DNA of 51,644 nucleotides, from positions 1 to 51,644 of the forward strand of contig JAHLMN010000011.1 of NCBI GenBank assembly GCA_018920345.1. Direction: 5' to 3'. Source of the stretch: Candidatus Aenigmatarchaeota archaeon. GTDB lineage: Archaea > Aenigmatarchaeota > Aenigmatarchaeia > CG10238-14. Below the pieces are notes generated by a model. That model was given only the letters and a program-made list of their open reading frames with translations. It did not search any database and was not told the DNA's origin. Made by a program: the position numbers and the translations under genes. Shown here piece after piece: positions 1-51,644 of this stretch (positions are counted from its first letter, which is position 1; every line of letters starts with the position of its first letter).

Positions 1-184
<184 letters not shown>

Positions 185-207
185 AATATTATTTTTTTTA
201 TTTAAAT

Positions 208-975
208 TTAATATTTTATTGCATAAATCATGCTATAAAAATTATTTAATACAAAAATTCTGTATTTCATTTTTTTCAAATGATTTAAAATAATTTTATG
301 GTTATATTTTTCGTTTATTTCATGAAATTCTAGAACTATTTTATCTATTTTTTCAAAATATTTTCTTGGTAAACTTAAAAGAACATCATATTCGCAACCC
401 TCACAATCTATTTTTAACAAATTTACTTTATTATTTATTTGATCAATAATTTTTTTCAATGTTGTTATTTCAATTAAAGTATAATTATTTTTATTTTCAA
501 TTATTTTAGTAGAATGAGCTGCTTTATTTTTTTCCGATATATAAAGTTTTTCAAAATCTTCTCTTCCACCTAATCCCTTGTTAAAAATTTTTATATTTTT
601 TAATTTATTTATTTCAACATTTTTCTTTAACAATTCAAAATTCTCTTTTAATGGTTCGAATGAATAGACTATACCTTTTTTTGCTTGAAAAGCAGCAAAA
701 GTGGAAAATATGCCTATATGAGCTCCTATATCTATAACAATGTCATTTTCTTTTATTTCAAAACCTGTAGGAGAATACAACTTTTTTATCCATATTTCGT
801 TTAATATAGTTTTATCATTAGTATCTGGTCTTATGATATATCTTAATCCATTTCTAAGAAATACGTTATTATTTTTAAAGATACCTATATAATTTAATAA
901 ATAGCTTGGCCAATTTTTTATGTTTTTAATTATACCAAAAAATATTTCAGCATTTATTAATATTTTTCTTAACAT
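208..975 (-). CDS. FkbM-family SAM methyltransferase
   Basis: VIDIGAHIG, FEP, LKIDCEGCEY motifs; ATG at 975 (TTG at 984 is an alternative start). Confidence 0.9.
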   Translation of the reverse strand: MLRKILINAEIFFGIIKNIKNWPSYLLNYIGIFKNNNVFLRNGLRYIIRPDTNDKTILNEIWIKKLYSPTGFEIKENDIVIDIGAHIGIFSTFAAFQAKKGIVYSFEPLKENFELLKKNVEINKLKNIKIFNKGLGGREDFEKLYISEKNKAAHSTKIIENKNNYTLIEITTLKKIIDQINNKVNLLKIDCEGCEYDVLLSLPRKYFEKIDKIVLEFHEINEKYNHKIILNHLKKMKYRIFVLNNFYSMIYAIKY

Positions 976-1015
976 ATTAATCAATTATAAAATTTCATAT
1001 ATTTATGGTGATTTT

Positions 1016-2083
1016 TTGAAAATAGCAATATTTTTTGATATATTTGACGAGATGGGTGGTGCAGAAAAATTTGCTATTATGGTGGCAAAAAAGTTAAAGG
1101 CCGACATATATACAACTTATGTTAATTGGAATTTATTTAAAAAAGAAATGAAAGGAATAAAAGTTAAAGAAATTGGATTAACATTTAAAAATCATAAACT
1201 ATTAACCTATAGTGAAATTGCATTTAGATTTTCTCAACTAAAATTGAAAGATTATGATTTTTACATTTTTATGAGGTTATATTGTATTTCTGCTGCTAGA
1301 AACCATCATCCAAATTTATGGCTTTGCTCAAGTCCAATAAGAGCTGTTTATGATTTACATGACTTTATATATAAAAATCTAAAATTTTGGCAAAAACCGA
1401 TATTCAAATTATGGTGTTTAATCTACAAATATTTTGATAAAAAATGGGTAAAGAATTTTGATAAAATAACTGCAAATTCTAAAAATGTGGCTAAAAGATT
1501 AAAAGATTTTTATGGGTTAGATGTAGAAGTGACATATCATCCAGTAGAATTTAAAAAATATAGATATTCAGAGCCAGAAGATTATTATTTTGCACCAGGA
1601 AGATTTGTAAAAGAAAAAAGAATGGACTTGATTATAAGAGCATTCAAAAGAATGTCAAACAAAAAGTTAGTAATAGCTGGTGATGGTCCTGAAAAAGAAA
1701 TACTTTTTGAATTAGCTAAAAATTCTAAAAATATAGAATTTGTTGGAGTTGTTGATGAAAATAAAATGGTTGAATTATATTCTAAGTGTATTGCAACCAT
1801 ATATATGCCAATAAATGAGGATTACGGTCTAGTGCCAATAGAATCTATGGCGTCTGGCAAACCATGTATTGCAGCAAATGAAGGTGGACCAAAAGAAACT
1901 ATCATTCATGGTAAAACCGGATTTTTAATAGAAGCAAAGGAAGATGAAATAATAAAATATGTAAACATTTTAACAAAAGATTTGGCAAAAAAAATGAAAG
2001 ATGATTGTATTGAAAGAGCTAAAGAATTTGATATTGATATATTTATTAAAAAAATAAAAAAAATAATAAGGTCTGGTAAATAA
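1016..2083 (+). CDS. GT4 glycosyltransferase (WbaZ/Alg2-like)
   Basis: GGAEK; EDYGLVPIESMASGKP (ExF/YGxxxxE motif); TTG start at 1016 after SD GGTGA. Confidence 0.9.
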   Translation: MKIAIFFDIFDEMGGAEKFAIMVAKKLKADIYTTYVNWNLFKKEMKGIKVKEIGLTFKNHKLLTYSEIAFRFSQLKLKDYDFYIFMRLYCISAARNHHPNLWLCSSPIRAVYDLHDFIYKNLKFWQKPIFKLWCLIYKYFDKKWVKNFDKITANSKNVAKRLKDFYGLDVEVTYHPVEFKKYRYSEPEDYYFAPGRFVKEKRMDLIIRAFKRMSNKKLVIAGDGPEKEILFELAKNSKNIEFVGVVDENKMVELYSKCIATIYMPINEDYGLVPIESMASGKPCIAANEGGPKETIIHGKTGFLIEAKEDEIIKYVNILTKDLAKKMKDDCIERAKEFDIDIFIKKIKKIIRSGK

Positions 2084-2631
2084 TGAAAATTTTAGATATA
2101 GGTTGTAGCACCATAGATAGAAAATATAAAAGTTCGAACCCTAAAGACAAAGTAATAGGTCTAGATAAATTTCATGTTAATGGTGCAGATGTATTAGCTG
2201 ATTTAGAAAAAACACTTCCGTTCAAAGATAATTCGTTTGATATGATAATTGCTAGTCATGTATTAGAACATACAAATAATTTTTTCTCTGTCATGGAAGA
2301 GATACATAGAATTTTGAAACCAAAAGGTATTTTAAAAGTTTGGGTGCCTCATTTTTCTTCTAACTTAGCTTATACAAATCCCGATCATAAAAGATTTTTT
2401 GCTGCATATACATTTGATCATTTTAAACCTGAAAATATTGAAAATTATTATTCTAAAGCAAGGTTTAATATAAGAAAAAGAAAATTAATAATTGTACATT
2501 CAGGTATATTTTATTTTTTAAACTATATATTTAATCCAATTATAAATCTGCGTATACCATTTTTTGAAAAATTCATTAATCCTTTTATAAGAGTTGATGA
2601 TATATATGTCGAAATGGAATGTATAAAATAA
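2083..2631 (+). CDS. Class I SAM methyltransferase (Methyltransf_11-like)
   Basis: ILDIGC, LPFKDNSFD, SHVLEH, RILKPKG, PDHKRFF; 1-nt overlap with the upstream stop. Confidence 0.85.
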   Translation: MKILDIGCSTIDRKYKSSNPKDKVIGLDKFHVNGADVLADLEKTLPFKDNSFDMIIASHVLEHTNNFFSVMEEIHRILKPKGILKVWVPHFSSNLAYTNPDHKRFFAAYTFDHFKPENIENYYSKARFNIRKRKLIIVHSGIFYFLNYIFNPIINLRIPFFEKFINPFIRVDDIYVEMECIK

Positions 2632-2651
2632 TTAACTTCAAATAAAAATAT

Positions 2652-3578
2652 ATGCTTGTTTCAATAATAATTCCAGCTTACAATGAAGAAAAAGATATAA
2701 AAGATGTTCTAGATTCTATATCTAAACAAACATATCCAAAAGAAAAAATAGAAACTATTGTTATAGACGACAAGTCTACAGATAAAACAGTAGAAATAGC
2801 CAAGAAATATCCTGTTAAAATTATTAAAGGTAAACATAAAGGTGTCGGTGCTGCAAGAAATTTAGGAATTAAAAATTCAAAAGGAGAAATAATATTTTTT
2901 GTTGATGCTGACCAAGTTTTGGATAAAAATTATGTAAAAGAAATTGTAAATATATTTAGAGATAAAAATGTTGCTGGTGTTTCTGGGTTTGAATTATTGT
3001 ATAATAAAAACAGTTTAATTGCAAAATTATCTTATTTGAAAAAAATATTGGGTTATGAAACATCAAAACTAATTCCATTGAGTGCCGTAAGAAAAGAAAT
3101 AATTCAAAAAGTCGGATTTATCAATCCTAAATTTGGTATGTACGATGATTGGGAATTTGCAAAAAGAGTATCAGAAAAATATAAAATAATTAGGACAAAA
3201 AAAGCAAAATTTTACCATAAAGAGCCAGATGACCTTAAAAAAATTTATAGACAATGCAAATGGACAGCTAAATCTAACATATTTTTATTGAAAAGAAAGG
3301 AATATAAAAAAGCATTAATTAATTTTGGATTCATATTATTAAACTCTATTCTTCCTGTATATATTTTACTTTTATTTTTGCAAAAACCATTTAATTTGCT
3401 TGGGGCTTTAGGTTTATTAGTTTTCTTAATAGTAGAATTATCAAGAAGTTTTAAAATGTTTAAAATAACAAAATGGAAAGAATCTTTTTTAACGCCAATT
3501 TATGATTGTTTTTATATGATTCTGGTAATAGTCGGGTTGATAGATGCATTGGTGCATAGAGAAAGTTTCGGTATATAA
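2652..3578 (+). CDS. GT2 glycosyltransferase with C-terminal TM helices
   Basis: VSIIIPAYNEE, DDKSTDKT, ARNLG, FVDAD. Confidence 0.9.
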   Translation: MLVSIIIPAYNEEKDIKDVLDSISKQTYPKEKIETIVIDDKSTDKTVEIAKKYPVKIIKGKHKGVGAARNLGIKNSKGEIIFFVDADQVLDKNYVKEIVNIFRDKNVAGVSGFELLYNKNSLIAKLSYLKKILGYETSKLIPLSAVRKEIIQKVGFINPKFGMYDDWEFAKRVSEKYKIIRTKKAKFYHKEPDDLKKIYRQCKWTAKSNIFLLKRKEYKKALINFGFILLNSILPVYILLLFLQKPFNLLGALGLLVFLIVELSRSFKMFKITKWKESFLTPIYDCFYMILVIVGLIDALVHRESFGI

Positions 3579-3606
3579 ATTTATTTTTAAAATTTTATAT
3601 ATAATT

Positions 3607-4350
3607 ATGATAGAAAAAATAAGAAGATTTATAAAATCAATTTTTGTTTTTAAAAATTGGATCATGTATTCTTTAGATATAATAAAAAAAAATAATTATT
3701 TAATTTTGAAAACAAGAAAAGGTATAAATTACAAAGTTAGAAAAAATACAGCAGACAAAGGTATTATTCTAGAAATATTTTTTGATAAAGTATATACACC
3801 TGATGGATTTGAAATAGAAGAGAACGATTTAGTAATAGATATAGGTGCACACATAGGTGTTTTTTCCTTGTTTGCATCAACATACACAAAAAATAAAATA
3901 TTTTCATTTGAACCATTACCAGAAAATTTTGATCTATTAAAAGAAAACGTAGAATTTAACAAAAAAAATAATATAAGAATATTTAACTTGGGTGTTTGTG
4001 GAAAAAAAGGGAAAAGATACATATTTTATGATGATTCCAATACAGGTGGTCATTCTCTCTTCAAAAAAAGTAGTAAAAAATTTTTGATAAAATGTATAAC
4101 TTTAGACGAAATTTTTGACAATTTTAAAATAGAAAGATGTGATTTTTTAAAAATTGATTGTGAAGGTTGTGAATATGAAATAATTTTTTATTCAAAAAAA
4201 AATACATTAAAAAAGATTTCAAAAATATCAATGGAAATACATCAAGTTAGAAAAAATAAAATTATTAAATTAGAAAAAATTTTAAAATCTGTAGGCTTTG
4301 AAGTAATTAAAAAAAATAAAATGTTATATGCTAAGAGATTTAATTTTTAA
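3607..4350 (+). CDS. FkbM-family SAM methyltransferase (paralog of 208..975)
   Basis: VIDIGAHIG, FEP, LKIDCEGCEY; ATG at 3607 avoids overlap with the GT2 gene. Confidence 0.9.
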   Translation: MIEKIRRFIKSIFVFKNWIMYSLDIIKKNNYLILKTRKGINYKVRKNTADKGIILEIFFDKVYTPDGFEIEENDLVIDIGAHIGVFSLFASTYTKNKIFSFEPLPENFDLLKENVEFNKKNNIRIFNLGVCGKKGKRYIFYDDSNTGGHSLFKKSSKKFLIKCITLDEIFDNFKIERCDFLKIDCEGCEYEIIFYSKKNTLKKISKISMEIHQVRKNKIIKLEKILKSVGFEVIKKNKMLYAKRFNF

Positions 4351-4366
4351 AATCAAATAAATTTTA

Positions 4367-5437
4367 ATGAAAATAGGAATTATTCATCCCTATCAAAGAT
4401 GTAAAGGTGGTGGTGAAAGAATTTGTTGTTATTTAGCATATCATCTACTTAAAAAAGGTTTTGATATATCTATATTTTCTGACCAAAAAGAATTAGCTTA
4501 TCCAGAAATTTTTATTAAAAAAATGCCAAAAGTAGTTTTACCAAAAATAAAATTAAATTTTATGAATACAAAAAATCTTGAATTATATAAACATTGGATA
4601 TATCCTTTCTTATTTGATTACAAAGATTTTGACATACTAATAGATACTATGGGGTCGTCTTTGATTCATGCAAAAATAAATAAAAAAGTTAAAATATTTT
4701 ATTTTCATTTTCCAACAACAAAAAAATTTCTAAATCCTAATATAAAATTTCCAAAAAGCATATATTATGATTTTAAAGATTTTTTTGATAAAATTTCATT
4801 AAAAATAAAAAGTGAAATAAAATTTGCGTGTAATTCAAATTATATAAAAATTCTTTTGGAAAAAAATTATAATATAAATGCAGAAGTGATAAGACCTCCA
4901 GTAGATACTAATTTCTTCGTTCCAACAAAAAAACCGAAAGAAGATTTTATTTTATTAACTGGAAGGATAAGAAGGTTTAAAAAATTTGAATTAGCATTAA
5001 AATATCTTAAAGGAGAAAATGTAATAATAGCAGGTCAAATAAATGAAATTGACTATTTTAATGAATTAAAAAAGAATTTTCCTTTCGTTAAATTTGAAAC
5101 AAACATAAATGATTCAAAATTAAAATATTTATATCAAAATTGTAAAGCATATATATTTACAAATTGGGAAGAACACTTCGGAATTGTACCTTTTGAAGCT
5201 ATGAGTTGTGAAAGGAAAGTTATAGTTCCAGAATTTTGTGGAGCCAGCGAACTAATAGAAGATGGTGTTAATGGATTTATAGTAAAAAAAGATTTTTCTA
5301 ATTTTAATGAAGTAATTAATAATTTATTAAATAGTGGGAAAGAAATAGAGAAAAATGCTAGGAATACTGTAGTAAAAAATTTATCTTTAAATGTTTTTGG
5401 AAAAAAATTTGAAAATTTATTGAGTGAATTCATATGA
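4367..5437 (+). CDS. GT4 glycosyltransferase, Alg11-like
   Basis: IIHPY..KGGGER, DILIDTMG, YFHFP, WEEHFGIVPFEAM. Confidence 0.85.
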   Translation: MKIGIIHPYQRCKGGGERICCYLAYHLLKKGFDISIFSDQKELAYPEIFIKKMPKVVLPKIKLNFMNTKNLELYKHWIYPFLFDYKDFDILIDTMGSSLIHAKINKKVKIFYFHFPTTKKFLNPNIKFPKSIYYDFKDFFDKISLKIKSEIKFACNSNYIKILLEKNYNINAEVIRPPVDTNFFVPTKKPKEDFILLTGRIRRFKKFELALKYLKGENVIIAGQINEIDYFNELKKNFPFVKFETNINDSKLKYLYQNCKAYIFTNWEEHFGIVPFEAMSCERKVIVPEFCGASELIEDGVNGFIVKKDFSNFNEVINNLLNSGKEIEKNARNTVVKNLSLNVFGKKFENLLSEFI

Positions 5438-6633
5438 AAATTTTTCTTTCAAATCAATATTTTTATCAGGCAGGTGGCACAGAAACAATGTTCTTTAAAT
5501 TACTAAATTTTCTAAAAAATGAAGGTCATGAAGTAGTAACATTAAGTGTTTTTTCAGAGAAAAACATTAAAATTAATGGAGTTAAATCATATTTTACAAA
5601 ATCTTATCTTCAGCAGAATAAACTTAAAATTCCTTTAAATAGAATTTTTAATTTACATGCTTACAGAGTAACAAAAAAAATAATTGAAAAAGAAAAACCT
5701 GATATAGCTCATTTCTATAATACTAGCTTAATGTCACCTAGTCCAATAATAGCATTTTTAGAAAAAAATTTACCTGTAATTAAAACCTTCAATGATTATG
5801 AACATATTTGCCCTGACAGCAGTAAAACAAAATGGTCTAAATTTTGTAATAAAGAAATGTCTTTTATAAATTGTTTTAGTTGTGACAGAAGAAATGTAAA
5901 TCCAAGTATACCAGTAATAATATATTATAATACATTAATAAAAAAATTTGAGCTGAATATTTTTAAAAAAATTCATTGTGTTTCTATATGTAAAATAATT
6001 CAAAATGCATTAATGCAATCAAAAATTAGATCAGAATTGATTTACCAAAGTATAGATATACCAAAACAAGTTCCAAAAATTAATTTTACAGGAAATATAT
6101 TGTATGCAGGAAGATTATCTAAAGAAAAAGGTGTTAAATATTTAATAAAATCTTTAACTATTGTTAAAAAGGAATTTCCTAGAGTTAAATTATTGATAGC
6201 TGGAGATGGGCCTGAAAGATCATATTTAGAAAAACTTGTAAAAAAATTAAAATTAGAAAATAATATCAAATTTCTGGGTTGGCTAAATAAAGAAAATCTA
6301 AAAAATCTTTATGAAAATGTTGATTTTATTGTTCTACCATCTATTTGGCAAGAACCTTTTGGATTAACTGGATTGGAAGCTATGTCTTATGGTAGGCCTG
6401 TCATAGCTTTTAATGTAGGAGGAATAAGCGAATATGTTATAAACAATAAAAATGGTTTTCTTGTAGATGTTTTTGATATAAAATCATTAGGAGAAAAAAT
6501 TAAAATATTATTGAACGATAAAAAAACTCTTTTAGAATTTTCGAAAGAATCAATAAAAAAGTCAAAAGAATTTTCAGATGATATATTTTTCAAAAAAATA
6601 AAAAAACTTTATTCAAAGGTGATGCTATATTAA
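5434..6633 (+). CDS. GT4 glycosyltransferase
   Basis: GGTE, YAGRLSKEKG, PSIWQEPFGLTGLEAM; ATGA overlap with the upstream gene. Confidence 0.9.
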   Translation: MKIFLSNQYFYQAGGTETMFFKLLNFLKNEGHEVVTLSVFSEKNIKINGVKSYFTKSYLQQNKLKIPLNRIFNLHAYRVTKKIIEKEKPDIAHFYNTSLMSPSPIIAFLEKNLPVIKTFNDYEHICPDSSKTKWSKFCNKEMSFINCFSCDRRNVNPSIPVIIYYNTLIKKFELNIFKKIHCVSICKIIQNALMQSKIRSELIYQSIDIPKQVPKINFTGNILYAGRLSKEKGVKYLIKSLTIVKKEFPRVKLLIAGDGPERSYLEKLVKKLKLENNIKFLGWLNKENLKNLYENVDFIVLPSIWQEPFGLTGLEAMSYGRPVIAFNVGGISEYVINNKNGFLVDVFDIKSLGEKIKILLNDKKTLLEFSKESIKKSKEFSDDIFFKKIKKLYSKVMLY

Positions 6634-7753
6634 ATATTGGATATTCATATTATCTGTTTTGGTCTTTTTGTTTTTTCTTTTCAATTTTGTTGTGGATGAA
6701 AACAAAAATTATTTTTCTGTGGATGAAAAAATACACATAAACAATTCTGAATATATTGTGAAAAATAAATATTTTATTAATGAACCTAAAAAATATTTGG
6801 ATTTTCCTGCGCCAACAACACCTTTAGCAAACATTTTCTTTTCTTTATTTATTTTTATATCTAAAGACATAGTTTTTTTAAGGCTAGTAAATATTCTAAT
6901 TTCAATATTATGTATAGTTATTTTTTCAAAGATATTAAATGAGTTAAAAATAAAAGATGATTTTAAAATTTTGTCTTTTTTTACTTTTCCATATTTTATT
7001 ATGTTGTCTCAAATAGTTATGACAGATATTTTTGCTTTGCTAATGGCATTAATTTCTGTTTATTATTTCGTAAAATATGAGAAAGATTTAAAAAAATATA
7101 ATTTATTGCTTTCATCTTTGTTTTTTTGTCTATCTTTCTTCTCAAGACAATATTATATTTTTGTTGGTCTATCCCATTTGTTTTATCTTTTCATAAAAAA
7201 TAAAAAAGACATTTTATTCTATTCAATATTTTTAATTCCAATAATAATTTACATTTTTTTTCAAAAAGGATTAACACCGATAGAATTTAGAAATTCTTAT
7301 AATATTAATTTTTTCCCAATAAAATTTTTTATAATATCATCAATTGGATTTTATTTTTTTCCACAAATTATGAAAATAAAAATTAACATAAACTATTTAA
7401 TAATTTTGATCTTTTTAATACTTTTAGTTTTTCTCAAAATAATAGAAATTTCTTGTGTAGGCATTTCATGTAGATTAATAAATAATATTGTTTTTGGTAT
7501 CATTTTTTCTTTTTTAGGTATTTTACTAATCTTTGATTTTACAAAAAATAAAATTAAAAAAATTACATTTTCTTTTTATTTAATATTCTTTGTCATAGAA
7601 CAATTTTTCAATTCAATGCCTTATGACAGATATTTTTTAAGTATATATTGGGTCTTGATAATATTTTCTGACAAAAAATTATCAAAAATTCAATTTTTGT
7701 ATTTCTTAATTTTATCAACAGTTTATATTTTTTACAAGCTATTTTTTATTTAA
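6629..7753 (+). CDS. Polytopic GT-C glycosyltransferase (Alg10/PMT-like); probable ATT start at 6629
   Basis: Multiple TM segments; DEKIH, TTPL, MTDIF, SRQY motifs; SD AGGTGA at 6617-6622. First canonical start is TTG at 6659. Confidence 0.7.
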   Translation: MKYWIFILSVLVFLFFLFNFVVDENKNYFSVDEKIHINNSEYIVKNKYFINEPKKYLDFPAPTTPLANIFFSLFIFISKDIVFLRLVNILISILCIVIFSKILNELKIKDDFKILSFFTFPYFIMLSQIVMTDIFALLMALISVYYFVKYEKDLKKYNLLLSSLFFCLSFFSRQYYIFVGLSHLFYLFIKNKKDILFYSIFLIPIIIYIFFQKGLTPIEFRNSYNINFFPIKFFIISSIGFYFFPQIMKIKININYLIILIFLILLVFLKIIEISCVGISCRLINNIVFGIIFSFLGILLIFDFTKNKIKKITFSFYLIFFVIEQFFNSMPYDRYFLSIYWVLIIFSDKKLSKIQFLYFLILSTVYIFYKLFFI

Positions 7754-9432
7754 ATCAATTTTTCAACAGGTATTAGATTTTTTCCAGTATAATTTAATTC
7801 ATAAATTATTATACCATCACAACCTCCTTGTGACATACATTGATTTAGATTTGGTCCTGTTTCATAAACTTTGACAAAATCTGTTGGGTTATTTTCTAAA
7901 TATCTTACAAAACTTATCGGATGTCTTTCACTTAACTTTGCATCATCCCAAGCTATCAAAGATTTTTGTATAAACAAGTGTGTTGCATTTTGCATATGAA
8001 GAACAGAAAGCATCAAAGTATTATTTTGACTTAAAACAACATCCGGTCCTCCAGCTGCTATGTTTCTATCACAATTGTAACCTGCTGCAGGCATATAAAT
8101 TATTGCACCTAACCTAGCGTCTTTAGGTGTATTTTTCTTCACCCAATCACATGCCTGTAAAAATTCAGGTGAGAATTTTTTAACTAAATTCATTGTCTTT
8201 ATTTTTTGATTAAAATTCATGAAAGATATGAAGATTATAAATAAAAAGAAAATTATTGATATTAACTTTATATTTTTTTCCAAAAAATCATATATATTTT
8301 TTAAATAAATTGAAGCTATTAATGCCATTATTGGAACTAATGGCATTATCCATCTTGCAGTATCTTCAGCCCTAGATTTAAATGCAATATAATAAATTGG
8401 AAGAAATGAAATAAATACTAAAAGAGTTAATATTCTTTCTTTTTCTCTTTTTGTAGTAAAATAAAATAAACCTAAGAAAAAGAATAATGGTAAAAACCAT
8501 AAATATCCATAAGCAAATTCAAAATAATTTTGCATTCCCAATTTGAAAGGAGTCATTTCTGTACCTACTTGAACTGTTCTTCCTTCCATTTGATATTTTG
8601 GTTCATATTTTATTTTTGTTAGATTACATTTGTCTACTGAAAAAAATGGTATAAAGGCAGAGCATATAGGTGTTTTGTAAAGAATCAAATTTCTTAGGAA
8701 AAAACCTGAAGTTACTAAAATTATTAAAACAAAGATCGGCAAAAATTTTATAATTACTTTTAGATTTTTTTCTAAAAAAATTTCATATAACAAAAATATA
8801 CCAAAAATAGTAGGAACCATTGCATAACCAGAAGTTTTACCTAAAACAAGTAAACCTCCGAAAATTCCAGCAAGTAAGCCAAATTTTTTGTCATTATTTT
8901 TCAAGTATAAAACGAAGGATAGCACAAAAAAAGTAAAATAAAATGTCATCATTGCATCTTTATAATTCAAAACTGAATATGTAACAACAGAAGGTGTTGT
9001 AACTGTTATAACAGCAGTAAAAAAAGCTATTGTTTTATTATTGAAAATTTTTTTACCTAAAAAATATGAAATATAACCTACGCATATGACTCCTATGAAT
9101 GGAGGTAAGACTTTGATTACAATATCAGATCTAAAGATCATGAATAAACTCGCTCCCAATAAATGCCATAAGGGATTGTCAGAAACACCCATTTCACCTA
9201 AAGGATTGCTATAATAAGGATGCCATTTTGGATAATCAACATTTAAACCAATATATCTTTGAAGCATTCCATGATATCCTTCGTCACCAAAAGCTATAGG
9301 ATTAGTTAACGTAACCCTAAGTTGAAGAATAAAAAGAGCAAGTAAGAATATAGAAAGTATTAACAATTCAGGGTTTTTTATTTCAAATTCTATTTCTTCA
9401 TCTTTTTTTTGTTTTTCTTGTTTTTTTGCCAT
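7750..9432 (-). CDS. GT-C (ArnT/PMT_2-like) membrane glycosyltransferase
   Basis: GDEGYH loop after the first TM, many TM helices, C-terminal extracellular domain starting DWVKKNTPKDA. Confidence 0.8.
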   Translation of the reverse strand: MAKKQEKQKKDEEIEFEIKNPELLILSIFLLALFILQLRVTLTNPIAFGDEGYHGMLQRYIGLNVDYPKWHPYYSNPLGEMGVSDNPLWHLLGASLFMIFRSDIVIKVLPPFIGVICVGYISYFLGKKIFNNKTIAFFTAVITVTTPSVVTYSVLNYKDAMMTFYFTFFVLSFVLYLKNNDKKFGLLAGIFGGLLVLGKTSGYAMVPTIFGIFLLYEIFLEKNLKVIIKFLPIFVLIILVTSGFFLRNLILYKTPICSAFIPFFSVDKCNLTKIKYEPKYQMEGRTVQVGTEMTPFKLGMQNYFEFAYGYLWFLPLFFFLGLFYFTTKREKERILTLLVFISFLPIYYIAFKSRAEDTARWIMPLVPIMALIASIYLKNIYDFLEKNIKLISIIFFLFIIFISFMNFNQKIKTMNLVKKFSPEFLQACDWVKKNTPKDARLGAIIYMPAAGYNCDRNIAAGGPDVVLSQNNTLMLSVLHMQNATHLFIQKSLIAWDDAKLSERHPISFVRYLENNPTDFVKVYETGPNLNQCMSQGGCDGIIIYELNYTGKNLIPVEKLI

Positions 9433-9553
9433 TTCTATCAGTCTTAATAATTATTATAAGAATATTATTTATAGATTAAAATTTTTGAAAATGTTTAAAG
9501 TATAAGAGTTTAATTTTTATTTGTGTCTTATAATATAATATAACGGTGTTATA

Positions 9554-11074
9554 ATGAGAGTATTGCTAATAAATTCGCCTTTTAAAGTAAAGATAAGCAA
9601 AGATAGTAGATGGCCAGAATATACAAAATCAGGTACTTTGTATTATCCTTTCTGGCTAGCTTATGCAACTGCTGTTATAATGGAAAGGGGTAAACACAAA
9701 CCATTATTAGTAGATGCTATAGCCAAAAAAATGAGTTTTGATGACAGCATTAAAAAAGCCAAAAAGTTTAACCCAGATCTCGTTGTAATTGAAACTTCTA
9801 CGCCTACTGCTTATAGTGATGTTAAATTTGCTGAATTGGTAAAGGAAGAACTAGGAAGAGATGTTTATACAGCTTTATCAGGTACTCTTGCTTCCTCAAA
9901 ACCCTTTGAACTGATAAAAATGTCTGATAGTATTGATTTTGTCATAAGGGGTGAATATGATTATACTATTGATGAATTAGCAACTGTTTTAGAGAAAGGT
10001 GATGATATAAGTAAAGTTTTGGGATTAACTTATAGAAATAAAAAAGGTATATTCAATACACCACCACGTCCATTAGTTACAAATTTGGATGATATACCTT
10101 TTGTCTCCAAAGCTTACAAAAAATTCTTGAATGTCTTTGATTATAGATATGCTTTAGCTAGATACCCTATGCTTCAAACATGGACTTCTAGAGGATGTCC
10201 TGCTAGATGCAACTTTTGTCAATATCCCCAATCCTTTACAATGCATTTGTTTAGAATGAGATCTCCGAAAAACGTTGTAGATGAAATGGAATATATAATA
10301 GAAAATTTGCCTGCAGTAAAAGAAATATTCTTTGAAGATGACACTTTTACCATAAATCAAAATAGAGTTATGGAAATTTGCAAAGAAATAAAAGAACGTG
10401 GGTTGCATAAATCTGGTGTTGTTTGGTCATGTAATGTTAGGGTACAAACAAAATATGAAACATTAAAAGCCATGAAAGATGCGGGCTGTAGAATTGTTAT
10501 AGTTGGTTATGAATCGGGAAACGACCAAGTTTTAAGCAATATAAGAAAAGGTGCTACTGTTAAAGAAGCTAGGAGATTCACTCTGGACGCAAAAAGAGCT
10601 GGTTTGCGCATTTTCGGCTGTTTTATGATAGGTTTATCTGGAGATACTAGAGATAGTATAATGGATACTTTGAAGCTAGCAAAAGACATGAATCCTGATA
10701 TGGCTTTCTTTCAACAAGCAGTACCATTCCCAGGAACAGAATTTTATGAATGGGCAAAAATGAATGGATATTTGGTGACAGAAGATTGGAGTCAATGGCT
10801 AGATAGCAACGGCAGGTTAAGATGTTTAGTAAGCTATCCTTGGTTGAAAGCAGAAGAAATAGACAAGTTAAGAGACAAATTAATGCTTGAATTTTATACA
10901 AATCCTAAACACATAGCCCAAACAATAGTTAAAAATCTTCATCCTTTAGAAGCTTCTAGAGTTGCTGTTTATGCATTTGAATATTTAAAATATCTTGTAA
11001 AAAGGAAAATATCCCCTGATGGTGTTGTTAAACAAGATTTCGAAAATTTTGTTGGAAATAATAACATTTCATAA
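9554..11074 (+). CDS. B12-binding radical SAM protein (HpnJ-like)
   Basis: SRGCPARCNFC (CxxxCxxC), RGEYD, EDDTF, GYESG, PFPGTEFY; N-terminal YPFWLAYA cobalamin-binding region. Confidence 0.9.
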   Translation: MRVLLINSPFKVKISKDSRWPEYTKSGTLYYPFWLAYATAVIMERGKHKPLLVDAIAKKMSFDDSIKKAKKFNPDLVVIETSTPTAYSDVKFAELVKEELGRDVYTALSGTLASSKPFELIKMSDSIDFVIRGEYDYTIDELATVLEKGDDISKVLGLTYRNKKGIFNTPPRPLVTNLDDIPFVSKAYKKFLNVFDYRYALARYPMLQTWTSRGCPARCNFCQYPQSFTMHLFRMRSPKNVVDEMEYIIENLPAVKEIFFEDDTFTINQNRVMEICKEIKERGLHKSGVVWSCNVRVQTKYETLKAMKDAGCRIVIVGYESGNDQVLSNIRKGATVKEARRFTLDAKRAGLRIFGCFMIGLSGDTRDSIMDTLKLAKDMNPDMAFFQQAVPFPGTEFYEWAKMNGYLVTEDWSQWLDSNGRLRCLVSYPWLKAEEIDKLRDKLMLEFYTNPKHIAQTIVKNLHPLEASRVAVYAFEYLKYLVKRKISPDGVVKQDFENFVGNNNIS

Positions 11075-11109
11075 AAATTATTTCTTTTTGATTTCATTAA
11101 ATTTAATTA

Positions 11110-12153
11110 ATGAAAATTTTAATAACACATGAATTATTTCCACCTGATGTTGTTGGTGGAGGTGAGACGTTAACATATAAAATAGCTAAAGAGCTCATTG
11201 AAAGAGGTTTTCAGGTAAAAGTACTAACAAGCGGTGATCCAAAAATAAAATATTATGAAAATATTGAAACAATTAGAATACCAATAAACAGATATTTGAT
11301 GAATTTAAGTTATCCTATAATAAAGAAGTATGCAAAAGTATCTGATTTGATTCAAACAAGCAGCGGAAATATGTGCTTTCCTTCTTTTCTAGCGGCTAGA
11401 TCAACTAAAAAACCTATTTGTTGTTACATTCATCATATATTTGGCTATAATTGGGTTTATGTGAGAGGGCCTATCTTAGGTAAAGTTTTTCAAATAGCTG
11501 AAAATTTTTTTTTGACAAGAGATTATGATGCTGTTATTTTTCAAAATGATCTTTCTTTGAATATTGGAAAAAGTCTGGGAATAAAAAGCAAAACATTTAT
11601 TGTTCATCCTGGAATAGATGCAGAAAATTATTATTTAAACATAGAGAGGAAAAATCAAGTTTTGTTTGTTGGGAGTTTATCAATGGATAAAGGTTTAGTT
11701 AAAATTAAAGGTTTAGATGTTTTTTTAGAAGCAGCTAAAATGCTTCCTAATGTAAAATTCTTGATAGCTGGTGGTAGTGATTATTTAGAAAAAATAAAGC
11801 TTCCAAAAAATGTGGTTTTTTTAAAAGCAAAAAATAAGCAAGAACTAATTAAACTTTATAACGAATCTTTAATATGTTGTAAAACTTCTCTTGCTGAAGG
11901 TTTTGGATTATCTTTGTTAGAGGCTATGGCTGGTGGTTGCGCTATTGTATCTACAATAGATATAGGTCAAAAAGGTATATTAGTTAAACCTAGAGATGTT
12001 TTGGCTTTAACAAAAGCTATAAAATATTATATAGAAAACCCAGAAAAAGCTAGAAAGGATGGTGAAGAAAATAGAAAAATAGCTAAAAAATTTACCTGGA
12101 AGAAATATATAGATGATTTAATAAAGATTTATGAGTATATAACTTCAAAGTAA
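11110..12153 (+). CDS. GT4 glycosyltransferase
   Basis: FPPDVVGGGE, EGFGLSLLEAMAGG. Confidence 0.9.
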   Translation: MKILITHELFPPDVVGGGETLTYKIAKELIERGFQVKVLTSGDPKIKYYENIETIRIPINRYLMNLSYPIIKKYAKVSDLIQTSSGNMCFPSFLAARSTKKPICCYIHHIFGYNWVYVRGPILGKVFQIAENFFLTRDYDAVIFQNDLSLNIGKSLGIKSKTFIVHPGIDAENYYLNIERKNQVLFVGSLSMDKGLVKIKGLDVFLEAAKMLPNVKFLIAGGSDYLEKIKLPKNVVFLKAKNKQELIKLYNESLICCKTSLAEGFGLSLLEAMAGGCAIVSTIDIGQKGILVKPRDVLALTKAIKYYIENPEKARKDGEENRKIAKKFTWKKYIDDLIKIYEYITSK

Positions 12154-12161
12154 ATGATATT

Positions 12162-14348
12162 ATGAAGCCAAAAATAAGTTTAAACAGCATCATAGTATTT
12201 TTACTTTTAATAGCAATAATGGGAATAGTTGCTTTTAGTCGTTTGCCTGGGAGAACAGATATAATTGCTGATTATGATCCTTGGTATTTTTATAGAATAA
12301 GTGAAGTACTTTACAAAAACAATTTCAAAATGCCCGAATGGGATTTATTGTCATTCTTCCCACCTGGTAGACCTTTCCCTAAAACATTAGGTTATGAATA
12401 TCTTGTTGTTTTGCTCTATAAGATAGAGAGTTTATTCATAAAAATAGATTTTATGAAAGCTGCAACTTATGTTCCTATAATAATGTCTGTATTAGCAGTC
12501 ATACCTGCTTACTTGCTTGGTAAAGAATTATCAAACGAATGGGGTGGACTAGCAACTGCATTATTCATTACAATGTCGCCTACATTCATAATGGTTTCTA
12601 TGGGAAGTTACATGGATAGTGATACTGTTGTTGTGTTTTATTCGCTCTTATCAATTTATACAATTTTTTTGGCAATGAGAAAAAGGTCGATACCTTATAT
12701 ATTACTGGCTTTGCTGGCTAATATGGCCTTTATATTTAGTTGGTGGTTTGGCTGGTATATAACAACATTTTTCCTAGCTTATATACCTGCCTTCTTTTTG
12801 TTCAGATTTTTTGAAGGTTTTATAAGAAAAGGTAGATTACCTTCAATAAAGAGTGTGTTTAATGAATTAAAACCTATGCTTATTCCACTATTGTCAATAA
12901 TAGTTTTACTAAATGTTATTATGAATGCTTTAGGTTTTAGCAATTTTATTGGTTTTTTATTGGTAGCATCAGGGTTTAGATCTGGTGCTGAAAGTATGAT
13001 TGTAAATGTTTCTGTAGCCGAGTTACAACCTATAAACATATTTACAAAGGAAGGGTTTCAAGCGGTAGCTGAAAGAGTTGGTCAATTTCCAATAATTTTA
13101 ACTTTGTTTGGTTTACCAGCTATAGTAATTTATAAATTATTAATAAAGGAGTCTATATCATTTGAAGAAATTTTCTTATTTATGTGGGCTTTGTTCACAT
13201 TTTATACAATATTAAGTGGTGTTAGATTTTCTCTTTTATTTGCATTAGCTGTTGCGACATCTTCTGGATATGTTATAGGAAATTTAATAAAATATTTTGA
13301 AAGATCTAATCCTTTTCCAAAAGCAACCTTATATGGATTAATATTTTTCCTTTCATTTTTATTTGCTTCACAAACTTTATCTTTAGCATTAAATATCGGT
13401 GGAATGGGAGTTGGGAGTAACTGGGAGAATATGCTAAATTGGTTAAAACAAAATGCTGATAAAAATGCTATAGTTGCAACATGGTGGGATCCTGGACATA
13501 TAATTGCTGGTTATACTGGCTTAAGAGTTCATGCAGATGGTGCTCATTGTAGCCCAACAGAATGTATCCCTTATAATCATAATATAAGAATACAAGATAT
13601 GGGTAGAGTTTTTTCAACAAATAATGAAACTGAAGCTGTAGAGATATTAAAGAAGTATATGCAGCTTACACCAGAACAGTGTAAAGAAGCTAAGGACTAT
13701 TACTTGAAACAAAACATAAAAATACCAGATCAAGCTTGTGAAAGAGCAAGTGAAATGTATTTTATTTCAAGTGCTGATTTGATTGGAAAATTCACTTGGC
13801 TTAATTATTTTGGCGGGTATAGAGCTCCAATTAAATCTTATTATGATTTTCAAAAAACACCTGGTGTATGTTGTGCTTCAACTCCTAAAACAGAACCAGG
13901 TCAAATGTCTTGTGGTGAGTTTGCTTCACAAGGAAAAGGAGTTTGGGTTTGGTGTCCTTGGATATTTCAATTATCTGATATACAAAAAGATAAAGATGGA
14001 AATAATGTGTTTATTTATGATTATTCTGGATTAAAACTTACTATAATACAGAAACAAAATGCACTAATACCTTTGTATAACAACAAGTATTTGGTAACAA
14101 AAATGATATTTTATGGCCAAGATGGCAATCCTCAAGTAATTGACTTAAGCTCTGTAAACACAACTTTAGAAAAAATAGAAGGAACTATGTGGGTTCAACC
14201 TGATTTTAGAGTTATCATATACCTGCCTGAGCAAATATCAAACAGCATTTTTGTAAGAACATTCTTCTTTAATGGTGAAGGTTTGCAGCACTTCAAACTA
14301 GTTTATTCTAATCCTGAAATAAAAGTATACAAGGTTATTTTTGATTGA
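12162..14348 (+). CDS. aglB: Oligosaccharyltransferase AglB (STT3)
   Basis: DYDPWY, DSD, SVAEL, TWWDPGH (WWDxG), DLIGK; polytopic N-terminal half. Confidence 0.93.
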   Translation: MKPKISLNSIIVFLLLIAIMGIVAFSRLPGRTDIIADYDPWYFYRISEVLYKNNFKMPEWDLLSFFPPGRPFPKTLGYEYLVVLLYKIESLFIKIDFMKAATYVPIIMSVLAVIPAYLLGKELSNEWGGLATALFITMSPTFIMVSMGSYMDSDTVVVFYSLLSIYTIFLAMRKRSIPYILLALLANMAFIFSWWFGWYITTFFLAYIPAFFLFRFFEGFIRKGRLPSIKSVFNELKPMLIPLLSIIVLLNVIMNALGFSNFIGFLLVASGFRSGAESMIVNVSVAELQPINIFTKEGFQAVAERVGQFPIILTLFGLPAIVIYKLLIKESISFEEIFLFMWALFTFYTILSGVRFSLLFALAVATSSGYVIGNLIKYFERSNPFPKATLYGLIFFLSFLFASQTLSLALNIGGMGVGSNWENMLNWLKQNADKNAIVATWWDPGHIIAGYTGLRVHADGAHCSPTECIPYNHNIRIQDMGRVFSTNNETEAVEILKKYMQLTPEQCKEAKDYYLKQNIKIPDQACERASEMYFISSADLIGKFTWLNYFGGYRAPIKSYYDFQKTPGVCCASTPKTEPGQMSCGEFASQGKGVWVWCPWIFQLSDIQKDKDGNNVFIYDYSGLKLTIIQKQNALIPLYNNKYLVTKMIFYGQDGNPQVIDLSSVNTTLEKIEGTMWVQPDFRVIIYLPEQISNSIFVRTFFFNGEGLQHFKLVYSNPEIKVYKVIFD

Positions 14349-15786
14349 ATTTTAGTTTTTTTGCAAAATATTTTATAATTTCATAATCTTCTTTCGAAAA
14401 GAAATTTAGCAAAAATAAAATTATAAAATAAACAATAAAATTTAAAGATGTATAAAATATGACAGAAAATATTGTGTTAGGTTTAGCTAAATATAAAATA
14501 ATAAAAGATGTCGAAGCGACAAAAATTGACAAAACTTTTTTGATATTTATTCCAAAATCAACAAATTTTCTTACCTGATAAAGCGATAAAATAAAATAAA
14601 TTATGTTTGTTATCAAATAGCCAACAGACATTCCAAATTCAGAATAAAAATAAGTTAGAGGTATTGTCAATAAAATGAAAATTAAAGCTGTAAATAAAAG
14701 TATTTTTATATATATTTTCGGTTTTCTTATTGCAAATAAAGTATTAACAAAAATATTAGAAATGCTTAAGAAAAATGTTGCTAAAGTCAAAATTGGAACT
14801 AACCTGGCAGAATCTAGAAACTTGTAAGATGAGAATGATAGAACTATGAAATTTGACAATATTAAGAATGTTATTATTAAAGGAATTCCAAATAAAATAG
14901 AGTATTTTATTGTGTTTTCTACTAAAATTGGTATAATTTTTTTTGATTTAGTTCTAAATGTCTCTGAAATTATAGGATATATAGATATATTTAAAATATA
15001 TGGTATTGCACTTGTAACAGAAGATACCATCATAGCAACACCAAATATGCCTGTATTAACATTGCTTTTTAGTATAGTAACAATAGTGTAATGGAAATTA
15101 GTGAGCATTGAAGCTACTAAAGCGCCTATAAATCCTGTTATGGCATACTTGAAAAGATCTTCATCAAAAAAACTTTTTATCTTTTTTAATCTTTTTTTAG
15201 GAAAGCATAGAATTAAGGTAATTATACTGCTAAAAATAATGCCTATTATTGGTCCAAAATATCTAAAACCTAAAAATAATATTGTTGTTGCTATAATTAA
15301 TTTAGATAAAACAGAAATAGAGCCAACAATAAAGTATTTTTTCATTTCTTGGAAACTATAAGTTATATTATAAAATGTTGTGCTAAATGACCCGACGAAA
15401 ACATAAATTATAATTAAATAGTAAATGTTTTCTGATACTTTAATTAATGACATTATTTGATTTTTTAATATTATTAGTATCGATATTGTTAAAATATTAG
15501 CGAATAATATTATCGACAAACTTAATGTAATCATTTCTTTTATTTTCTCATATTTTTTTCTTGATTTATATTCAGGTATAAGTTTAGATAAGGCAGAAGG
15601 TAAACCTAGAGTTATCACTGATATTATAAAAAATCCTAAACTTGTTGCTGTTAAAGCTATACCATAATCTTGCTGGTTTAAAAATTTACCTGCTATAAGC
15701 CAGAATAAAAAGCCACCCAGAGTAGTAATTATCCATGAAAGAGATATGAAAAATGTGTTTTCTAAAGCTTTTTTTACTGAGTTCAT
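14335..15786 (-). CDS. Oligosaccharide flippase (Wzx/RfbX, MOP family)
   Basis: Many TM helices, L..DYG..., LGLPSALSKLIPEY; ATG at 15786 avoids overlap with the divergent gene. Confidence 0.85.
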   Translation of the reverse strand: MNSVKKALENTFFISLSWIITTLGGFLFWLIAGKFLNQQDYGIALTATSLGFFIISVITLGLPSALSKLIPEYKSRKKYEKIKEMITLSLSIILFANILTISILIILKNQIMSLIKVSENIYYLIIIYVFVGSFSTTFYNITYSFQEMKKYFIVGSISVLSKLIIATTILFLGFRYFGPIIGIIFSSIITLILCFPKKRLKKIKSFFDEDLFKYAITGFIGALVASMLTNFHYTIVTILKSNVNTGIFGVAMMVSSVTSAIPYILNISIYPIISETFRTKSKKIIPILVENTIKYSILFGIPLIITFLILSNFIVLSFSSYKFLDSARLVPILTLATFFLSISNIFVNTLFAIRKPKIYIKILLFTALIFILLTIPLTYFYSEFGMSVGYLITNIIYFILSLYQVRKFVDFGINIKKVLSIFVASTSFIILYLAKPNTIFSVIFYTSLNFIVYFIILFLLNFFSKEDYEIIKYFAKKLKFNQK

Positions 15787-15830
15787 TTTTTCACACAAAT
15801 TATATATTCTTAGTAAAGATTTAATATAAT

Positions 15831-16664
15831 ATGAATGATTTTTATGATTTAACAATTTCAATAGTAACTTATTATGACAAAAATTATGGCAATATTGATG
15901 ACTTGGTTAAATGTTTAAAAAGTATTTTGAAAACTAAATTAAAAATTAAAGTAATAATTGTTGATAATTCAAGTAAAAGTTTGGATTTAGATATATTCAA
16001 AGATGAAAGAATAGAATATATATTTAATGGAAAAAATTTAGGCTTTGGTAAATCTCATAACATTGCAATAAAAAAAGTATTAAATAAATCAAAATATCAT
16101 TTGATTTTAAATCCTGATATTTTTTTTGAAGAAGATGTTTTATTTGAATTGAAAAATTATATGGATTTCAATAAAAATATTGCTGCAATAACTCCAAAAA
16201 TTTTATATCCAAATGGGAAAATTCAATATTTATGTAAACTTTTACCAACACCTTTTGATTTGATATTTAGAAGATTTATACCATTTAAAAAATATTTAGA
16301 AAAAAGAAATTTTGTTTACGAATTAAGATTTACCAAATATAATAAAGAAATGAAAGTTCCAGTTATATCAGGATGTTTCATTTTTTTGAGAACAGATATT
16401 TTGAAAAAAATAAATGGCTTTGATGAAAGATTTTTTTTATATTTAGAAGATGTTGACTTGTGTAGAAGAATTTTGAAATTTGGAGATATAGTTTTTTATC
16501 CAAAATTAAAAATATTTCATAAATTTGAAAGAGGTTCTTATAAAAAATTAAGATTTTTAATTATACATATGATTTCTGCGATAAAATATTTCAATAAATG
16601 GGGATGGATTTTAGACAAAGAAAGGGAAAAAATAAACAAAAAATTTCTAAAAGAGCTTTTATGA
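15831..16664 (+). CDS. GT2 glycosyltransferase (WbbL/rhamnosyltransferase-like)
   Basis: VDNSS, NLGFGKSHN, LNPD, SGCF, GFDERFFLYLEDVDLC. Confidence 0.9.
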   Translation: MNDFYDLTISIVTYYDKNYGNIDDLVKCLKSILKTKLKIKVIIVDNSSKSLDLDIFKDERIEYIFNGKNLGFGKSHNIAIKKVLNKSKYHLILNPDIFFEEDVLFELKNYMDFNKNIAAITPKILYPNGKIQYLCKLLPTPFDLIFRRFIPFKKYLEKRNFVYELRFTKYNKEMKVPVISGCFIFLRTDILKKINGFDERFFLYLEDVDLCRRILKFGDIVFYPKLKIFHKFERGSYKKLRFLIIHMISAIKYFNKWGWILDKEREKINKKFLKELL

Positions 16665-17627
16665 TTTATACCATCTATTTTTTAAAAACATGTAAATTCC
16701 TTTTGGCAAACCAACGGACCATGCAAATGTTCTTATTATATATATTGTTGTTAAAGGAAAATAATCAGAAGGTTTTTTGGCAACGAGTAAAACCTGAAAC
16801 ATTATATAAAAGAAGAAGATAAAAACTAAAATGGCGTAAATGGTAATGAAAAAATCAAAAAACAAAGATAAAAGTGCGGAAATTAAAACCATATAAAAAA
16901 TTATTAGGGATAATGCCATGTTTGTTGTAGATATATGATCTCCTTTTATTTTGTCAAAATTTTTCCAATATATTAAAGGTATCATCATGGCATTTTTCAT
17001 TTGTTGTTTAAAAAATGATTTCGGATCTGGACGATGATAATGATAGACTATTGCTTCTGGAATATATTTCATCTTTCCTAATTTTGTTAATCTATATCCA
17101 AAATCTGTTTCCCAAGACCAAACAAATCTTTCGTCAAATCTAACCTTTCTAGCTATTTTTGTTCTAACACATAGATTCATATCAGGTGCTCTGCTTATAT
17201 ATTTTGGAAATTTTTTAAATCTACTTTCAAGCTCTAATCCAATTAATTCTTGAAATTTGTTAAGTCCTTTTGGAGTAGCACAATATCCTGCAGTTGCTAC
17301 TATTTCTTCTGAATCAAAACCTTTCAACAAATTTTTTAGCCAATTTTTGTCAACAACACAATCAGCATTTGTATATGCTATAAATTCTGTTTTTGCTATA
17401 TCAAGTATATAGTTATGTAACTTCGGTACTGGTCCTGCCATTCTTAAAAGATTTATTTTTTTACCATATTTTTTAAGAATATCGTATGTTTTATCAGTGG
17501 ACATGTTGTCTATTATGTAAATTTTTTTGTTTTTGTATGTCTGTTTAAGCAAAGAATCTACACAAGCTTTTATTGTATTTTCAGCATTTTTTACAGGAAC
17601 AAAAATTGTTACAGGAACTTCTTTCAT
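16659..17627 (-). CDS. GT2 glycosyltransferase with C-terminal TM helices
   Basis: VPVKNAE, DNMSTDKT, TNADC, VYHYHR. Confidence 0.88.
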   Translation of the reverse strand: MKEVPVTIFVPVKNAENTIKACVDSLLKQTYKNKKIYIIDNMSTDKTYDILKKYGKKINLLRMAGPVPKLHNYILDIAKTEFIAYTNADCVVDKNWLKNLLKGFDSEEIVATAGYCATPKGLNKFQELIGLELESRFKKFPKYISRAPDMNLCVRTKIARKVRFDERFVWSWETDFGYRLTKLGKMKYIPEAIVYHYHRPDPKSFFKQQMKNAMMIPLIYWKNFDKIKGDHISTTNMALSLIIFYMVLISALLSLFFDFFITIYAILVFIFFFYIMFQVLLVAKKPSDYFPLTTIYIIRTFAWSVGLPKGIYMFLKNRWYKS

Positions 17628-17632
17628 TGATT

Positions 17633-18109
17633 TTATTTATTGATTTTATGAATATATTCTTTTATCTCTTTTACAAGATTTTCTCTTGTGCTTTTGTAAC
17701 TAAATTTACTCTTTTTGTTTATGGCATCTTGTAGTTTGTCTATGTCAAACACTGCAATTATTTTTCCATCTTTAGATAATTCCTTAACTAACTCTACTTG
17801 ATGATCGTCTACGTGTTCATTAAAAATTTTCATTCTTGGCACAGCAATAACAGTCTTTTTATACATTAAAGCTGTTAGAATACTACCAACACCACCATGA
17901 GTTATTACTATTCTTGATTTGCTAGTAAGTTCCTTAATCTTTTCATAAGATTCGAATCTGAACCATTTCGCATGTTTTGGTTCGTAAGTTGAATGGCCTA
18001 TCTGAATAACAACTTCTTCCTTTATCTTTCCATCTCTTATTAATTCGTCTATTTTCTTTATCAACCTATTAAAGCTGAATTGGTTTGTGCCAACTGTAAC
18101 AAATATCAA
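17633..18109 (-). CDS. Alg13/CpsG-like glycosyltransferase catalytic subunit
   Basis: IFVTVGT, FNRLI, QIG, ITHGGVGS, VPR, EHVDDHQ. Confidence 0.9.
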   Translation of the reverse strand: MIFVTVGTNQFSFNRLIKKIDELIRDGKIKEEVVIQIGHSTYEPKHAKWFRFESYEKIKELTSKSRIVITHGGVGSILTALMYKKTVIAVPRMKIFNEHVDDHQVELVKELSKDGKIIAVFDIDKLQDAINKKSKFSYKSTRENLVKEIKEYIHKINK

Positions 18110-18558
18110 AATACTGCACCTCTATATACAGCTTTTTTTCCATATTTACTTAAAAGCTGTTTCCATTGGACAAAAAACAAATCTGAAAAATAATATGCTA
18201 TTTTTCCTGACATTGATGGCTCGTATATTCTTGTAAATGTTTCAATAAAAATTATTTTAGACCTAAAAAGCAATTTTCCTAATATTATAGATGGTATTGC
18301 AAACCCAGCGCCAGTTGAAATTATTATTTTTGGTTTTTCTTTCATAAGAACTTTAAAAGTATCTGTGATGCATTTGAAAAATTTTATTATATTTCTTTCA
18401 GGATTTATTGAAAAATACACCCTTTCTTTTTTTATTTCATCTATTATACCTTTTTGATAAAATGTAAAGAAAAAATAATCATAATCTTTATAAGCATCTT
18501 TAATTTGCAATGCTTCTATTAGATGTCCACCGGCTGAACAACAAATACATATTTTCAT
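18106..18558 (-). CDS. Alg14/CpsF-like glycosyltransferase subunit
   Basis: SAGGHL, ISTGAG, FIETFTR, SMSGK, FVQW. Confidence 0.9.
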   Translation of the reverse strand: MKICICCSAGGHLIEALQIKDAYKDYDYFFFTFYQKGIIDEIKKERVYFSINPERNIIKFFKCITDTFKVLMKEKPKIIISTGAGFAIPSIILGKLLFRSKIIFIETFTRIYEPSMSGKIAYYFSDLFFVQWKQLLSKYGKKAVYRGAVF

Positions 18559-19274
18559 TTTAATTCCTTTTTTAAAATAATTTTTATTTTATAATAAAAC
18601 CAATAAGCAAATAATGTAACAGCAGTAACCAATGAATAAAATGACTGAATTATCTGAAATCCTATACTTTTTATAATTCTATCTTCTTTTTTGTGTTTAA
18701 CATAAATATATGCATGTGATTTTGCATAATCAAAAGATCTGAAAATTCTTTTTATAGGATCTTTATAATGAATTACCAAAGCTTTGTTAATTTTTTTAAA
18801 TTTAAACCCTTTCTCTTTTAGCGACATAAACCAATCTGTATCTTCTGCTACTTTGAGTTTTTTATTCATTTTAATTTTAAATGCATCTTTTGGAACTAGG
18901 AGGCTAGCAAAACTTATAACTTCAACTCTTGGAGATACTATATCTTGACTTCCTACTATAATTGTTTTTTTATCCTCATACTCATTAATCAAATCTTCAA
19001 GCCATCTTTCATTTGGAACGCAATCGCTTTCAGTAATAGCTATTATTTCTGAACTAGCTTTTTTAGCTAGAAACATTAGTGAATCGGCTATTGTCATAGG
19101 TTTCGTGTGAAAATATTTCATATAAAGTTTTGTTTCTCCTTTAAATATTCTTTCTTCAGATGAATCAGCTATTAAAACTTCAAAATCTTTGAAAGTTTGC
19201 TTTTCCAAAGCTTTTATTAAATCTATTAATCTTTTGTCATTTTTTACTGTAACTATAACTGATACTTTGGGCAT
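18555..19274 (-). CDS. GT2 glycosyltransferase
   Basis: PKVSVIVTVKND, TESDCVP, AEDTDW; ATG at 19274. Confidence 0.8.
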   Translation of the reverse strand: MPKVSVIVTVKNDKRLIDLIKALEKQTFKDFEVLIADSSEERIFKGETKLYMKYFHTKPMTIADSLMFLAKKASSEIIAITESDCVPNERWLEDLINEYEDKKTIIVGSQDIVSPRVEVISFASLLVPKDAFKIKMNKKLKVAEDTDWFMSLKEKGFKFKKINKALVIHYKDPIKRIFRSFDYAKSHAYIYVKHKKEDRIIKSIGFQIIQSFYSLVTAVTLFAYWFYYKIKIILKKELK

Positions 19275-19278
19275 TTGA

Positions 19279-19875
19279 TCAAACCTTTTTTGCAGCAAAA
19301 AACAAAGTTGGTCTTATATTTTTAAACAAAAAACAAATTAATCTGAACAAAACATTTCTTCTCCAACCTATATTCAAATATTTTTTATTTAATATTTTGA
19401 ATCCAGATTTTTTTAATAATATTTCTAACATTTCCATAGAAAATCCATAAAGATGGGGGTCTTTTCTATCATATATAGTCAATTTTTTACCAAAACTCTG
19501 TATTTTTAAAATATAAGACAAACTTGTCATATTTGGAGTTGTTAATATCAATATTCCTCCTTTTTTTAAAACTCTATTACATTCTTTTAAAAACTCAAAA
19601 GGATTAATCAAATGTTCTATTATTTCACCTGCTATTATTGTATCAGCATAATTATTTTTAAAAGGAAATTTCTTGTTTAAATCATGAATTATATCAACAT
19701 TTTCATTTTTTATAAAATCTACTCCTATTATTTTTGAATTTTTTATATTTGCTTTCAAAAAAATATGTAAATCTCCTTCCTGAGAACCTAAATCTAGAAC
19801 TATACCTTTTTTTGTGTATTTAATAATTAAATCTCTTCTTTGAAGTTCTGGATTTAATATATATTTTAAACTCAT
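19279..19875 (-). CDS. Class I SAM methyltransferase
   Basis: VLDLGSQEG, EIIEHL, RVLKKGG, TTPN. Confidence 0.85.
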   Translation of the reverse strand: MSLKYILNPELQRRDLIIKYTKKGIVLDLGSQEGDLHIFLKANIKNSKIIGVDFIKNENVDIIHDLNKKFPFKNNYADTIIAGEIIEHLINPFEFLKECNRVLKKGGILILTTPNMTSLSYILKIQSFGKKLTIYDRKDPHLYGFSMEMLEILLKKSGFKILNKKYLNIGWRRNVLFRLICFLFKNIRPTLFFAAKKV

Positions 19876-19884
19876 TCTTTCAAT

Positions 19885-20898
19885 TTATATTATTAAATAC
19901 AAATAAATAAAAAGTAACGAGCAAAAAATAGCCTCTATTAATATTAAAGCTATAGTTACTTGCTTCTCGCTAAATCTACCTAAATTCATTATTATATGTG
20001 TCCAAGAATAAATTTTCCTACCATAAGGCGGCTCTAATTTTCCATCCTTCTGTAACTTTCCTAAACAAGAAGCCTTCAAGCCTGACCTTAATTTCAAAAA
20101 TGCTTCGATGAAAAAAGGAATTAAAACAATAAAAGCTGCTCTTTCCATATCCCCTAATATTGCCCCTGAGATAACAGCAGCGCCCATTACATATTGTATG
20201 CTATCGCCTGAAAGCATTTTGGCAGGAGGCCAATTATATTTCAAAAATGCTAAAAGTGCTCCTAACATAGAAAAATAAATTGCTGCAGAAACAGTTTTAC
20301 CCATGAATAAAGCAAAAACTCCTAAAGAAAAGAAATAAACAGAACCCATCCCTGCTTCTGAGCCATTAAAGCCGCCTAACATATTTATGACATTAGCTGC
20401 CAACATAACACTTAGAGGAACTACAACTAACGGATAAAGCAAACCTAAATCAACTGAACCTAGAATTGGCAATGTCATAGCTGTATTTCCAGCTCTTACA
20501 ACCATTAATGGTATTGCAGCTAATAATGTCAAAAGAGGTTTTTGCCATTGTTTCAAACCTTTTCTTATTTCACTTTTTCCTTCTATTACCTCTTTAGAAT
20601 TCAAATCATCAAAAAAGCCGACCAAACCTATAAGTAATATAGTTAAAACAGCTGCGAACAAATAAACGAGATTCTGTGTAGTCTCGTTAATAAAAACTTG
20701 ATAAGCTATGAAAAACATTAAACCAAAAAATGCAGAAAACATTACTGGTATTCCACCACTGTTGGCTACTTTAGGCTTGTCTTTTTTATGTAAATCCAAA
20801 GCAATTATATTGTTTCTATAGAATAACTCTATGAATATTTTTGTCAAAAATAAACAAACTATAAAAGAGATTAAAAAACTCCCAATTATTTCAATCAT
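19885..20898 (-). CDS. aglH: UDP-GlcNAc:dolichyl-phosphate GlcNAc-1-P transferase (AglH/Alg7, MraY-like)
   Basis: DLHK..KPKV..SGG, GFFDD, NVINMLGGFNGSEAG, NWPPAKMLSGD. Confidence 0.88.
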   Translation of the reverse strand: MIEIIGSFLISFIVCLFLTKIFIELFYRNNIIALDLHKKDKPKVANSGGIPVMFSAFFGLMFFIAYQVFINETTQNLVYLFAAVLTILLIGLVGFFDDLNSKEVIEGKSEIRKGLKQWQKPLLTLLAAIPLMVVRAGNTAMTLPILGSVDLGLLYPLVVVPLSVMLAANVINMLGGFNGSEAGMGSVYFFSLGVFALFMGKTVSAAIYFSMLGALLAFLKYNWPPAKMLSGDSIQYVMGAAVISGAILGDMERAAFIVLIPFFIEAFLKLRSGLKASCLGKLQKDGKLEPPYGRKIYSWTHIIMNLGRFSEKQVTIALILIEAIFCSLLFIYLYLII

Positions 20899-20937
20899 AA
20901 TCTTATTTTAGTAATAAACACATAAATTTCTGAATTT

Positions 20938-21267
20938 TTACTGCTTTAATTTCATTATAGCTTCTACTATATCTCCTTTAGCCTCTATAATAGCTTTTTT
21001 AATTTTTTCTTCATCTTTTATTCCTGTTTGCTCCATAACAAGTTTTATGTCTTCTTGGGAAACACTTTGTCTTACATTACCTGAAACTTGATATATAACT
21101 TGATCACGCATAGTTGTTTTTACAACTTGTGGATCATCAATTATTATATCGCCGCCTTCTGCCTTTATAATAACTTGACTAGCTTTTATATCCTCCATTT
21201 GCATTCCTAGCTGCCTTAACATTTGCTCTACTTTTTTAGGATCCACACCACCAGGTATCATAAACAC
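20938..21267 (-). CDS. nac: Nascent polypeptide-associated complex protein
   Basis: PKK..QM.RQLG, YQVSG, EDIKLVMEQTG, GDIVEAIM (UBA-like C-terminus). Confidence 0.9.
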   Translation of the reverse strand: MFMIPGGVDPKKVEQMLRQLGMQMEDIKASQVIIKAEGGDIIIDDPQVVKTTMRDQVIYQVSGNVRQSVSQEDIKLVMEQTGIKDEEKIKKAIIEAKGDIVEAIMKLKQ

Positions 21268-21300
21268 AAATTGAAAATCAAAGTTTATAAAACATATGGC

Positions 21301-22308
21301 TCATATCTTTTCCAAAACAAATATATGTGGATATATACCGCCGCTTTCGACTACTCTTTCGTGAAATATTTTGTATTTTTTTGTCGAAAAAACAATATTT
21401 CTAAACATATTTGCTTTCAAAGTAATTATTACCATTCTTTCATTCAAAACATTGTTAGCTGAAAGTAAAAACTTTTTATAAAAATCTTTTAAATTCGCCT
21501 TTTTTGCTATTCTAACACCGTATGGAGGATTTGTTACTATTTTATCCACATTAGAAATATATTTTTCTAATTTTGTAGCATCTAAAATTTTAAATTCAAT
21601 GAAATCTTGAAGTTTGTTAATAGAAGCATTTTCTTTAGCGCCATTTATACATGTTTGACTTTTGTCACCTGCTATTATTTTTATATTATTTGAAAATAGT
21701 GAAGCTGCTTCCATTGGTATTGTTCCACTACCGCACATAGGATCAAGCAAAACATCTTTATTTTTCAAGTTGGCTAATTTTAACATAGCAAAAGCTATAG
21801 TTGATTTTATTGCTGCCTGGTGGTTGAAAACTTTCTTATATCTTTTATAAAGTGATTCTCTTGTAAGTTGTATGCCTACAAAACCAAAATTTCCTATTAA
21901 ATCAAATCTTATATTTAAATCATAATTTTCTAAATCAACCTTTTTTCTATACTTTTCTAAAAAAACTTCACCTGCTATTTTTTGCATATCAATAGAGGAA
22001 AAGTTATGATCACCAAATCTTTGACTTGTCACTCTGAATTTGTTAACCTCTTCCATTTCTTCTATATCAATATTTTCAAGTTCTTTTTTAATCTCGTTTA
22101 TTGTGGCTTGCTTCAGATGGAATGTTTTTATTAGTTTTATTATATGATGAATTGAATGTAGCTCTACAAGTTTTTCTATTTTTGAATTAACTAAAAGTTT
22201 ACCTTGAAAATTAAAAAATCTCTCTATTCTAGAACTCTTATCTTTCTCTTTTATCTCGCTTTCAGCAATATCTTCTAGACCAGGATCGCATGTCAAAAGA
22301 AATTGCAT
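21301..22308 (-). CDS. trm14: THUMP-domain tRNA guanine-N2 methyltransferase (Trm14/TrmN-like)
   Basis: THUMP region (FRVTSQRFGDHNFSS, KVDLENYD), LDPMCGSGTI, TNPPYG. Confidence 0.8.
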   Translation of the reverse strand: MQFLLTCDPGLEDIAESEIKEKDKSSRIERFFNFQGKLLVNSKIEKLVELHSIHHIIKLIKTFHLKQATINEIKKELENIDIEEMEEVNKFRVTSQRFGDHNFSSIDMQKIAGEVFLEKYRKKVDLENYDLNIRFDLIGNFGFVGIQLTRESLYKRYKKVFNHQAAIKSTIAFAMLKLANLKNKDVLLDPMCGSGTIPMEAASLFSNNIKIIAGDKSQTCINGAKENASINKLQDFIEFKILDATKLEKYISNVDKIVTNPPYGVRIAKKANLKDFYKKFLLSANNVLNERMVIITLKANMFRNIVFSTKKYKIFHERVVESGGIYPHIFVLEKI

Positions 22309-22416
22309 AATTTATTTTTGTGTTTTGAAATTAAATTATTGGTACCAATAGATGTATCAAGACAGTAGTAAAAGTTAATTTTATTTTTATACAAGATAAT
22401 ATAAGATTTGATTAAT

Positions 22417-22770
22417 ATGGCTGGAGAAAAATACGGGGAATGGGCATTCCTAGCAGGTGTTTTACTTGCACTGGTGCTAGGTTTGCTACAAGGTTTAGGG
22501 GTAGTCGGAGATTATGCACTATTAAGCATTTTGCTAATAGTGCTAGGTCTAGTAGTTGGATTAACAACAGTAACATCTAAAGAAACTGATTCATTTTTAA
22601 TAGCATCGGTAGCATTATTATCAGTCGGTGCAGCTGGTTTAAGCAACTTAGGTGGTCAAACAGTAGGCGCAGTATTGGCAGATGCTTTGGCTAACTTGAG
22701 ATCTTTTGTAGCACCAGCAGCTCTAGTAGTAGCATTAAAATCAATTTACAAGTTGGCTTCGACAAGATAA
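22417..22770 (+). CDS. Small Gly/Ala-rich multi-pass membrane protein, function unknown
   Basis: GEWAF..., LGLVVGL..TSKET..FLIASVAL, FVAPAALVVALK; ATG at 22417. Confidence 0.8.
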   Translation: MAGEKYGEWAFLAGVLLALVLGLLQGLGVVGDYALLSILLIVLGLVVGLTTVTSKETDSFLIASVALLSVGAAGLSNLGGQTVGAVLADALANLRSFVAPAALVVALKSIYKLASTR

Positions 22771-22776
22771 AATTTT

Positions 22777-23961
22777 ATGTTTGATTTGCTCTTTTTTTGT
22801 TTTTTTGGTATTTTTTTGGGATTTTTAGCTGGTTTACTGCCAGGTATACATCCAAATCAAATATATTTTTTTATTTTATTATCAGGCCTAGGACTAGAGC
22901 CAAACATTTTTGTTGTTTTTTTAGCATCAATTTCTGTTTCAAATATTGTTTTTAGCTATATACCGTCCTTTTTTCTTTCTCTACCTGACAGCAGTACAAT
23001 TGTTAATGTCTTACCTGCGCATAAAATGGTTTTAAAAGGTGATGGTTTAAAGGCATTACTAATTTCTTTAACATCAATAATTATAATTTGTCTTATTGTT
23101 GTTTTATGCCTCCCATTATTTATTTTTTTAGTACCTTTATTGCAAAAAATAACAAAACCCTTTATTCACTTGTTACTTTTGCTTTTAGTGGCTATTATGA
23201 TAATTATTGAAAAAGATAATTCAAAACGTTTTTTTGCTTTGTTTTTGTTTTTAATTTCAGGTATTTTTGGAATAGTTACATTAAACTCTAAAATAATAAG
23301 CTCTGAAAAAGTATTGTTTCCTGCACTCACAGGACTTTTTGGAATTCCGAGTTTATTGTTTATTAATAAAGGTAAATTACCTAAACAAAATTCACATGAA
23401 ATGTATGTGAAGTTAAATGTGAAGGTAATATTATCAGGTTTATTAGCTGGCGCCTTGGCTGGTATATTACCAGGAGCCGGAGAAAGTCAAGCTGGAACTG
23501 TTGTATCTTTGTTGTCAAGATTAAAAGACGAAGAAATTGTAGGTTCTTTGGCTGGAATTAATATTGCAAACTTGCTTTTTTCTGTTATAGCTTTAGTAGA
23601 AACAGGAAATATAAGGAGTGGTTTAGCTGAGTCTTTATCAACAATCGAAATAAAACATTATTTTCTTTTGTTTTTAGGGGCTTTTATTTTCTCTTTAGGA
23701 TTTTCTTGCATATTATGTATATTTTTTTCAAAGTGGTTTTTGAAATTAATTGAAAAAATAGATTATGAAAAAATAGGTAGAATTATTATTTATTCTACTA
23801 TAACTCTAACTCTTGTTTTTACTGGTATATGGGGATTATTAGTTTTAATAATAGCAACATCTCTTGGTATACTTCCTTTACTTTTGGGTGTAAAAAGGAC
23901 TAACAATATGGGTTTTTTAATGCTTCCTGTGATCTTACACTACTCAAATTTAGTAATGTGA
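22777..23961 (+). CDS. TctA-like (tripartite tricarboxylate transporter) permease
   Basis: GLLPGIHPN, IPSFFLSLPD, VLPAHKMVLKGDG, PALTGLFG, GILPG. Confidence 0.85.
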   Translation: MFDLLFFCFFGIFLGFLAGLLPGIHPNQIYFFILLSGLGLEPNIFVVFLASISVSNIVFSYIPSFFLSLPDSSTIVNVLPAHKMVLKGDGLKALLISLTSIIIICLIVVLCLPLFIFLVPLLQKITKPFIHLLLLLLVAIMIIIEKDNSKRFFALFLFLISGIFGIVTLNSKIISSEKVLFPALTGLFGIPSLLFINKGKLPKQNSHEMYVKLNVKVILSGLLAGALAGILPGAGESQAGTVVSLLSRLKDEEIVGSLAGINIANLLFSVIALVETGNIRSGLAESLSTIEIKHYFLLFLGAFIFSLGFSCILCIFFSKWFLKLIEKIDYEKIGRIIIYSTITLTLVFTGIWGLLVLIIATSLGILPLLLGVKRTNNMGFLMLPVILHYSNLVM

Positions 23962-24075
23962 ATTTCCAAATGAAAAAGAAGTATTTCATGTGAAGATAAA
24001 ATATTAAAGAATATGTGAAATTCATAAGAATTCACATAAAAGAAGTTTATCTGCACGTGAAATAGACCCCACCCC
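23958..24075. promoter_or_regulatory. Cluster of TTCAC/GTGAA and ORB-like motifs upstream of the LAGLIDADG gene
   Basis: GTGAA 23958; ATTTCCAAATGAAA 23962-23975; TTCATGTGAA 23985-23994; inverted pair TATGTGAA 24012 / TTCACATA 24031; TGCACGTGAAATAGACCCCACCCC 24052-24075. Confidence 0.6.
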
Positions 24076-24118
24076 TTTTTATGCTAAAATTTAAAATATT
24101 AATTGTTAATAATGATTT

Positions 24119-24715
24119 ATGGAAATTGATTTCGGTTATGTTTACGGGATTTTGATTGCAAAAGGTGTATATCATAGCAAAGATCTGATAACCATAGAAA
24201 TGTCTGACAAAAATTTATTAGAAATAGCAAAAAGCAAATTAAAATTACTTGGTAATGTAAGAATTTATAATAAAATTAGAAAATCAAATAAATTATACAA
24301 TACACAAGTCATTTTCTTGAAAATTAAAAATAACATTGAATTGAAACTTGGCAGGCATGAATGGGATGTTCCTTCACGTGCATTCATTTCTAAAGAATTT
24401 AGGATTGGTCTATTGAGAGCCTTGTTTGACTTTTCAGGAACAATAAGGGCTAGACTAAGAAAAAGTGGACAAAAAGAAAGAAGTATTAGGTTAAGCTCTG
24501 TAAACGAAAATATAAAAAAAATAAAAGAATTGCTAAAGATTGAAGGAATAAATTCAATGATTTATTCAAACAAAAAATCGTTTATTTTAGAAATAAATGG
24601 CAAGCATAATTTGCAATTATATTTGGAAAAAATTGGTTTTGAAAATAGCGCTAAAAAAGATTTGTTAGAAAAAATCATAAATCCAGTTTCATTTGAACAC
24701 ATTTTATCTTCATGA
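24119..24715 (+). CDS. Free-standing double-motif LAGLIDADG-fold protein (WhiA/intein-endonuclease-like), catalytic acids degenerate
   Basis: Motif 1 GYVYGILIAKG, motif 2 GLLRALFDFSG, C-terminal LYLEKIGF..KK. Confidence 0.75.
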   Translation: MEIDFGYVYGILIAKGVYHSKDLITIEMSDKNLLEIAKSKLKLLGNVRIYNKIRKSNKLYNTQVIFLKIKNNIELKLGRHEWDVPSRAFISKEFRIGLLRALFDFSGTIRARLRKSGQKERSIRLSSVNENIKKIKELLKIEGINSMIYSNKKSFILEINGKHNLQLYLEKIGFENSAKKDLLEKIINPVSFEHILSS

Positions 24716-24753
24716 CAATATTATATCTAGTAAATGAAGTCCACGTGAAGTAA

Positions 24754-27468
24754 TTATGAAGATGGTATGAATATTCTTGATCTTTTATCATCTTTGTAAA
24801 AAACTAATTCTCCTCTACAATTATCACACCTTCCGCTTAAAGGAACTCTTTGAAGTATGTTGCCACAAGCTATACAAGCAAAACCATCTATATCTTCCAA
24901 ATAATCTTCAAACTCTTTCTCTTTTTTACCATTATTAAGTATTTCAAATAAACCAGATTGCTTACCTGAACCTAATATTTCTGCCTTGCTTATATTCAAA
25001 ACTTCAAAGACTCTTTCCAAAGGTGGCATTAACTGATTTTCAATATAATAATCAGAATCCAATGGAATTTTATGTTTTAACACATATTCTGGATCTTCTG
25101 TTCTTTTTGAAACTTGACCTGTACCTTTTATTATAACATAACCTATTCTATCTCCAATTCCTGGCGCTGATGAAGGATCGCGTTTTCTCATTTTTTTTAG
25201 CAATTCCACATGGGGTTGTACTCCTTTGTATGTTTTTAAAGATTTAGAAATGCTTTTTGTTATAACTAATTTGTTAATATCCATTTTACCTTGCTTTATA
25301 TCATTTATCTTTTCTTTAACTATATTCAAAGCCTTCTTAGCATCTTTCTCTTTCAATATAATATTCAAAACTTCTTGCAATGTTTCTGAAACTAAATTAC
25401 ACCAATCTCTTCTCACTGTTTCTATACCTTTTGTCACTATAGAATCAGTATAACTGCCGTTGTTTTCTTCAAAACTCCAACCTGCATATCTTTTTTTGCT
25501 TAATATCAATAATGTTTTAAAAACACTTTCTATCTTCATCTTTAAAGCATACTCCATATTACTGTTAATCATGTTTGCCAAATCAGCACCAATCTTAAAT
25601 GCTTCTGACACATCCTCTGTATTAAGCTTTACCATAACAGAATCTGTATCAGCATAAACAACTTTGTAAGGAGTATTTTTTTCTACAATCATCTTGGTTT
25701 TATTTATTGTATCTCTTCCTGTGGCAGTTATTGTATTTGCTATTTCAAGAACATAGAGTCTCGCTCTCATATATCCAGTATACCCATAAAAAGCATTAGC
25801 TACTGTTTTGAAGGCATATTGTTTTGCATAAAGATATTTTTTTACTTGTTCATTGGTTGTATTTTTCATGTCTTTTTTCACTTTATCTCTCATGTTTATC
25901 AAATATTCAACAATTTCAGGTATAATGCCTCTTCTAACAGATGGTTTGACAAATGCTGTACCAAGTGGTGATATAATCTTATCTACATCCTCTTCTGGAT
26001 TAAATAAAAGAGTTGTCGGGCAAATATTCAAAGCAATCATAATACTTGGATACATTGACTTAAAATCAAGATAAACTACTGCTTTATCATGAAAACCTAT
26101 TTCCGGTGATAAAACAAAACCACCTTTTAAACCGGCATTTATTCTTTCCTCATTTCTTTTGTTTAATTCTTGTGTGTCAGGTTTGTTTGGGATAACAAAA
26201 CCTCTTTTGTTAAATTCTCTTAATAGTAGTTGCTCTATTCTAGCTGCTTCGCCACCATCAAGAACATCTTGCAACACCAAACCACTAACTTTGCTTATTT
26301 CAAAAAATTTATCTAACATATTCATCTCTACAAGCATTCTAAAAGGAAGCTCTGCGTCTTTTCTGCTATAGCTTACTAGTTTAGCAAAGTTATCTCCATC
26401 ATCCTTCCAAAACTTGCCTATTTCGCTATGTGCAACATCTACCTTTGTTTCACCCAAAATTACTTGAGAAACATCACCTAAACCAAATCTTTTTAGCCCT
26501 TTATATAATCCAAACTTTGTAGTGGCTTCTTTTATTAAAGAATAAACGTCAACAACAATTCTGCCAGGTATTGTTATATTATAGCCTGTAGAAAGTTTTG
26601 AGCACATCATTTGTTTTTGGCTGCATCTCCCTATTGCTCTAGATATGTTGTTAGCTCTTAATCTAGCTTCTATATAAGGCAGGTCAAAATTAGAAGAGTT
26701 ATAACCAAGAATTATATCTGGATCAAAATTATCTATTATTTTTTTAAATTCCTCCAAAAGTTCTTTTTCATTGTTAAAAGATATAGCATCCTCAAAACCA
26801 TTTTTTGATTTTTTACCTATTAGCACTAAACTATTTTTACCTTTATAAGAAGGATAAAAGAAGAAGCTGATCATTATTATAGGATCTCTTAATGGATCAG
26901 GCATGCCACCTTCTTCTGTATATGTCTCTATGTCTATACTCAAATACTTTAAACTGGCATTCTCATGTTTTTCTATTGGTTTTATTGATTTCAAGGTTAA
27001 TGCTTTGTCTGTTTTTACAACATTTGTCTTTGCGCCTATTCCCTCAACTTCATACCAACCCATTCCGACTATATCTCTATCAGCCATAAACCTATTTCTA
27101 AATAAAATGTCTGCTTCATAAATTTCTTTGACAAATGGTTTGTTTTTTAAATCTTCTCTTATTTCTGGTACAAGACTTGGGTTTTTTATTGTAACCTTCC
27201 AAAGTTTTGTTGGCTCTTTGGAAAAACCTATTGGTAAGAATTTTTCAACTATTTCTATTTTTACAAGCAGTTGTTTGTATTTGTCTTCTAAATATTTTAC
27301 TAGTTGTTCCCCCTTGTCATTTTCAGTATGTACATAAAAATATGGTAAAAAATCTTCGACAAAAACAGTTATTGATTTTTTATCACTGGTTTTACCGAAT
27401 ATTCTTATTGTTGGGTGGTCATTAAGCATTATATAGTCGACATCTAGAACTTGCATTTCTATAGGCAT
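24754..27468 (-). CDS. polB: Family B DNA polymerase (Pol-delta-like) with C-terminal PIP-like motif and Cys4 zinc finger
   Basis: ExoI DIET, ExoII GYNSSNFD, ExoIII YSRKDA, DFKSMYPSI, K..ANAFYGY, YADTDS, KKRYAG, KGIETVRRDW; C-terminal CIAC...CDNC; no intein. Confidence 0.97.
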   Translation of the reverse strand: MPIEMQVLDVDYIMLNDHPTIRIFGKTSDKKSITVFVEDFLPYFYVHTENDKGEQLVKYLEDKYKQLLVKIEIVEKFLPIGFSKEPTKLWKVTIKNPSLVPEIREDLKNKPFVKEIYEADILFRNRFMADRDIVGMGWYEVEGIGAKTNVVKTDKALTLKSIKPIEKHENASLKYLSIDIETYTEEGGMPDPLRDPIIMISFFFYPSYKGKNSLVLIGKKSKNGFEDAISFNNEKELLEEFKKIIDNFDPDIILGYNSSNFDLPYIEARLRANNISRAIGRCSQKQMMCSKLSTGYNITIPGRIVVDVYSLIKEATTKFGLYKGLKRFGLGDVSQVILGETKVDVAHSEIGKFWKDDGDNFAKLVSYSRKDAELPFRMLVEMNMLDKFFEISKVSGLVLQDVLDGGEAARIEQLLLREFNKRGFVIPNKPDTQELNKRNEERINAGLKGGFVLSPEIGFHDKAVVYLDFKSMYPSIMIALNICPTTLLFNPEEDVDKIISPLGTAFVKPSVRRGIIPEIVEYLINMRDKVKKDMKNTTNEQVKKYLYAKQYAFKTVANAFYGYTGYMRARLYVLEIANTITATGRDTINKTKMIVEKNTPYKVVYADTDSVMVKLNTEDVSEAFKIGADLANMINSNMEYALKMKIESVFKTLLILSKKRYAGWSFEENNGSYTDSIVTKGIETVRRDWCNLVSETLQEVLNIILKEKDAKKALNIVKEKINDIKQGKMDINKLVITKSISKSLKTYKGVQPHVELLKKMRKRDPSSAPGIGDRIGYVIIKGTGQVSKRTEDPEYVLKHKIPLDSDYYIENQLMPPLERVFEVLNISKAEILGSGKQSGLFEILNNGKKEKEFEDYLEDIDGFACIACGNILQRVPLSGRCDNCRGELVFYKDDKRSRIFIPSS

Positions 27469-27515
27469 GTTTTAATTAATGAAAATTAACTTAAAAATTG
27501 TTTTTATGTTTTTGT

Positions 27516-28463
27516 CTACAATTCTTTCACTTCTCTTGTGTGAAGATTTACTTCATACTCTTTATCAAAAACAGATATTATTGTTGTTCCTTTGTAATTT
27601 TTAGCTAGAGATGGTTCAATATCTGTTATTATAAAATCAGGTAAATTATCAAGTATAAAATCTTCTGGATTTGAAATTGCATAGTCATTTGTTGTTAAAA
27701 GTAAAAATCTTCTTTTAAGTAATTTTAATAAAGATTCAGAGTAAATTTTTATTCTCATAAAATCAAAAAATTTTTTTGGTAAAATTAGAAAGGTTATATT
27801 TCCATAACTAATATAAGTGGGGTTAGCTCTTCTAGGTGATAGAGGATTTTCTTGATTTAAATTGACCTTTAGAATTATTTCTTCATTTGTTTTTTTTATT
27901 TCTCTATTTAGTGGTATATCAGGATGTAAAATCTTTCTGGTAATAAACTTTTCTCTTTGTCTTTCACAATAAACACCAACCACATCATCTCTTTCAAAAT
28001 CTTCTAATTTTTGTTTCATTATTCCTTCAAAAAAGATTTCTATTTCTCCCGTGGGGTCTTCTAAAACAATAGAAGCATTACCTTTCTCCTTTATTAATCC
28101 TATGGTGGAAAATTCTCTAGTGTTTTCTGTTATCTTATTTATTGATATTCCACTAAAACCAACAGAAGTAAAAATGTCTTTTATTTTTTCATATTTTTTT
28201 AGATAAAAATTTACATAGTCATCTATTCTCAAAGCTTTTTTTTCCAAAACAATTTCTTTTACTACCTGAAAGTTTAATTCTTTTTTTTGATTTTTAGCTA
28301 TTATTTCATTAACTATATCTCTTGTCAAAAAAAATGGCCTTATTTTGAGTTTTTTAATTTCTGAAATAAAAAAATCTGGGTCTTTTCTTATAATAGCTAA
28401 TGCATCATTTGTTAATTGTATTCCCATGTCTAGAAAAGTTTTTATTATTTCTTGGTCATTCAT
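27516..28463 (-). CDS. Inactivated, internally deleted PolD small-subunit (DP1)/B-subunit homolog
   Basis: DP1-like N-terminus (EIIKTFLDMGIQLT.DA), DYVNFY..KYEKI, OB fold (LEDPTG, DDVVGV, HPDIP), then LLKRRF, PDFII, YKGT. Metal-binding His/Asp motifs are absent. TGATG coupling to cdc6. Confidence 0.75.
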   Translation of the reverse strand: MNDQEIIKTFLDMGIQLTNDALAIIRKDPDFFISEIKKLKIRPFFLTRDIVNEIIAKNQKKELNFQVVKEIVLEKKALRIDDYVNFYLKKYEKIKDIFTSVGFSGISINKITENTREFSTIGLIKEKGNASIVLEDPTGEIEIFFEGIMKQKLEDFERDDVVGVYCERQREKFITRKILHPDIPLNREIKKTNEEIILKVNLNQENPLSPRRANPTYISYGNITFLILPKKFFDFMRIKIYSESLLKLLKRRFLLLTTNDYAISNPEDFILDNLPDFIITDIEPSLAKNYKGTTIISVFDKEYEVNLHTREVKEL

Positions 28464-29677
28464 CAAACCACAAGGCTTTCATTCAATATTGCTTTAATTT
28501 TTTGTTTTATTGGCTCTGAAAGATTAAACATTATAACTCTTGTCCTGCCATATCTACCTAAAGAAGTAACTTTGGCGTTTATTATTCCTGCCATATCTAG
28601 CTCAGAAATTAAATCAGAAATTCTTCTTTGCGTTAAAGGATACAAACCTATTTCTTTACATTTTTTCTGATAAATGTCATATACATCCCCTGTTTGTATG
28701 TCATCTCTTTTTGTTTCAGCTAACTCTAATATTGCCCATAAGACGACTTTGGTTTGTTTTGGTAAAACTTTTGTTGACTCTATTATTCTATCATAATCAA
28801 TCTTTTCTTGTGCCATGTCAACGTGTTTTTCTGTTACTTTGTTATCACCCATTCTTTCTGCTATTTCTCCTGCTACTCTTAACAAATCTAAGGCTCTTCT
28901 TGCATCACCATGCTCTTGAGCAGCCAATGCTGCACATTTTGGTATAACTTCTTCTGAAAGTGCTTCTTCAACAAAAGCTAATTGAGCTCTATGTTTCAGT
29001 ATATCGTGTAGTTGAGTGGCATTGTAAGGAATAAACAAAACTTCCTCTTCTCTTAAAGAACTCTTTACTCTTGGATCTAATATTTCTATGAAATGTAAAT
29101 CATTAGTTATTCCTATTATAGATAATTTTGCTTGTTTTAGATCCTGATTTATTCTTGTCAAGTTATAAAGAAACTCGTCGCCCATTTTTTCTACTAGTGC
29201 GTCTATCTCATCTAAAATCAATATTATTATTCTTTTTTCAGAATCCAATGCATTAAAAAAAGTTTGATAAATATAATCTGTTGGCAAGCCAGTTGTTGGT
29301 AAATTATAACCAAGCATCCTGGTTAACTCTGTCACAAGTCTATATTCTGTATCAGAAATTTTTTTCATTTTACAATTAATATAGAGTACTTTAACAGGAA
29401 AGTTTCCTTGGCTAGAAATTTTTTCAAGTTCTTCTGCTATATGTTTTGAAACAAGTGTTTTTCCTGTACCTGTCAAACCATAAATAAAAATATTTGATGG
29501 TCTTGCACCTTTCAAAGAAGGAGCTAATATCGAAGCAATTGTATTAATCTCTTTATTTCTATGATAAATTGTTTCTGGAGTAAATTCTGATGTTAAAACA
29601 TCTCTATTTTTAAATATCTGTGGTGGTTTTGTAATAAATTCTTGAAATATATTTCTTATTGTTTTTTGTGTTTCCAT
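28463..29677 (-). CDS. cdc6: Orc1/Cdc6 replication initiator
   Basis: GLTGTGKT, ILDEID, LDPRVKSSL, GDARRALDLLR, C-terminal wHTH with GRYGRT. Confidence 0.97.
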   Translation of the reverse strand: METQKTIRNIFQEFITKPPQIFKNRDVLTSEFTPETIYHRNKEINTIASILAPSLKGARPSNIFIYGLTGTGKTLVSKHIAEELEKISSQGNFPVKVLYINCKMKKISDTEYRLVTELTRMLGYNLPTTGLPTDYIYQTFFNALDSEKRIIILILDEIDALVEKMGDEFLYNLTRINQDLKQAKLSIIGITNDLHFIEILDPRVKSSLREEEVLFIPYNATQLHDILKHRAQLAFVEEALSEEVIPKCAALAAQEHGDARRALDLLRVAGEIAERMGDNKVTEKHVDMAQEKIDYDRIIESTKVLPKQTKVVLWAILELAETKRDDIQTGDVYDIYQKKCKEIGLYPLTQRRISDLISELDMAGIINAKVTSLGRYGRTRVIMFNLSEPIKQKIKAILNESLVV

Positions 29678-29689
29678 ACAAAATTAATA

Positions 29690-29944
29690 AACTCCTATAG
29701 AAATAAACCTTTTTCTATTGGAAAAAATATAATAACCCAGACCCCTCTATTTCAAGTGGAAATTTTTATATAAACAAAAATAAAAAATATAACAGTATTA
29801 TATTTATAATTATAAATTATTTTAATCTTTTGTTAGATTTTACTACAAAAAAACTATTAAAATAAAAAGTTTAGGTTAATTAAACTAAATTTTTGTTTTT
29901 GTTTTAAAAACAATAAACATTAATTCCAAAAGAAATAAAGGGGT
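29690..29944. other. Chromosomal replication origin (oriC): inverted ORBs flanking an AT-rich DUE
   Basis: ORB ATTTCCACTTGAAATAGAGGGGT on - strand (29741-29763) and AATTCCAAAAGAAATAAAGGGGT on + strand (29922-29944), 18/23 identical. A 158-bp AT-rich spacer lies between them, mini-ORB-like sites sit at about 29691-29726, and the whole lies directly upstream of cdc6. Confidence 0.9.
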
Positions 29945-29948
29945 GACA

Positions 29949-30632
29949 CTATTCTATTAAATTAAATAAAGATCCTTCAGCTAAACCATCTTTCAAAGTG
30001 ATAATACCAAAATAACCTTCAGCAAATCTACCAGGATTCAATAATAATGTTTTGTTTATATAATCTATACCTCTTGCTTCATGTATATGAGCAGATATAG
30101 AAGCTGTAGGAGAATATTTTTCAATAAAATTTCTTATTATTTGAGAACCTACATGCATCCCTGTTAAGGTTATGTCTAATTTTGTATTAATAGGAGGATT
30201 ATGTGTTACTTGAATTTTTTTGTCCACATTCATTACTTGTATAAAACTTCTTTCTAAACCTTTTTTTAGCTCTTCATCAGAAGGTTCATATAAAGTATTA
30301 AAAGGTGTTTTTGCACCACCAAAACCATAAAAACCTACACCATTAATTATTTTACCTGTACCATGTATACTTATATTTTCTTTTTCCAACAATTTTATTA
30401 CTTCCTGGCTATCATTATTTCCTGGTATTGCTACTATAGGTTTTTTTAATGTTTTTAATTCTTCTATTAATAATTTTGCTATATCCTCTTGAGAAAAACC
30501 TTTAGGCAAACCAATATCAGTGAAATCACCTGCATATACAATAACATCAAATTCATAATCCTTCAATCTATCTAAAAAAGTAAACATATTTTCCAAATCA
30601 TTATGATTATCACTTAATACAAGTATTTTCAT
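29949..30632 (-). CDS. Calcineurin-like metallophosphoesterase (Icc-related)
   Basis: SDNH, GDFTD, PGNND, THNPP, HVGS, AHIHE, NPG. Confidence 0.9.
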   Translation of the reverse strand: MKILVLSDNHNDLENMFTFLDRLKDYEFDVIVYAGDFTDIGLPKGFSQEDIAKLLIEELKTLKKPIVAIPGNNDSQEVIKLLEKENISIHGTGKIINGVGFYGFGGAKTPFNTLYEPSDEELKKGLERSFIQVMNVDKKIQVTHNPPINTKLDITLTGMHVGSQIIRNFIEKYSPTASISAHIHEARGIDYINKTLLLNPGRFAEGYFGIITLKDGLAEGSLFNLIE

Positions 30633-30937
30633 TCTATCACCTTGTTTTTTATTTCAAATCCTTTACCTTTTGTTTTTATCCAAACCTCTACAGGTATTTT
30701 ATGTTCTTTTGCCAGTTCATCTATACATTTAAACTGAATTTTTTCTCTTGGTTTAATATAAAACTTATCTTTTCTTGTACCTTTAACTTCAACTATTTTT
30801 TCTATTTTATTTTCATTTGGGGACAATATAATAAAATCTGCTGATTGACCTATAGCTAATTTTATGACATTCTGTTTGCCATACATCTCTATTAGTTTTT
30901 GTTTAGCCAAGTATTCGTATCTATATCCTTTGTGCAT
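30629..30937 (-). CDS. hjc: Hjc-like PD-(D/E)XK Holliday junction resolvase/nuclease
   Basis: KGYRYE, ADFII, VEVK. Confidence 0.65.
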   Translation of the reverse strand: MHKGYRYEYLAKQKLIEMYGKQNVIKLAIGQSADFIILSPNENKIEKIVEVKGTRKDKFYIKPREKIQFKCIDELAKEHKIPVEVWIKTKGKGFEIKNKVIE

Positions 30938-30988
30938 TTAAACCTAATCTTTAATTATTAAATTAGATATATTAAAAATAGTGATAAA

Positions 30989-31525
30989 ATGAAGGTAAAG
31001 ATACCTGTAAAGAAGATGATGATAAAAAAACCTTTGACAGCAAAGACAACAGATACAGTTATGGAAGTTGCTAAAAAAATGGCAGAAAATAGAGTAGGCT
31101 CAGCAGTAATAGAAGAAAACGGTAATCCTATAGGTATAATTACAGAAACAGATTTGACAAAAAAAATAGTCGCATTAGGCAAAGATCCATCTAAAATAAA
31201 AGCAGAAGATATAATGAGTACACCAATAGTTTTTGTAACTCCTGAAGATGATTATACAATAGCAGTTGAAAAGATGAAGAAACATAAAATAAAGAGACTT
31301 CCTGTTATAGAAAATGGTAAGGTCGTAGGTATAGTTACGTCTACAGATATAGCAAGGACAGTTCCAGATTTCATAGAAATATTAAAAGAAAGAATTAACA
31401 TGAAAATGTCAAAACCATTAATAGAAAACGCAATAACATCAGGTATTTGTGAAGTTTGCGGAAACTACTCTGAATTTCTTGTTTATGAAGATGAACAATG
31501 GGTTTGCGAAAGCTGCAGAGATTAA
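30989..31525 (+). CDS. CBS-pair protein with C-terminal zinc ribbon
   Basis: GIITETD, KRLPVI, GIVTSTD; CEVC...CESC. Confidence 0.9.
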   Translation: MKVKIPVKKMMIKKPLTAKTTDTVMEVAKKMAENRVGSAVIEENGNPIGIITETDLTKKIVALGKDPSKIKAEDIMSTPIVFVTPEDDYTIAVEKMKKHKIKRLPVIENGKVVGIVTSTDIARTVPDFIEILKERINMKMSKPLIENAITSGICEVCGNYSEFLVYEDEQWVCESCRD

Positions 31526-31552
31526 TTTAAATTAAAAATTTAATTTTTTATT

Positions 31553-32350
31553 ATGATAGAAATAAAGGATTCAATTTTAGACGAATCTGTAAAAAAATTT
31601 TTTACAAAAAATCCTGTTTGTGTTGATAAAAATTTTACAATATTAGATACATCAAAAAAAATAATAGAAACTGGTCATAGAAGAATTCCTATAATAAAAA
31701 AAGAAGGACTTTTTAAAAGAAAAAAAGTTTTTGGTATTATAACAGCAATGGATATACTTGATGCTTATTTGAGAAATACAAACTTTCAAAGTAAAATAGA
31801 AGATATAATGGTGAGAGATTTTATATTTTGCTATGAGAATGATAGAATGAAAAATGTTATAAAAAAATTTCAATTTTCAAGAAGAGGAGGATTTCCTGTT
31901 TTAAATAAAAAAAATGAAATTGTTGGAATAATAACAGAAAAAGATATTGTAAATATTTTGAAAGATGTTTCAATAGAAATTCCTATAAAAAATTTTATGA
32001 CGCATAAACCGTTTTTTATAAAAGAAGGAAGTTTTGTTAATTCTTTAAAAATTCTTGTTAATACAAGATATAGAAAACTTCCTGTTATGAATTCTAACAA
32101 TGAATTTTTAGGTTTGTTTATAGAGAGAATATGTTTAAAAACAATTATTGAAAACAAAAATATCGAAAAATTAAAAAACACTGATGTTTGTTTAAAAAAC
32201 ATAGTGAAATTAAATGAAGAACAAAAAATTGAAGAAGCGATAAATTTAATGCTAGAAAAAAATATTGGTGGAATACCTATTTTTAAAGATGAAAAACTTA
32301 CGGGTTTTTTAACAGAGAGAGATATAATCGAAAAAATAAAAATTACATAG
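31553..32350 (+). CDS. Tandem CBS-domain protein (4 CBS)
   Basis: RRIPII, GIITAMD, GIITEKD, RKLPV, GFLTERD. Confidence 0.88.
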   Translation: MIEIKDSILDESVKKFFTKNPVCVDKNFTILDTSKKIIETGHRRIPIIKKEGLFKRKKVFGIITAMDILDAYLRNTNFQSKIEDIMVRDFIFCYENDRMKNVIKKFQFSRRGGFPVLNKKNEIVGIITEKDIVNILKDVSIEIPIKNFMTHKPFFIKEGSFVNSLKILVNTRYRKLPVMNSNNEFLGLFIERICLKTIIENKNIEKLKNTDVCLKNIVKLNEEQKIEEAINLMLEKNIGGIPIFKDEKLTGFLTERDIIEKIKIT

Positions 32351-33218
32351 ATCTCAAAATTCTTATTCTTTCTTCTATTGGTGGATGTGTTGCAAATAAA
32401 GAATCTAAATTTGTTGATTTAGGATCTACAAAAAATAAATGTGAAACAGCTTCACTTACGTGCAAATTACCTTTATTGTTTTTCATTATTTTTTCTAAAG
32501 CACTAGCCAAACCTTCTGGATATCTAGTTAATTTTGCACTAGTCGCATCTGCCAAATATTCTCTTTTTCTGGAAATTGCTAGTTGTACCAATCTAACTAT
32601 TATTGGAGCTATAATTGCAAATAATAAACCTATTATTATTAAAATTCCGTTATTTTTTTTAGAGTCAGAATATTTCAAACTTCTCAAAAACATATCACTC
32701 AATAAAACAACAAGGCCAACTAATGTTGCTACAAGCATGGAAAATCTTATATCATAATTTGCTATATGAGAAATTTCATGACCTATCACACCTGATAATT
32801 CATCTCTATTTAATTTTTCCAATAAACCAGTTGTTATAGCTATACTGCTATTTTTCGGATCTTTTCCTGTTGCAAAAGCATTCATTTCAGAACTTTCTAT
32901 AATATATACTTTTGGTTTTGGTATACCAGCAGCTATTGATAATTCTTCAACTACATTATTTAATTGCAAATATTTTTTTTTAGCCTCTTTAGCACCAACC
33001 GAACTAAGAATTATTTTATCACCATAAGACCAGTTTATTATAACATAAATGATAGTAAAAAACAATCCTAAAATAATTAAAGAATTTCTATATAAAGGAT
33101 CAAAAAATAAACTAATAATATAAAAAATAAATAAAAGACAAGAAAAAACAAGAAAAGTCAAAAACAAAGACTTTCTTTTATTTTTTTCTATTTCATCATG
33201 GAAGCTTAATTTAGCCAT
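32343..33218 (-). CDS. htpX: Zn-dependent membrane protease HtpX (M48)
   Basis: NAFATG, GHEISH (HExxH), SRKREYLAD, THPP. Confidence 0.93.
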   Translation of the reverse strand: MAKLSFHDEIEKNKRKSLFLTFLVFSCLLFIFYIISLFFDPLYRNSLIILGLFFTIIYVIINWSYGDKIILSSVGAKEAKKKYLQLNNVVEELSIAAGIPKPKVYIIESSEMNAFATGKDPKNSSIAITTGLLEKLNRDELSGVIGHEISHIANYDIRFSMLVATLVGLVVLLSDMFLRSLKYSDSKKNNGILIIIGLLFAIIAPIIVRLVQLAISRKREYLADATSAKLTRYPEGLASALEKIMKNNKGNLHVSEAVSHLFFVDPKSTNLDSLFATHPPIEERIRILRSM

Positions 33219-33769
33219 TAAAATTCTACCTTAACTGGCTTTCTTTCAGCTTCCTCTATTTGGAAATATTCTCTTGTTTTTGGTTTACCTGATAATCCAA
33301 CAAACCACATGCCTGGTATAGTAGTTGTCATATTGTTGTATTCCAAAACAGAATCATTGTAAAACTGTCTTGCATAAGCAATTTTGTTTTCTATTGATTC
33401 TAACTGCTCTTGTAACATTTTAAAATTTTCACTTGCTTTTAATTTAGGATAATTTTCTGAAAGTGCAAAAATTGTTTTTAATGCAGCTGTTAGTTGAGCT
33501 TCAGCTTTTGCTCTAGCTTTTATGTCAGTGCCTACTTTCATCATTTCTTCTCTCGCTTTTGTTACCATTTCTATAGCCTTTCTTTCATGTTTCATATAAC
33601 CTTTTACTGTTTCTATCAAATTTGGTACAAGATCAGCTCTTTTCTTTAGTTGAACATCAATTTGTGACCAGGCATTATCTATTCTGTTGGATAGCACAAT
33701 TATTCTATTTATGTAAAATATTGGTACTAGTATTACTAGCAACAACAAAGCTATTAGCAATACTATCAA
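33218..33769 (-). CDS. lemA: LemA family protein
   Basis: NAWSQIDVQLKKRADLVPNL, ENYPKLKAS, ENKIAYARQFYND. Confidence 0.95.
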   Translation of the reverse strand: MIVLLIALLLLVILVPIFYINRIIVLSNRIDNAWSQIDVQLKKRADLVPNLIETVKGYMKHERKAIEMVTKAREEMMKVGTDIKARAKAEAQLTAALKTIFALSENYPKLKASENFKMLQEQLESIENKIAYARQFYNDSVLEYNNMTTTIPGMWFVGLSGKPKTREYFQIEEAERKPVKVEF

Positions 33770-33838
33770 TTTATCACCCTATAAAATATAGATTTTACAA
33801 TTTAAACATTTATTTATTAGAAAAAAGAAAAAAATGCT

Positions 33839-34858
33839 ATGGAACCTAAAATCTATTTTGATGGAAACATAAATATAGAATTTGAAAATAAAAAAATAGC
33901 TCTAGATCCAGAAAATTCTACAAATGCAGATTTAATTTTTATATCTCATGCTCATTTAGATCATACACCAAATTTAGAGACAGTAATACCAAAAATATGT
34001 ACAAAAGCAACTAAAGATTTAATTCAACATAGAAAAGGAATGGATATGATAAATACAATAAATTTTGATTCTTTTGATATAAATGGAATTCATATGAAAC
34101 AATTAAATTCTGGTCATGTAACTGGTTCTACATCTTTGTTGATCGAAATAAAAAACAAAAAAATATTTTATACGGGTGATATATGTGATAAGCATAGATT
34201 TCATTTGAAAGCAGCTGAAATTCCAAAAAGTGACATAATGATTATTGAATCAACTTTTGGAAAAGAAGAGTATCAATTTCCAAACATATCAGACACTATT
34301 GATAAAAGTATAAAATGGATAAAAGAGCAATTAGAATCAAAAAATTCAGTTGCTTTGATGGGATACCCTTTAGGAAAAGCTCAAATAATATCTAAGATAA
34401 CAGAAAATTTTAATATCCCAATAATAGTTCACAATTCAATATATCATATAAATGAAATTTGCAAAAAATATGGTTTTAATGGAAATGGATATTTACCTAT
34501 ATCAGATTTTTTAGATATTTTAAAAAAAGAACAATTTATCGGCATTTTTCCTTGTTCAAGCAAACATGTAATGTCTGTTAAATCAATAGATAGTAAATAC
34601 CCAATAAAAACAGCAGCATTTAGTGGTTGGGCTATAGATCAAAATTATAAAAATGAATTGGGGGTTGACGAAGCATTCGTCTTAAGCGATCATGCTGATT
34701 TTAATGGACTTTTAAAAATTGTGAAACAATCTTATCCAGAAAAAGTTTATACATTTCATGGTTTTGAAATTGAAATGGCAGAAAATATAAAAGATAGACT
34801 TGGAATAGAAGCAAGACCGTTAACAGAAAAAAGAGGAAATTTATCTGATTTTATCTGA
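33839..34858 (+). CDS. Metallo-beta-lactamase/beta-CASP nuclease
   Basis: SHAHLDH, SGHVTGS, YTGD, IESTFG, LSDHAD, FHG; C-terminal PIP-like NLSDFI. Confidence 0.9.
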   Translation: MEPKIYFDGNINIEFENKKIALDPENSTNADLIFISHAHLDHTPNLETVIPKICTKATKDLIQHRKGMDMINTINFDSFDINGIHMKQLNSGHVTGSTSLLIEIKNKKIFYTGDICDKHRFHLKAAEIPKSDIMIIESTFGKEEYQFPNISDTIDKSIKWIKEQLESKNSVALMGYPLGKAQIISKITENFNIPIIVHNSIYHINEICKKYGFNGNGYLPISDFLDILKKEQFIGIFPCSSKHVMSVKSIDSKYPIKTAAFSGWAIDQNYKNELGVDEAFVLSDHADFNGLLKIVKQSYPEKVYTFHGFEIEMAENIKDRLGIEARPLTEKRGNLSDFI

Positions 34859-35038
34859 AAGCTTGTAAATTACGAATATAAACAAAAGATATAAAATTCC
34901 TGTTGATATAGAAAGATAACTTATAGAAGTATTTATACTTTCAGGTGTTTTTAGAAAGAACAATATCATTAAACTTATTATAATTAAAGATATTCCTATT
35001 ATACCTAATAATATCAGCATGAAATTTATGAACTTCAT
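34841..35038 (-). CDS. Small two-TM membrane protein
   Basis: Two hydrophobic segments; ATGA coupling to the upstream zinc-finger ORF. Confidence 0.6.
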   Translation of the reverse strand: MKFINFMLILLGIIGISLIIISLMILFFLKTPESINTSISYLSISTGILYLLFIFVIYKLSDKIR

Positions 35039-35202
35039 TTTACTCTTACCTTTTTTATATTTTTATTTGAAGTTTTACTCTCTTTTCTTAAAGCAGCTCT
35101 ACATTCTTTACATAAGGGAGCTCTAAAACCTAACCAAGTAACTCTTACTAACCTACCAACTTCTTTTATAGATCTTCCACATCTACTACATTTTTTTTGC
35201 AT
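35035..35202 (-). CDS. 55-aa basic zinc-finger protein (not in the ORF track)
   Basis: MQKKCSRCGRSIKEVGRLVRVTWLGFRAPLCKECRAALRKESKTSNKNIKKVRVK; SD GAGGT upstream. Confidence 0.7.
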   Translation of the reverse strand: MQKKCSRCGRSIKEVGRLVRVTWLGFRAPLCKECRAALRKESKTSNKNIKKVRVK

Positions 35203-35265
35203 AAAATACCTCTAATAAATGATGTACTTTATAAATAATAAATATTTACGAATAAAATATTTTTT

Positions 35266-36408
35266 ATGCAAATTTTCTTTGAAAAAACAAAATCATTTAT
35301 AAATAATATAGAAATAGTTGAAAGGAAAGGTATAGGTCATCCTGATAGTGTTATAGATGGTATATGTGAAGCTGCTTCAAGAGAGTTATCTAAATTCTAT
35401 ATGGATGAAAAAGGTTTTATATTACATCATAATTTGGATAAAGGATTAATAGTAGGTGGTGTTGCACAACCTGTTTTTGGTGGTGGAAAAATTATACAAC
35501 CACCTGAAGTTATAGTCGCAGGAACTGCAAGCATAATAAAAAATATTGATGATATAAGAAAATTGCTTTATGATTCGACAATAGAATATATAGAAAAAAC
35601 AATAATTAATGCTGAAAAATTATCACCAGAAATAAAAATAAAAATTCATCCTGGGTCGACAGATTTAGTAACTCTTTATCAAAGTTTTAGTAATGGAGAC
35701 ATACCTTTAGCTAATGATACATCTTTTGGTGTAGGTTTTTATCCACTCACTAAATTGGAGAAAATGATTTTAGATGTTGAAAAATTTTTAAATGATAAAT
35801 CTTTTAAAAAGAAAAATAGATTTTTGGGAGAAGATATAAAAGTTATGGGAGTAAGAAATGATAGAGAAATAAATATTACTGTTGCAGCCGCATTTGTTTC
35901 TGAATTTGTACATAACAAAGAAGATTATTATGACAAAAAGATGAAAATAAAAGAAAAACTAGAGAAAAATTTTGATGTAAAAATTTCAATAAATACAGCG
36001 GATTCTGGAGAAAATATATATTTGACTGTAAGTGGTGTTTCATGGGAGAATGGAGATGATGGCCAAGTTGGAAGAGGAAATAGATGCAATGGTTTAATAA
36101 CACCATTTAGATTCACTTCTTTAGAAGCAGTTGCTGGAAAAAACCCTGTCTCTCATGTTGGAAAAATTTATAATCTTTTAGCAACAGAACTTTCAAAAGA
36201 AATATATGAAGAACTTAAAATTGAAAATGAAATAATTCTATTATCTCAAATAGGAAGGCCAATAGACGAGCCTTTTGTTGGAGTAAGATATGTATCAGAA
36301 AAGTCAAAAGAGAAAGAAATAAAAAACTTTTTGATAAATAATATTGAAAGATCAAGGTTTTCGGAATTAACAGAAAAAATATTAAAAGGTGAATTAAAAG
36401 TATTTTGA
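35266..36408 (+). CDS. mat: Archaeal S-adenosylmethionine synthetase
   Basis: EIVERKGIGHPD, HHNLDK, ANDTSFGVG, GEDIKVMG, GDDGQVGRGNR, GKNPVSHVGKIYN. Confidence 0.95.
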   Translation: MQIFFEKTKSFINNIEIVERKGIGHPDSVIDGICEAASRELSKFYMDEKGFILHHNLDKGLIVGGVAQPVFGGGKIIQPPEVIVAGTASIIKNIDDIRKLLYDSTIEYIEKTIINAEKLSPEIKIKIHPGSTDLVTLYQSFSNGDIPLANDTSFGVGFYPLTKLEKMILDVEKFLNDKSFKKKNRFLGEDIKVMGVRNDREINITVAAAFVSEFVHNKEDYYDKKMKIKEKLEKNFDVKISINTADSGENIYLTVSGVSWENGDDGQVGRGNRCNGLITPFRFTSLEAVAGKNPVSHVGKIYNLLATELSKEIYEELKIENEIILLSQIGRPIDEPFVGVRYVSEKSKEKEIKNFLINNIERSRFSELTEKILKGELKVF

Positions 36409-36417
36409 GTGAATATT

Positions 36418-36912
36418 ATGGATTTGATATTTCATGTTATTTTAGGTTTATTTTTATCAAAAATTTTTATCGGGCACTATAGCCTATTAGTTGTAATTTT
36501 TTCTATTCTTCCTGATATAATAGGTGCTTTGCCTTATGAAATAAATAAATTTTATTTAACTTTAAAATATAAAGGAAATAAGATAAAAAAATACATTTCA
36601 TATACAAAAAGAACTAAAGTATTTCATAATTATCAAAAAATTATTTATAAAAGTACTCACAATCTATTCGCTCTTTTATTGTTTTTATTTGTTGCAAAAA
36701 TTTTCTTTCCAGATATTTATATTGTTCTTTTTTTAGCATATTTTTTGCATTTATTTTTTGATTCTTATACACATGAAGGAGATTTTGCAATGCAACCATT
36801 TTACCCATTTAAACTAACAGTTAAAGGAAGAAGTTGGGCTTTAAATAAGAAAATTGTTTTGTTAAACTGGTCTTTACTTATTATTGGTATAGTTTATTTT
36901 AGTTTAAAGTGA
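36418..36912 (+). CDS. Membrane-bound metal-dependent hydrolase (YdjM-like)
   Basis: H near the N-terminus, LPD, THN, HLFFD..TH, PFYP. Confidence 0.75.
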   Translation: MDLIFHVILGLFLSKIFIGHYSLLVVIFSILPDIIGALPYEINKFYLTLKYKGNKIKKYISYTKRTKVFHNYQKIIYKSTHNLFALLLFLFVAKIFFPDIYIVLFLAYFLHLFFDSYTHEGDFAMQPFYPFKLTVKGRSWALNKKIVLLNWSLLIIGIVYFSLK

Positions 36913-36952
36913 ATACTATTGTTATTTAAACATAATATACTTACTTTAAATA

Positions 36953-38008
36953 ATGAAATGCTATATATTGACTACACCAATAGGTATTTTTGCTTTAGAC
37001 GAAAACAAGAAAATAATAGATAAAATTATATTTGGAAAAAATCCTAAGAAAGTTGCTTCTATTTTGAATTCAAAAGAACTTACAGAGGAAGAATTAAATT
37101 TAATAAAAAGATTGAAGGATAAAGGGTTTGACAGATTTGTTTTAGGAAAAAAAATAAATAACTATGATTATGAAGAAAATAATATTGTAGAAAGAGATTT
37201 GAGAAAAAAAATAAGAAGTTTGGCAAAGGAATATTTTGATGATTTGAGTTTTAATGAATTTTTAACAGAAGTTGGTATAGAATTAACAAAAATTAGAATA
37301 AAAACGAATGTTAAGAAAGATAGAATAGTAATGGAAGTTATAGATGCTATTGATGAAATAGATAAATCACTAAATGTATACATAGCTAGATTAAGAGAAT
37401 GGTATGGTTTACATTTCCCTGAATTAGAGCAAAATGTTAGTAAACATGAAAAATTTGTAAAATTAATAGCAACTTATGGTTTAAGAAACAACATAAAAGA
37501 AAAAGATTTTCTAGATTTGGCAAGAGAAAGTATGGGAATAGAATTAAATGAAAAAGATGAAGAAATTTTAAAAGAGTATTCATCTTTGATATTAAGTTTG
37601 TATAAATTAAGAGAGAACATGGAAAAATATCTTGAAAATGTTTTAAAAGAATTTGCCCCAAATTTTTCTGCAATAGCAGGACCTTTATTGGCAGCAAGAT
37701 TAATTAATTTGGCAGGAGGGTTTGATAAATTAGCTAAAAAACCATCTTCAACAATACAGTTGCTAGGTGCTGAGAAGGCTTTATTCAGATATTTACACGG
37801 TCAAGGAAGATCACCAAAACATGGTGTTTTATTTACACACAACCTAATACAGCAAGCACCTCAAAGTAAAAGAGGAAAGGTTGCAAGAATAATTGCTTCA
37901 AAATTAAGTATAGCAATAAAAATGGATTATTATGGAAGTGAAGATAAATCAGAAGAATTGAAAAAGGAATTAAAAGAAAGAATTGATAAAATTTTGAGAG
38001 AGGGTTAA
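36953..38008 (+). CDS. nop5: C/D sRNP protein Nop5 (Nop56/58)
   Basis: RLREWYGLHFPEL, APN, PSSTIQLLGAEKALF, PKHG. Confidence 0.95.
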   Translation: MKCYILTTPIGIFALDENKKIIDKIIFGKNPKKVASILNSKELTEEELNLIKRLKDKGFDRFVLGKKINNYDYEENNIVERDLRKKIRSLAKEYFDDLSFNEFLTEVGIELTKIRIKTNVKKDRIVMEVIDAIDEIDKSLNVYIARLREWYGLHFPELEQNVSKHEKFVKLIATYGLRNNIKEKDFLDLARESMGIELNEKDEEILKEYSSLILSLYKLRENMEKYLENVLKEFAPNFSAIAGPLLAARLINLAGGFDKLAKKPSSTIQLLGAEKALFRYLHGQGRSPKHGVLFTHNLIQQAPQSKRGKVARIIASKLSIAIKMDYYGSEDKSEELKKELKERIDKILREG

Positions 38009-38010
38009 AA

Positions 38011-38682
38011 ATGAGTAAAAACAAAAATAGAAAACAGTTTGAAAACATTTTTTGGATCAAAGACAAGTTGGCTACACAAAATTTAATTCCAGGAAAAAAT
38101 GTTTATGGTGAAAGATTAATAAAAAAAGATAATGTAGAATTTAGATTGTGGAATCCAACAAGATCAAAACCAGCTGCAGCATTATATAAGGGTTTGAATA
38201 ATTTTCCAATAAATAAAAAAAGTAAAATATTATATTTGGGTATAGCTTCTGGTACCACATCTAGTCACTTTAGCGATATAATAGGTAGAGAAGGAATAAT
38301 TTATGGTATAGAAATATCTGAAAGAGTACTAAGAGAGATTTTGCCATTAGCTAAAGAAAGAAAAAATATAATGCCAATATTAGCAGACGCAAGAATGCCA
38401 GAAGAATATTCTTGGATAGAAGAAGTAGATATAGTTTATGCTGATGTTGCGATACCTGATATGTCTGAGGTTTTGATAAGAAATAGTAAATTTTTCTTGA
38501 AAGACAATGGTTATGCAATGATTGCAATAAAATCGAGAAGTATAGATGTTTCTAAAAAACCCCAACAGGTATATAAGGAGGAGAGGGATAAGCTTGAAAA
38601 ATATTTTAATGTTTTAGATTTTGTAATTCTAGACCCATTTGAGAAAGATCATGGTTTTTTTGTTTTAAAGAAAAAAAGTTAA
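38011..38682 (+). CDS. flpA: Fibrillarin-like rRNA/tRNA 2'-O-methyltransferase
   Basis: VYGE, WNPTRSK, LYLGIASGTTSSH, IKSRSID, LDPFEKDH. Confidence 0.95.
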   Translation: MSKNKNRKQFENIFWIKDKLATQNLIPGKNVYGERLIKKDNVEFRLWNPTRSKPAAALYKGLNNFPINKKSKILYLGIASGTTSSHFSDIIGREGIIYGIEISERVLREILPLAKERKNIMPILADARMPEEYSWIEEVDIVYADVAIPDMSEVLIRNSKFFLKDNGYAMIAIKSRSIDVSKKPQQVYKEERDKLEKYFNVLDFVILDPFEKDHGFFVLKKKS

Positions 38683-38753
38683 AAGGTTTTATACACCCAA
38701 AAATTAAATTACCCTTTTTAAAGGACAATTTTTGTCTTATTTTACCTCTGTCC

Positions 38754-38957
38754 TCAAACAGATAATTTTCCAACAATATCATGCTTTCCAAACCAACCAC
38801 CTCTATAGTATTCAGCAAACTCGCTCAATTTCTTTTGAGTTAATTGAACTTCTTCCAACAATATTGATTCATGACAAGATCTGCAAAAAGCCCTTCTATT
38901 TCCAAAAAAATCTAAGAATGTAACAACTCTTTGCGAATGGCATCTTGTACATTTCAT
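38754..38957 (-). CDS. Small zinc-ribbon protein with PIP-box-like motif
   Basis: CTRC...CRSC; QKKLSEF; SD AGGTG before ATG 38957. Confidence 0.7.
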   Translation of the reverse strand: MKCTRCHSQRVVTFLDFFGNRRAFCRSCHESILLEEVQLTQKKLSEFAEYYRGGWFGKHDIVGKLSV

Positions 38958-39058
38958 TTCTAACACCTTAACAAGAAATAGATTATATATTTACTTGGGT
39001 TGCTAAACTCTAGAGTTTTTGTGAAAAACGAAAAATCGAATTTTCCTACCTTTTTAAG

Positions 39059-40186
39059 TTAAATAGAGTCTAAAAATATCTTAAAGAAACTGTTTAATTG
39101 ATTTTTTTGCAAACTAACACCAACAGCAGACTTGTGACCACCCCCCTTAATAGAAGGCATCTTCTCTTTTATTTTATTCAATACTTCTACAAGATTCACG
39201 TTTCTTCTTGTCTGCTCCAATCTTATACTAATTTTTTTATTTTGTGACCCATACTCTCTTCCAACAACACAAATTATCCAATCAGGATATCTTTGTCTAA
39301 GCTTATCTGAAGCAAATGACGTTAATGAATTTATTTTGCTAAATTTTGCTTCATAAACAATAACTTTTTTTGCTTCATAAAATTTCCCATTTTTTAACAC
39401 ATCTTGTAAAATTTTATCAGTTTCTTTTTCAATATTTTCATAAAATTTTCTAAGAGTATAGGAATTTGTGGAAAGACCATTTATAAATTTTTGAGGATCA
39501 TCAAAACATTCTATCAAAGCTTGAACAGCAATTTTTGCACCTTCGTTTCTTTTAATCATTCTACCCGATCTTACCATATCCCATAATTCGCCAAATATGG
39601 ATTTCTCCACATTTTCTTGATTAATATTTTTTTCGTTAAAAAGAGTAGGATAGTCTTTTGAAACTTCTAAAAAAACATCTTTACAAATCTCAACTCTATG
39701 ATCTTCTGTTATACCTATAGCAGCAATCCAAGCTATTTTGTCATTTGGAAAAAACGATTTGTAGAGTTTGTAAATCATACATGATGTAGGCGGAACTTTG
39801 TCGTCAATATTTTCAAAAGATCTAGGATTTATATATATCATATTTTCTTTACTTTCTATATTTTGTACATGATGATCAAGTACAAAACCATTAAATATTC
39901 CTAGTTTTTTTGGCTCTATAGAAATATCTAAGGTAAAAACAAAATCAGGATTTACTGTTTTTAATTTGCTTAATAAGTTTCTTGAAAGATTATTCGGCCC
40001 TCTTATTGGAAATAGATCAGGAAATTGATTTGTTAACTTGAATAAAAGCATAGATAATAAAGCTGCAGATGTACAACCATCAGCATCGTCATGATGAATT
40101 ATGCAAACCTTATCTCCACTTTTAACATTTTGTATCTTATTTTTTAATAAAAAAACAAGGTCATCTATATTTTTCAGATCATTCAC
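39059..40186 (-). CDS. DHH/DHHA1 phosphoesterase (RecJ-like)
   Basis: HHDDADG, TLD, LDHH, GGGHKSAVG. Confidence 0.88.
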   Translation of the reverse strand: MNDLKNIDDLVFLLKNKIQNVKSGDKVCIIHHDDADGCTSAALLSMLLFKLTNQFPDLFPIRGPNNLSRNLLSKLKTVNPDFVFTLDISIEPKKLGIFNGFVLDHHVQNIESKENMIYINPRSFENIDDKVPPTSCMIYKLYKSFFPNDKIAWIAAIGITEDHRVEICKDVFLEVSKDYPTLFNEKNINQENVEKSIFGELWDMVRSGRMIKRNEGAKIAVQALIECFDDPQKFINGLSTNSYTLRKFYENIEKETDKILQDVLKNGKFYEAKKVIVYEAKFSKINSLTSFASDKLRQRYPDWIICVVGREYGSQNKKISIRLEQTRRNVNLVEVLNKIKEKMPSIKGGGHKSAVGVSLQKNQLNSFFKIFLDSI

Positions 40187-40793
40187 CCAATTTTTCAGAT
40201 TGTTTTTCTATCATTTCTTTTATTTTTTCATTGAACTTAGAATAAGCTATTGCATAGTATTCAACTATCGAAGCCAAAGAGTCTAATTCATGAAATATAA
40301 CAGCTTCAAATGATCTAGGCGGTGTAGTACCAGCTTCACCTGCGTGTGAAGCGACGATATGTATCACTTCTTCCGGAAAACCTCTAGCATAAAGCTCAGC
40401 TGTACCGAGAACTGTATGGTCCAAACTTATACCAGTTGGCTCCAATTCACCATTTTCATCCCTATTGTATTCAGCTGCCTTCATTATATCATGACATATG
40501 GATGCAGCTATTAACGAATCCATATCAAGTTTTATTCCATATCCCGCTTCCATTATTTTTGCTACTTGAATCACCATATGAGTTAATACAGTAGTGTGAT
40601 GGACTACATCTCTTTCTACTGGACCTAAACTAGAGCTACCAACAGAAAAATAGCTCCCCGCCTTTTTCAAATCCTCTCTTTTGTATTTTTCGAAATGAGG
40701 GTTTTTTAACTTTTTATCGTTTATGTAGTCTATCACTTTTTTTCTTAGTTCCTTGTTTTCGATTTTTTCTGCCAGTTTGATTAAAGCTTCCAT
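40179..40793 (-). CDS. HD-domain phosphohydrolase
   Basis: HHT, CHDIMK, DH, ASHAGE, P.SFEA..FHELD. Confidence 0.88.
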   Translation of the reverse strand: MEALIKLAEKIENKELRKKVIDYINDKKLKNPHFEKYKREDLKKAGSYFSVGSSSLGPVERDVVHHTTVLTHMVIQVAKIMEAGYGIKLDMDSLIAASICHDIMKAAEYNRDENGELEPTGISLDHTVLGTAELYARGFPEEVIHIVASHAGEAGTTPPRSFEAVIFHELDSLASIVEYYAIAYSKFNEKIKEMIEKQSEKLGE

Positions 40794-40848
40794 AATATTC
40801 TTTTAACCAATAGAAATTTAATAGTTTTAAAGTTTTTGAAAAAACTGT

Positions 40849-41118
40849 TTATACGGTTTCTGCAATTCTGTTTCTATATAAACTTATTTGTGAATATAAA
40901 TAAGCTTCAAGTACTCTTTCATATTCTTTTAACATTCTTTCAAAACCTGCCCATCTTTGTCTTGCACCATAAACTAAAAGGGAATATAAAGCTAAAGGAT
41001 AATTTGCAAATTCTTTTATTTTTTCCAAAACTTCCATATAACTTAGATTTTCCAAAAATCTCATAGGCTTCTCATTTTTTAAATTTGACATTTCACCTTC
41101 ATTAGGTTTGTAATTCAT
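40849..41118 (-). CDS. Hypothetical protein
   Basis: Open frame filling the intergenic space, with SD GGTGA; no recognised motif. Confidence 0.5.
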   Translation of the reverse strand: MNYKPNEGEMSNLKNEKPMRFLENLSYMEVLEKIKEFANYPLALYSLLVYGARQRWAGFERMLKEYERVLEAYLYSQISLYRNRIAETV

Positions 41119-41197
41119 TCGCATCACCTAACTACCTTTTGGTAAAAATTAAATTTATATATATCTAATATAAATTATATAAAAAAGGTGATTTTAT

Positions 41198-42163
41198 ATA
41201 AAAAGAAAGGCAATAAAGTTTGGTCAAACATTCGTAGTTTCTTTGCCTTTAGCATGGTCTAGAAGATTTGATATAGATAAAAAAAGAGAAGTTGAAATAC
41301 AGGAATCAGAAGACGGCTCTTTACTAATAATACCAGGAGATATCAAGAAAACAGAAAAAGAATTTTTAATAAATATTGACAAGACAATGAATTCTGATAA
41401 GATATACTATAAAATTCTAAAGGCATACACATTAGGCTATTCAAAAATTATAGTTTCAGGAGAATTAACAGACGAGCAGCTAGATTTTCTTGATATGGTT
41501 CATAAAAGAATTGTTGGTTTAGAAGTTTCTGAGCAAAAACCCAATCAAATAATTTTTACTGATTTATTGAGAATAGAAGATGTTAATATAGATAAAATAA
41601 TCAACCAAATGTTTTCTTTCATAGGAATGATGGGGAAAGATATATTAGAATGGATAAAAAAAGATGAAGAACCTGGGGATAGAATACTCGATAAGAATTC
41701 TTTAATTGTGAGAAATCATAATTTGGCTTTTAAAGCATGCAATCTAGCACTAAAAGATTCTTTATATTTAGGTAAGTTGAATAAAACAACTAATGAAATA
41801 CTTGTAATATCAAGAATATTGAGACATCTAGATAACATAGGAATAAATTTGATTGTTTTTAGTTATTTGCTGAATAAGCAACAAACACCAGGTATGAAAA
41901 AATTCAATTATAAAGTTTATGAAAATAAAAAAAGAAAGTTGATGTATAAACTTTTGAAAGTTTGGCTAAAATTGTTTTATGAAACTAAAAAAGCTGTAAT
42001 TAAAAGAGATAGGGAAAAAATAACAGATTTGTATGTTAGAAGATTTGAAAATACATATAATAATTTCAAAAAATATGATGAATTTACTATCGCATTAAAA
42101 AATATTTTTGAGCAAATGATAAGAAATACACATTTGATATTGAGAGATGAAATAATGATTTGA
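41198..42163 (+). CDS. AbrB/SpoVT-PhoU-like regulator; probable ATA start at 41198
   Basis: The in-frame extension IKRKAIKFGQTFVVSLPLAW completes the AbrB motif; EDGSLLIIP, KAYTLGY, IVGLEVSEQ; SD AGGTGA at 41186-41191. Confidence 0.8.
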   Translation: MKRKAIKFGQTFVVSLPLAWSRRFDIDKKREVEIQESEDGSLLIIPGDIKKTEKEFLINIDKTMNSDKIYYKILKAYTLGYSKIIVSGELTDEQLDFLDMVHKRIVGLEVSEQKPNQIIFTDLLRIEDVNIDKIINQMFSFIGMMGKDILEWIKKDEEPGDRILDKNSLIVRNHNLAFKACNLALKDSLYLGKLNKTTNEILVISRILRHLDNIGINLIVFSYLLNKQQTPGMKKFNYKVYENKKRKLMYKLLKVWLKLFYETKKAVIKRDREKITDLYVRRFENTYNNFKKYDEFTIALKNIFEQMIRNTHLILRDEIMI

Positions 42164-42169
42164 AGTTTT

Positions 42170-42640
42170 TATTGAAAATATTGTTTTAATTTTTACCGAT
42201 AAAATTACAGATAACAAATGAAATTTTACGAGGTTTATAATTTTTATAAAATAAAGAATGAAAATAAAAACAAAATTTAACATCTTTCTGTTAAAATATA
42301 TTTTTTAAAATTCATTTATTTTTATAACAAAAATATTAATTGGTTCAGGAATTCAAGATTTTGAACTTAAATTAAGTTTTGCGCACTTATTTGGTGTAAA
42401 TGGCTTAGAGGTTTATTTAGAAGATGAACCATATGAACTTTTTCTATCTAGATATAGAATCATAATATCCAGATATTCACATATGTTAAAAAAACAAATA
42501 TAAAAAACATCTGATACCAATTTTAGATATTTAACAATTTATAGGGGAAAATAATTTAAAAACAACTTAAACCGATAAAGCAAGAAAATTTCAGAATTAA
42601 TTATAAATTATCTTGAAAAAATAAATAAAAACCAATACCC
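42170..42640 (+). pseudogene. Possible decayed P-loop (NMP-kinase-like) gene
   Basis: Fragments IVLIFTDKITDNK*NFTRF (degenerate GxxxxGKS), ILIGSGIQD..., EVYLEDEPYELFLSRY, SELIINYLEK, separated by stops and frameshifts. Confidence 0.3.
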
Positions 42641-42679
42641 AAAACATTTAAATACTTACTAAAAATAATAGAGTTAGTA

Positions 42680-43093
42680 ATGTTCATCACTCACGATCAC
42701 GAAAAGCTTATATCAAAGTTACAAGGCTTTTCAATAATCGTCGAAGGTAAACGAGATAAAAAGGCTTTAGAAGCCTTTAACATTCACGATATAATACCTA
42801 TATCAGGTAAATCAATTGAAAAGTTCACCTTAGAAATACCTAATAATACAGAATATGTTGTATTGACTGATTTTGATCGTGAGGGTGAACTTAAAAAGCA
42901 GAGAATCTATCGATTCTTTGAAGCTGAAAAGATAAAGTACAACCATAGTTTGAGGGTTGAATTTAAAAAACTTTTCAAGGTGGTAAAAATAGAAGAATTA
43001 AATAAAAAAGGTGATGTTTATTATGGGAAAGATAGCTCAATCTACAACAAAATATTTAATAGAAGCAGATTTTATCGCAGAAGGTTTGGTTGA
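42680..43093 (+). CDS. Small Toprim-domain protein (RNase M5-like)
   Basis: IIVEGKRDKKAL, VLTDFDREG. Confidence 0.85.
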   Translation: MFITHDHEKLISKLQGFSIIVEGKRDKKALEAFNIHDIIPISGKSIEKFTLEIPNNTEYVVLTDFDREGELKKQRIYRFFEAEKIKYNHSLRVEFKKLFKVVKIEELNKKGDVYYGKDSSIYNKIFNRSRFYRRRFG

Positions 43094-44219
43094 AAAACCT
43101 GATGTAATAGGTGCTGTTTTTGGCCAAACAGAAGGCTTGCTTGGTCAAGATTTAGATTTAAGAGAATTACAAAAATCTGGTAGAATAGGAAGAATAGATG
43201 TAGAGCTAAGGGAGAAAGATGGAAAAACAGAAGGAACAATCTACATACCTTCTAGTTTAGACAGCTCTGAAACAGCATTAATAGCCGCAGCAATAGAAAC
43301 TATAGAAAGAATTGGACCTTGTGAAGCAAAGATAACATTAAGAGATGTCAAAGACATAAGAGAAGTCAAAAGAGAGTATGTTGTTGATAGAGCCAAAGAA
43401 ATTTTACAAAAATTAATGAAGGAGCAACCAGATGCAGACGCATTAGCAGAGGCAATAAAAGGTTCTGTTAGAACATCTGAAATAATAGAACATAACGGTA
43501 TAGAATGTGGTCCAGATGCAGTCAATGCCGAAGAAGTTATTCTTGTAGAAGGCAGAGCAGATGTAATAAATTTATTAAAAGCAGGCATAAAAAATGTCGC
43601 AGCTATAGGGGGCACAGCAAGTACAAGAAAGTTAGAGGAATTTACAAGAAACAAAAAAGTCACAGCATTTTTGGATGGAGATAGAGGAGGAGATTTAGTG
43701 CTGAAGAAACTATCCAGATTTGTCAAAGTGGATTATGTAGCCAGAGCACCTGATGGAAAAGAAGTAGAAGAGTTAGCAGATAAAGAAATTTTTATTTGTT
43801 TAAAACAAAAATTGCCTTTTGTAGAAGCAATAAAGAAAAAATATTCTATCAAAAAACCAAGAAAACATGAAACTATGGAAGAGCATCAAGAGTATAAAGA
43901 AAACAAAGAATTTTTAACACCCGAAAGAAAACAAAAAATTATTGATATTTTAGATAAAATGGTTGGAACGAGAGCTGCATATGTATTTAATGAAAAAATG
44001 AAGATGGTCGATAAACTACCTTTAACACAATTCACAGCAGAAAACAAATCTCTAGAAAATGCAAAAATAGTTTTAATAGACGGCACAATAACAAAGGAAA
44101 TAGCAGAAGAAGCAAACAAGGCAGGAGTAGAGTACTTGATAGCATCATCAGCAGAAAAAAAATTTACCATGGAAAAGACAAAGATACTTACATCAGAAGA
44201 TTTAACTAATAATTTTTAG
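43023..44219 (+). CDS. dnaG: Archaeal DnaG (primase-like, exosome-associated)
   Basis: VEKPDVIGAVFGQTEGLLG, LQKSGRIGRI, VEGRADV, DGDRGG, RAPDGKEVEEL. Confidence 0.95.
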   Translation: MGKIAQSTTKYLIEADFIAEGLVEKPDVIGAVFGQTEGLLGQDLDLRELQKSGRIGRIDVELREKDGKTEGTIYIPSSLDSSETALIAAAIETIERIGPCEAKITLRDVKDIREVKREYVVDRAKEILQKLMKEQPDADALAEAIKGSVRTSEIIEHNGIECGPDAVNAEEVILVEGRADVINLLKAGIKNVAAIGGTASTRKLEEFTRNKKVTAFLDGDRGGDLVLKKLSRFVKVDYVARAPDGKEVEELADKEIFICLKQKLPFVEAIKKKYSIKKPRKHETMEEHQEYKENKEFLTPERKQKIIDILDKMVGTRAAYVFNEKMKMVDKLPLTQFTAENKSLENAKIVLIDGTITKEIAEEANKAGVEYLIASSAEKKFTMEKTKILTSEDLTNNF

Positions 44220-44543
44220 AGGTATTACCTCTATTTTTTCTTTATATCTTTGAGGCTTTCCTATAACTTTGATATTCATACCTGTTTTTAACCCAGTTGT
44301 ATTAATATTGTCAAAAATAACTACATCTATAATTCCAGAGTCATCTTTAACTTTGATAAATGTTGCAGAGTCACTTCTTTTAATACTAATTATTGTTGCA
44401 TTGAAAGCAACGAAATTTTCATTCAAATTGATTTCAGAAATTTTTACATTTTTTGGCTTAGCATTAATATCAGCAATATATAATATTAAAATTCCTATGA
44501 TAGAAGTAATAATGCATAAAATAATGAATTGTTTTTCATTCAT
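44202..44543 (-). CDS. Membrane-anchored OB-fold protein
   Basis: N-terminal TM; FIKVKDDSGIIDVVIF, GMNIKVIG, YKEKIEVI. Confidence 0.75.
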   Translation of the reverse strand: MNEKQFIILCIITSIIGILILYIADINAKPKNVKISEINLNENFVAFNATIISIKRSDSATFIKVKDDSGIIDVVIFDNINTTGLKTGMNIKVIGKPQRYKEKIEVIPLKIIS

Positions 44544-45070
44544 TCAAGATCTACTTCAAATATTGTAGTATAAATTGGTCCATGAGGGGTTAAATCACTT
44601 CTAACTAAAGATATTTTTTTAGCCATAAATTCACCAAAATTAACATCTTTGTTTTTTCTCAAGAAATCTAAAACTTCATCCTTATTTTTTATAGACTTTA
44701 CACGACACAAAGTCATTTTTGAGTTTTCATAATAATCTCCACCTATCATGCCTCCTACAGTTTTGATTAATAATGATAATTTTCCTTTATCTTTTACTTC
44801 TATGCCAACCACTCTTATATAATTTTCTGATGGTATGATTTTTAACCCAGAAAGAGTTATAGGAAAAGAGCCAAACCCCTTGATGTTAACTAAAGAATTC
44901 TTTATAGAACTTGTATCTTCTACTTCTCCAAGAAAAGTTATAGTTAAATGCAAATTTTCTTTTTCAACAAACTTTGCATCCATTGGGAGTTTTGACATTT
45001 TTTCTTGAAATTTTATTATATCTCTTTTTAGCTCTTCTGGTATCCATATGCAAACAAAAAGTCTAACCAT
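44540..45070 (-). CDS. thpR: 2H phosphoesterase, RNA 2',3'-cyclic phosphodiesterase (ThpR/LigT)
   Basis: RLFV, ENLHLTITFLGE, SDLTPHGPIY; second HxT motif reads KMT. Confidence 0.88.
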   Translation of the reverse strand: MVRLFVCIWIPEELKRDIIKFQEKMSKLPMDAKFVEKENLHLTITFLGEVEDTSSIKNSLVNIKGFGSFPITLSGLKIIPSENYIRVVGIEVKDKGKLSLLIKTVGGMIGGDYYENSKMTLCRVKSIKNKDEVLDFLRKNKDVNFGEFMAKKISLVRSDLTPHGPIYTTIFEVDLE

Positions 45071-45110
45071 ATAGAATTTTTGTACATTCAACTTAATAAT
45101 ACATATATCT

Positions 45111-45205
45111 AAAACTTCACGCGAGACTTCACAAAAACTTCACGCAAGTTTTAAATTAATAAACATACTTAAATTAACTGTTTGTGAAGCGGGGTGTGAA
45201 GTTTT
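45111..45205. promoter_or_regulatory. Phased ACTTCAC repeat array with inverted copies, upstream of the AAA+-wHTH gene
   Basis: ACTTCAC at 45114, 45126, 45137; GTGAAG at 45184, 45196; AAAACTTCAC/GTGAAGTTTT form a perfect 10-bp inverted repeat. Confidence 0.75.
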
Positions 45206-45206
45206 A

Positions 45207-46271
45207 ATGGAATCCAAATACGAATATTATCAAAAGTTTGGCTGGTCAAGAAATCCTTTCACTTTAACTATTTCTCCTGATCTGATGGTAGGCTATTCAC
45301 ATCAGACTGAACAACTCCTAGCACATGTGTTTAACCAACATAAAGCAGCCATGGTTATAGGGCCTACAGGTGCAGGAAAAACAACAATATTAACTTGGCT
45401 TAATGCTCAATTAAAAGCTTACAATGGTTTTAGACCATATTATATACCAAAACCACCTACAACTAAAGAAGAGCTGATAAAATTGTTCAAGCATAATCTA
45501 GGCTTTAGTATAATAGATAAAATATTGTATAAAGAAATAGATATGAACAATCTAACTAAATATGTAAACAAGAAAACAAAAGAAAAGACAATATTCTTAA
45601 TTGATGAAGCACATGAATGTTCTCAAGAAGTATTAGAGTGGTTAAGAACAATAAATGATTTAGCCCCTAATTTAGTAATAGTATTTGCTGGTTTGAATAC
45701 ATTTGAAAAAAAATTGGAGGCAGAACTCCCAACACTTCTTATGCGCGTGAATACACGTGTATATCTAGAATCCTTGTCAGAAATGGAAACAGAGTCTCTA
45801 ATACAAAAAAGAATAGATAGGGCAGGAGGAGAAGGTATAAAACCATTTACACACGATGCTATAAGAAAAATTCATGAAATAACAGGTGGTTTTCCGAGAG
45901 AAATAATAAAAGTTTGTGATCAACTTATAAAAGAAGCTGCTTTGAGAAATTTAACATCTATAAATTCCTCTCTAGTAGAAGAAGTATTCAGCAGCAAAGT
46001 CGTGACACAGGCAGTTCAAGTGAAGTTCACGTTAACTCCCAAACAAAAAGAGATATTGGAATTGCTGAACAAGACACCAGATTTATCTCCAACAGAAATA
46101 GTGGCTAATATAGATATAAAGGAGTACAAAACAAAAGATCATGCTATAAGATCAGTAAACAATATACTAAAGAGATTAATGGATGAAGATTTAATAAAAA
46201 GAGCAAAAGTCGGTAACAAGTTTGTATATTCTTTATCAGGTAAAGCAAAAACCATATTGGCTGAAGCGTGA
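45207..46271 (+). CDS. ExeA/GspA-like AAA+ ATPase fused to a C-terminal winged HTH
   Basis: YYQKFGWSRNPF, GPTGAGKTT, LIDEAH, VFAG, TGGFPREI..VCD; C-terminal LTPKQKEILELL...VNNILKRL...LIKR...YSL. Confidence 0.85.
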   Translation: MESKYEYYQKFGWSRNPFTLTISPDLMVGYSHQTEQLLAHVFNQHKAAMVIGPTGAGKTTILTWLNAQLKAYNGFRPYYIPKPPTTKEELIKLFKHNLGFSIIDKILYKEIDMNNLTKYVNKKTKEKTIFLIDEAHECSQEVLEWLRTINDLAPNLVIVFAGLNTFEKKLEAELPTLLMRVNTRVYLESLSEMETESLIQKRIDRAGGEGIKPFTHDAIRKIHEITGGFPREIIKVCDQLIKEAALRNLTSINSSLVEEVFSSKVVTQAVQVKFTLTPKQKEILELLNKTPDLSPTEIVANIDIKEYKTKDHAIRSVNNILKRLMDEDLIKRAKVGNKFVYSLSGKAKTILAEA

Positions 46272-46336
46272 TATATTTAAAATTGTAGTAAAGAATATAT
46301 TCTTATTAAGATAATAGATTAAAAGGTGATAAAATC

Positions 46337-46600
46337 GTGGCTGATACAAGAGTAAAGGCAAAATCTGTTATTGGAAAAACAATAATTAGTGAGGAAACAG
46401 GGAGAAGATTTGGGGTTGTAAGTAATGTTGATTTTGTTACAGAAAGCGGAGAGTTGCTTAACATAGTAGTTGCAGGTGCTACAAAGGCTTTGAAAGATTT
46501 GAATTTAAAAGAAGATGATAAAGGAAGACTATTAATACCTTTTAGTGCAGTAAAATCAATAGGAGATTTTGTTGTAGTAAGTGAAAACGAATTACTGTAA
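46337..46600 (+). CDS. PRC-barrel protein (CdpB-like)
   Basis: IGKTII.E.GRRFG.V, SGEL..IVV, IPFSAVKSIGDFVVV; GTG start after SD AGGTGA. Confidence 0.88.
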   Translation: MADTRVKAKSVIGKTIISEETGRRFGVVSNVDFVTESGELLNIVVAGATKALKDLNLKEDDKGRLLIPFSAVKSIGDFVVVSENELL

Positions 46601-47260
46601 ATTTTGTTTTCCCCAAAGTATTTTTTTCCCATATTTAATTCTATATACTAGTCCTTTTTTCTCCATCTCTATTAGTATTTGATTTGCTCTACTTCTTGAT
46701 ATACCTAATAGATCTCCTATTTCTTCACTACTAAACTTGTTTCCATTTAATTGCTTTAAAATTTCCTTTTCTCTCATGCTTTGCTCTAGACTATCAGCGG
46801 ATTTTCTTATTTTTTCCAAAATAGCCAACTGTTGATTGCTGTTGATTGCTGTTGACAACTGTTGATTGCTGTTGATTGCTGTTGACAACTGTTGATTGCT
46901 GATAAAAATCTTAAGTTCATCAATACTTTTTCTTATAGAATCGAGTTCTTTAAAGAATTCATCATTAGATTCTAACTCATCTTGAAACCTTTTTTCGGTT
47001 AAAACTTTATCAGGAACCCTTAAATCAAATTTTATGTCTAAACCAGTTATTTTTTCCTTTATTAAGGCCAAATCTGCTGCCATTTGTTCTATTTGTCCCA
47101 TCCTTCTTGCATATTGTAAATCTCTAATGTTATAACCACCATCAACTGTTGATTGCTGTTGATTGCTGTTGATTGCTGTTGACAACTGTTGATTGCTGTT
47201 GACAACTGTTGATGCTCTTTTAATCCCCAGAACTTTTTTCATAAATTCTTTAAAACTCAT
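46592..47260 (-). CDS. Coiled-coil protein with INSNQQLSTA repeats and C-terminal winged HTH
   Basis: SSEEIGDLLGISRSRANQILIEMEKKGLV.R...GK; two low-complexity repeat blocks. Confidence 0.8.
   Translation of the reverse strand: MSFKEFMKKVLGIKRASTVVNSNQQLSTAINSNQQQSTVDGGYNIRDLQYARRMGQIEQMAADLALIKEKITGLDIKFDLRVPDKVLTEKRFQDELESNDEFFKELDSIRKSIDELKIFISNQQLSTAINSNQQLSTAINSNQQLAILEKIRKSADSLEQSMREKEILKQLNGNKFSSEEIGDLLGISRSRANQILIEMEKKGLVYRIKYGKKILWGKQNLQ
46826..46901. repeat. 10-bp tandem array (GTTGATTGCT/GTTGACAACT), about 7.5 units, intragenic
   Basis: Perfect decamers at 46831-46900 with a 30-bp higher-order period. Confidence 0.95.
47143..47213. repeat. Second 10-bp tandem array of the same units, about 7 units, intragenic
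   Basis: CTGTTGA recurs every 10 bp from 47146 to 47212. Confidence 0.95.
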
Positions 47261-47294
47261 AAAAATAATATAATTTTGACATATTTATTTTTGT

Positions 47295-47333
47295 CTTCAC
47301 GACTTCACGTGAAACTTCACGTCCATTTCACGT
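47295..47333. promoter_or_regulatory. TTCACG repeat array with perfect TTCACGTGAA palindrome upstream of the wHTH gene
   Basis: TTCACG at 47296, 47304, 47316, 47327; the last two overlap the kae1 3' end. Confidence 0.75.
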
Positions 47334-48288
47334 CAACTTCATCAACTCTCCAATCTTTTAATATGAAAGATTCTTCCAATTTAGTTCTTACACCTGATTT
47401 GTACATTATCAAACCAGTCCAACCTATCATCACTCCATTATCTCCAGCATATTTCATAGGCACAGAGAAAACTTTAGCACCTCTATCTTTACACATGACT
47501 TCTAACATATTTTTTAACCTTTGATTTGCAGCAACACCACCAGTTACAAGAACTTCTTCTTTTTCTGTATGTGCTAAAGCTCTTTCTGTAGCTTCTATCA
47601 ACATTGAAAAGCAAGTTTCTTGAAAAGAATAAGCGATATCCTCTTTTTTAAACCCTTTTTTGTAAAGTTTTTGACATTCAGTAACTATACCTGAAAAAGA
47701 AAAATCCATGCCTTTAACTACATATGGTAGATCAATCCAATTTCCGTTTTCTGCTAATTTCTCTATTTTTGGACCGCCTGGCATTTCTAATCCTAGAGAT
47801 CTTGCTAAAACATCAAAGGCATTTCCTATAGGAATATCTAATGTCTCTCCAAAAATTCTATATCTATTTCCTGTTAAAGCAATTATTTGAGTATTGCCTC
47901 CAGAGCAATAAAGTATAACAGGATCTTTTGCACCTGTCATTAATTTTGCAATTTCTATATGAGCAATCGGATGATTAACCCCTACTAGAGGTAAATTATG
48001 CTTTAAAGATAGATATCTTGCTATAGTGGCGCCAAGAGATAAACAATTAGGTAATCCTGGACCTTGAGAAAAGGCTATTATATCGATTTTTGATGTCTCA
48101 AAAGCTTTCTTAATTAAACTAGCAGCGTTTTCTGCATGATATTCAAATACCTTTCTAGGAAGCATACCCTGACCTAATGGAGGTTGATAAAAAGACTTTT
48201 CATCAAATAAAACATTTCCTTTCTCATCAATAAGGCCTACACCAAAGGTATGAGCTGTTGATTCTATTCCTAAACAAACTCTAGTCAA
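47317..48288 (-). CDS. kae1: tRNA t6A threonylcarbamoyltransferase Kae1 (KEOPS)
   Basis: LGIESTAHT, FSQGPG, VNHPIAHIE, SGGNTQ, GETLDI, GGVAAN, DNGVMI; TTG start (48294 is an alternative). Confidence 0.96.
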   Translation of the reverse strand: MTRVCLGIESTAHTFGVGLIDEKGNVLFDEKSFYQPPLGQGMLPRKVFEYHAENAASLIKKAFETSKIDIIAFSQGPGLPNCLSLGATIARYLSLKHNLPLVGVNHPIAHIEIAKLMTGAKDPVILYCSGGNTQIIALTGNRYRIFGETLDIPIGNAFDVLARSLGLEMPGGPKIEKLAENGNWIDLPYVVKGMDFSFSGIVTECQKLYKKGFKKEDIAYSFQETCFSMLIEATERALAHTEKEEVLVTGGVAANQRLKNMLEVMCKDRGAKVFSVPMKYAGDNGVMIGWTGLIMYKSGVRTKLEESFILKDWRVDEVDVKWT

Positions 48289-48499
48289 ACTCAAACACCT
48301 TCATTATTTTTGCATTGCCCCCTCCTTGATTAATTAAATTTCTAAGATTTTTCAATATTTCCAGATTTATTTCATTATCTTCTAATTGCCAAACAGAATC
48401 CATAACTTTGGTCGCATTTAATTTTTGTAACTCCCTCCAAACTCTTACCAGTAAAGTATTCTTTGTTTTAGGGATATCATACATTATTATTAATGCCAT
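48281..48499 (-). CDS. Small Cas2-like ferredoxin-fold protein (PaaX-middle/ChrB-N-like)
   Basis: IIMYDIP....LVRVWRELQKLNA.KVMDSVW; ATG at 48499; overlaps the kae1 start. Confidence 0.7.
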   Translation of the reverse strand: MALIIMYDIPKTKNTLLVRVWRELQKLNATKVMDSVWQLEDNEINLEILKNLRNLINQGGGNAKIMKVFEFD

Positions 48500-48581
48500 G
48501 TAATACGTATTACAAAAACGAAAATAAAAGCTTTTTTGACAAAAATAAGAAAAATTTGAGCTTTTTGTAATACGTCTGACA
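48499..48581. promoter_or_regulatory. Pair of 16-bp palindromic operators
   Basis: TGTAATACGTATTACA (48499-48514, perfect palindrome) and TGTAATACGTCTGACA (48566-48581, 14/16 identical). Confidence 0.75.
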
Positions 48582-48860
48582 TCACTCACTAACTTTCTTC
48601 ATATATTTCAAGTATGTTAAAACACCTTTTAAATCGACATTTTTATTCTTTAATTTGACTAATTTTAGCTTTAAACCATATTCGTTTAAATTTTGAGTCA
48701 AAATAAACTGATTTAAGTATTTATCTAAAATTTCAGAGACAGTTTGATGATGAATACCAGTTCTTCTGCTTATTTCCCTTAAATGAAGCCAATCTTGAGC
48801 TTCTTTAAGCACAAAAAGAATTTTTCCGATTTTTTTTACTGTATCTTGACGCATACCCAT
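48582..48860 (-). CDS. Small winged-HTH DNA-binding protein
   Basis: LHLREISRRTGIHHQTVSEIL. Confidence 0.8.
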   Translation of the reverse strand: MGMRQDTVKKIGKILFVLKEAQDWLHLREISRRTGIHHQTVSEILDKYLNQFILTQNLNEYGLKLKLVKLKNKNVDLKGVLTYLKYMKKVSE

Positions 48861-48943
48861 AATCTCTCACGAACTCTCACTTGCCAGCTGGCGCCTTTTT
48901 ATCTCACTTTTCTAGACTATTATAGCATTTCTACTTTAAGATA

Positions 48944-49591
48944 TTATGCCAAACTTCTATCACAAACCCTTCTAAACCTACACTTTAAGCATTTTTGAGG
49001 ATTTGTTGTTGATTCTGGCAATCTAACATCTCTGATGAGATCATGTATTTCAATTATATCCTTTACAACCGTTTCTAAGAGATTTTTATCAAATTTTTGA
49101 CACCAAAAAACTTCTTTAGTATCTCTATTTCTTAAAACACTGAAAATATCTCTATCGGGCTTAAATTCTTCAGAAAAACTTAAGCTATATGCAGCCACTT
49201 GCTTGATAAGACCTTGATAAGCTACACTACCTGGCTTGTCATCTATTATTAAAATATTATCAGGAAATATTTGTACCTCATCTATTTTTCCATATATACC
49301 ATATTTGCTGGAAATAGTTTCCAGCTCTCTTATAAAAAAAGACTCGCCTGTTTCTTTAGATCTAATCAAGGCTTCTTCTATTGTCATTTCTTCTTCAGCT
49401 TGCTCTAGAAACTCTCTTTCTAACTCTTCATGAATCTGCTTACCAATTATCATTTCTGCTGTTTTCTCAACTTTTATTTTCTTTATCTTTTCCAAATATA
49501 ACTGGTATTCACAAAAACCTTTACTATGCAGCCAAGATATAGGAAAATGATTAATACCATTTATAACTATCAAACCATCTATTCCATTCAT
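48944..49591 (-). CDS. cas4: Cas4-like RecB-family nuclease (solo, Fe-S)
   Basis: FCEYQ, GKQIH, GKIDEV, IDDKP, QVAAY, KCLKCRFRRVC (1+3 Cys). Confidence 0.85.
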   Translation of the reverse strand: MNGIDGLIVINGINHFPISWLHSKGFCEYQLYLEKIKKIKVEKTAEMIIGKQIHEELEREFLEQAEEEMTIEEALIRSKETGESFFIRELETISSKYGIYGKIDEVQIFPDNILIIDDKPGSVAYQGLIKQVAAYSLSFSEEFKPDRDIFSVLRNRDTKEVFWCQKFDKNLLETVVKDIIEIHDLIRDVRLPESTTNPQKCLKCRFRRVCDRSLA

Positions 49592-49695
49592 AAAACCACA
49601 AATTTATAGCTTCTCTAAACAAATATAGATACAAATAAAAATCAAAAAGATTTAAATAAATGAAATAAAACAATAAAGTGTTTTGGTGATAAGGT

Positions 49696-50307
49696 TTGAA
49701 GGTAAAGATTCTTGAAAAAGACGATTTTAAGATGAAACTTCAAATAGAAGGAATAAATGCGGCAATGGCAGGGGAATTAAGAAGGATAATGATATCAGAA
49801 ATTCCTACGATGGCAATAGAGTGGGTAGACTTTCATGCAAATGATTCAATATTGTGGGACGAAATAATAGCACATAGACTTGGCTTGATACCTCTCACTT
49901 TTGATCCAAACTTTTTCAATTTTAAAGATGAATGCCAATGTGAAGGCAAAGGATGTACAAAATGTCAAGTAGCCTTTGCATTAAAAAGAACAGGGCCTGG
50001 AATGGTTTATTCTGGAGATTTGAAAACAACAGATGATAGAGTAAAGCCAGTATTCGATAAAATACCTATTGTAGAGCTAATGGAAGGTCAAGAGCTAGAA
50101 CTAGAAGCTTTTGCTGAATTAGGTATTGGCCGAAAGCATGCTAAATGGCAGGGAGCAGTAGTAGGTTACAAGGTAGATGGAGACAAATATATCTTTAATA
50201 TAGAGAGTGTTTGTGGTTTGAAACCGGAACAAGTTTTCACTCAGGCATTAAAAGTTTTGAATGAAAAACTAGAGGACTTTACTAAAGATGTAGAAAGAAT
50301 AAAGTAA
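49696..50307 (+). CDS. rpoD: DNA-directed RNA polymerase subunit D (Rpo3)
   Basis: LRRIMISEIPTMAI, DEIIAHRLGLIPL, CQCEGKGCTKC, GRKHAKW; TTG start after SD GGTGA; no ferredoxin insert. Confidence 0.95.
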   Translation: MKVKILEKDDFKMKLQIEGINAAMAGELRRIMISEIPTMAIEWVDFHANDSILWDEIIAHRLGLIPLTFDPNFFNFKDECQCEGKGCTKCQVAFALKRTGPGMVYSGDLKTTDDRVKPVFDKIPIVELMEGQELELEAFAELGIGRKHAKWQGAVVGYKVDGDKYIFNIESVCGLKPEQVFTQALKVLNEKLEDFTKDVERIK

Positions 50308-50340
50308 TTTAATGCTAATTCTATAATTATTTTGAAATAT

Positions 50341-50436
50341 GCAGGGGTAGCCAAGCGGCCAAAGGCGCAGGACTTAAGTTGCTTGGAGAAATCCTGTCTC
50401 TTAGTGAGTTCGAGAGTTCGAATCTCTCCCCCTGCA
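50341..50436 (+). tRNA. tRNA-Leu(TAA) with a 12-nt intron at position 37/38 (50379-50390)
   Basis: Acceptor stem GCAGGGG/CCCCTGC, anticodon stem CAGGA/TCCTG, TAA at 50375-50377, long variable arm, GTTCGAAT T-loop; CCA not encoded. Confidence 0.93.
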
Positions 50437-50536
50437 TTTTATTTAAACAATTTTGAGTTTTTCTATAATAAAAGATTTTAAATACCGATCCGGAATCCAA
50501 AAAGTATATTTTTTTAATTTTTTAAAATTTCATAAT

Positions 50537-51301
50537 ATGAGAATTTTATTAAATTTAGAAAGTTTGAAGGATTGTGAATATGATTTAAAATATTTTCATA
50601 AATTGCAGGGATTTATTTACAATTTAATCAAAGAAAACGAATATAAAATATTACACAATAAAATAGGTTATAAATTTTTTTGTTTTTCAAATATCTATCC
50701 ATTTAAAAACATAAATATTGGTGATAAAAGAAAATTGATGATTTCCTCTCCTGATAAATTTTTAATCAAATATTTAAAAGAAAGACTTGAGAAATTAACA
50801 GAAGAAAATATACCAATAAATATAGGTGAAATGTCTTTTAAGCTTTCTAGTATTTCTATATTAAATACTAAGATTAAAAACAATTCTAGATTAATTTCTA
50901 CTACACCTATTATCATAAGAATTCCAGAAAAAAATTATGACAAATACGGAATACCGACTAACTATAGAAAAAAAAGATATGTTTATTGGAGACCGCAATA
51001 TTCCTTTGAAGCATTCATAAAGCAGCTTGAAAATAATCTTTTTAAGAAGTACAATGAATTTTATAAAACAAGAATTGAAGAATTTCCTATATTTGAGGAG
51101 ATGAAATATAAGAGACTTGTAGTTTCTCATATATTAATAAATGGAAAAGAGTATAAACTTGTTGGAAGCATATGGGAATTTATATTTACTTACTTAAATA
51201 ATAGACAGAGAAAAATATTAGAATTTGGAATGGATTGTGGTTTTGGCGAGAGAAATAGTTTTGGATTTGGTTTTGTAAATAAGAAAAATGAAGTGAATTA
51301 A
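50537..51301 (+). CDS. cas6: CRISPR-associated endoribonuclease Cas6
   Basis: LQGFIY, LHNK.GYKFFCFS, ISSP, TPIII, NL.KKY, G-rich loop GFGERNSFGFG; ATG at 50537. Confidence 0.93.
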   Translation: MRILLNLESLKDCEYDLKYFHKLQGFIYNLIKENEYKILHNKIGYKFFCFSNIYPFKNINIGDKRKLMISSPDKFLIKYLKERLEKLTEENIPINIGEMSFKLSSISILNTKIKNNSRLISTTPIIIRIPEKNYDKYGIPTNYRKKRYVYWRPQYSFEAFIKQLENNLFKKYNEFYKTRIEEFPIFEEMKYKRLVVSHILINGKEYKLVGSIWEFIFTYLNNRQRKILEFGMDCGFGERNSFGFGFVNKKNEVN

Positions 51302-51304
51302 AAT

Positions 51305-51644
51305 ATGATAATACGTAGATTGATAGATAGTGTAAATGTTGCCGATTTGTATAACATGAATGAACTAATTATAGAAAGAAAACTAAAATCATCAAGAATT
51401 ATAGAGGGTTGTGGTTTTGTGAAAAAAGAGAAAAATGTATATGTTATTTTTTATTTATGTATCGGGGATTGTGAAATAATAAAATTGAAAGTGTATAATA
51501 TTTCTTTAATTTTTTTTGAAAGAAAAATTAAAACAGTAAAAAAATTAATAGAAAAAAATAATAAAAAATTGGAGAATTTTTCTGATAATATTTTTAATTT
51601 AGTTGAAAAGATTTTGTTTGATTTTAGGTTGAAAAAATGTCAAA
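51305..51644 (+). CDS. Partial ORF after cas6, possibly a Cas effector large subunit (truncated by window end)
   Basis: ATG 3 nt after the cas6 stop and open to the window end (MIIRRLIDSVNVADLYNM...); no diagnostic motif seen. Confidence 0.4.
   Translation, partial: MIIRRLIDSVNVADLYNMNELIIERKLKSSRIIEGCGFVKKEKNVYVIFYLCIGDCEIIKLKVYNISLIFFERKIKTVKKLIEKNNKKLENFSDNIFNLVEKILFDFRLKKCQ

Follow-up and report, generated by a model that had tools for sequence, protein, structure and literature searches.

A family B polymerase with a DP2-like zinc finger is encoded beside an inactivated DP1 homologue in an origin-proximal cluster of an Aenigmatarchaeote

The B6-aenigma1 polymerases of the Aenigmarchaeota were described by Kazlauskas et al. 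(2020; PMC7544198) as Zn-tailed family B enzymes that occur together with a group of inactive DP1 proteins and the loss of DP2. A later study (PMC12680538, 2025) used AlphaFold3 and yeast two-hybrid assays to show that DP1 of the Aenigmatarchaeota binds PolB-DP2CTD, and in the two-hybrid experiments of this phylum DP1 bound the tailed PolB only. The same work describes the Aenigmatarchaeota C-terminal domain (CTD) as shorter, degenerate and different in predicted structure, whereas the Baldrarchaeial CTD is longer and resembles those of DP2 and of the eukaryotic polymerases; the Baldrarchaeia PolB3-DP2CTD is phylogenetically related to the Aenigmatarchaeota PolB (PMC12680538). In PolD itself the Zn-III loop with its KxRRxP motif sits in the groove between the OB and phosphodiesterase (PDE) domains of DP1 (Raia et al., PMC6355029), and Berthon et al. 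(2008, PMC2643942) proposed a recruitment of PolD by Cdc6 via DP1, citing the conserved cdc6-DP1 linkage of Thermococcales, Halobacteriales and Methanosarcinales. The eukaryote-like pairing of PolB with a dead DP1 is thus already known for this phylum, and to the pairing as such only the survey of gene order given below adds anything. The initial annotation of the locus had left undecided whether such an operon had been described: the system has been (PMC7544198, PMC12680538), while in the main-text portions of these two sources no statement on gene order is found, and their supplements may show it. The sole 'operon' in the main text of PMC12680538 concerns RFC.

The window, i.e. the whole stretch of DNA that was analysed, comprises 51,644 nucleotides from Candidatus Aenigmatarchaeota archaeon (GCA_018920345.1, JAHLMN010000011.1:1-51644), and the closest homologues of both dp1* and PolB carry the same source name, Candidatus Aenigmatarchaeota. 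The host is described as a tiny hot-spring archaeon. Within the window lies an origin-proximal replicase cluster in the order oriC - cdc6 - dp1* - polB (Table 1), and the layout was found as first annotated, with all genes co-oriented on the minus strand. The cdc6 stop codon TGA and the ATG of dp1* have one base in common, reading TGATG, and the polB ATG follows 47 nt past the dp1* stop after an AT-rich spacer. The start codon of dp1* is backed by homologues that open with MNDQE or MDDQE. The cdc6 product scores 522.8 bits with the NCBIfam ORC1-type model NF001625 (cut-off 501) and contains the Cdc6 lid and winged-helix Pfam domains (PF22703, PF09079).

Table 1. Features of the replicase cluster and the adjoining putative origin, numbered from the first nucleotide of the window
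Feature	Coordinates	Strand	Description
polB	24754-27468	minus	904 aa; exonuclease and polymerase domains, ~80-residue C-terminal extension
PolB C-terminal residues IFIPSS	24757-24774	minus	residues 899-904; predicted interface in the complex model
C4 zinc finger, probably from DP2 Zn-III	24799-24882	minus	PolB residues 863-890; Cys 865, 868, 881, 884
PIP-box-like motif QSGLFEIL	24937-24960	minus	PolB residues 837-844, between thumb and zinc finger
dp1*	27516-28463	minus	315 aa from ATG at 28463; truncated, probably catalytically dead DP1/B-subunit homologue
orc1/cdc6 initiator gene	28463-29677	minus	404 aa; NF001625, PF22703, PF09079
ORB-like element, cdc6-proximal arm TTCCACTTGAAATAGAGGGGT	29741-29761	minus	64 nt upstream of cdc6 ATG
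AT-rich spacer between ORB arms	29762-29923		162 nt; putative unwinding element
ORB-like element, distal arm TTCCAAAAGAAATAAAGGGGT	29924-29944	plus	inverted copy of proximal element

The putative origin adjoins cdc6 and has the layout of an archaeal oriC, with inverted ORB elements around an AT-rich stretch. The element TTCCAnnnGAAAnAnAGGGGT occurs in two inverted copies, one on either side of the spacer, and the arms are 81% complementary over 21 nt. The window contains two matches to the ORB pattern against 0.06 expected, and two were reached in none of 100 shuffles, a test that is partly circular because the pattern was derived from the same two copies. Conservation among relatives is partial: a looser pattern is present upstream of cdc6, at similar distances, in 6 of 13 cdc6-bearing loci against 0 of 16 loci that do not carry cdc6. 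These motifs suggest that the ORB pair may act as an origin. The cumulative GC skew across the window switches several times, tracking gene strand.

It is proposed that a two-subunit PolB holoenzyme, composed of a PolB with a DP2-derived finger and an inactive dp1* adaptor, very probably stands in for PolD at this origin-proximal cluster. The catalytic subunit would be a proofreading family B polymerase of a Pol-delta-like kind that carries, behind the thumb and a PIP-like motif, a single 30-residue C4 finger descended from DP2 Zn-III. The product of the upstream gene, dp1*, would have retained its N-terminal helical domain together with the OB fold but lost the nuclease centre, and would act as an adaptor and not as an enzyme. 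Contact would be made by the loop of the finger (RVPLSG; in DP2, RRxPL) and by the final six PolB residues, which would sit where the OB fold of dp1* meets its phosphodiesterase remnant, in the same manner as DP2 Zn-III docks on DP1 and the second eukaryotic zinc module on B subunits. The holoenzyme would thereby replace PolD, which is missing from the genome. The homology of the parts, the absence of DP2 and the linkage of the genes across the phylum are shown by the observations below; the binding of dp1* through the PolB tail and its adaptor role are what the proposal adds to them.

The predicted complex of the PolB tail with dp1* reaches an ipSAE of 0.78 (0.77, 0.78 and 0.79 in three runs) against 0.00 for the best of three controls, which favours the PolB-DP1 partnership suggested at the outset. 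Agreement between the runs is 80% of contacts or more, and the pLDDT of the partner is 70. Of solved complexes 58 of 80 attain the mark applied to such models, and of mismatched pairs 2 of 110. This calibration holds only roughly here, since custom alignments were supplied and the model may pass because it resembles complexes already solved for PolD and for the eukaryotic CTD with B subunit. In the 88-aa piece that was modelled the predicted contacts fall at residues 58-63 (RVPLSG), 71-74 and 82-88, and in the prediction IFIPSS forms an additional strand alongside dp1* residues 78-81. PolB is therefore, by this model, likely to bind dp1* through its tail.

The initial annotation had called for a check for separate, intact DP1 and DP2 genes, and the genome, which is 95.54% complete, yielded neither: PF03833 gave no DP2 match, the same search matching in 3 of 14 genomes as a control, and dp1* is the one DP1-like locus found. 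The C-terminus profile of in-phylum DP2, searched against the whole genome, matched only the PolB tail (nt 24796-24885, E 4.7e-7), and a canonical PolD holoenzyme is accordingly not encoded in the sequence searched. A 776-aa PolB that the genome also encodes lacks a Cys tail.

Gene content and order were surveyed in 151 genomes of the phylum, which are related and do not count as independent. A dp1* gene is found in 145 of them and matches to the tail profile in 146, whereas DP2 is found in eight, namely all seven members of family f11 and genome G090. The seven f11 genomes do not have a tailed PolB; their tail-profile match is confined to positions 44/45 to 75/77, and in six of the seven it shares a contig with the DP2 N-domain. 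Canonical PolD and a tailed PolB hardly ever occur together in this sample. The linkage of dp1* and polB, for which synteny in relatives had been the check suggested, is widespread: among the 134 genomes listed with both matches, polB lies co-oriented directly downstream of dp1* in 94, the two are convergent and 1.5-5.1 kb apart in 27, polB is upstream in three and the genes are on different contigs in ten. Across the sample cdc6-dp1*-polB occurs more often than any other order. A further 58, 43 and 22 matches lie beyond the listings from which these arrangements and the cdc6 linkage given below were read.

An alternative explanation holds that the dead DP1 is chiefly an initiation or CMG-tethering factor, working at the origin with Cdc6 or with the helicase, so that the adjacency of polB is secondary and PolB binding weak or absent. 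Among 106 genomes listed, 95 have an orthologous cdc6 directly upstream of dp1* and in the same orientation, the gap between the matched stretches being at most 300 nt in 88, and this adjacency is at least as conserved as that of dp1* and polB; dp1* has a strongly conserved N-terminal domain, and Cdc6-DP1-PolD recruitment has a precedent in the proposal of Berthon et al. (2008; PMC2643942). The explanation is nevertheless improbable in view of the controlled complex model, the exclusive binding of DP1 to tailed PolB in the two-hybrid assays (PMC12680538) and families f2 and f3, which retain dp1*-polB though an orthologous cdc6 was not found at the locus. A role of dp1* at the origin and one as partner of PolB do not exclude each other.

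The polymerase in the proposed holoenzyme is a family B enzyme by its domains, PF03104 (E 2.2e-39, residues 115-315) and PF00136 (E 1.4e-118, residues 399-823), and its translation contains what we take to be Exo I-III and motifs A-C. Its best PDB sequence matches are Pol delta (human, E 2.2e-115, then 1.1e-111), by a small margin over Thermococcales PolB (3e-110), and an assignment to the Delta-like clade together with the B6 reference sequences would be tentative. Beyond the thumb, QSGLFEIL presumably resembles a PIP box, with a putative role in PCNA binding, and no variation occurs across 13 tails at the G, G, Q and L of GxGxQxxL. Equally invariant are the four cysteines, one proline and two glycines of the tail, and the invariant cysteines suggest that it binds zinc. 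The quoted tail segment, FACIACGNILQRVPLSGRCDNCRGELVF, had been likened in its spacing to the DP2 C-terminal zinc finger, and the likeness extends to homology with Zn-III in profile, hhalign and reverse genome searches. Against 177,635 PDB sequences the single tail has DP2 chains as its three best matches (E 0.07), and a profile of the 13 tails again ranks three DP2 chains first among 21 matches (E 7.4e-6 to 9.2e-6), matching residues 1119-1149 of 1270, ahead of an adenylate kinase (E 0.0066). Alignment by hhalign with the C-termini of six in-phylum DP2 proteins gave a probability of 97.8% (E 6.8e-13) with 47% identity over 30 columns that take in the inter-cysteine R-x-P-L-x-G-x-C core. The likeness is limited to these 30 residues: the helical bundle of DP2 has no counterpart in the tail, and the eukaryotic CTD with its two metal sites (CysA and CysB) is absent as well, the tail having four cysteines and nothing that matches beyond the finger. 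The tail is therefore a minimal form, and of the supposed retention of the DP2 zinc finger by PolB it is the single C4 finger that stands and not the surrounding bundle.

Could the tail be a generic zinc ribbon of independent origin that resembles DP2 Zn-III by convergence? Small C4 ribbons are common, just 30 residues align, Pfam gives weak matches of the tail to unrelated ribbons (A2L_zn_ribbon, E 0.016), and the Aenigmatarchaeota CTD has been termed degenerate with a different predicted structure (PMC12680538). Convergence is nonetheless very improbable given the rank of the DP2 chains with both single tail and profile, the identity to in-phylum DP2 including the core, the sole match of the reverse search and the fact that the finger-bearing protein is encoded beside a homologue of DP2's own partner. 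On these comparisons the PolB tail is homologous to DP2 Zn-III.

The partner assigned to this finger in the proposed holoenzyme, dp1*, matches positions 2-226 of 481 in the DP1 model NF003118 with its residues 1-197 (E 9.6e-20), at a score far under the equivalog cut-off, and has no match to a phosphodiesterase Pfam domain. It consists of an N-terminal helical domain, an OB fold and a phosphodiesterase-domain remnant of ~134 residues, the first two placed as in the overall DP1 fold and the calcineurin-like phosphodiesterase fold of the family being incomplete. The AlphaFold2 model (mean pLDDT 91.3, pTM 0.75) has seven DP1 chains as its best Foldseek matches (E 5.7e-13 to 2.2e-10, TM ~0.6 on the query), followed by the B subunits of Pol epsilon, delta and alpha (E 1e-9 to 1e-4), and the family profile matches six distinct PDB sequences, all DP1 (best 2.8e-20). 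The nuclease centre of an active DP1 is built from metal-binding Asp/His/Asn motifs. Counterparts to some 110 residues of T. kodakarensis DP1 are missing from dp1*, and the GHVH of the T. kodakarensis protein is aligned to non-histidines; in the alignment of 24 family members no column has histidine in more than 12 of 24, PF00149 matches 0/24 and PF04042 1/24 marginally (E 0.0083), and the protein at this locus has one histidine in its C-terminal part. With these phosphodiesterase-domain residues and every metal-binding histidine gone, dp1* should not be a nuclease; it is, as far as such comparisons go, a DP1/B-subunit homologue that has lost the nuclease centre, as its early reading as a dead DP1 had it. 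The least probable reading, that dp1* is a decaying relic devoid of function, would fit the loss of the catalytic centre and the label 'hypothetical protein' that its relatives, dead DP1 included, still carry in GenBank, but is strongly disfavoured by its presence throughout most of the sample with open frames of ~290-450 aa and no stops among the rows listed, by 26 invariant columns in 24 sequences with identity down to 33%, by 400 representative clusters in the searched library at E <= 0.001 and by the confidently predicted fold.

The locus shares with the B6-aenigma1 system the phylum, the inactive DP1, the absence of DP2 and a tailed PolB proposed in the place of DP2; a family B polymerase with exonuclease and polymerase domains and one C-terminal cysteine motif, most like DP2 Zn-III, is found in an Aenigmatarchaeote that has no DP2. 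In a comparison of these features nothing essential differs. The B6 reference OIN85950 is not among the homologue accessions retrieved. The Baldrarchaeia PolB3-DP2CTD is likewise a PolB with a DP2-derived C-terminal part and a DP1 partner in a lineage without DP2 (PMC12680538), but its CTD is fuller, whereas here the 30-residue finger alone aligns. With PolD the locus would share the docking of a Zn-III loop at the DP1 OB/PDE interface, solved there (PMC6355029) and predicted here; it differs in having a family B enzyme instead of the two-barrel DP2 with its helical bundle, and a DP1 with a truncated phosphodiesterase domain and no nuclease centre. The eukaryotic Pol alpha, delta and epsilon also join a family B catalytic subunit that has a proofreading domain of its own to an inactivated DP1 homologue of the same B-subunit fold by way of a C-terminal zinc module, but their CTDs bear two metal sites on a helical bundle where here one C4 site stands alone, and dp1* is much smaller than their B subunits. 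The claimed mirror of the eukaryotic architecture holds for the PolB, the zinc module and the inactive DP1 homologue and fails for the two-site CTD.

A further-reaching version of the proposal is rather doubtful. According to it, the body of DP2 was replaced in situ by the polB core within an ancestral oriC-cdc6-DP1-DP2 operon, the Zn-III codons alone survived as a docking handle, and DP1 was then reduced to 315 aa, the smallest B subunit known, with a sole role as adaptor between PolB and the origin/helicase machinery. The commonest gene order in the sample mirrors the Thermococcales island, in which an origin-adjoining cdc6 is followed by the DP1 gene and then by that of the catalytic subunit (PMC2643942), and this would speak for such a displacement; against it, the sole DP2-bearing family, f11, has cdc6, DP1 and DP2 on different contigs. 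The related Baldrarchaeial PolB3 with its fuller DP2 CTD (PMC12680538) would fit the acquisition of a ready-made fusion.

A PolB joined to an inactivated DP1 through a DP2-derived finger would be an archaeal counterpart of the eukaryotic architecture of catalytic subunit and B subunit. It bears on the origin of the eukaryotic replicases, a point that published work on this phylum has already raised and in part tested. Added here are a confirmation, obtained independently, for a further genome, a reciprocal test of DP2-to-tail homology within the phylum and the 151-genome survey, in which a short DP1 is near universal, PolD and tailed PolB are rarely found together and cdc6-dp1*-polB is the commonest order, which at this locus is adjoined by an ORB pair. 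If in-place displacement were true, the gene order of the cluster would preserve a record of the transition from PolD to PolB with a B subunit, which eukaryotes underwent too.

The genome carrying the locus spans 816 kb in 27 contigs and is estimated to be 95.5% complete. On the minus strand of the window, which has a GC content of 27%, an intergenic stretch, cdc6/orc1, a DP1-like gene and polB follow one another in the same orientation (see the table), and the initial annotation had thus placed and oriented the three genes correctly. The cdc6 stop codon and the ATG of the DP1-like gene overlap in TGATG, a start that is supported by homologues beginning with MNDQE or MDDQE, and 47 nt separate the stop of the DP1-like gene from the polB start. 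According to their source names the nearest relatives of both the DP1-like protein and PolB belong to Candidatus Aenigmatarchaeota. At least half of the sampled words of the stretch recur in nine sequencing runs from three studies, all labelled hot springs metagenome; no RNA run is among the matches listed. A second, distant Cdc6/Orc1 paralogue with 35% identity to the Cdc6 of the window is encoded elsewhere in the genome (G000:C11:16615-17403, plus strand).

Features of the origin-linked replication locus
Feature	Position	Strand	Basis or remark
Metallophosphoesterase gene, calcineurin-like, 227 aa	29949-30632	-	intact
Intergenic stretch	29678-29948	-	adjoins cdc6
cdc6/orc1, 404 aa	28463-29677	-	NF001625, 522.8 bits (cut-off 501); Cdc6 lid and winged-helix domains
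DP1-like gene, 315 aa	27516-28463	-	NCBIfam DP1 model; fold
polB, 904 aa	24754-27468	-	Pfam exonuclease and polymerase domains
PIP-like motif QSGLFEIL	24937-24960	-	between PolB thumb and zinc finger; G, G, Q and L invariant in 13 tails
LAGLIDADG-type ORF, free-standing, 198 aa	24119-24715	+	PF14528, E 1.5e-7

The DP1-like protein is related to the small subunit of PolD. Its residues 1-197 align to positions 2-226 of the 481-position NCBIfam DP1 model (E 9.6e-20), and Pfam recognises the OB fold only. An AlphaFold2 model built from an alignment of 24 relatives (mean pLDDT 91.3, pTM 0.75) retrieves DP1 chains as its first seven Foldseek matches (E 5.7e-13 to 2.2e-10, TM about 0.6 on the query), followed by the B subunits of Pol epsilon, delta and alpha, and the family profile matches six distinct PDB sequences, all of them DP1. 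In the profile alignment T. kodakarensis DP1 has a block of some 110 phosphodiesterase-domain residues that lacks a counterpart, and its GHVH faces non-histidines. PF00149 matches 0 and PF04042 one (E 0.0083) of the 24 members, no histidine column is conserved in more than 12 of the 24 rows, and the protein itself has a single histidine in its last 134 residues. The protein is therefore a truncated DP1, and a dead one as had been proposed. It is not decaying: 26 columns are invariant at identities as low as 33%, a search at E <= 0.001 gives 400 representative clusters, and 145 of 151 genomes of the phylum sample have a match. Four relatives of the dead DP1 (P0002, P0011, P0013 and P0014) are filed as 'hypothetical protein' in GenBank; P0014 and the tailed PolB P0042 have consecutive accession numbers from one MAG, and another pair, P0012 and P0040, has been deposited under the name of a bacterial candidate division.

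PolB comprises an exonuclease domain (residues 115-315) and a polymerase domain (399-823), and its translation shows the usual Exo I-III and A-C motifs (DIET, NSSNFDLPY, YSRKDA, DFKSMYPS, KTVANAFYG and YADTDS). Its best PDB sequence matches are human Pol delta (2.2e-115) and yeast Pol delta (1.1e-111), with Thermococcales PolB close behind (3e-110). The thumb is followed by a conserved G-x-G-K-Q-x-G-L, a linker, the CxxC-x12-CxxC zinc finger (residues 863-890) and about 20 further residues. The conserved motif resembles a PIP box, and its place ahead of the finger suggests that the finger was joined onto a PolB whose C-terminus was complete. The genome also encodes a second PolB, of 776 aa (locus L002, 1435-3765, minus strand; G000:C3). 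It lacks a cysteine tail, and its terminal QDSLHSWFKK looks like a C-terminal PIP box. The LAGLIDADG-type ORF is convergent with polB, its end lying 38 nt from the polB stop, and shows weak similarity to endonuclease regions of proteins that carry inteins. In several relatives PolB frames reach an intein-sized 1317-1730 aa, and one of these (P0047, 1388 aa) contains intein/LAGLIDADG Pfam families.

The tail of PolB, a C-terminal extension of about 80 residues, had been likened to the zinc finger of DP2, the large subunit of PolD. Since Pfam on the tail alone gave weak matches to unrelated ribbons only (best E 0.016), it was compared by profiles. For the single tail the best three PDB matches are DP2 chains, with a weak E (0.07). 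When 13 Aenigmatarchaeota tails are combined in a profile, these three sequences again rank first (E 7.4e-6 to 9.2e-6), matched at residues 1119-1149 of 1270 and followed by an adenylate kinase (0.0066). Across the phylum sample, PolB frames of about 900 aa are matched over the full length of the profile. In family f11, whose seven genomes keep DP2, the match is confined to profile positions 44/45 to 75/77, and for six of the seven it lies on the contig of the DP2 N-domain. Aligned by hhalign to six f11 DP2 C-termini, the tail profile reaches a probability of 97.8% (E 6.8e-13) over 30 columns with 47% identity, with no alignment beyond the finger. Reciprocally, a DP2 C-terminal profile run against all six frames of the whole genome hits one place, nt 24796-24885 (E 4.7e-7). 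Five tests agree that the PolB finger is, by homology, that of DP2, and the proposed resemblance was therefore correct. The finger alone is common to both proteins, whereas the helical bundle of DP2 is absent from the tail, which likewise does not share the two-site CTD of the eukaryotic polymerases.

Separate intact genes for DP1 and DP2 were looked for in the genome and neither was found. The DP2 N-domain family has no match there (the control was positive in 3 of 14 genomes), and a second dp1 was rejected since the sole further match covers 47 OB-fold residues within a 114-aa frame (E 2.9e-4); by these searches the genome has one DP1-like locus. A complex model of the DP1-like protein with the 88-residue PolB tail, both supplied as alignments, scored 0.78 (runs 0.77, 0.78 and 0.79), and the highest of three controls 0.00. 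At least 80% of contacts are shared among the runs, and the partner pLDDT is 70. Of the reference pairs, 58 of 80 solved complexes reached this mark, as did 2 of 110 mismatched pairs. Predicted contacts involve the finger loop RVPLSG, ELVF and the last residues IFIPSS of the tail, and residues 76-92, OB residues 124-140 and 159-160 and remnant residues 238 and 261 of the DP1-like protein. Published work on PolD (PMC6355029) places the loop of Zn-III, the third zinc finger of DP2, with its KxRRxP motif in the DP1 groove between OB and PDE, and reports nanomolar affinity for the binding of a 20-residue Zn-III peptide to DP1. The model supports binding of the PolB tail to the DP1-like protein, although it may have passed by likeness to solved PolD-type complexes.

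The distribution was surveyed in 151 genomes, which come from one class and are not mutually independent; gene-order coordinates were entered by hand from the listed matches. The tail profile matches in 146 of the 151, and DP2 is found in eight, namely all seven of f11 and G090. In G090 matches to DP2 and DP1 lie together on a short contig (C64), the dead DP1 on C11 and a tailed PolB fragment on C30, which reflects either bin contamination or a true co-existence of both systems. Among the matches listed, 134 genomes have both the DP1-like gene and a full-length tail, and polB lies co-oriented directly downstream of the DP1-like gene in 94 of them, so that the linkage extends to related MAGs. 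The two are convergent and 1.5-5.1 kb apart in 27 (all in f13, f14, f19 and f10), polB lies upstream in three and on a different contig in ten. As an independent check, 29 loci were retrieved from relatives, and in 27 the N-terminal half of PolB directly follows the DP1-like gene. Orthologous cdc6 (E <= 1e-100; 106 genomes among the matches listed) is co-oriented directly upstream of the DP1-like gene in 95, the matched stretches being at most 300 nt apart in 88; it is on another contig in seven (six in f11) and downstream on the opposite strand in one, and three have no row for the DP1-like gene. Families f2 and f3 of the same order (e.g. loci L015-L025) keep the DP1-like gene and polB together without orthologous cdc6 at the locus and have only a cdc6 paralogue of 30-37% identity elsewhere in the genome.

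The intergenic stretch upstream of cdc6 contains two inverted 21-nt copies, TTCCAnnnGAAAnAnAGGGGT, around 162 AT-rich bases. The 21-nt pattern has these two matches in the window and no others (expected 0.06; at least two in 0 of 100 shuffles), a statistic that is partly circular as the pattern was derived from the same two copies. A looser pattern, scanned over about 280 nt of upstream flank, precedes cdc6 by 20-120 nt in 6 of 13 cdc6-bearing loci of relatives and is present in 0 of 16 loci without cdc6. Judged from its motifs the stretch fits a putative archaeal origin with ORB and DUE elements; GC skew was set aside as an indicator, as it follows gene strand in the window. The metallophosphoesterase gene abuts the distal ORB, co-oriented with cdc6. 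It is kept at the origin-adjoining position in all nine same-family genomes with both coordinates listed, and lies about 1 kb upstream of the DP1-like gene in four genomes from other families of the same order. That it could be the split-off nuclease half of DP1 was rejected, its best PDB matches being aq_1956 and MJ0936-type phosphodiesterases and none of them DP1.

The interpretation of the initial annotation proved right in substance. For this phylum the system, interaction test included, is already in the literature, to which the present locus adds a further member. In the account of Kazlauskas et al. (2020; PMC7544198) DP2 is described as absent in most Aenigmarchaeota and an Aenigma group of inactive DP1 as co-occurring with the tailed PolBs of Aenigmarchaeota, and this PolB is proposed to have replaced DP2. 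A 2025 study in Nature Ecology & Evolution (PMC12680538) describes Baldrarchaeia and Aenigmatarchaeota that keep DP1 without DP2, with AlphaFold3 and yeast two-hybrid results in which DP1 binds PolB-DP2CTD and not other PolBs, and with a shorter, degenerate CTD in Aenigmatarchaeota. In Euryarchaeota, cdc6 and DP1 have long been known to be linked beside oriC (PMC2643942). The main texts searched (PMC7544198, PMC12680538) yielded no statement on the adjacency of the DP1-like gene and polB or on their position at oriC in Aenigmatarchaeota; supplementary figures S10, S11, S15 and S16 of PMC7544198 and the Extended Data of PMC12680538 may already show the DP1 truncation and gene order. New here are the reciprocal homology test within the phylum and the survey of gene order. 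The boldest reading, that DP2 may have been replaced in place within a cdc6-DP1-DP2 operon, is favoured by the shared gene order; against it stand the unlinked PolD genes of f11 and the published kinship of this PolB to a Baldrarchaeial one whose CTD is fuller (PMC12680538).

Follow-up and report, generated by a model that had tools for sequence, protein, structure and literature searches.

Archaeal replication origins have inverted initiator-binding repeats on either side of an AT-rich stretch, tens to hundreds of bp long, at which the DNA unwinds, and the Orc1/Cdc6 family carries an initiator-specific motif, a DNA-contacting helical insert after strand beta-2. In iteron-type Rep autoregulation and in ParR/parC, direct repeats stand one helical turn apart, with inverted copies over the promoter of the binder's operon, and a single array serves both assembly and autoregulation; in plasmid parC, iterons of 11 bp flank the par promoter. 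Orc1 proteins can also act on transcription: the non-initiator Orc1-2 of Saccharolobus islandicus is reported to bind a promoter hexanucleotide, 23–55 bp ahead of the start codon, and to act as a transcriptional regulator (PMC6061795). Here, we describe an array of five TTCAC/GTGAA half-sites on the promoter of an ATPase gene in a window of 51,644 nucleotides from an aenigmatarchaeal genome (815,730 bp, 95.5% complete, of which this contig is 6.3%). We read the array as sites for a protein that binds DNA sequence-specifically, most probably the one encoded next to it at 45207–46271, and we hold with moderate confidence that this ATPase binds cooperatively to the phased sites at its own gene and regulates at least its own expression.

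The predicted fold of the ATPase, like that of the archaeal Orc1/Cdc6 proteins, comprises an AAA+ base, a lid and a C-terminal winged helix, and short repeated words lie beside the protein's own gene, as they do in the Orc1/Cdc6–ORB system. Unlike Orc1/Cdc6, the ATPase has no match to Cdc6_lid or Cdc6_C, its word is TTCAC(GTGAA) and not ORB, its arrays have a strict 11-bp period and reach 38 copies, and it has a constant operon partner, a PRC-barrel gene. We liken the array to the Rep and ParR/parC systems, from which the locus differs in being chromosomal, vertically inherited and single-copy, and in that the putative binder is an AAA+ winged-helix protein rather than Rep or a ribbon-helix-helix ParR; unlike ParR/parC, the ATPase operon holds no gene for an actin-like or ParA-like motor. 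With bacterial parS the array system has in common the 10-bp core TTCACGTGAA and an origin-proximal position. In a hand alignment, window positions 47303–47316 agree with positions 3–16 of the 16-bp parS consensus at 12 of 14 positions, the full consensus being unmatched, whereas the unit here is a half-site in phased direct repeats and not an isolated 16-bp palindrome, and the fuller archaeal palindrome found in distant loci, GTTCACGTGAAC, is one base shorter per arm than parS. Finally, the ATPase resembles the ExeA/GspA–TniB–MuB–TnsC group of AAA_22 proteins in its match to PF13401 and partial match to TIGR03015, and differs from it by an added winged helix, predicted to be sequence-specific, and by its setting among housekeeping genes, with no transposon or secretion context.

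The array and related sites in the genome

The three ACTTCAC copies start on the plus strand at 45114, 45126 and 45137, in steps of 12 and 11 bp, the gap between the two arms spans 45144–45183 (40 bp), and the GTGAAG copies start at 45184 and 45196, a step of 12 bp, ahead of the ATG at 45207 (Table 1). This is the geometry that the first-pass annotation had described, and its coordinates are confirmed. The sites are arranged about a dyad centre at approximately 45158, site 1 pairing with site 5 and site 2 with site 4, and the predicted unit site is the half-palindrome TTCAC(G), of which TTCACGTGAA is the full palindrome. As in an operator, repeated and dyad-related sites lie over the core promoter of a gene that encodes a winged-helix protein. 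The gap had been called AT-rich, yet its composition is ordinary, as 29% of intergenic 40-mers are equally or more AT-rich than its 17.5% GC; the TATA-like blocks within it are invariant in the 5-genome genus alignment. The GTGAAG copy at −11 from the ATG may double as a Shine-Dalgarno word, because it contains GTGA, which is the commonest 4-mer ahead of start codons in this genome (121 of 857 genes, with GTGAA before 44 of 857). On the far side of the array, the TATA-like box of the divergent LigT gene abuts site 1.

Table 1. Positions of the motif sites, neighbouring genes and replication origin within the window
Feature	Position	Strand	Remarks
Three direct half-sites ACTTCAC	45114..45143	+	Upstream of the TATA-like block; cores invariant, spacers vary (5-genome genus alignment)
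Two TATA/BRE-like AT blocks	45149..45178	+	TTTTAAATTAATAAA at 45149–45163, TTAAATTAA at 45170–45178; the so-called AT-rich gap
Two inverted half-sites GTGAAG	45184..45202	-	Between TATA-like block and ATG
Cluster B	47295..47343	+	CTTCACG at 47295, 47303, 47315; TTTCACG at 47327; CTTCAT at 47338
Cluster 3	23958..24062		Four GTGAA and one TTCAC; one full CTTCAC only
Single site TCCACGTGAAG	24740..24750	-	Between convergent LAGLIDADG (24715) and PolB (24754) stops
Gene for 354-aa AAA+ ATPase with C-terminal winged helix	45207..46271	+	AAA_22, ExeA-like by sequence; proposed array binder
LigT-like 2H phosphoesterase gene	44540..45070	-	Divergent from the ATPase gene
87-aa PRC-barrel gene	46337..46600	+	GTG start, with GGTGA 10 nt before it; conserved partner, 3′ of the ATPase gene
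Gene for 222-aa coiled-coil/low-complexity protein with C-terminal winged helix	46592..47260	-	Genus-specific; cluster B on its promoter
Canonical oriC	29709..29944		ORB-like 29709–29724 and 29741–29762, inverted 29924–29944; not part of the array

Several further observations concern the locus itself. The stretch 44400–47600 matched DNA contigs of hot-spring metagenomes only, and no RNA run. An RNA hairpin was considered and rejected: the array region folds well (z −4.9), but the fold is the dyad symmetry of the sites, and covariation is weak in 5 genomes (covariation term −0.48, three pairs with double changes). An Rfam scan of the window matched solely a tRNA at 50341–50436. A 108-aa minus-strand open reading frame at 46306–46632 is a spurious antisense of the PRC-barrel gene.

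The clustering of CTTCAC is confirmed to be far beyond chance. The window contains 33 copies where 13.1 ± 3.1 are expected, and 12 copies of ACTTCAC where 3.9 ± 1.9 are expected, and none of 100 dinucleotide shuffles reached either count. Across the genome, at least five TTCAC/GTGAA cores fall within 110 bp at three places only, namely the array, cluster B and cluster 3. A Markov background, proposed earlier as a comparison that could refute the clustering, leaves it significant, with no cluster of at least five and a mean of 0.5 clusters of at least four in 20 third-order Markov genomes. All seven close pairs of strong sites (8–13 bp) in the genome fall in the window, with about 1.1 expected genome-wide, and 15 of the genome's 54 copies of TTCACG are on this contig.

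The recurrence of the motif at other loci stands for the most part. Its copies at 47295–47333 are present as CTTCACG and TTTCACG, with the palindrome TTCACGTGAA at 47304–47313; this cluster B precedes the TATA-like box of the gene for the 222-aa winged-helix protein, overlaps the final codons of Kae1/TsaD (stop 47317) and is kept in 4 of the 5 genus genomes. The site between the LAGLIDADG and PolB stop codons is likewise where it had been placed, and at its position the 4 other genus genomes each have two GTGAA cores 11 bp apart, 7 of the 8 being GTGAAG. For 23958–24061 the claim holds in part, as the shorter TTCAC/GTGAA cores do cluster there but the full CTTCAC occurs once only. Cluster 3 ends in GCACGTGAAAT and a C-run, just 5′ of the TATA-like box preceding the LAGLIDADG gene (24119–24715); the GCACGTGAAAT core is kept in all 5 genus genomes, and the locus of a further genus has CCACGTGAAAT. 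The notion of a regulon is right in kind, with three array promoters here (one shared by the ATPase operon and the divergently oriented LigT gene, one at the gene for the 222-aa winged-helix protein and one at the LAGLIDADG gene), but the regulon is tiny and local.

Copies also occur inside genes, where several encode VK, RE or FHVK peptides. Judged against synonymous-codon shuffles, sites in the coding sequence of the ATPase gene are not significantly enriched (5 where 3.3 are expected, p 0.2), whereas across 20 ATPase orthologues they are about 1.9-fold enriched (80 where 42 are expected). Zones of intragenic sites bracketing the LAGLIDADG gene and the ATPase module were rejected as not significant here, the single intragenic LAGLIDADG copy alone standing out (p 0.024). 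Three genomes (G009, G012 and G019) have triple arrays near the 3′ end of the Sua5 coding sequence; these encode VK-x-IREG, and their status as sites is uncertain.

Conservation, phasing and co-occurrence with the ATPase gene

The motif is present at orthologous loci; its absence there would have refuted the first-pass annotation. The compared genomes are relatives, and the counts that follow are therefore not independent. ATPase gene and array are paired in 20 of 20 family orthologues and in a sister family. In the genus footprint, drawn from 5 genomes, every TTCAC/GTGAA core is invariant, as are the TATA-like blocks, and the spacers are variable. When k-mers were ranked over the 20 LigT–ATPase intergenic regions of the family, GTGAA/TTCAC came first (86 copies where 8.4 are expected, in 20 of 20 loci), and the longer CGTGAA was found 47 times where 3.0 are expected, again in 20 of 20. 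The family arrays comprise 2–9 sites around one promoter, and their placement is regular: in all 22 promoters compared, sites flank the TATA-like block and stand between block and ATG, TTCAC in the direction of the gene lying at −40 to −95 and GTGAA at −6 to −32, 3′ of the TATA box. The ATG-proximal GTGAA is at −9/−10 in 15 of the 22, where it could also serve as a Shine-Dalgarno word of the local type. Several genera have the TATA box framed by a perfect TTCACG-N17-CGTGAA; this pattern has 11 sites in 41 genomes, 6 of them within 60 bp of the ATPase start.

Beyond the family, 205 of the 301 genomes sampled from the phylum Aenigmatarchaeota, about two thirds, carry the ATPase gene. At 20 loci of other families (37–46% identity) GTGAA again ranks first, with 105 copies where 21.5 are expected and in 19 of 20 loci, and TTCACGTGAA occurs 16 times where 1.9 are expected, in 10 of 20. 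These loci hold 4–38 sites within 750 bp, and their upstream regions are large, noncoding and filled with repeats; the grown arrays comprise 8–38 sites over 200–700 bp, that of the G190-type locus being roughly 480 bp long. Distant arrays are often unidirectional with a strict period of 11 bp: 122 of 296 same-strand neighbour spacings are exactly 11 bp, whereas 300 runs with randomly placed sites averaged 9.3 such spacings and never exceeded 19. Two of the 20 distant loci (L052 and L058) lack a dense noncoding array and have at most one copy within the nearest 170 bp; in two others (L041 and L044), also with at most one proximal copy, the sites fall mostly within the coding sequence of the neighbouring LigT gene.

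Array and gene also come and go together. In 5 of 5 genomes of the same order that have no ATPase gene, the LigT and PRC-barrel genes are directly divergent, 31–84 bp apart, with 0–1 motif copies between them. We rejected the insertion of ATPase gene and operator between these two genes and favour loss, because the ATPase occurs widely across the class and only certain families of this order lack it. Conversely, one genome (G275) carries a 36%-identical ATPase paralogue that has a PRC-barrel gene and an array of approximately 30 sites of its own. A scan of five near-complete relatives for phased triple arrays placed all of them at the ATPase gene or its paralogue; in three genomes (G190, G131 and G174) every such array belongs to the ATPase locus, and a control with the reversed pattern gave none. 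Among the neighbours, LigT adjoins the ATPase gene in 20 of 20 family loci, and the PRC-barrel gene lies 3′ of it across the class.

The ATPase as putative array binder

The predicted model of the ATPase (pLDDT 86.8) has Orc1/Cdc6 as its closest fold, with all three domains present, and its AAA+ part also resembles the DNA-filament formers TnsC and MuB. Between strands 75–80 and 127–132 the model places helices 87–98, 102–108 and 113–123, which may or may not correspond to the initiator-specific insert. Profile scores place the protein outside the Orc1/Cdc6 families: PF22703 (Cdc6_lid) and PF09079 (Cdc6_C) are absent among its 22 matches at E ≤ 0.01, whereas the true Cdc6 of the window scores 4.4e-29 and 3.4e-26 on them. 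BLASTP against that Cdc6 gave no collinear match, and the ATPase profile reached the PDB entry 2qby_A at E 0.21. The best sequence family is PF13401 (AAA_22; 51.7 bits, cutoff 27), and the match to the ExeA-like TIGR03015 is partial, covering residues 7–262 at 88.3 bits, below the cutoff of 324.5. A literature search by motif string and PRC-barrel neighbourhood found no report on the ATPase or the array.

We infer from linkage and co-conservation that the ATPase is the protein that reads the array. The pattern (H/N)A-x-RS-x-NN-(I/L)-L of its recognition helix is kept without exception by all 28 aligned orthologues and by the G275 paralogue, and this constant reading head matches the constant DNA word, which supports the ATPase as the candidate binder.

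How might such a protein use the array? One winged helix would read one half-site TTCAC(G). Because half-sites one helical turn apart (11–12 bp) share a face of the DNA, the AAA+ modules would be aligned on that face and able to touch, and contacts between them would make binding ATP-dependent, cooperative and filament-like. Five sites form a dyad about a TATA-like block and cover the point where transcription is expected to start, so that their occupancy would have to compete with TBP, TFB and RNA polymerase, and would thereby autoregulate, probably repress, the operon of ATPase and PRC-barrel genes; the divergent genes for the LigT and OB-fold proteins would likely be affected too. In this genus the same protein would also control the 222-aa winged-helix gene and the LAGLIDADG gene. 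A plain operator, however, does not account for everything observed, as the LAGLIDADG/PolB site and the intragenic sites are not at promoters, and the 20–38 sites over 300–600 bp in other families far exceed what an operator needs. It may be, then, that the protein regulates only incidentally while serving some other function.

Alternative readings and what the array may mean

What else could explain the array? That chance, base composition, constraint on coding or Shine-Dalgarno words produced it, and that it serves no dedicated function, is highly improbable. GTGA(A) is enriched before starts genome-wide, and several intragenic copies encode the peptides named above with a coding enrichment here that is not significant, but the Markov genomes yielded no cluster of at least five against the three observed, the arrays are intergenic with position, orientation and phase conserved across the class, and reversed-pattern controls gave 1 match against 13 in one scan and 0 against 19 in the triple-array scan; for the intergenic arrays, chance is already refuted. 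It is unlikely, though less so, that the sites are real but read by a factor other than the ATPase, either a small nearby winged-helix protein, here that of 222 aa, or an unlinked regulator. The ATPase is, after all, a proposed reader of the sites, cluster B lies on the promoter of the 222-aa protein's gene, and a small winged-helix gene is within the examined flank in 14 of 20 family loci. These small proteins, however, cannot be aligned between genera and differ in their recognition helices while the DNA word is constant across the class; their genes are missing from the flanks of 6 of the 20 loci, which have rich arrays (8 copies each in L015 and L019), and the motif disappears and duplicates with the ATPase gene. 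The 222-aa protein, moreover, has no similarity to the winged helix of the ATPase. Cdc6 is itself an unlikely binder, because it has ORB words of its own that are different, TTCCA-N3-GAAA plus a G-run in this genome, and ParB was rejected, as ParB_N (PF02195) was not found in any of the six genomes searched (this genome, G000, and G190, G181, G219, G197 and G125), while controls matched in 11 of 14 reference genomes.

Two readings give the array a role in the chromosome. In the first, which we regard as unlikely, it would be a replication origin, either a second origin or an iteron set, with the Orc1/Cdc6-shaped ATPase as dedicated initiator. The predicted fold is compatible with this, as are repeats directly beside the gene and partly inverted about a dyad, the large repeat-filled noncoding regions in other families, a stretch of 313 bp that has 12% GC and no motif copy and separates site clusters at one distant locus (L046) and the duplication of module and array together in G275. 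The canonical origin, however, lies 15.5 kb from the array, upstream of the true cdc6 (28463–29677, minus strand) and with a core of 161 bp at 10.6% GC; ORB-like elements are beside cdc6 in the 4 distant genomes whose upstream regions were read, and a fifth also has cdc6. Two origins 4–35 kb apart in genomes of 0.6–1.4 Mb would be odd, the largest motif-free gaps in most distant loci have 29–46% GC and are not AT-rich, and the ATPase is without the Cdc6_lid and Cdc6_C matches of the true Cdc6. The earlier proposal of a miniature origin finds no support in the window: the sites are inverted, but the 40 bp between the arms bear TATA-like blocks at ordinary composition, and the arms are approximately 17 bp apart in the family's other genera. 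The second reading, possible if held tentatively, extends autoregulation by the ATPase rather than excluding it. Here the array would centre a centromere-like or chromosome-organising complex, in which the Orc1/Cdc6-shaped, TnsC/MuB-like ATPase polymerises near oriC and, with the PRC-barrel protein as link to division or segregation, marks the region around the origin, or tethers it, for segregation or for control of replication or of the division site, autoregulation being a side effect. The short array of the window would then be a reduced form in which mainly the autoregulatory part is kept. The strict 11-bp period and the long, often unidirectional arrays of 8–38 sites in other families point this way, as does TTCACGTGAA, the core of bacterial parS, the literature matches listed for it being mostly on ParB/parS/Noc. 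The resemblance of the AAA+ part, as predicted, to filament formers agrees with it, and by hand comparison the ATPase gene is 3.7–58 kb from cdc6 in 42 genomes with both on the same contig, within 35 kb in 41 of them, and 25 kb (G131) and 7.7 kb (G275) away in one-contig genomes. One study ascribes to PRC-barrel proteins a function in archaeal cell division (10.1101/2023.03.28.534520), and the PRC-barrel gene follows the ATPase gene class-wide. Against it stand the lack of ParB_N in the six genomes and of a ParA-type gene in the ATPase operon, the shrinkage of the array to 2–9 sites around one promoter in this family and the paralogous module of G275 at approximately 197 kb from cdc6. LigT and PRC-barrel genes stay adjacent without the ATPase gene, so that the PRC-barrel linkage may be inherited synteny, and proximity to the origin may be conserved gene order among relatives.

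Cooperative binding and autoregulation by the ATPase remains the reading that we prefer. The locus defines, in sequence terms, a conserved pair of protein and DNA site, an Orc1/Cdc6-shaped ATPase and a phased word of 5–10 bp at its own gene, and whether the ATPase binds and polymerises on TTCAC arrays is a directly testable biochemical question. To our knowledge, almost no regulators or chromosome-maintenance factors have been studied experimentally in DPANN archaea, with their tiny genomes, and the pair is a candidate for their missing segregation or replication-control machinery. If the tethering of the origin region proves true, the pair would be a functional analogue of ParB–parS made from unrelated proteins, with the core palindrome in common; if the array is only an autoregulated promoter, the ATPase would be a clean non-initiator Orc-like transcription factor outside the Sulfolobales.

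Phased TTCAC/GTGAA clusters in the window

The DNA between the divergent genes for a LigT-like protein (-) and ATPase-wHTH (+), an AAA+ protein with a C-terminal winged helix, carries an array of phased TTCAC/GTGAA words whose layout is as the first-pass annotation had described it. ACTTCAC stands at 45114, 45126 and 45137, 12 and 11 bp apart, and after a 40-bp gap GTGAAG follows at 45184 and 45196, again 12 bp apart, ahead of the ATG at 45207. The further loci claimed for the motif are also seen in the sequence: clusters B and 3 lie on promoters, the former on that of the gene for a 222-aa wHTH protein, where it also overlaps the final codons of Kae1/TsaD, and the latter on that of a free-standing LAGLIDADG gene adjoining PolB, and a fourth site is single. 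DNA of the window recurs in hot-spring metagenomes, and the source names of close homologues point to Aenigmatarchaeota (DPANN).

Features of the window discussed here
Feature	Position	Strand	Remarks
Cluster 3	23958-24062		four GTGAA and one TTCAC
Fourth site			single TCCACGTGAAG, between the stop codons of the LAGLIDADG and PolB genes
Cdc6 (true)	28463-29677	-	clear Pfam recognition
oriC-like region	29678-29948		upstream of cdc6; ORB-like elements 29709-29724, 29741-29762 and, inverted, 29924-29944, with G-runs
LigT-like 2H phosphoesterase	44540-45070	-	small OB-fold gene comes next
ATPase-wHTH	45207-46271	+	354 aa; AAA_22 ATPase domain and C-terminal winged helix of BlaI/MarR type
PRC-barrel gene	46337-46600	+	87 aa; downstream of ATPase gene; GTG start, GGTGA upstream
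222-aa coiled-coil protein, C-terminal wHTH	46592-47260	-	convergent with PRC-barrel gene
Cluster B	47295-47343		three CTTCACG, TTTCACG and CTTCAT; palindrome TTCACGTGAA at 47304-47313

The motif statistics far exceed chance. The window has 33 copies of CTTCAC, where shuffled sequence gives 13.1 +/- 3.1, and 12 of ACTTCAC, where shuffling gives 3.9. Throughout the genome (815,730 bp in 27 contigs, of which the window is C8; about 29% GC), at least five TTCAC/GTGAA words per 110 bp are found in just three clusters, all intergenic, namely the array, cluster B and cluster 3, whereas 20 third-order Markov genomes contain none; the clustering thus holds against a Markov background. The same three are the short regions richest in copies when 469 intergenic regions are ranked, and all seven of the genome's close pairs of strong sites fall inside the window. 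For intragenic copies in this genome, there is no significant excess over synonymous-codon shuffles. The array copy nearest the ATG also matches the local Shine-Dalgarno word, GTGA being the most enriched 4-mer ahead of start codons and GTGAA being found before 44 of the 857 starts predicted. One described property did not hold up: the 40-bp gap, called AT-rich, has 17.5% GC and sits at the 29th percentile among intergenic 40-mers, which is not unusual.

Several neighbouring features were observed in passing. The LigT-like protein keeps its first H-x-T motif (HLT) and has FMAK in place of the second motif, FHVK in relatives; members of this genus may have an inactive enzyme. NSNQQ(L/Q)STAI units recur in two blocks of the 222-aa protein, which is cut down to about 115 aa in one genome of the genus. 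A 108-aa ORF (46306-46632, -) was rejected as a gene, being low-complexity antisense of the PRC-barrel gene. For a 316-aa protein (27516-28466, -) encoded between cdc6 and PolB, similarity to the PolD small subunit is confined to the N-terminal and OB part (NF003118 positions 2-226 of 481); it resembles a DP1-like protein that was truncated or has diverged. Cas-like genes at the window end (48281-51301) comprise a Cas4-like nuclease (48944-49591), Cas6 (50453-51301) and a weak Cas2-like 102-aa ORF, and another contig has a CRISPR-like repeat array (C3:92954-95165). A tRNA at 50341-50436 probably contains an intron, since 96 nt are matched to a model of 71 positions.

Conservation of the array and its link to the ATPase gene

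Besides this genome, 21 of 22 family members carry the ATPase gene (55-88% identity). In all 20 family loci fetched, the LigT gene is divergent from it, the PRC-barrel gene (57-98% protein identity across relatives) lies downstream, and the motif is present upstream, as expected of orthologous loci if the element is genuine. Unbiased k-mer ranking of these loci places GTGAA/TTCAC at the top (86 versus 8.4 expected, in 20/20), with CGTGAA at 47 versus 3.0. Within the genus, five cores and two TATA-like blocks are invariant and the spacers vary, a pattern that reads as a classical footprint. Across 22 promoters, TTCAC in gene direction stands at -40 to -95 and GTGAA at -6 to -32, and in several genera a perfect TTCACG-N17-CGTGAA around the TATA box forms the core of the site arrangement. 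Among 41 genomes this core has 11 sites, all in the window's family, six of them no more than 60 bp from the ATPase start and three more within 5 kb; since the reversed control gives a similar total (9), the signal is one of location, not number. Phased triple arrays in the 41 genomes give 13 matches in 8 genomes, against 1 for the reversed control, and all 13 are at or near ATPase or LAGLIDADG loci.

Cluster B is kept in four of five genomes of the genus. The core GCACGTGAAAT upstream of LAGLIDADG is kept in all five, with CCACGTGAAAT at this locus in one further genus, and copies between LAGLIDADG and PolB are likewise found in all five (two in each of the four relatives). In other genomes, nothing with the triple-array pattern was detected beyond the ATPase locus. 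We infer that the regulon has been enlarged in this genus by two promoters, those of the 222-aa wHTH gene and of LAGLIDADG. The LAGLIDADG gene itself (24119-24715) is single-domain and convergent with an intein-less PolB (904 aa); distant homologues sit within 1150-2100-aa open frames in relatives and are probably inteins, and the window's gene may have come from an intein endonuclease that escaped or was domesticated. Separately, three phased GTGAA words lie in the final codons of neighbouring Sua5/YrdC genes (L011, L013, L014, L020), encoding VK-x-IREG with codons rare in the genome (GTG 9% of Val, CGT 2% of Arg), and may be selected DNA sites or a consequence of the peptide sequence.

Beyond the family, of 301 genomes sampled from the phylum 205 have the ATPase gene (36-49% identity), which is missing mainly in some families of the window's own order (present in 1/58 genomes of f2 and 0/17 of f5); this pattern indicates an ancestral gene that was lost there. 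For 20 distant loci, one from each of 20 other families, GTGAA again ranks first (105 versus 21.5, in 19/20), CACGTGAA occurs 38 times versus 4.3, and the 10-mer TTCACGTGAA 16 times versus 1.9, in 10/20 loci. The element is far larger in these loci: the 750 bp upstream contain 4-38 copies, in many cases within 300-600 bp that lack long open frames, and one locus has three tandem units of about 125 bp each. When all 40 loci are pooled, a spacing of exactly 11 bp accounts for 122 of the 296 intervals between same-strand neighbours, with smaller peaks near 21 and 31, against a mean of 9.3 and a maximum of 19 under random placement in the same spans, so that the helical phasing first described for the window extends across the class. 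By this comparison, the window's array is a reduced version of a class-wide element. A second box, ACTCTCACA(A/T), is found in the big array regions of distant families (L042, L046, L047, L050, L054, L057, L059, L060) as 1-3 copies upstream of the ATPase gene, always in gene direction, with one inverted copy as well in L059; it is absent from the window's ATPase locus.

Is the array a property of the ATPase gene or of its neighbours? Three lines of evidence tie it to the former. Five of five same-order genomes that lack the ATPase have the LigT and PRC-barrel genes in direct divergence, separated by 31-84 bp that contain 0-1 copies of the motif. Phased triple arrays lie at ATPase loci in 7/7 cases in G190, 3/3 in G131 and 1/1 in G174 (G122 has none), the reversed control being 0 over five near-complete genomes, and in G275 seven extra matches stand directly upstream of a 36%-identical paralogue with its own PRC-barrel gene downstream. 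Finally, the winged helix has a recognition helix that does not vary across all 28 aligned orthologues and the paralogue, matching the constancy of the DNA word. Small wHTH genes accompany 14 of 20 family loci and cannot be aligned between genera, and some loci with rich arrays have none. The paralogous locus (L070, G275:C1:459500-466500), about 197 kb from cdc6, is a duplicate of the whole module, with array, ATPase-wHTH, a 179-aa ORF and PRC-barrel gene, and carries about six CTCACATTT-like copies (L070 3640-3900).

The ATPase-wHTH protein and possible autoregulation

The genome holds one copy of the ATPase-wHTH gene. An AlphaFold model built with 18 orthologues as input is confident (pLDDT 86.8), and its top Foldseek matches are ORC/Cdc6 chains (E 1e-12 to 1e-11). 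The sequence tests gave no Pfam match to Cdc6_lid or Cdc6_C, 2qby at E 0.21 in a profile search of the PDB, and nothing collinear with the window's Cdc6; the closest named family is the ExeA-like AAA_22 group, with the score for TIGR03015 under cutoff. We therefore describe the predicted protein as Orc1/Cdc6-shaped, built of the same parts, without assigning it to that family.

The most economical reading of these sequences is that ATPase-wHTH binds its own array. Each winged helix would read a single TTCAC half-site, neighbours one helical turn apart would touch via their AAA+ modules, and the complex would occupy the core promoter, as the dyad arrangement about the TATA-like block suggests, together with the copies between block and ATG, leaving the operon autoregulated; the binding, its cooperativity and whether it raises or lowers transcription are all presumed here. 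A precedent is Orc1-2 of Saccharolobus, a non-initiator Orc1/Cdc6 described as a promoter-binding regulator (PMC6061795).

Replication, segregation and relation to known systems

Could the array serve more than a promoter? A centromere-like or replication-control role is the boldest reading that the data allow, and we consider it unlikely. Arrays of 20-38 phased sites, as in other families, exceed what a promoter needs, and the ATPase locus lies 3.7-58 kb from cdc6/oriC in 42 genomes with both on one contig (at most 35 kb in 41 of them, compared by eye; 25 kb and 7.7 kb in one-contig genomes), although common gene order could explain this proximity, as the compared genomes are related. The core palindrome TTCACGTGAA is that of bacterial parS, and most of the papers listed for this string deal with ParB/parS; no ParB_N domain was found in the six genomes searched. 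The PRC-barrel partner comes from a family implicated in archaeal division (10.1101/2023.03.28.534520). Its gene stays next to LigT after loss of the ATPase, and the linkage may thus be inherited. That the array is a true second origin is less probable still. A canonical origin adjoins, the arms in the window's family enclose just a TATA box, and motif-free gaps at other loci are mostly not AT-rich; with an unwinding region absent from the window's array, the earlier likeness to a miniature origin is not borne out.

The ORB-like elements of the canonical origin region enclose 161 bp of 10.6% GC. Their words, TTCCA-N3-GAAA plus a G-run, differ from TTCAC(G), and a window-wide motif search placed no TTCAC words in this region. 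Similar ORB-like words occur upstream of cdc6 in four distant relatives. A second palindrome, ATAACA-N-TGTTAT, is a motif separate from the array: it recurs in AT-rich intergenic DNA (C9:1177, C12:9979, C17:10329 and C22:1943), lies inside the oriC/cdc6 upstream region of the window (29790, one mismatch) and of four distant genomes, and adjoins the LigT start in two distant loci.

The arrangement resembles Orc1/ORB and Rep/iteron pairs, in which a protein recognises short repeats next to the gene that encodes it. The arrangement differs from Orc1/Cdc6 in that ATPase-wHTH fails sequence membership, from origins in that the window's array lacks an unwinding region, and from ParB/parS, whose core palindrome it shares, in that ParB_N was not found in the six genomes searched. 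Literature searches on the motif string and on PRC-barrel neighbourhoods found no publication on the ATPase or the array. The observation of the array is solid and holds across the class.

Follow-up and report, generated by a model that had tools for sequence, protein, structure and literature searches.

Two arrays of a 10-nt unit lie within a single open reading frame of a Candidatus Aenigmatarchaeota archaeon and are translated in all three frames in turn, and the sequence of the unit is held almost unchanged between species, synonymous positions included. In pairwise comparisons of orthologues, four-fold degenerate sites differed in 1 of 243 cases within the arrays versus 309 of 497 (62%) in the flanks, the latter being near saturation. 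This freeze of synonymous sites across species is the most striking fact of the locus. The explanation that we prefer, and to which we would give about an even chance of being right, is a coding minisatellite. It would supply linkers rich in Q, N, S and T on either side of a coiled coil, with conversion keeping the units homogeneous and the reading in three frames constraining every base.

Organisation of the locus

The window, i.e. the whole stretch of 51,644 nt that was analysed (contig JAHLMN010000011.1 of assembly GCA_018920345.1, forward strand), belongs to a genome of 815,730 bp in 27 contigs that is 95.5% complete and has 29% GC. The sequencing runs that contain the stretch are labelled hot-spring metagenomes, and the closest protein relatives are labelled Candidatus Aenigmatarchaeota. 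The features of the repeat gene and of its surroundings are collected in Table 1. The start of the protein, MSFKEF.., is kept among orthologues, and the N-terminal amphipathic helix that it opens may serve membrane or partner targeting.

Table 1. Features of the repeat gene and its surroundings, in positions of the window
Feature	Position	Strand	Basis
Gene for a 222-aa protein: amphipathic helix, array N, coiled coil, array C, predicted winged helix-turn-helix (wHTH)	46592..47260	-	ORF list, Pfam, AF2
N-terminal amphipathic helix MSFKEFMKKVLGIKR	47216..47260	-	AF2 helix 3-10; kept by orthologues
Array N, 7 units TCAACAG+NNN, encoding STVVNSNQQLSTAINSNQQQSTV	47143..47212	-	Gene nt 49-118, first unit in frame 0
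Central helical/coiled-coil part, residues 45-119	46904..47128	-	AF2; family alignment
Array C, 7 full units with one degenerate unit ahead, encoding ISNQQLSTAINSNQQLSTAINSNQQL	46826..46905	-	
Predicted winged helix-turn-helix, about residues 160-218	46607..46783	-	Pfam, AF2, Foldseek
(C/T)GTGAAGT repeats at 11-12 bp spacing	47295..47341	-	TRF period 11, 3.5 copies
Second GTGAAG cluster, 3 on minus and 2 on plus strand	45114..45202	.	LigT-like/AAA ATPase divergent promoter region

The gene closes a convergent cluster of three, the other two encoding an AAA_22-type ATPase with a C-terminal wHTH and a PRC-barrel protein, and the cluster is retained in the genus and in G007, a genome of the sister genus. 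The kae1 and LigT-like genes that flank it give the locus a chromosomal context. The PRC-barrel, ATPase and kae1 neighbours are all kept in G007, while none of them was found within about 1.5 kb of the 13 more distant family members that were examined. The ATPase matched the Pfam model AAA_22 at 1.4e-13 (AAA_22/ExeA type), with a PEP-CTERM-associated ATPase model below its cut-off and no Pfam match to tubulin, actin or ParA. With its C-terminal wHTH it looked Orc1/Cdc6-like, and a replication origin was considered here; this was dropped in view of the AAA_22 match and with no Cdc6 among the matches listed. GC skew across the window displayed no clear switch at the locus.

Architecture of the arrays

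On the coding strand, the unit consists of the heptamer TCAACAG followed by a 3-nt spacer, mostly TTG or CAA, which yields the two main types TCAACAG+TTG and TCAACAG+CAA. The heptamer core is the same in 14 of 14 full units of this genome. Spacers run TTG, CAA, TTG, CAA, CAA, CAA, TTG in array N and TTG, CAA, CAA, TTG, CAA, CAA, TTG in the seven full units of array C, which occupy positions 46826-46895 (gene nt 366-435, first full unit in frame 2) behind the degenerate unit at 46896-46905. Analysed with TRF on the plus strand, array C (46826-46901) was described by a period of 10 with 7.3 copies and 80% matches or by a period of 30 with 2.5 copies and 100% matches, and array N (47143-47213) by a period of 10 with 6.8 copies and 82% matches or by a period of 20 with 3.5 copies and 88% matches.

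The first-pass annotation of this DNA had spoken of two perfect 10-bp arrays within a wHTH gene, in blocks of about seven units roughly 240 bp apart, and derived the peptide repeat from one DNA unit translated in rotating frames. Both 10-bp arrays are real, with seven full units each and a gap of 241 bp between them, and the rotation of frames stands as well; their perfection does not, since array C is perfect only at period 30 and neither array is at period 10.

As 10 cannot be divided by 3, each unit is read in a different frame from the one before it, in the succession 0, 1, 2, and a set of three spells ten residues, S-T-[AV]-[IV]-N-S-N-Q-Q-[LQ], a Q/N/S/T-rich peptide period of the general form S-T-x-[IV]-N-[SN]-x-Q-Q-x. 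Several of the codons used are rare in the genome, namely ATC (4% of Ile), GTC (7% of Val), AGC (11% of Ser), CAG (14% of Gln) and AAC (22% of Asn), and they persist despite the low GC content. Of 14 matches to the pattern CTGTTGAYWR in the window, 13 lie within the arrays and one elsewhere; shuffled sequences averaged 0.86 matches, the highest count being 4, and none of the 100 shuffles reached 14. No other 10-bp array with a TRF score of at least 60 was detected across the whole genome.

Predicted fold and protein family

Pfam matches of the wHTH type are weak and lie at residues 163-212, with Sigma70_r4 at 24.7 bits against a cut-off of 24.1, MarR_2 below its cut-off (25.9 against 27) and TrmB and HTH_Crp_2 likewise below theirs. 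A match to EAP30/Vps36 (E 1.9e-4), also below cut-off, was taken as a generic winged-helix match. The AF2 model, built from 23 homologues and reaching a mean pLDDT of 71.6, contains helices at residues 3-10, 45-81, 89-127 and 131-171, followed by a confident wHTH at 178-218 (helices 178-185 and 189-201, strands 205-210 and 213-218), with block-mean pLDDT of 86-90 across residues 171-220. Foldseek returned only winged-helix domains, of ArsR/SmtB-type and Z-alpha, at E about 1e-3 and with a target TM of up to 0.86. The C-terminal domain is hence predicted to be a winged helix, with a bundle of three helices and then a beta-hairpin wing in a MarR/TrmB/ArsR-like fold, and the weak Pfam match, the AF2 model and the Foldseek result all support the wHTH assignment made earlier. 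The arrays appear different in the model: residues 15-38, encoded by array N, are unstructured with a pLDDT below 50, and the region of array C, residues 121-140, forms a low-confidence helical stretch with block means of 56 and 53; both regions are set among helices modelled with confidence and the confident wHTH.

Profile searches place the protein in a wider, unnamed family of archaeal proteins of 170-250 residues that share the layout and have no repeats, i.e. a coiled coil with ..R-x-P-x-K-V-L-T-E..F..E.., then ..P-L-I-A-S-x-Q-Q-L-T-I-V-E.. and then the wHTH. This coiled-coil wHTH family is present in 18 of 61 related genomes searched, while its close members were found only in the genus itself (g1) and in G007 in an order-wide search of 118 genomes and a phylum-wide search of 371. 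The last copy of array C aligns with the motif ..I-x-S-x-QQL-x-I-x-E that distant members carry just before the wHTH, and in these repeat-less members the motif, e.g. ..PLIASRQQLTIVE.., is spelled by non-periodic DNA. The repeat therefore looks like the expansion of a pre-existing piece of protein. A full-text search of one literature library returned no paper on the family; as an uncharacterised family present in this number of related genomes, it deserves a name and an assay.

Conservation among orthologues

The gene is carried by four further species of the genus, by one of the sister genus (G007) and by three metagenome contigs. All seven full-length orthologues with DNA keep an intact open reading frame through both arrays and 7+7 full units, 98 units in all. 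Array N begins at gene nt 49 in frame 0 in each of the seven, and array C at nt 363 or 366 in frame 2. As far as the peptide shows, array lengths are also unchanged in the remaining full-length proteins of at least 70% identity. Among the 98 units, core positions 1, 3, 4, 5 and 6 are invariant and the only variants are G>A at position 7 (18 units) and C>T at position 2 (7 units). Spacers are TTG, CAA, TAA, AAA, TTA or ATG in an order that differs by species; in P0015/P0016 (about 45% identity), whose arrays are interrupted, the E, K and Y residues of the peptide may reflect AAA and TTA spacers. Beyond the genus, in G007 (50% identity), the 10-bp array at the N site is decayed and richer in AT, and at the C site a single QQLTAI is spelled in other codons.

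In three sister pairs, four-fold sites differ at 0 of 37 positions in the arrays versus 47 of 79 in the flanks (p 2e-11), and between G000 and mg34, which keep 13 of 14 units in the same order, at 0 of 14 in the arrays, with 19 of 27 changed in the flanks. Where the residue is identical, so is the codon in 704 of 746 pairwise comparisons within the arrays, versus 1458 of 2602 in the rest of the gene; for the three sister pairs these counts are 104 of 109 and 251 of 401 in the flanks. The absence of synonymous drift that had been remarked on inside this genome thus extends across species. Likewise, the 10-bp periodicity from which a role at the level of DNA had been argued is conserved together with the heptamer and the unit number in all seven orthologues, and within the genus we did not find the opposite picture of a peptide kept in divergent codons with no periodicity.

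Concerted evolution and selection on the peptide

Unit types particular to one lineage tend to turn up in both arrays. The TAA-spacer unit is found in G002 only and in both arrays of it, the TTAACAG unit in G004 and G001 only and in both arrays of G004, and P0002 (94% identical) carries N>C at matching places in its two arrays. Lineage-specific types shared by both arrays of a genome indicate that these evolve in concert, and the perfect higher-order periods of 20 or 30 bp seen in several arrays mark these as young. Judging from these patterns, the arrays are being rewritten by slippage or conversion, including exchange between the two blocks.

The choice of unit depends in turn on the frame in which it is read. 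Units with a TTG spacer, which would encode Ser-Cys in frame 1, occur there in 1 of 28 cases versus 40 of 70 in frames 0 and 2 (Fisher p 2.5e-7), and this avoidance of the Cys-encoding frame implies that the peptide is also under selection. The seven TTAACAG units are found in frames 0 and 1 and are absent from frame 2, where a stop would result, while TAA spacers are confined to frame 1. The change G>A at position 7 occurs in all three frames, where it gives A>T, S>N or a synonymous codon; it is AT-directed and, whatever the frame, conservative or silent. Both core variants fit tolerance in three frames combined with AT mutation pressure.

A proposed coding minisatellite read in three frames

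We propose a model in which the repeat would have grown, in the lineage of one Aenigmatarchaeota genus, from the older family motif before the winged helix, with a related copy of this motif coming to sit in the N-terminal linker. Slippage and gene conversion would then keep both arrays alike, while selection on the protein would hold their length. Array N may act as a flexible low-complexity spacer between the N-terminal amphipathic helix and the coiled coil, and array C as a similar spacer between the coiled coil and the wHTH. If units are copied among positions that are read in different frames, every base of the unit would come under purifying selection as first, second and third codon position, and only changes harmless in all three frames could spread.

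That the repeats simply encode disordered linkers had been put forward before as one of several possibilities. It is the one that fits best, given the low pLDDT of array N and the frame-dependence of the unit types, but taken alone it leaves the frozen synonymous sites unexplained. By standard theory, truly neutral sites diverge no more slowly under concerted evolution. The observed freeze is stronger than homogenisation alone predicts, so that the model proposed here needs out-of-register conversion to be frequent, presumably frequent enough to freeze synonymous sites across frames. With the order of units so well kept between G000 and mg34, the conversions required would have to be invisible, i.e. 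between units of the same type. Further observations sit uneasily with a linker-encoding minisatellite: codons that are rare in the genome persist in the arrays despite its low GC content, a constant unit number is unusual for such a repeat, and a unit of nearly one helical turn, two blocks and a DNA-binding product resemble an array of binding sites.

Tandem amino-acid repeats in prokaryotic genes, as far as they are treated in the relevant parts of PMC6749651, offer a close precedent. They too are in-frame, consist of near-identical DNA units and have a low-complexity product, with unit variants that are common within a genome and different between species. The coding satellites described in these parts are, however, characterised by unit lengths in multiples of three, while the unit here has 10 nt and one DNA unit is read in three frames (PMC6749651). 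The present case further differs from coding minisatellites in that copy number is constant across species rather than variable, and in that two arrays evolve in concert within one gene. Our literature search, covering the full texts of the same single library, brought up no account of a conserved coding repeat whose 10-nt unit is translated in all three frames. If the freeze is due to nothing but three-frame reading and unit exchange, the locus represents an unusually clean natural case of a non-triplet coding repeat in which every base is constrained at the level of the protein, and it would be a useful test of models for concerted evolution and for selection on overlapping frames.

A possible site array within the coding sequence

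A serious, if rather unlikely, alternative is that the arrays are helically phased DNA or mRNA cis elements embedded in the coding sequence, with the peptide largely a harmless passenger. Cooperative binding, whether of the gene's own wHTH product or of some other cluster protein, would serve to autoregulate the gene through roadblock or looping, or would give the arrays a centromere-like role. Somewhat more doubtful is the specific form in which a dimer of the coiled-coil wHTH protein binds two blocks of seven sites cooperatively and so loops or coats its own gene for autoregulation or acts as a chromosomal tether; the same bases would then encode both the protein and, across three frames, a site array, with the site shaping the peptide and not the other way round.

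Embedded sites would explain the freeze, the phase and the fixed number directly. The nucleotide-level constraint goes well beyond the needs of the peptide. In the core, five of the seven positions are invariant even as the type of the 3-nt spacer changes; across spacers the encoded residues alternate between unlike amino acids (N/C/R, L/Q/M, A/V/T), which would be expected if it were the DNA unit that is kept; and both the 10-bp phase and the unit count are conserved. At the end of array N, TTG units create the near-palindrome TCAACAGTTGA, and the gene product is itself a predicted wHTH. This unusually strong constraint at the level of nucleotides keeps a dual use of the sequence alive as an explanation.

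Several observations argue in the other direction. The spacers also lack synonymous variety, frame-2 Leu being spelled TTG in 22 units and TTA in a single one even though the genome uses TTA more often, and a spacer that is not contacted would vary. The type of unit depends on the frame, and the core shows only those variants that the peptide tolerates. Orthologues vary by 3 bp in how far apart the arrays lie, which means that the helical register between the blocks is not fixed. The wider family does without arrays altogether, and the GTGAAG repeat in the promoter offers a more conventional site. An RNA structure was considered and rejected: folding of the mRNA from the promoter to array C is not unusual, with a z of -1.33 and 9 of 100 shuffles folding at least as well.

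The distribution of the motif points the same way. Among 23 family genomes, phased TYAACAR pairs within the gene occur only in the five genus genomes, at 5-13 per genome, and outside the gene these five contain none except for one background hit each in G002 and G003. Isolated phased hits elsewhere are about as many as in a reversed-pattern control. As no phased pair rises above background beyond the gene, there is no sign of a regulon. A look for the decamer elsewhere in the genome, suggested in the first-pass annotation, showed heptamer and decamer at background-like counts outside the gene, with two small clusters in ordinary coding sequence. In a database of genome contigs, three TCAACAG at 10-bp spacing were found at 63 loci; one is the G002 orthologue, and the others belong to unrelated bacteria, where most are simple repeats of one decanucleotide whose spacer is uniform.

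Centromeres made of split iterons to which a small DNA-binding protein attaches are a known architecture, with ParR-parC as one example. Type III partition offers another, in which, following the portion of PMC6009700 that covers TubR-tubC, short direct repeats are arranged, as here, in two blocks with a phase of nearly one helical turn and a small winged-helix-type protein is encoded beside them. In that system tubC lies upstream of tubR and overlaps the promoter, as do the centromeres and operators of this kind described in that portion, while the arrays here are intragenic and start 48 and 365 nt past the start codon (PMC6009700). Furthermore, there is no adjacent TubZ, ParM or ParA motor in our case, the neighbouring ATPase being of AAA_22/ExeA type, and the context is chromosomal, with kae1 and LigT. 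Should the arrays indeed be bound, the locus would offer a rare instance, in a DPANN archaeon, of phased sites lying inside the coding sequence of a DNA-binding protein and co-evolving with it. To our knowledge, almost nothing is known about gene regulation and chromosome handling in DPANN archaea.

Phase variation as an improbable alternative

With 10 nt, a number that is not a multiple of 3, repeated inside an open reading frame, the locus could in principle be a contingency locus, as the first-pass annotation had also considered. Slipped-strand gain or loss of 10 bp would switch between a full-length product, a wHTH-less one after a shift in array C and an off state after a shift in array N, recombination between the arrays would delete the coiled coil, and second-order selection for switching would keep the repeat pure. 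We regard this as very improbable. All seven full-length orthologues agree in unit number, as do, going by the peptide, the other full-length proteins of at least 70% identity, so that the proposal finds no support in the counts.

A few records do deviate. P0014 (138 aa), whose flanks are identical to those of P0040/L035, is shorter by three units in array N and by two in array C, losses that shift the frame and remove the wHTH; P0013 and P0041 differ by three units; in G001 both arrays are fused in frame (6 units, 116 aa); and P0018 (98 aa) begins inside an array. P0014 is the one frameshifted record, its near-identical counterpart P0040 from a different assembly being intact, and all other records are in frame. 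However, the three deviations in P0013, P0014 and G001 are all contractions, P0014/P0040 and P0013/P0041 are pairs of near-identical contigs from different assemblies (37,080/36,526 bp in one pair and 51,778/51,484 bp in the other), and the fused arrays of G001 sit on a contig whose stated coverage is 3.7x. Collapse of the repeat by the assembler explains all three equally well. Depths in run X2 fit the assembled unit numbers. No alternative junction or loose end was reported within the arrays, although contigs drop rare variants.

A familiar example of such switching is opa of Neisseria, in which, according to the part of PMC3745409 concerned with it, a CTCTT pentamer in the leader-peptide region changes in number at about 1e-3 per cell per generation and alleles occur in and out of frame. 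The likeness consists in a unit within the open reading frame that is not a multiple of 3, passes through rotating frames and shifts the frame when gained or lost. In contrast to opa (PMC3745409), the number is fixed here in the orthologues, with a few exceptions that may stem from collapse during assembly, the unit has 10 nt instead of 5, and no surface protein or host interaction is involved.

Integrity of the assembled arrays

An artefact of assembly had been named as one outcome that would overturn the earlier interpretation. No single Logan contig spans the arrays, the Logan unitigs (k = 31) of X1, X2, X5 and X9 end inside both of them, and other assemblies differ in copy number; the unitigs break there because they are built from short words. 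Nonetheless, the array edges and inner junctions are matched without mismatch by unitigs of 4 runs from 3 studies. Unitig depths relative to the flank in run X2 are 2.0, 1.0, 3.3 and 2.3, where the assembled copy number predicts 2, 1, 3 and 2, and the ratio in run X1 is 3.4 versus 2.8 expected, in a sample that also contains relatives. The reading frame is unbroken across both arrays, and the same architecture recurs in independent assemblies of at least 7 populations. From the junctions, the X2 depths and this recurrence we take both the arrays and their unit numbers as real; an artefact is unlikely, and that misassembly produced the arrays or their copy numbers is hardly credible.

Promoter-located GTGAAG repeats

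The GTGAAG repeats upstream of the gene lie just ahead of its TATA-like AAATAAATAT and overlap the last codons of kae1. With the second cluster, both outer promoter regions of the gene cluster carry such repeats at 11-12 bp spacing, and we consider them a candidate operator for one of the two predicted wHTH proteins, more conventional in kind than the arrays. Six more loci of the genus show the layout, G001 with a smaller number of copies; it was not seen in G007. The genome contains eight phased GTGAAG pairs, seven of which are in the window and five at the two promoter clusters.

Results and discussion

The convergent cluster encoding the ATPase, the PRC-barrel protein and the array-bearing wHTH protein has GTGAAG repeats in each of its two outer promoter regions. 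Seven of the eight phased GTGAAG pairs in the genome lie within the window, five of the eight at these two promoter regions, and the same promoter layout recurs at six additional loci from this genus and was not seen in the sister-genus species G007. The repeats are a likely candidate operator for one of the two wHTH proteins of the cluster. At the adjoining kae1 gene, the terminal codons of Kae1 (..DEVDVKWT*) are written by two copies of an 11-bp GACGTGAAxTG repeat, which extends beyond the stop codon. After the 10-bp arrays, the 3' end of kae1 is the second example in this locus of a non-triplet repeat entering coding sequence. Three genes upstream of kae1 keep their order in the genus, and no CRISPR array was seen within the window.

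Repeats and genes of the locus, of the source genome and of species G001
Feature	Position	Strand	Remark
GTGAAG repeats	window 45114-45202 and 47295-47341		11-12 bp spacing; outer cluster promoters
GACGTGAAxTG repeat	window 47317-47345	minus	two copies; 3' end of kae1
Three genes, conserved order	window 48281-49591	minus	upstream of kae1
First of these			Cas4/PD-(D/E)XK-like, 215 aa
Second			wHTH, 92 aa
Third			102 aa; weak ChrB_N and Cas2 matches
T-rich run, then 21-A run	window 72-151		T-rich run ~59 nt; window start
wHTH gene of G001	L013:1462-1809		116 aa; loci L013 / L033
51-bp repeat	C26:3160-3859		13.7 copies; TRF
72-bp period	C3:93366-93541		2.4 copies; TRF

In G001, another species of the same genus, the wHTH protein is short, its N-terminal helix being followed by a single array of six units, which leads directly into the wHTH part. 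The gene looks as though in-frame recombination between the two arrays had deleted the coiled coil; collapse during assembly would account for this form equally well, since the contig title gives a coverage of 3.7x.

The search of genome contigs for three TCAACAG motifs at 10-bp spacing matched 63 loci, about 20 of which are Acidobacteriota contigs sharing conserved flanks, ..TGTAGATGATTTTGTAGCTGC.. on the 5' side and ..TTGAAAC.. on the 3' side (L042, L046, L051, L055, L062, L069, L070, L082, L085, L092 and similar). As several such loci occur per genome, they constitute a dispersed repeat element, which is without relation to the archaeal wHTH gene. The matches in Citrobacter, Enterobacter and Klebsiella (L045, L056, L060) consist of three to six copies of CATTCAACAG decamers, passing directly into CACGTAACGA-type decamers, and this tract looks like a variable decanucleotide repeat common to enterobacteria.

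Within the source genome itself, the highest Tandem Repeats Finder (TRF) score belongs to the 51-bp repeat on contig C26.
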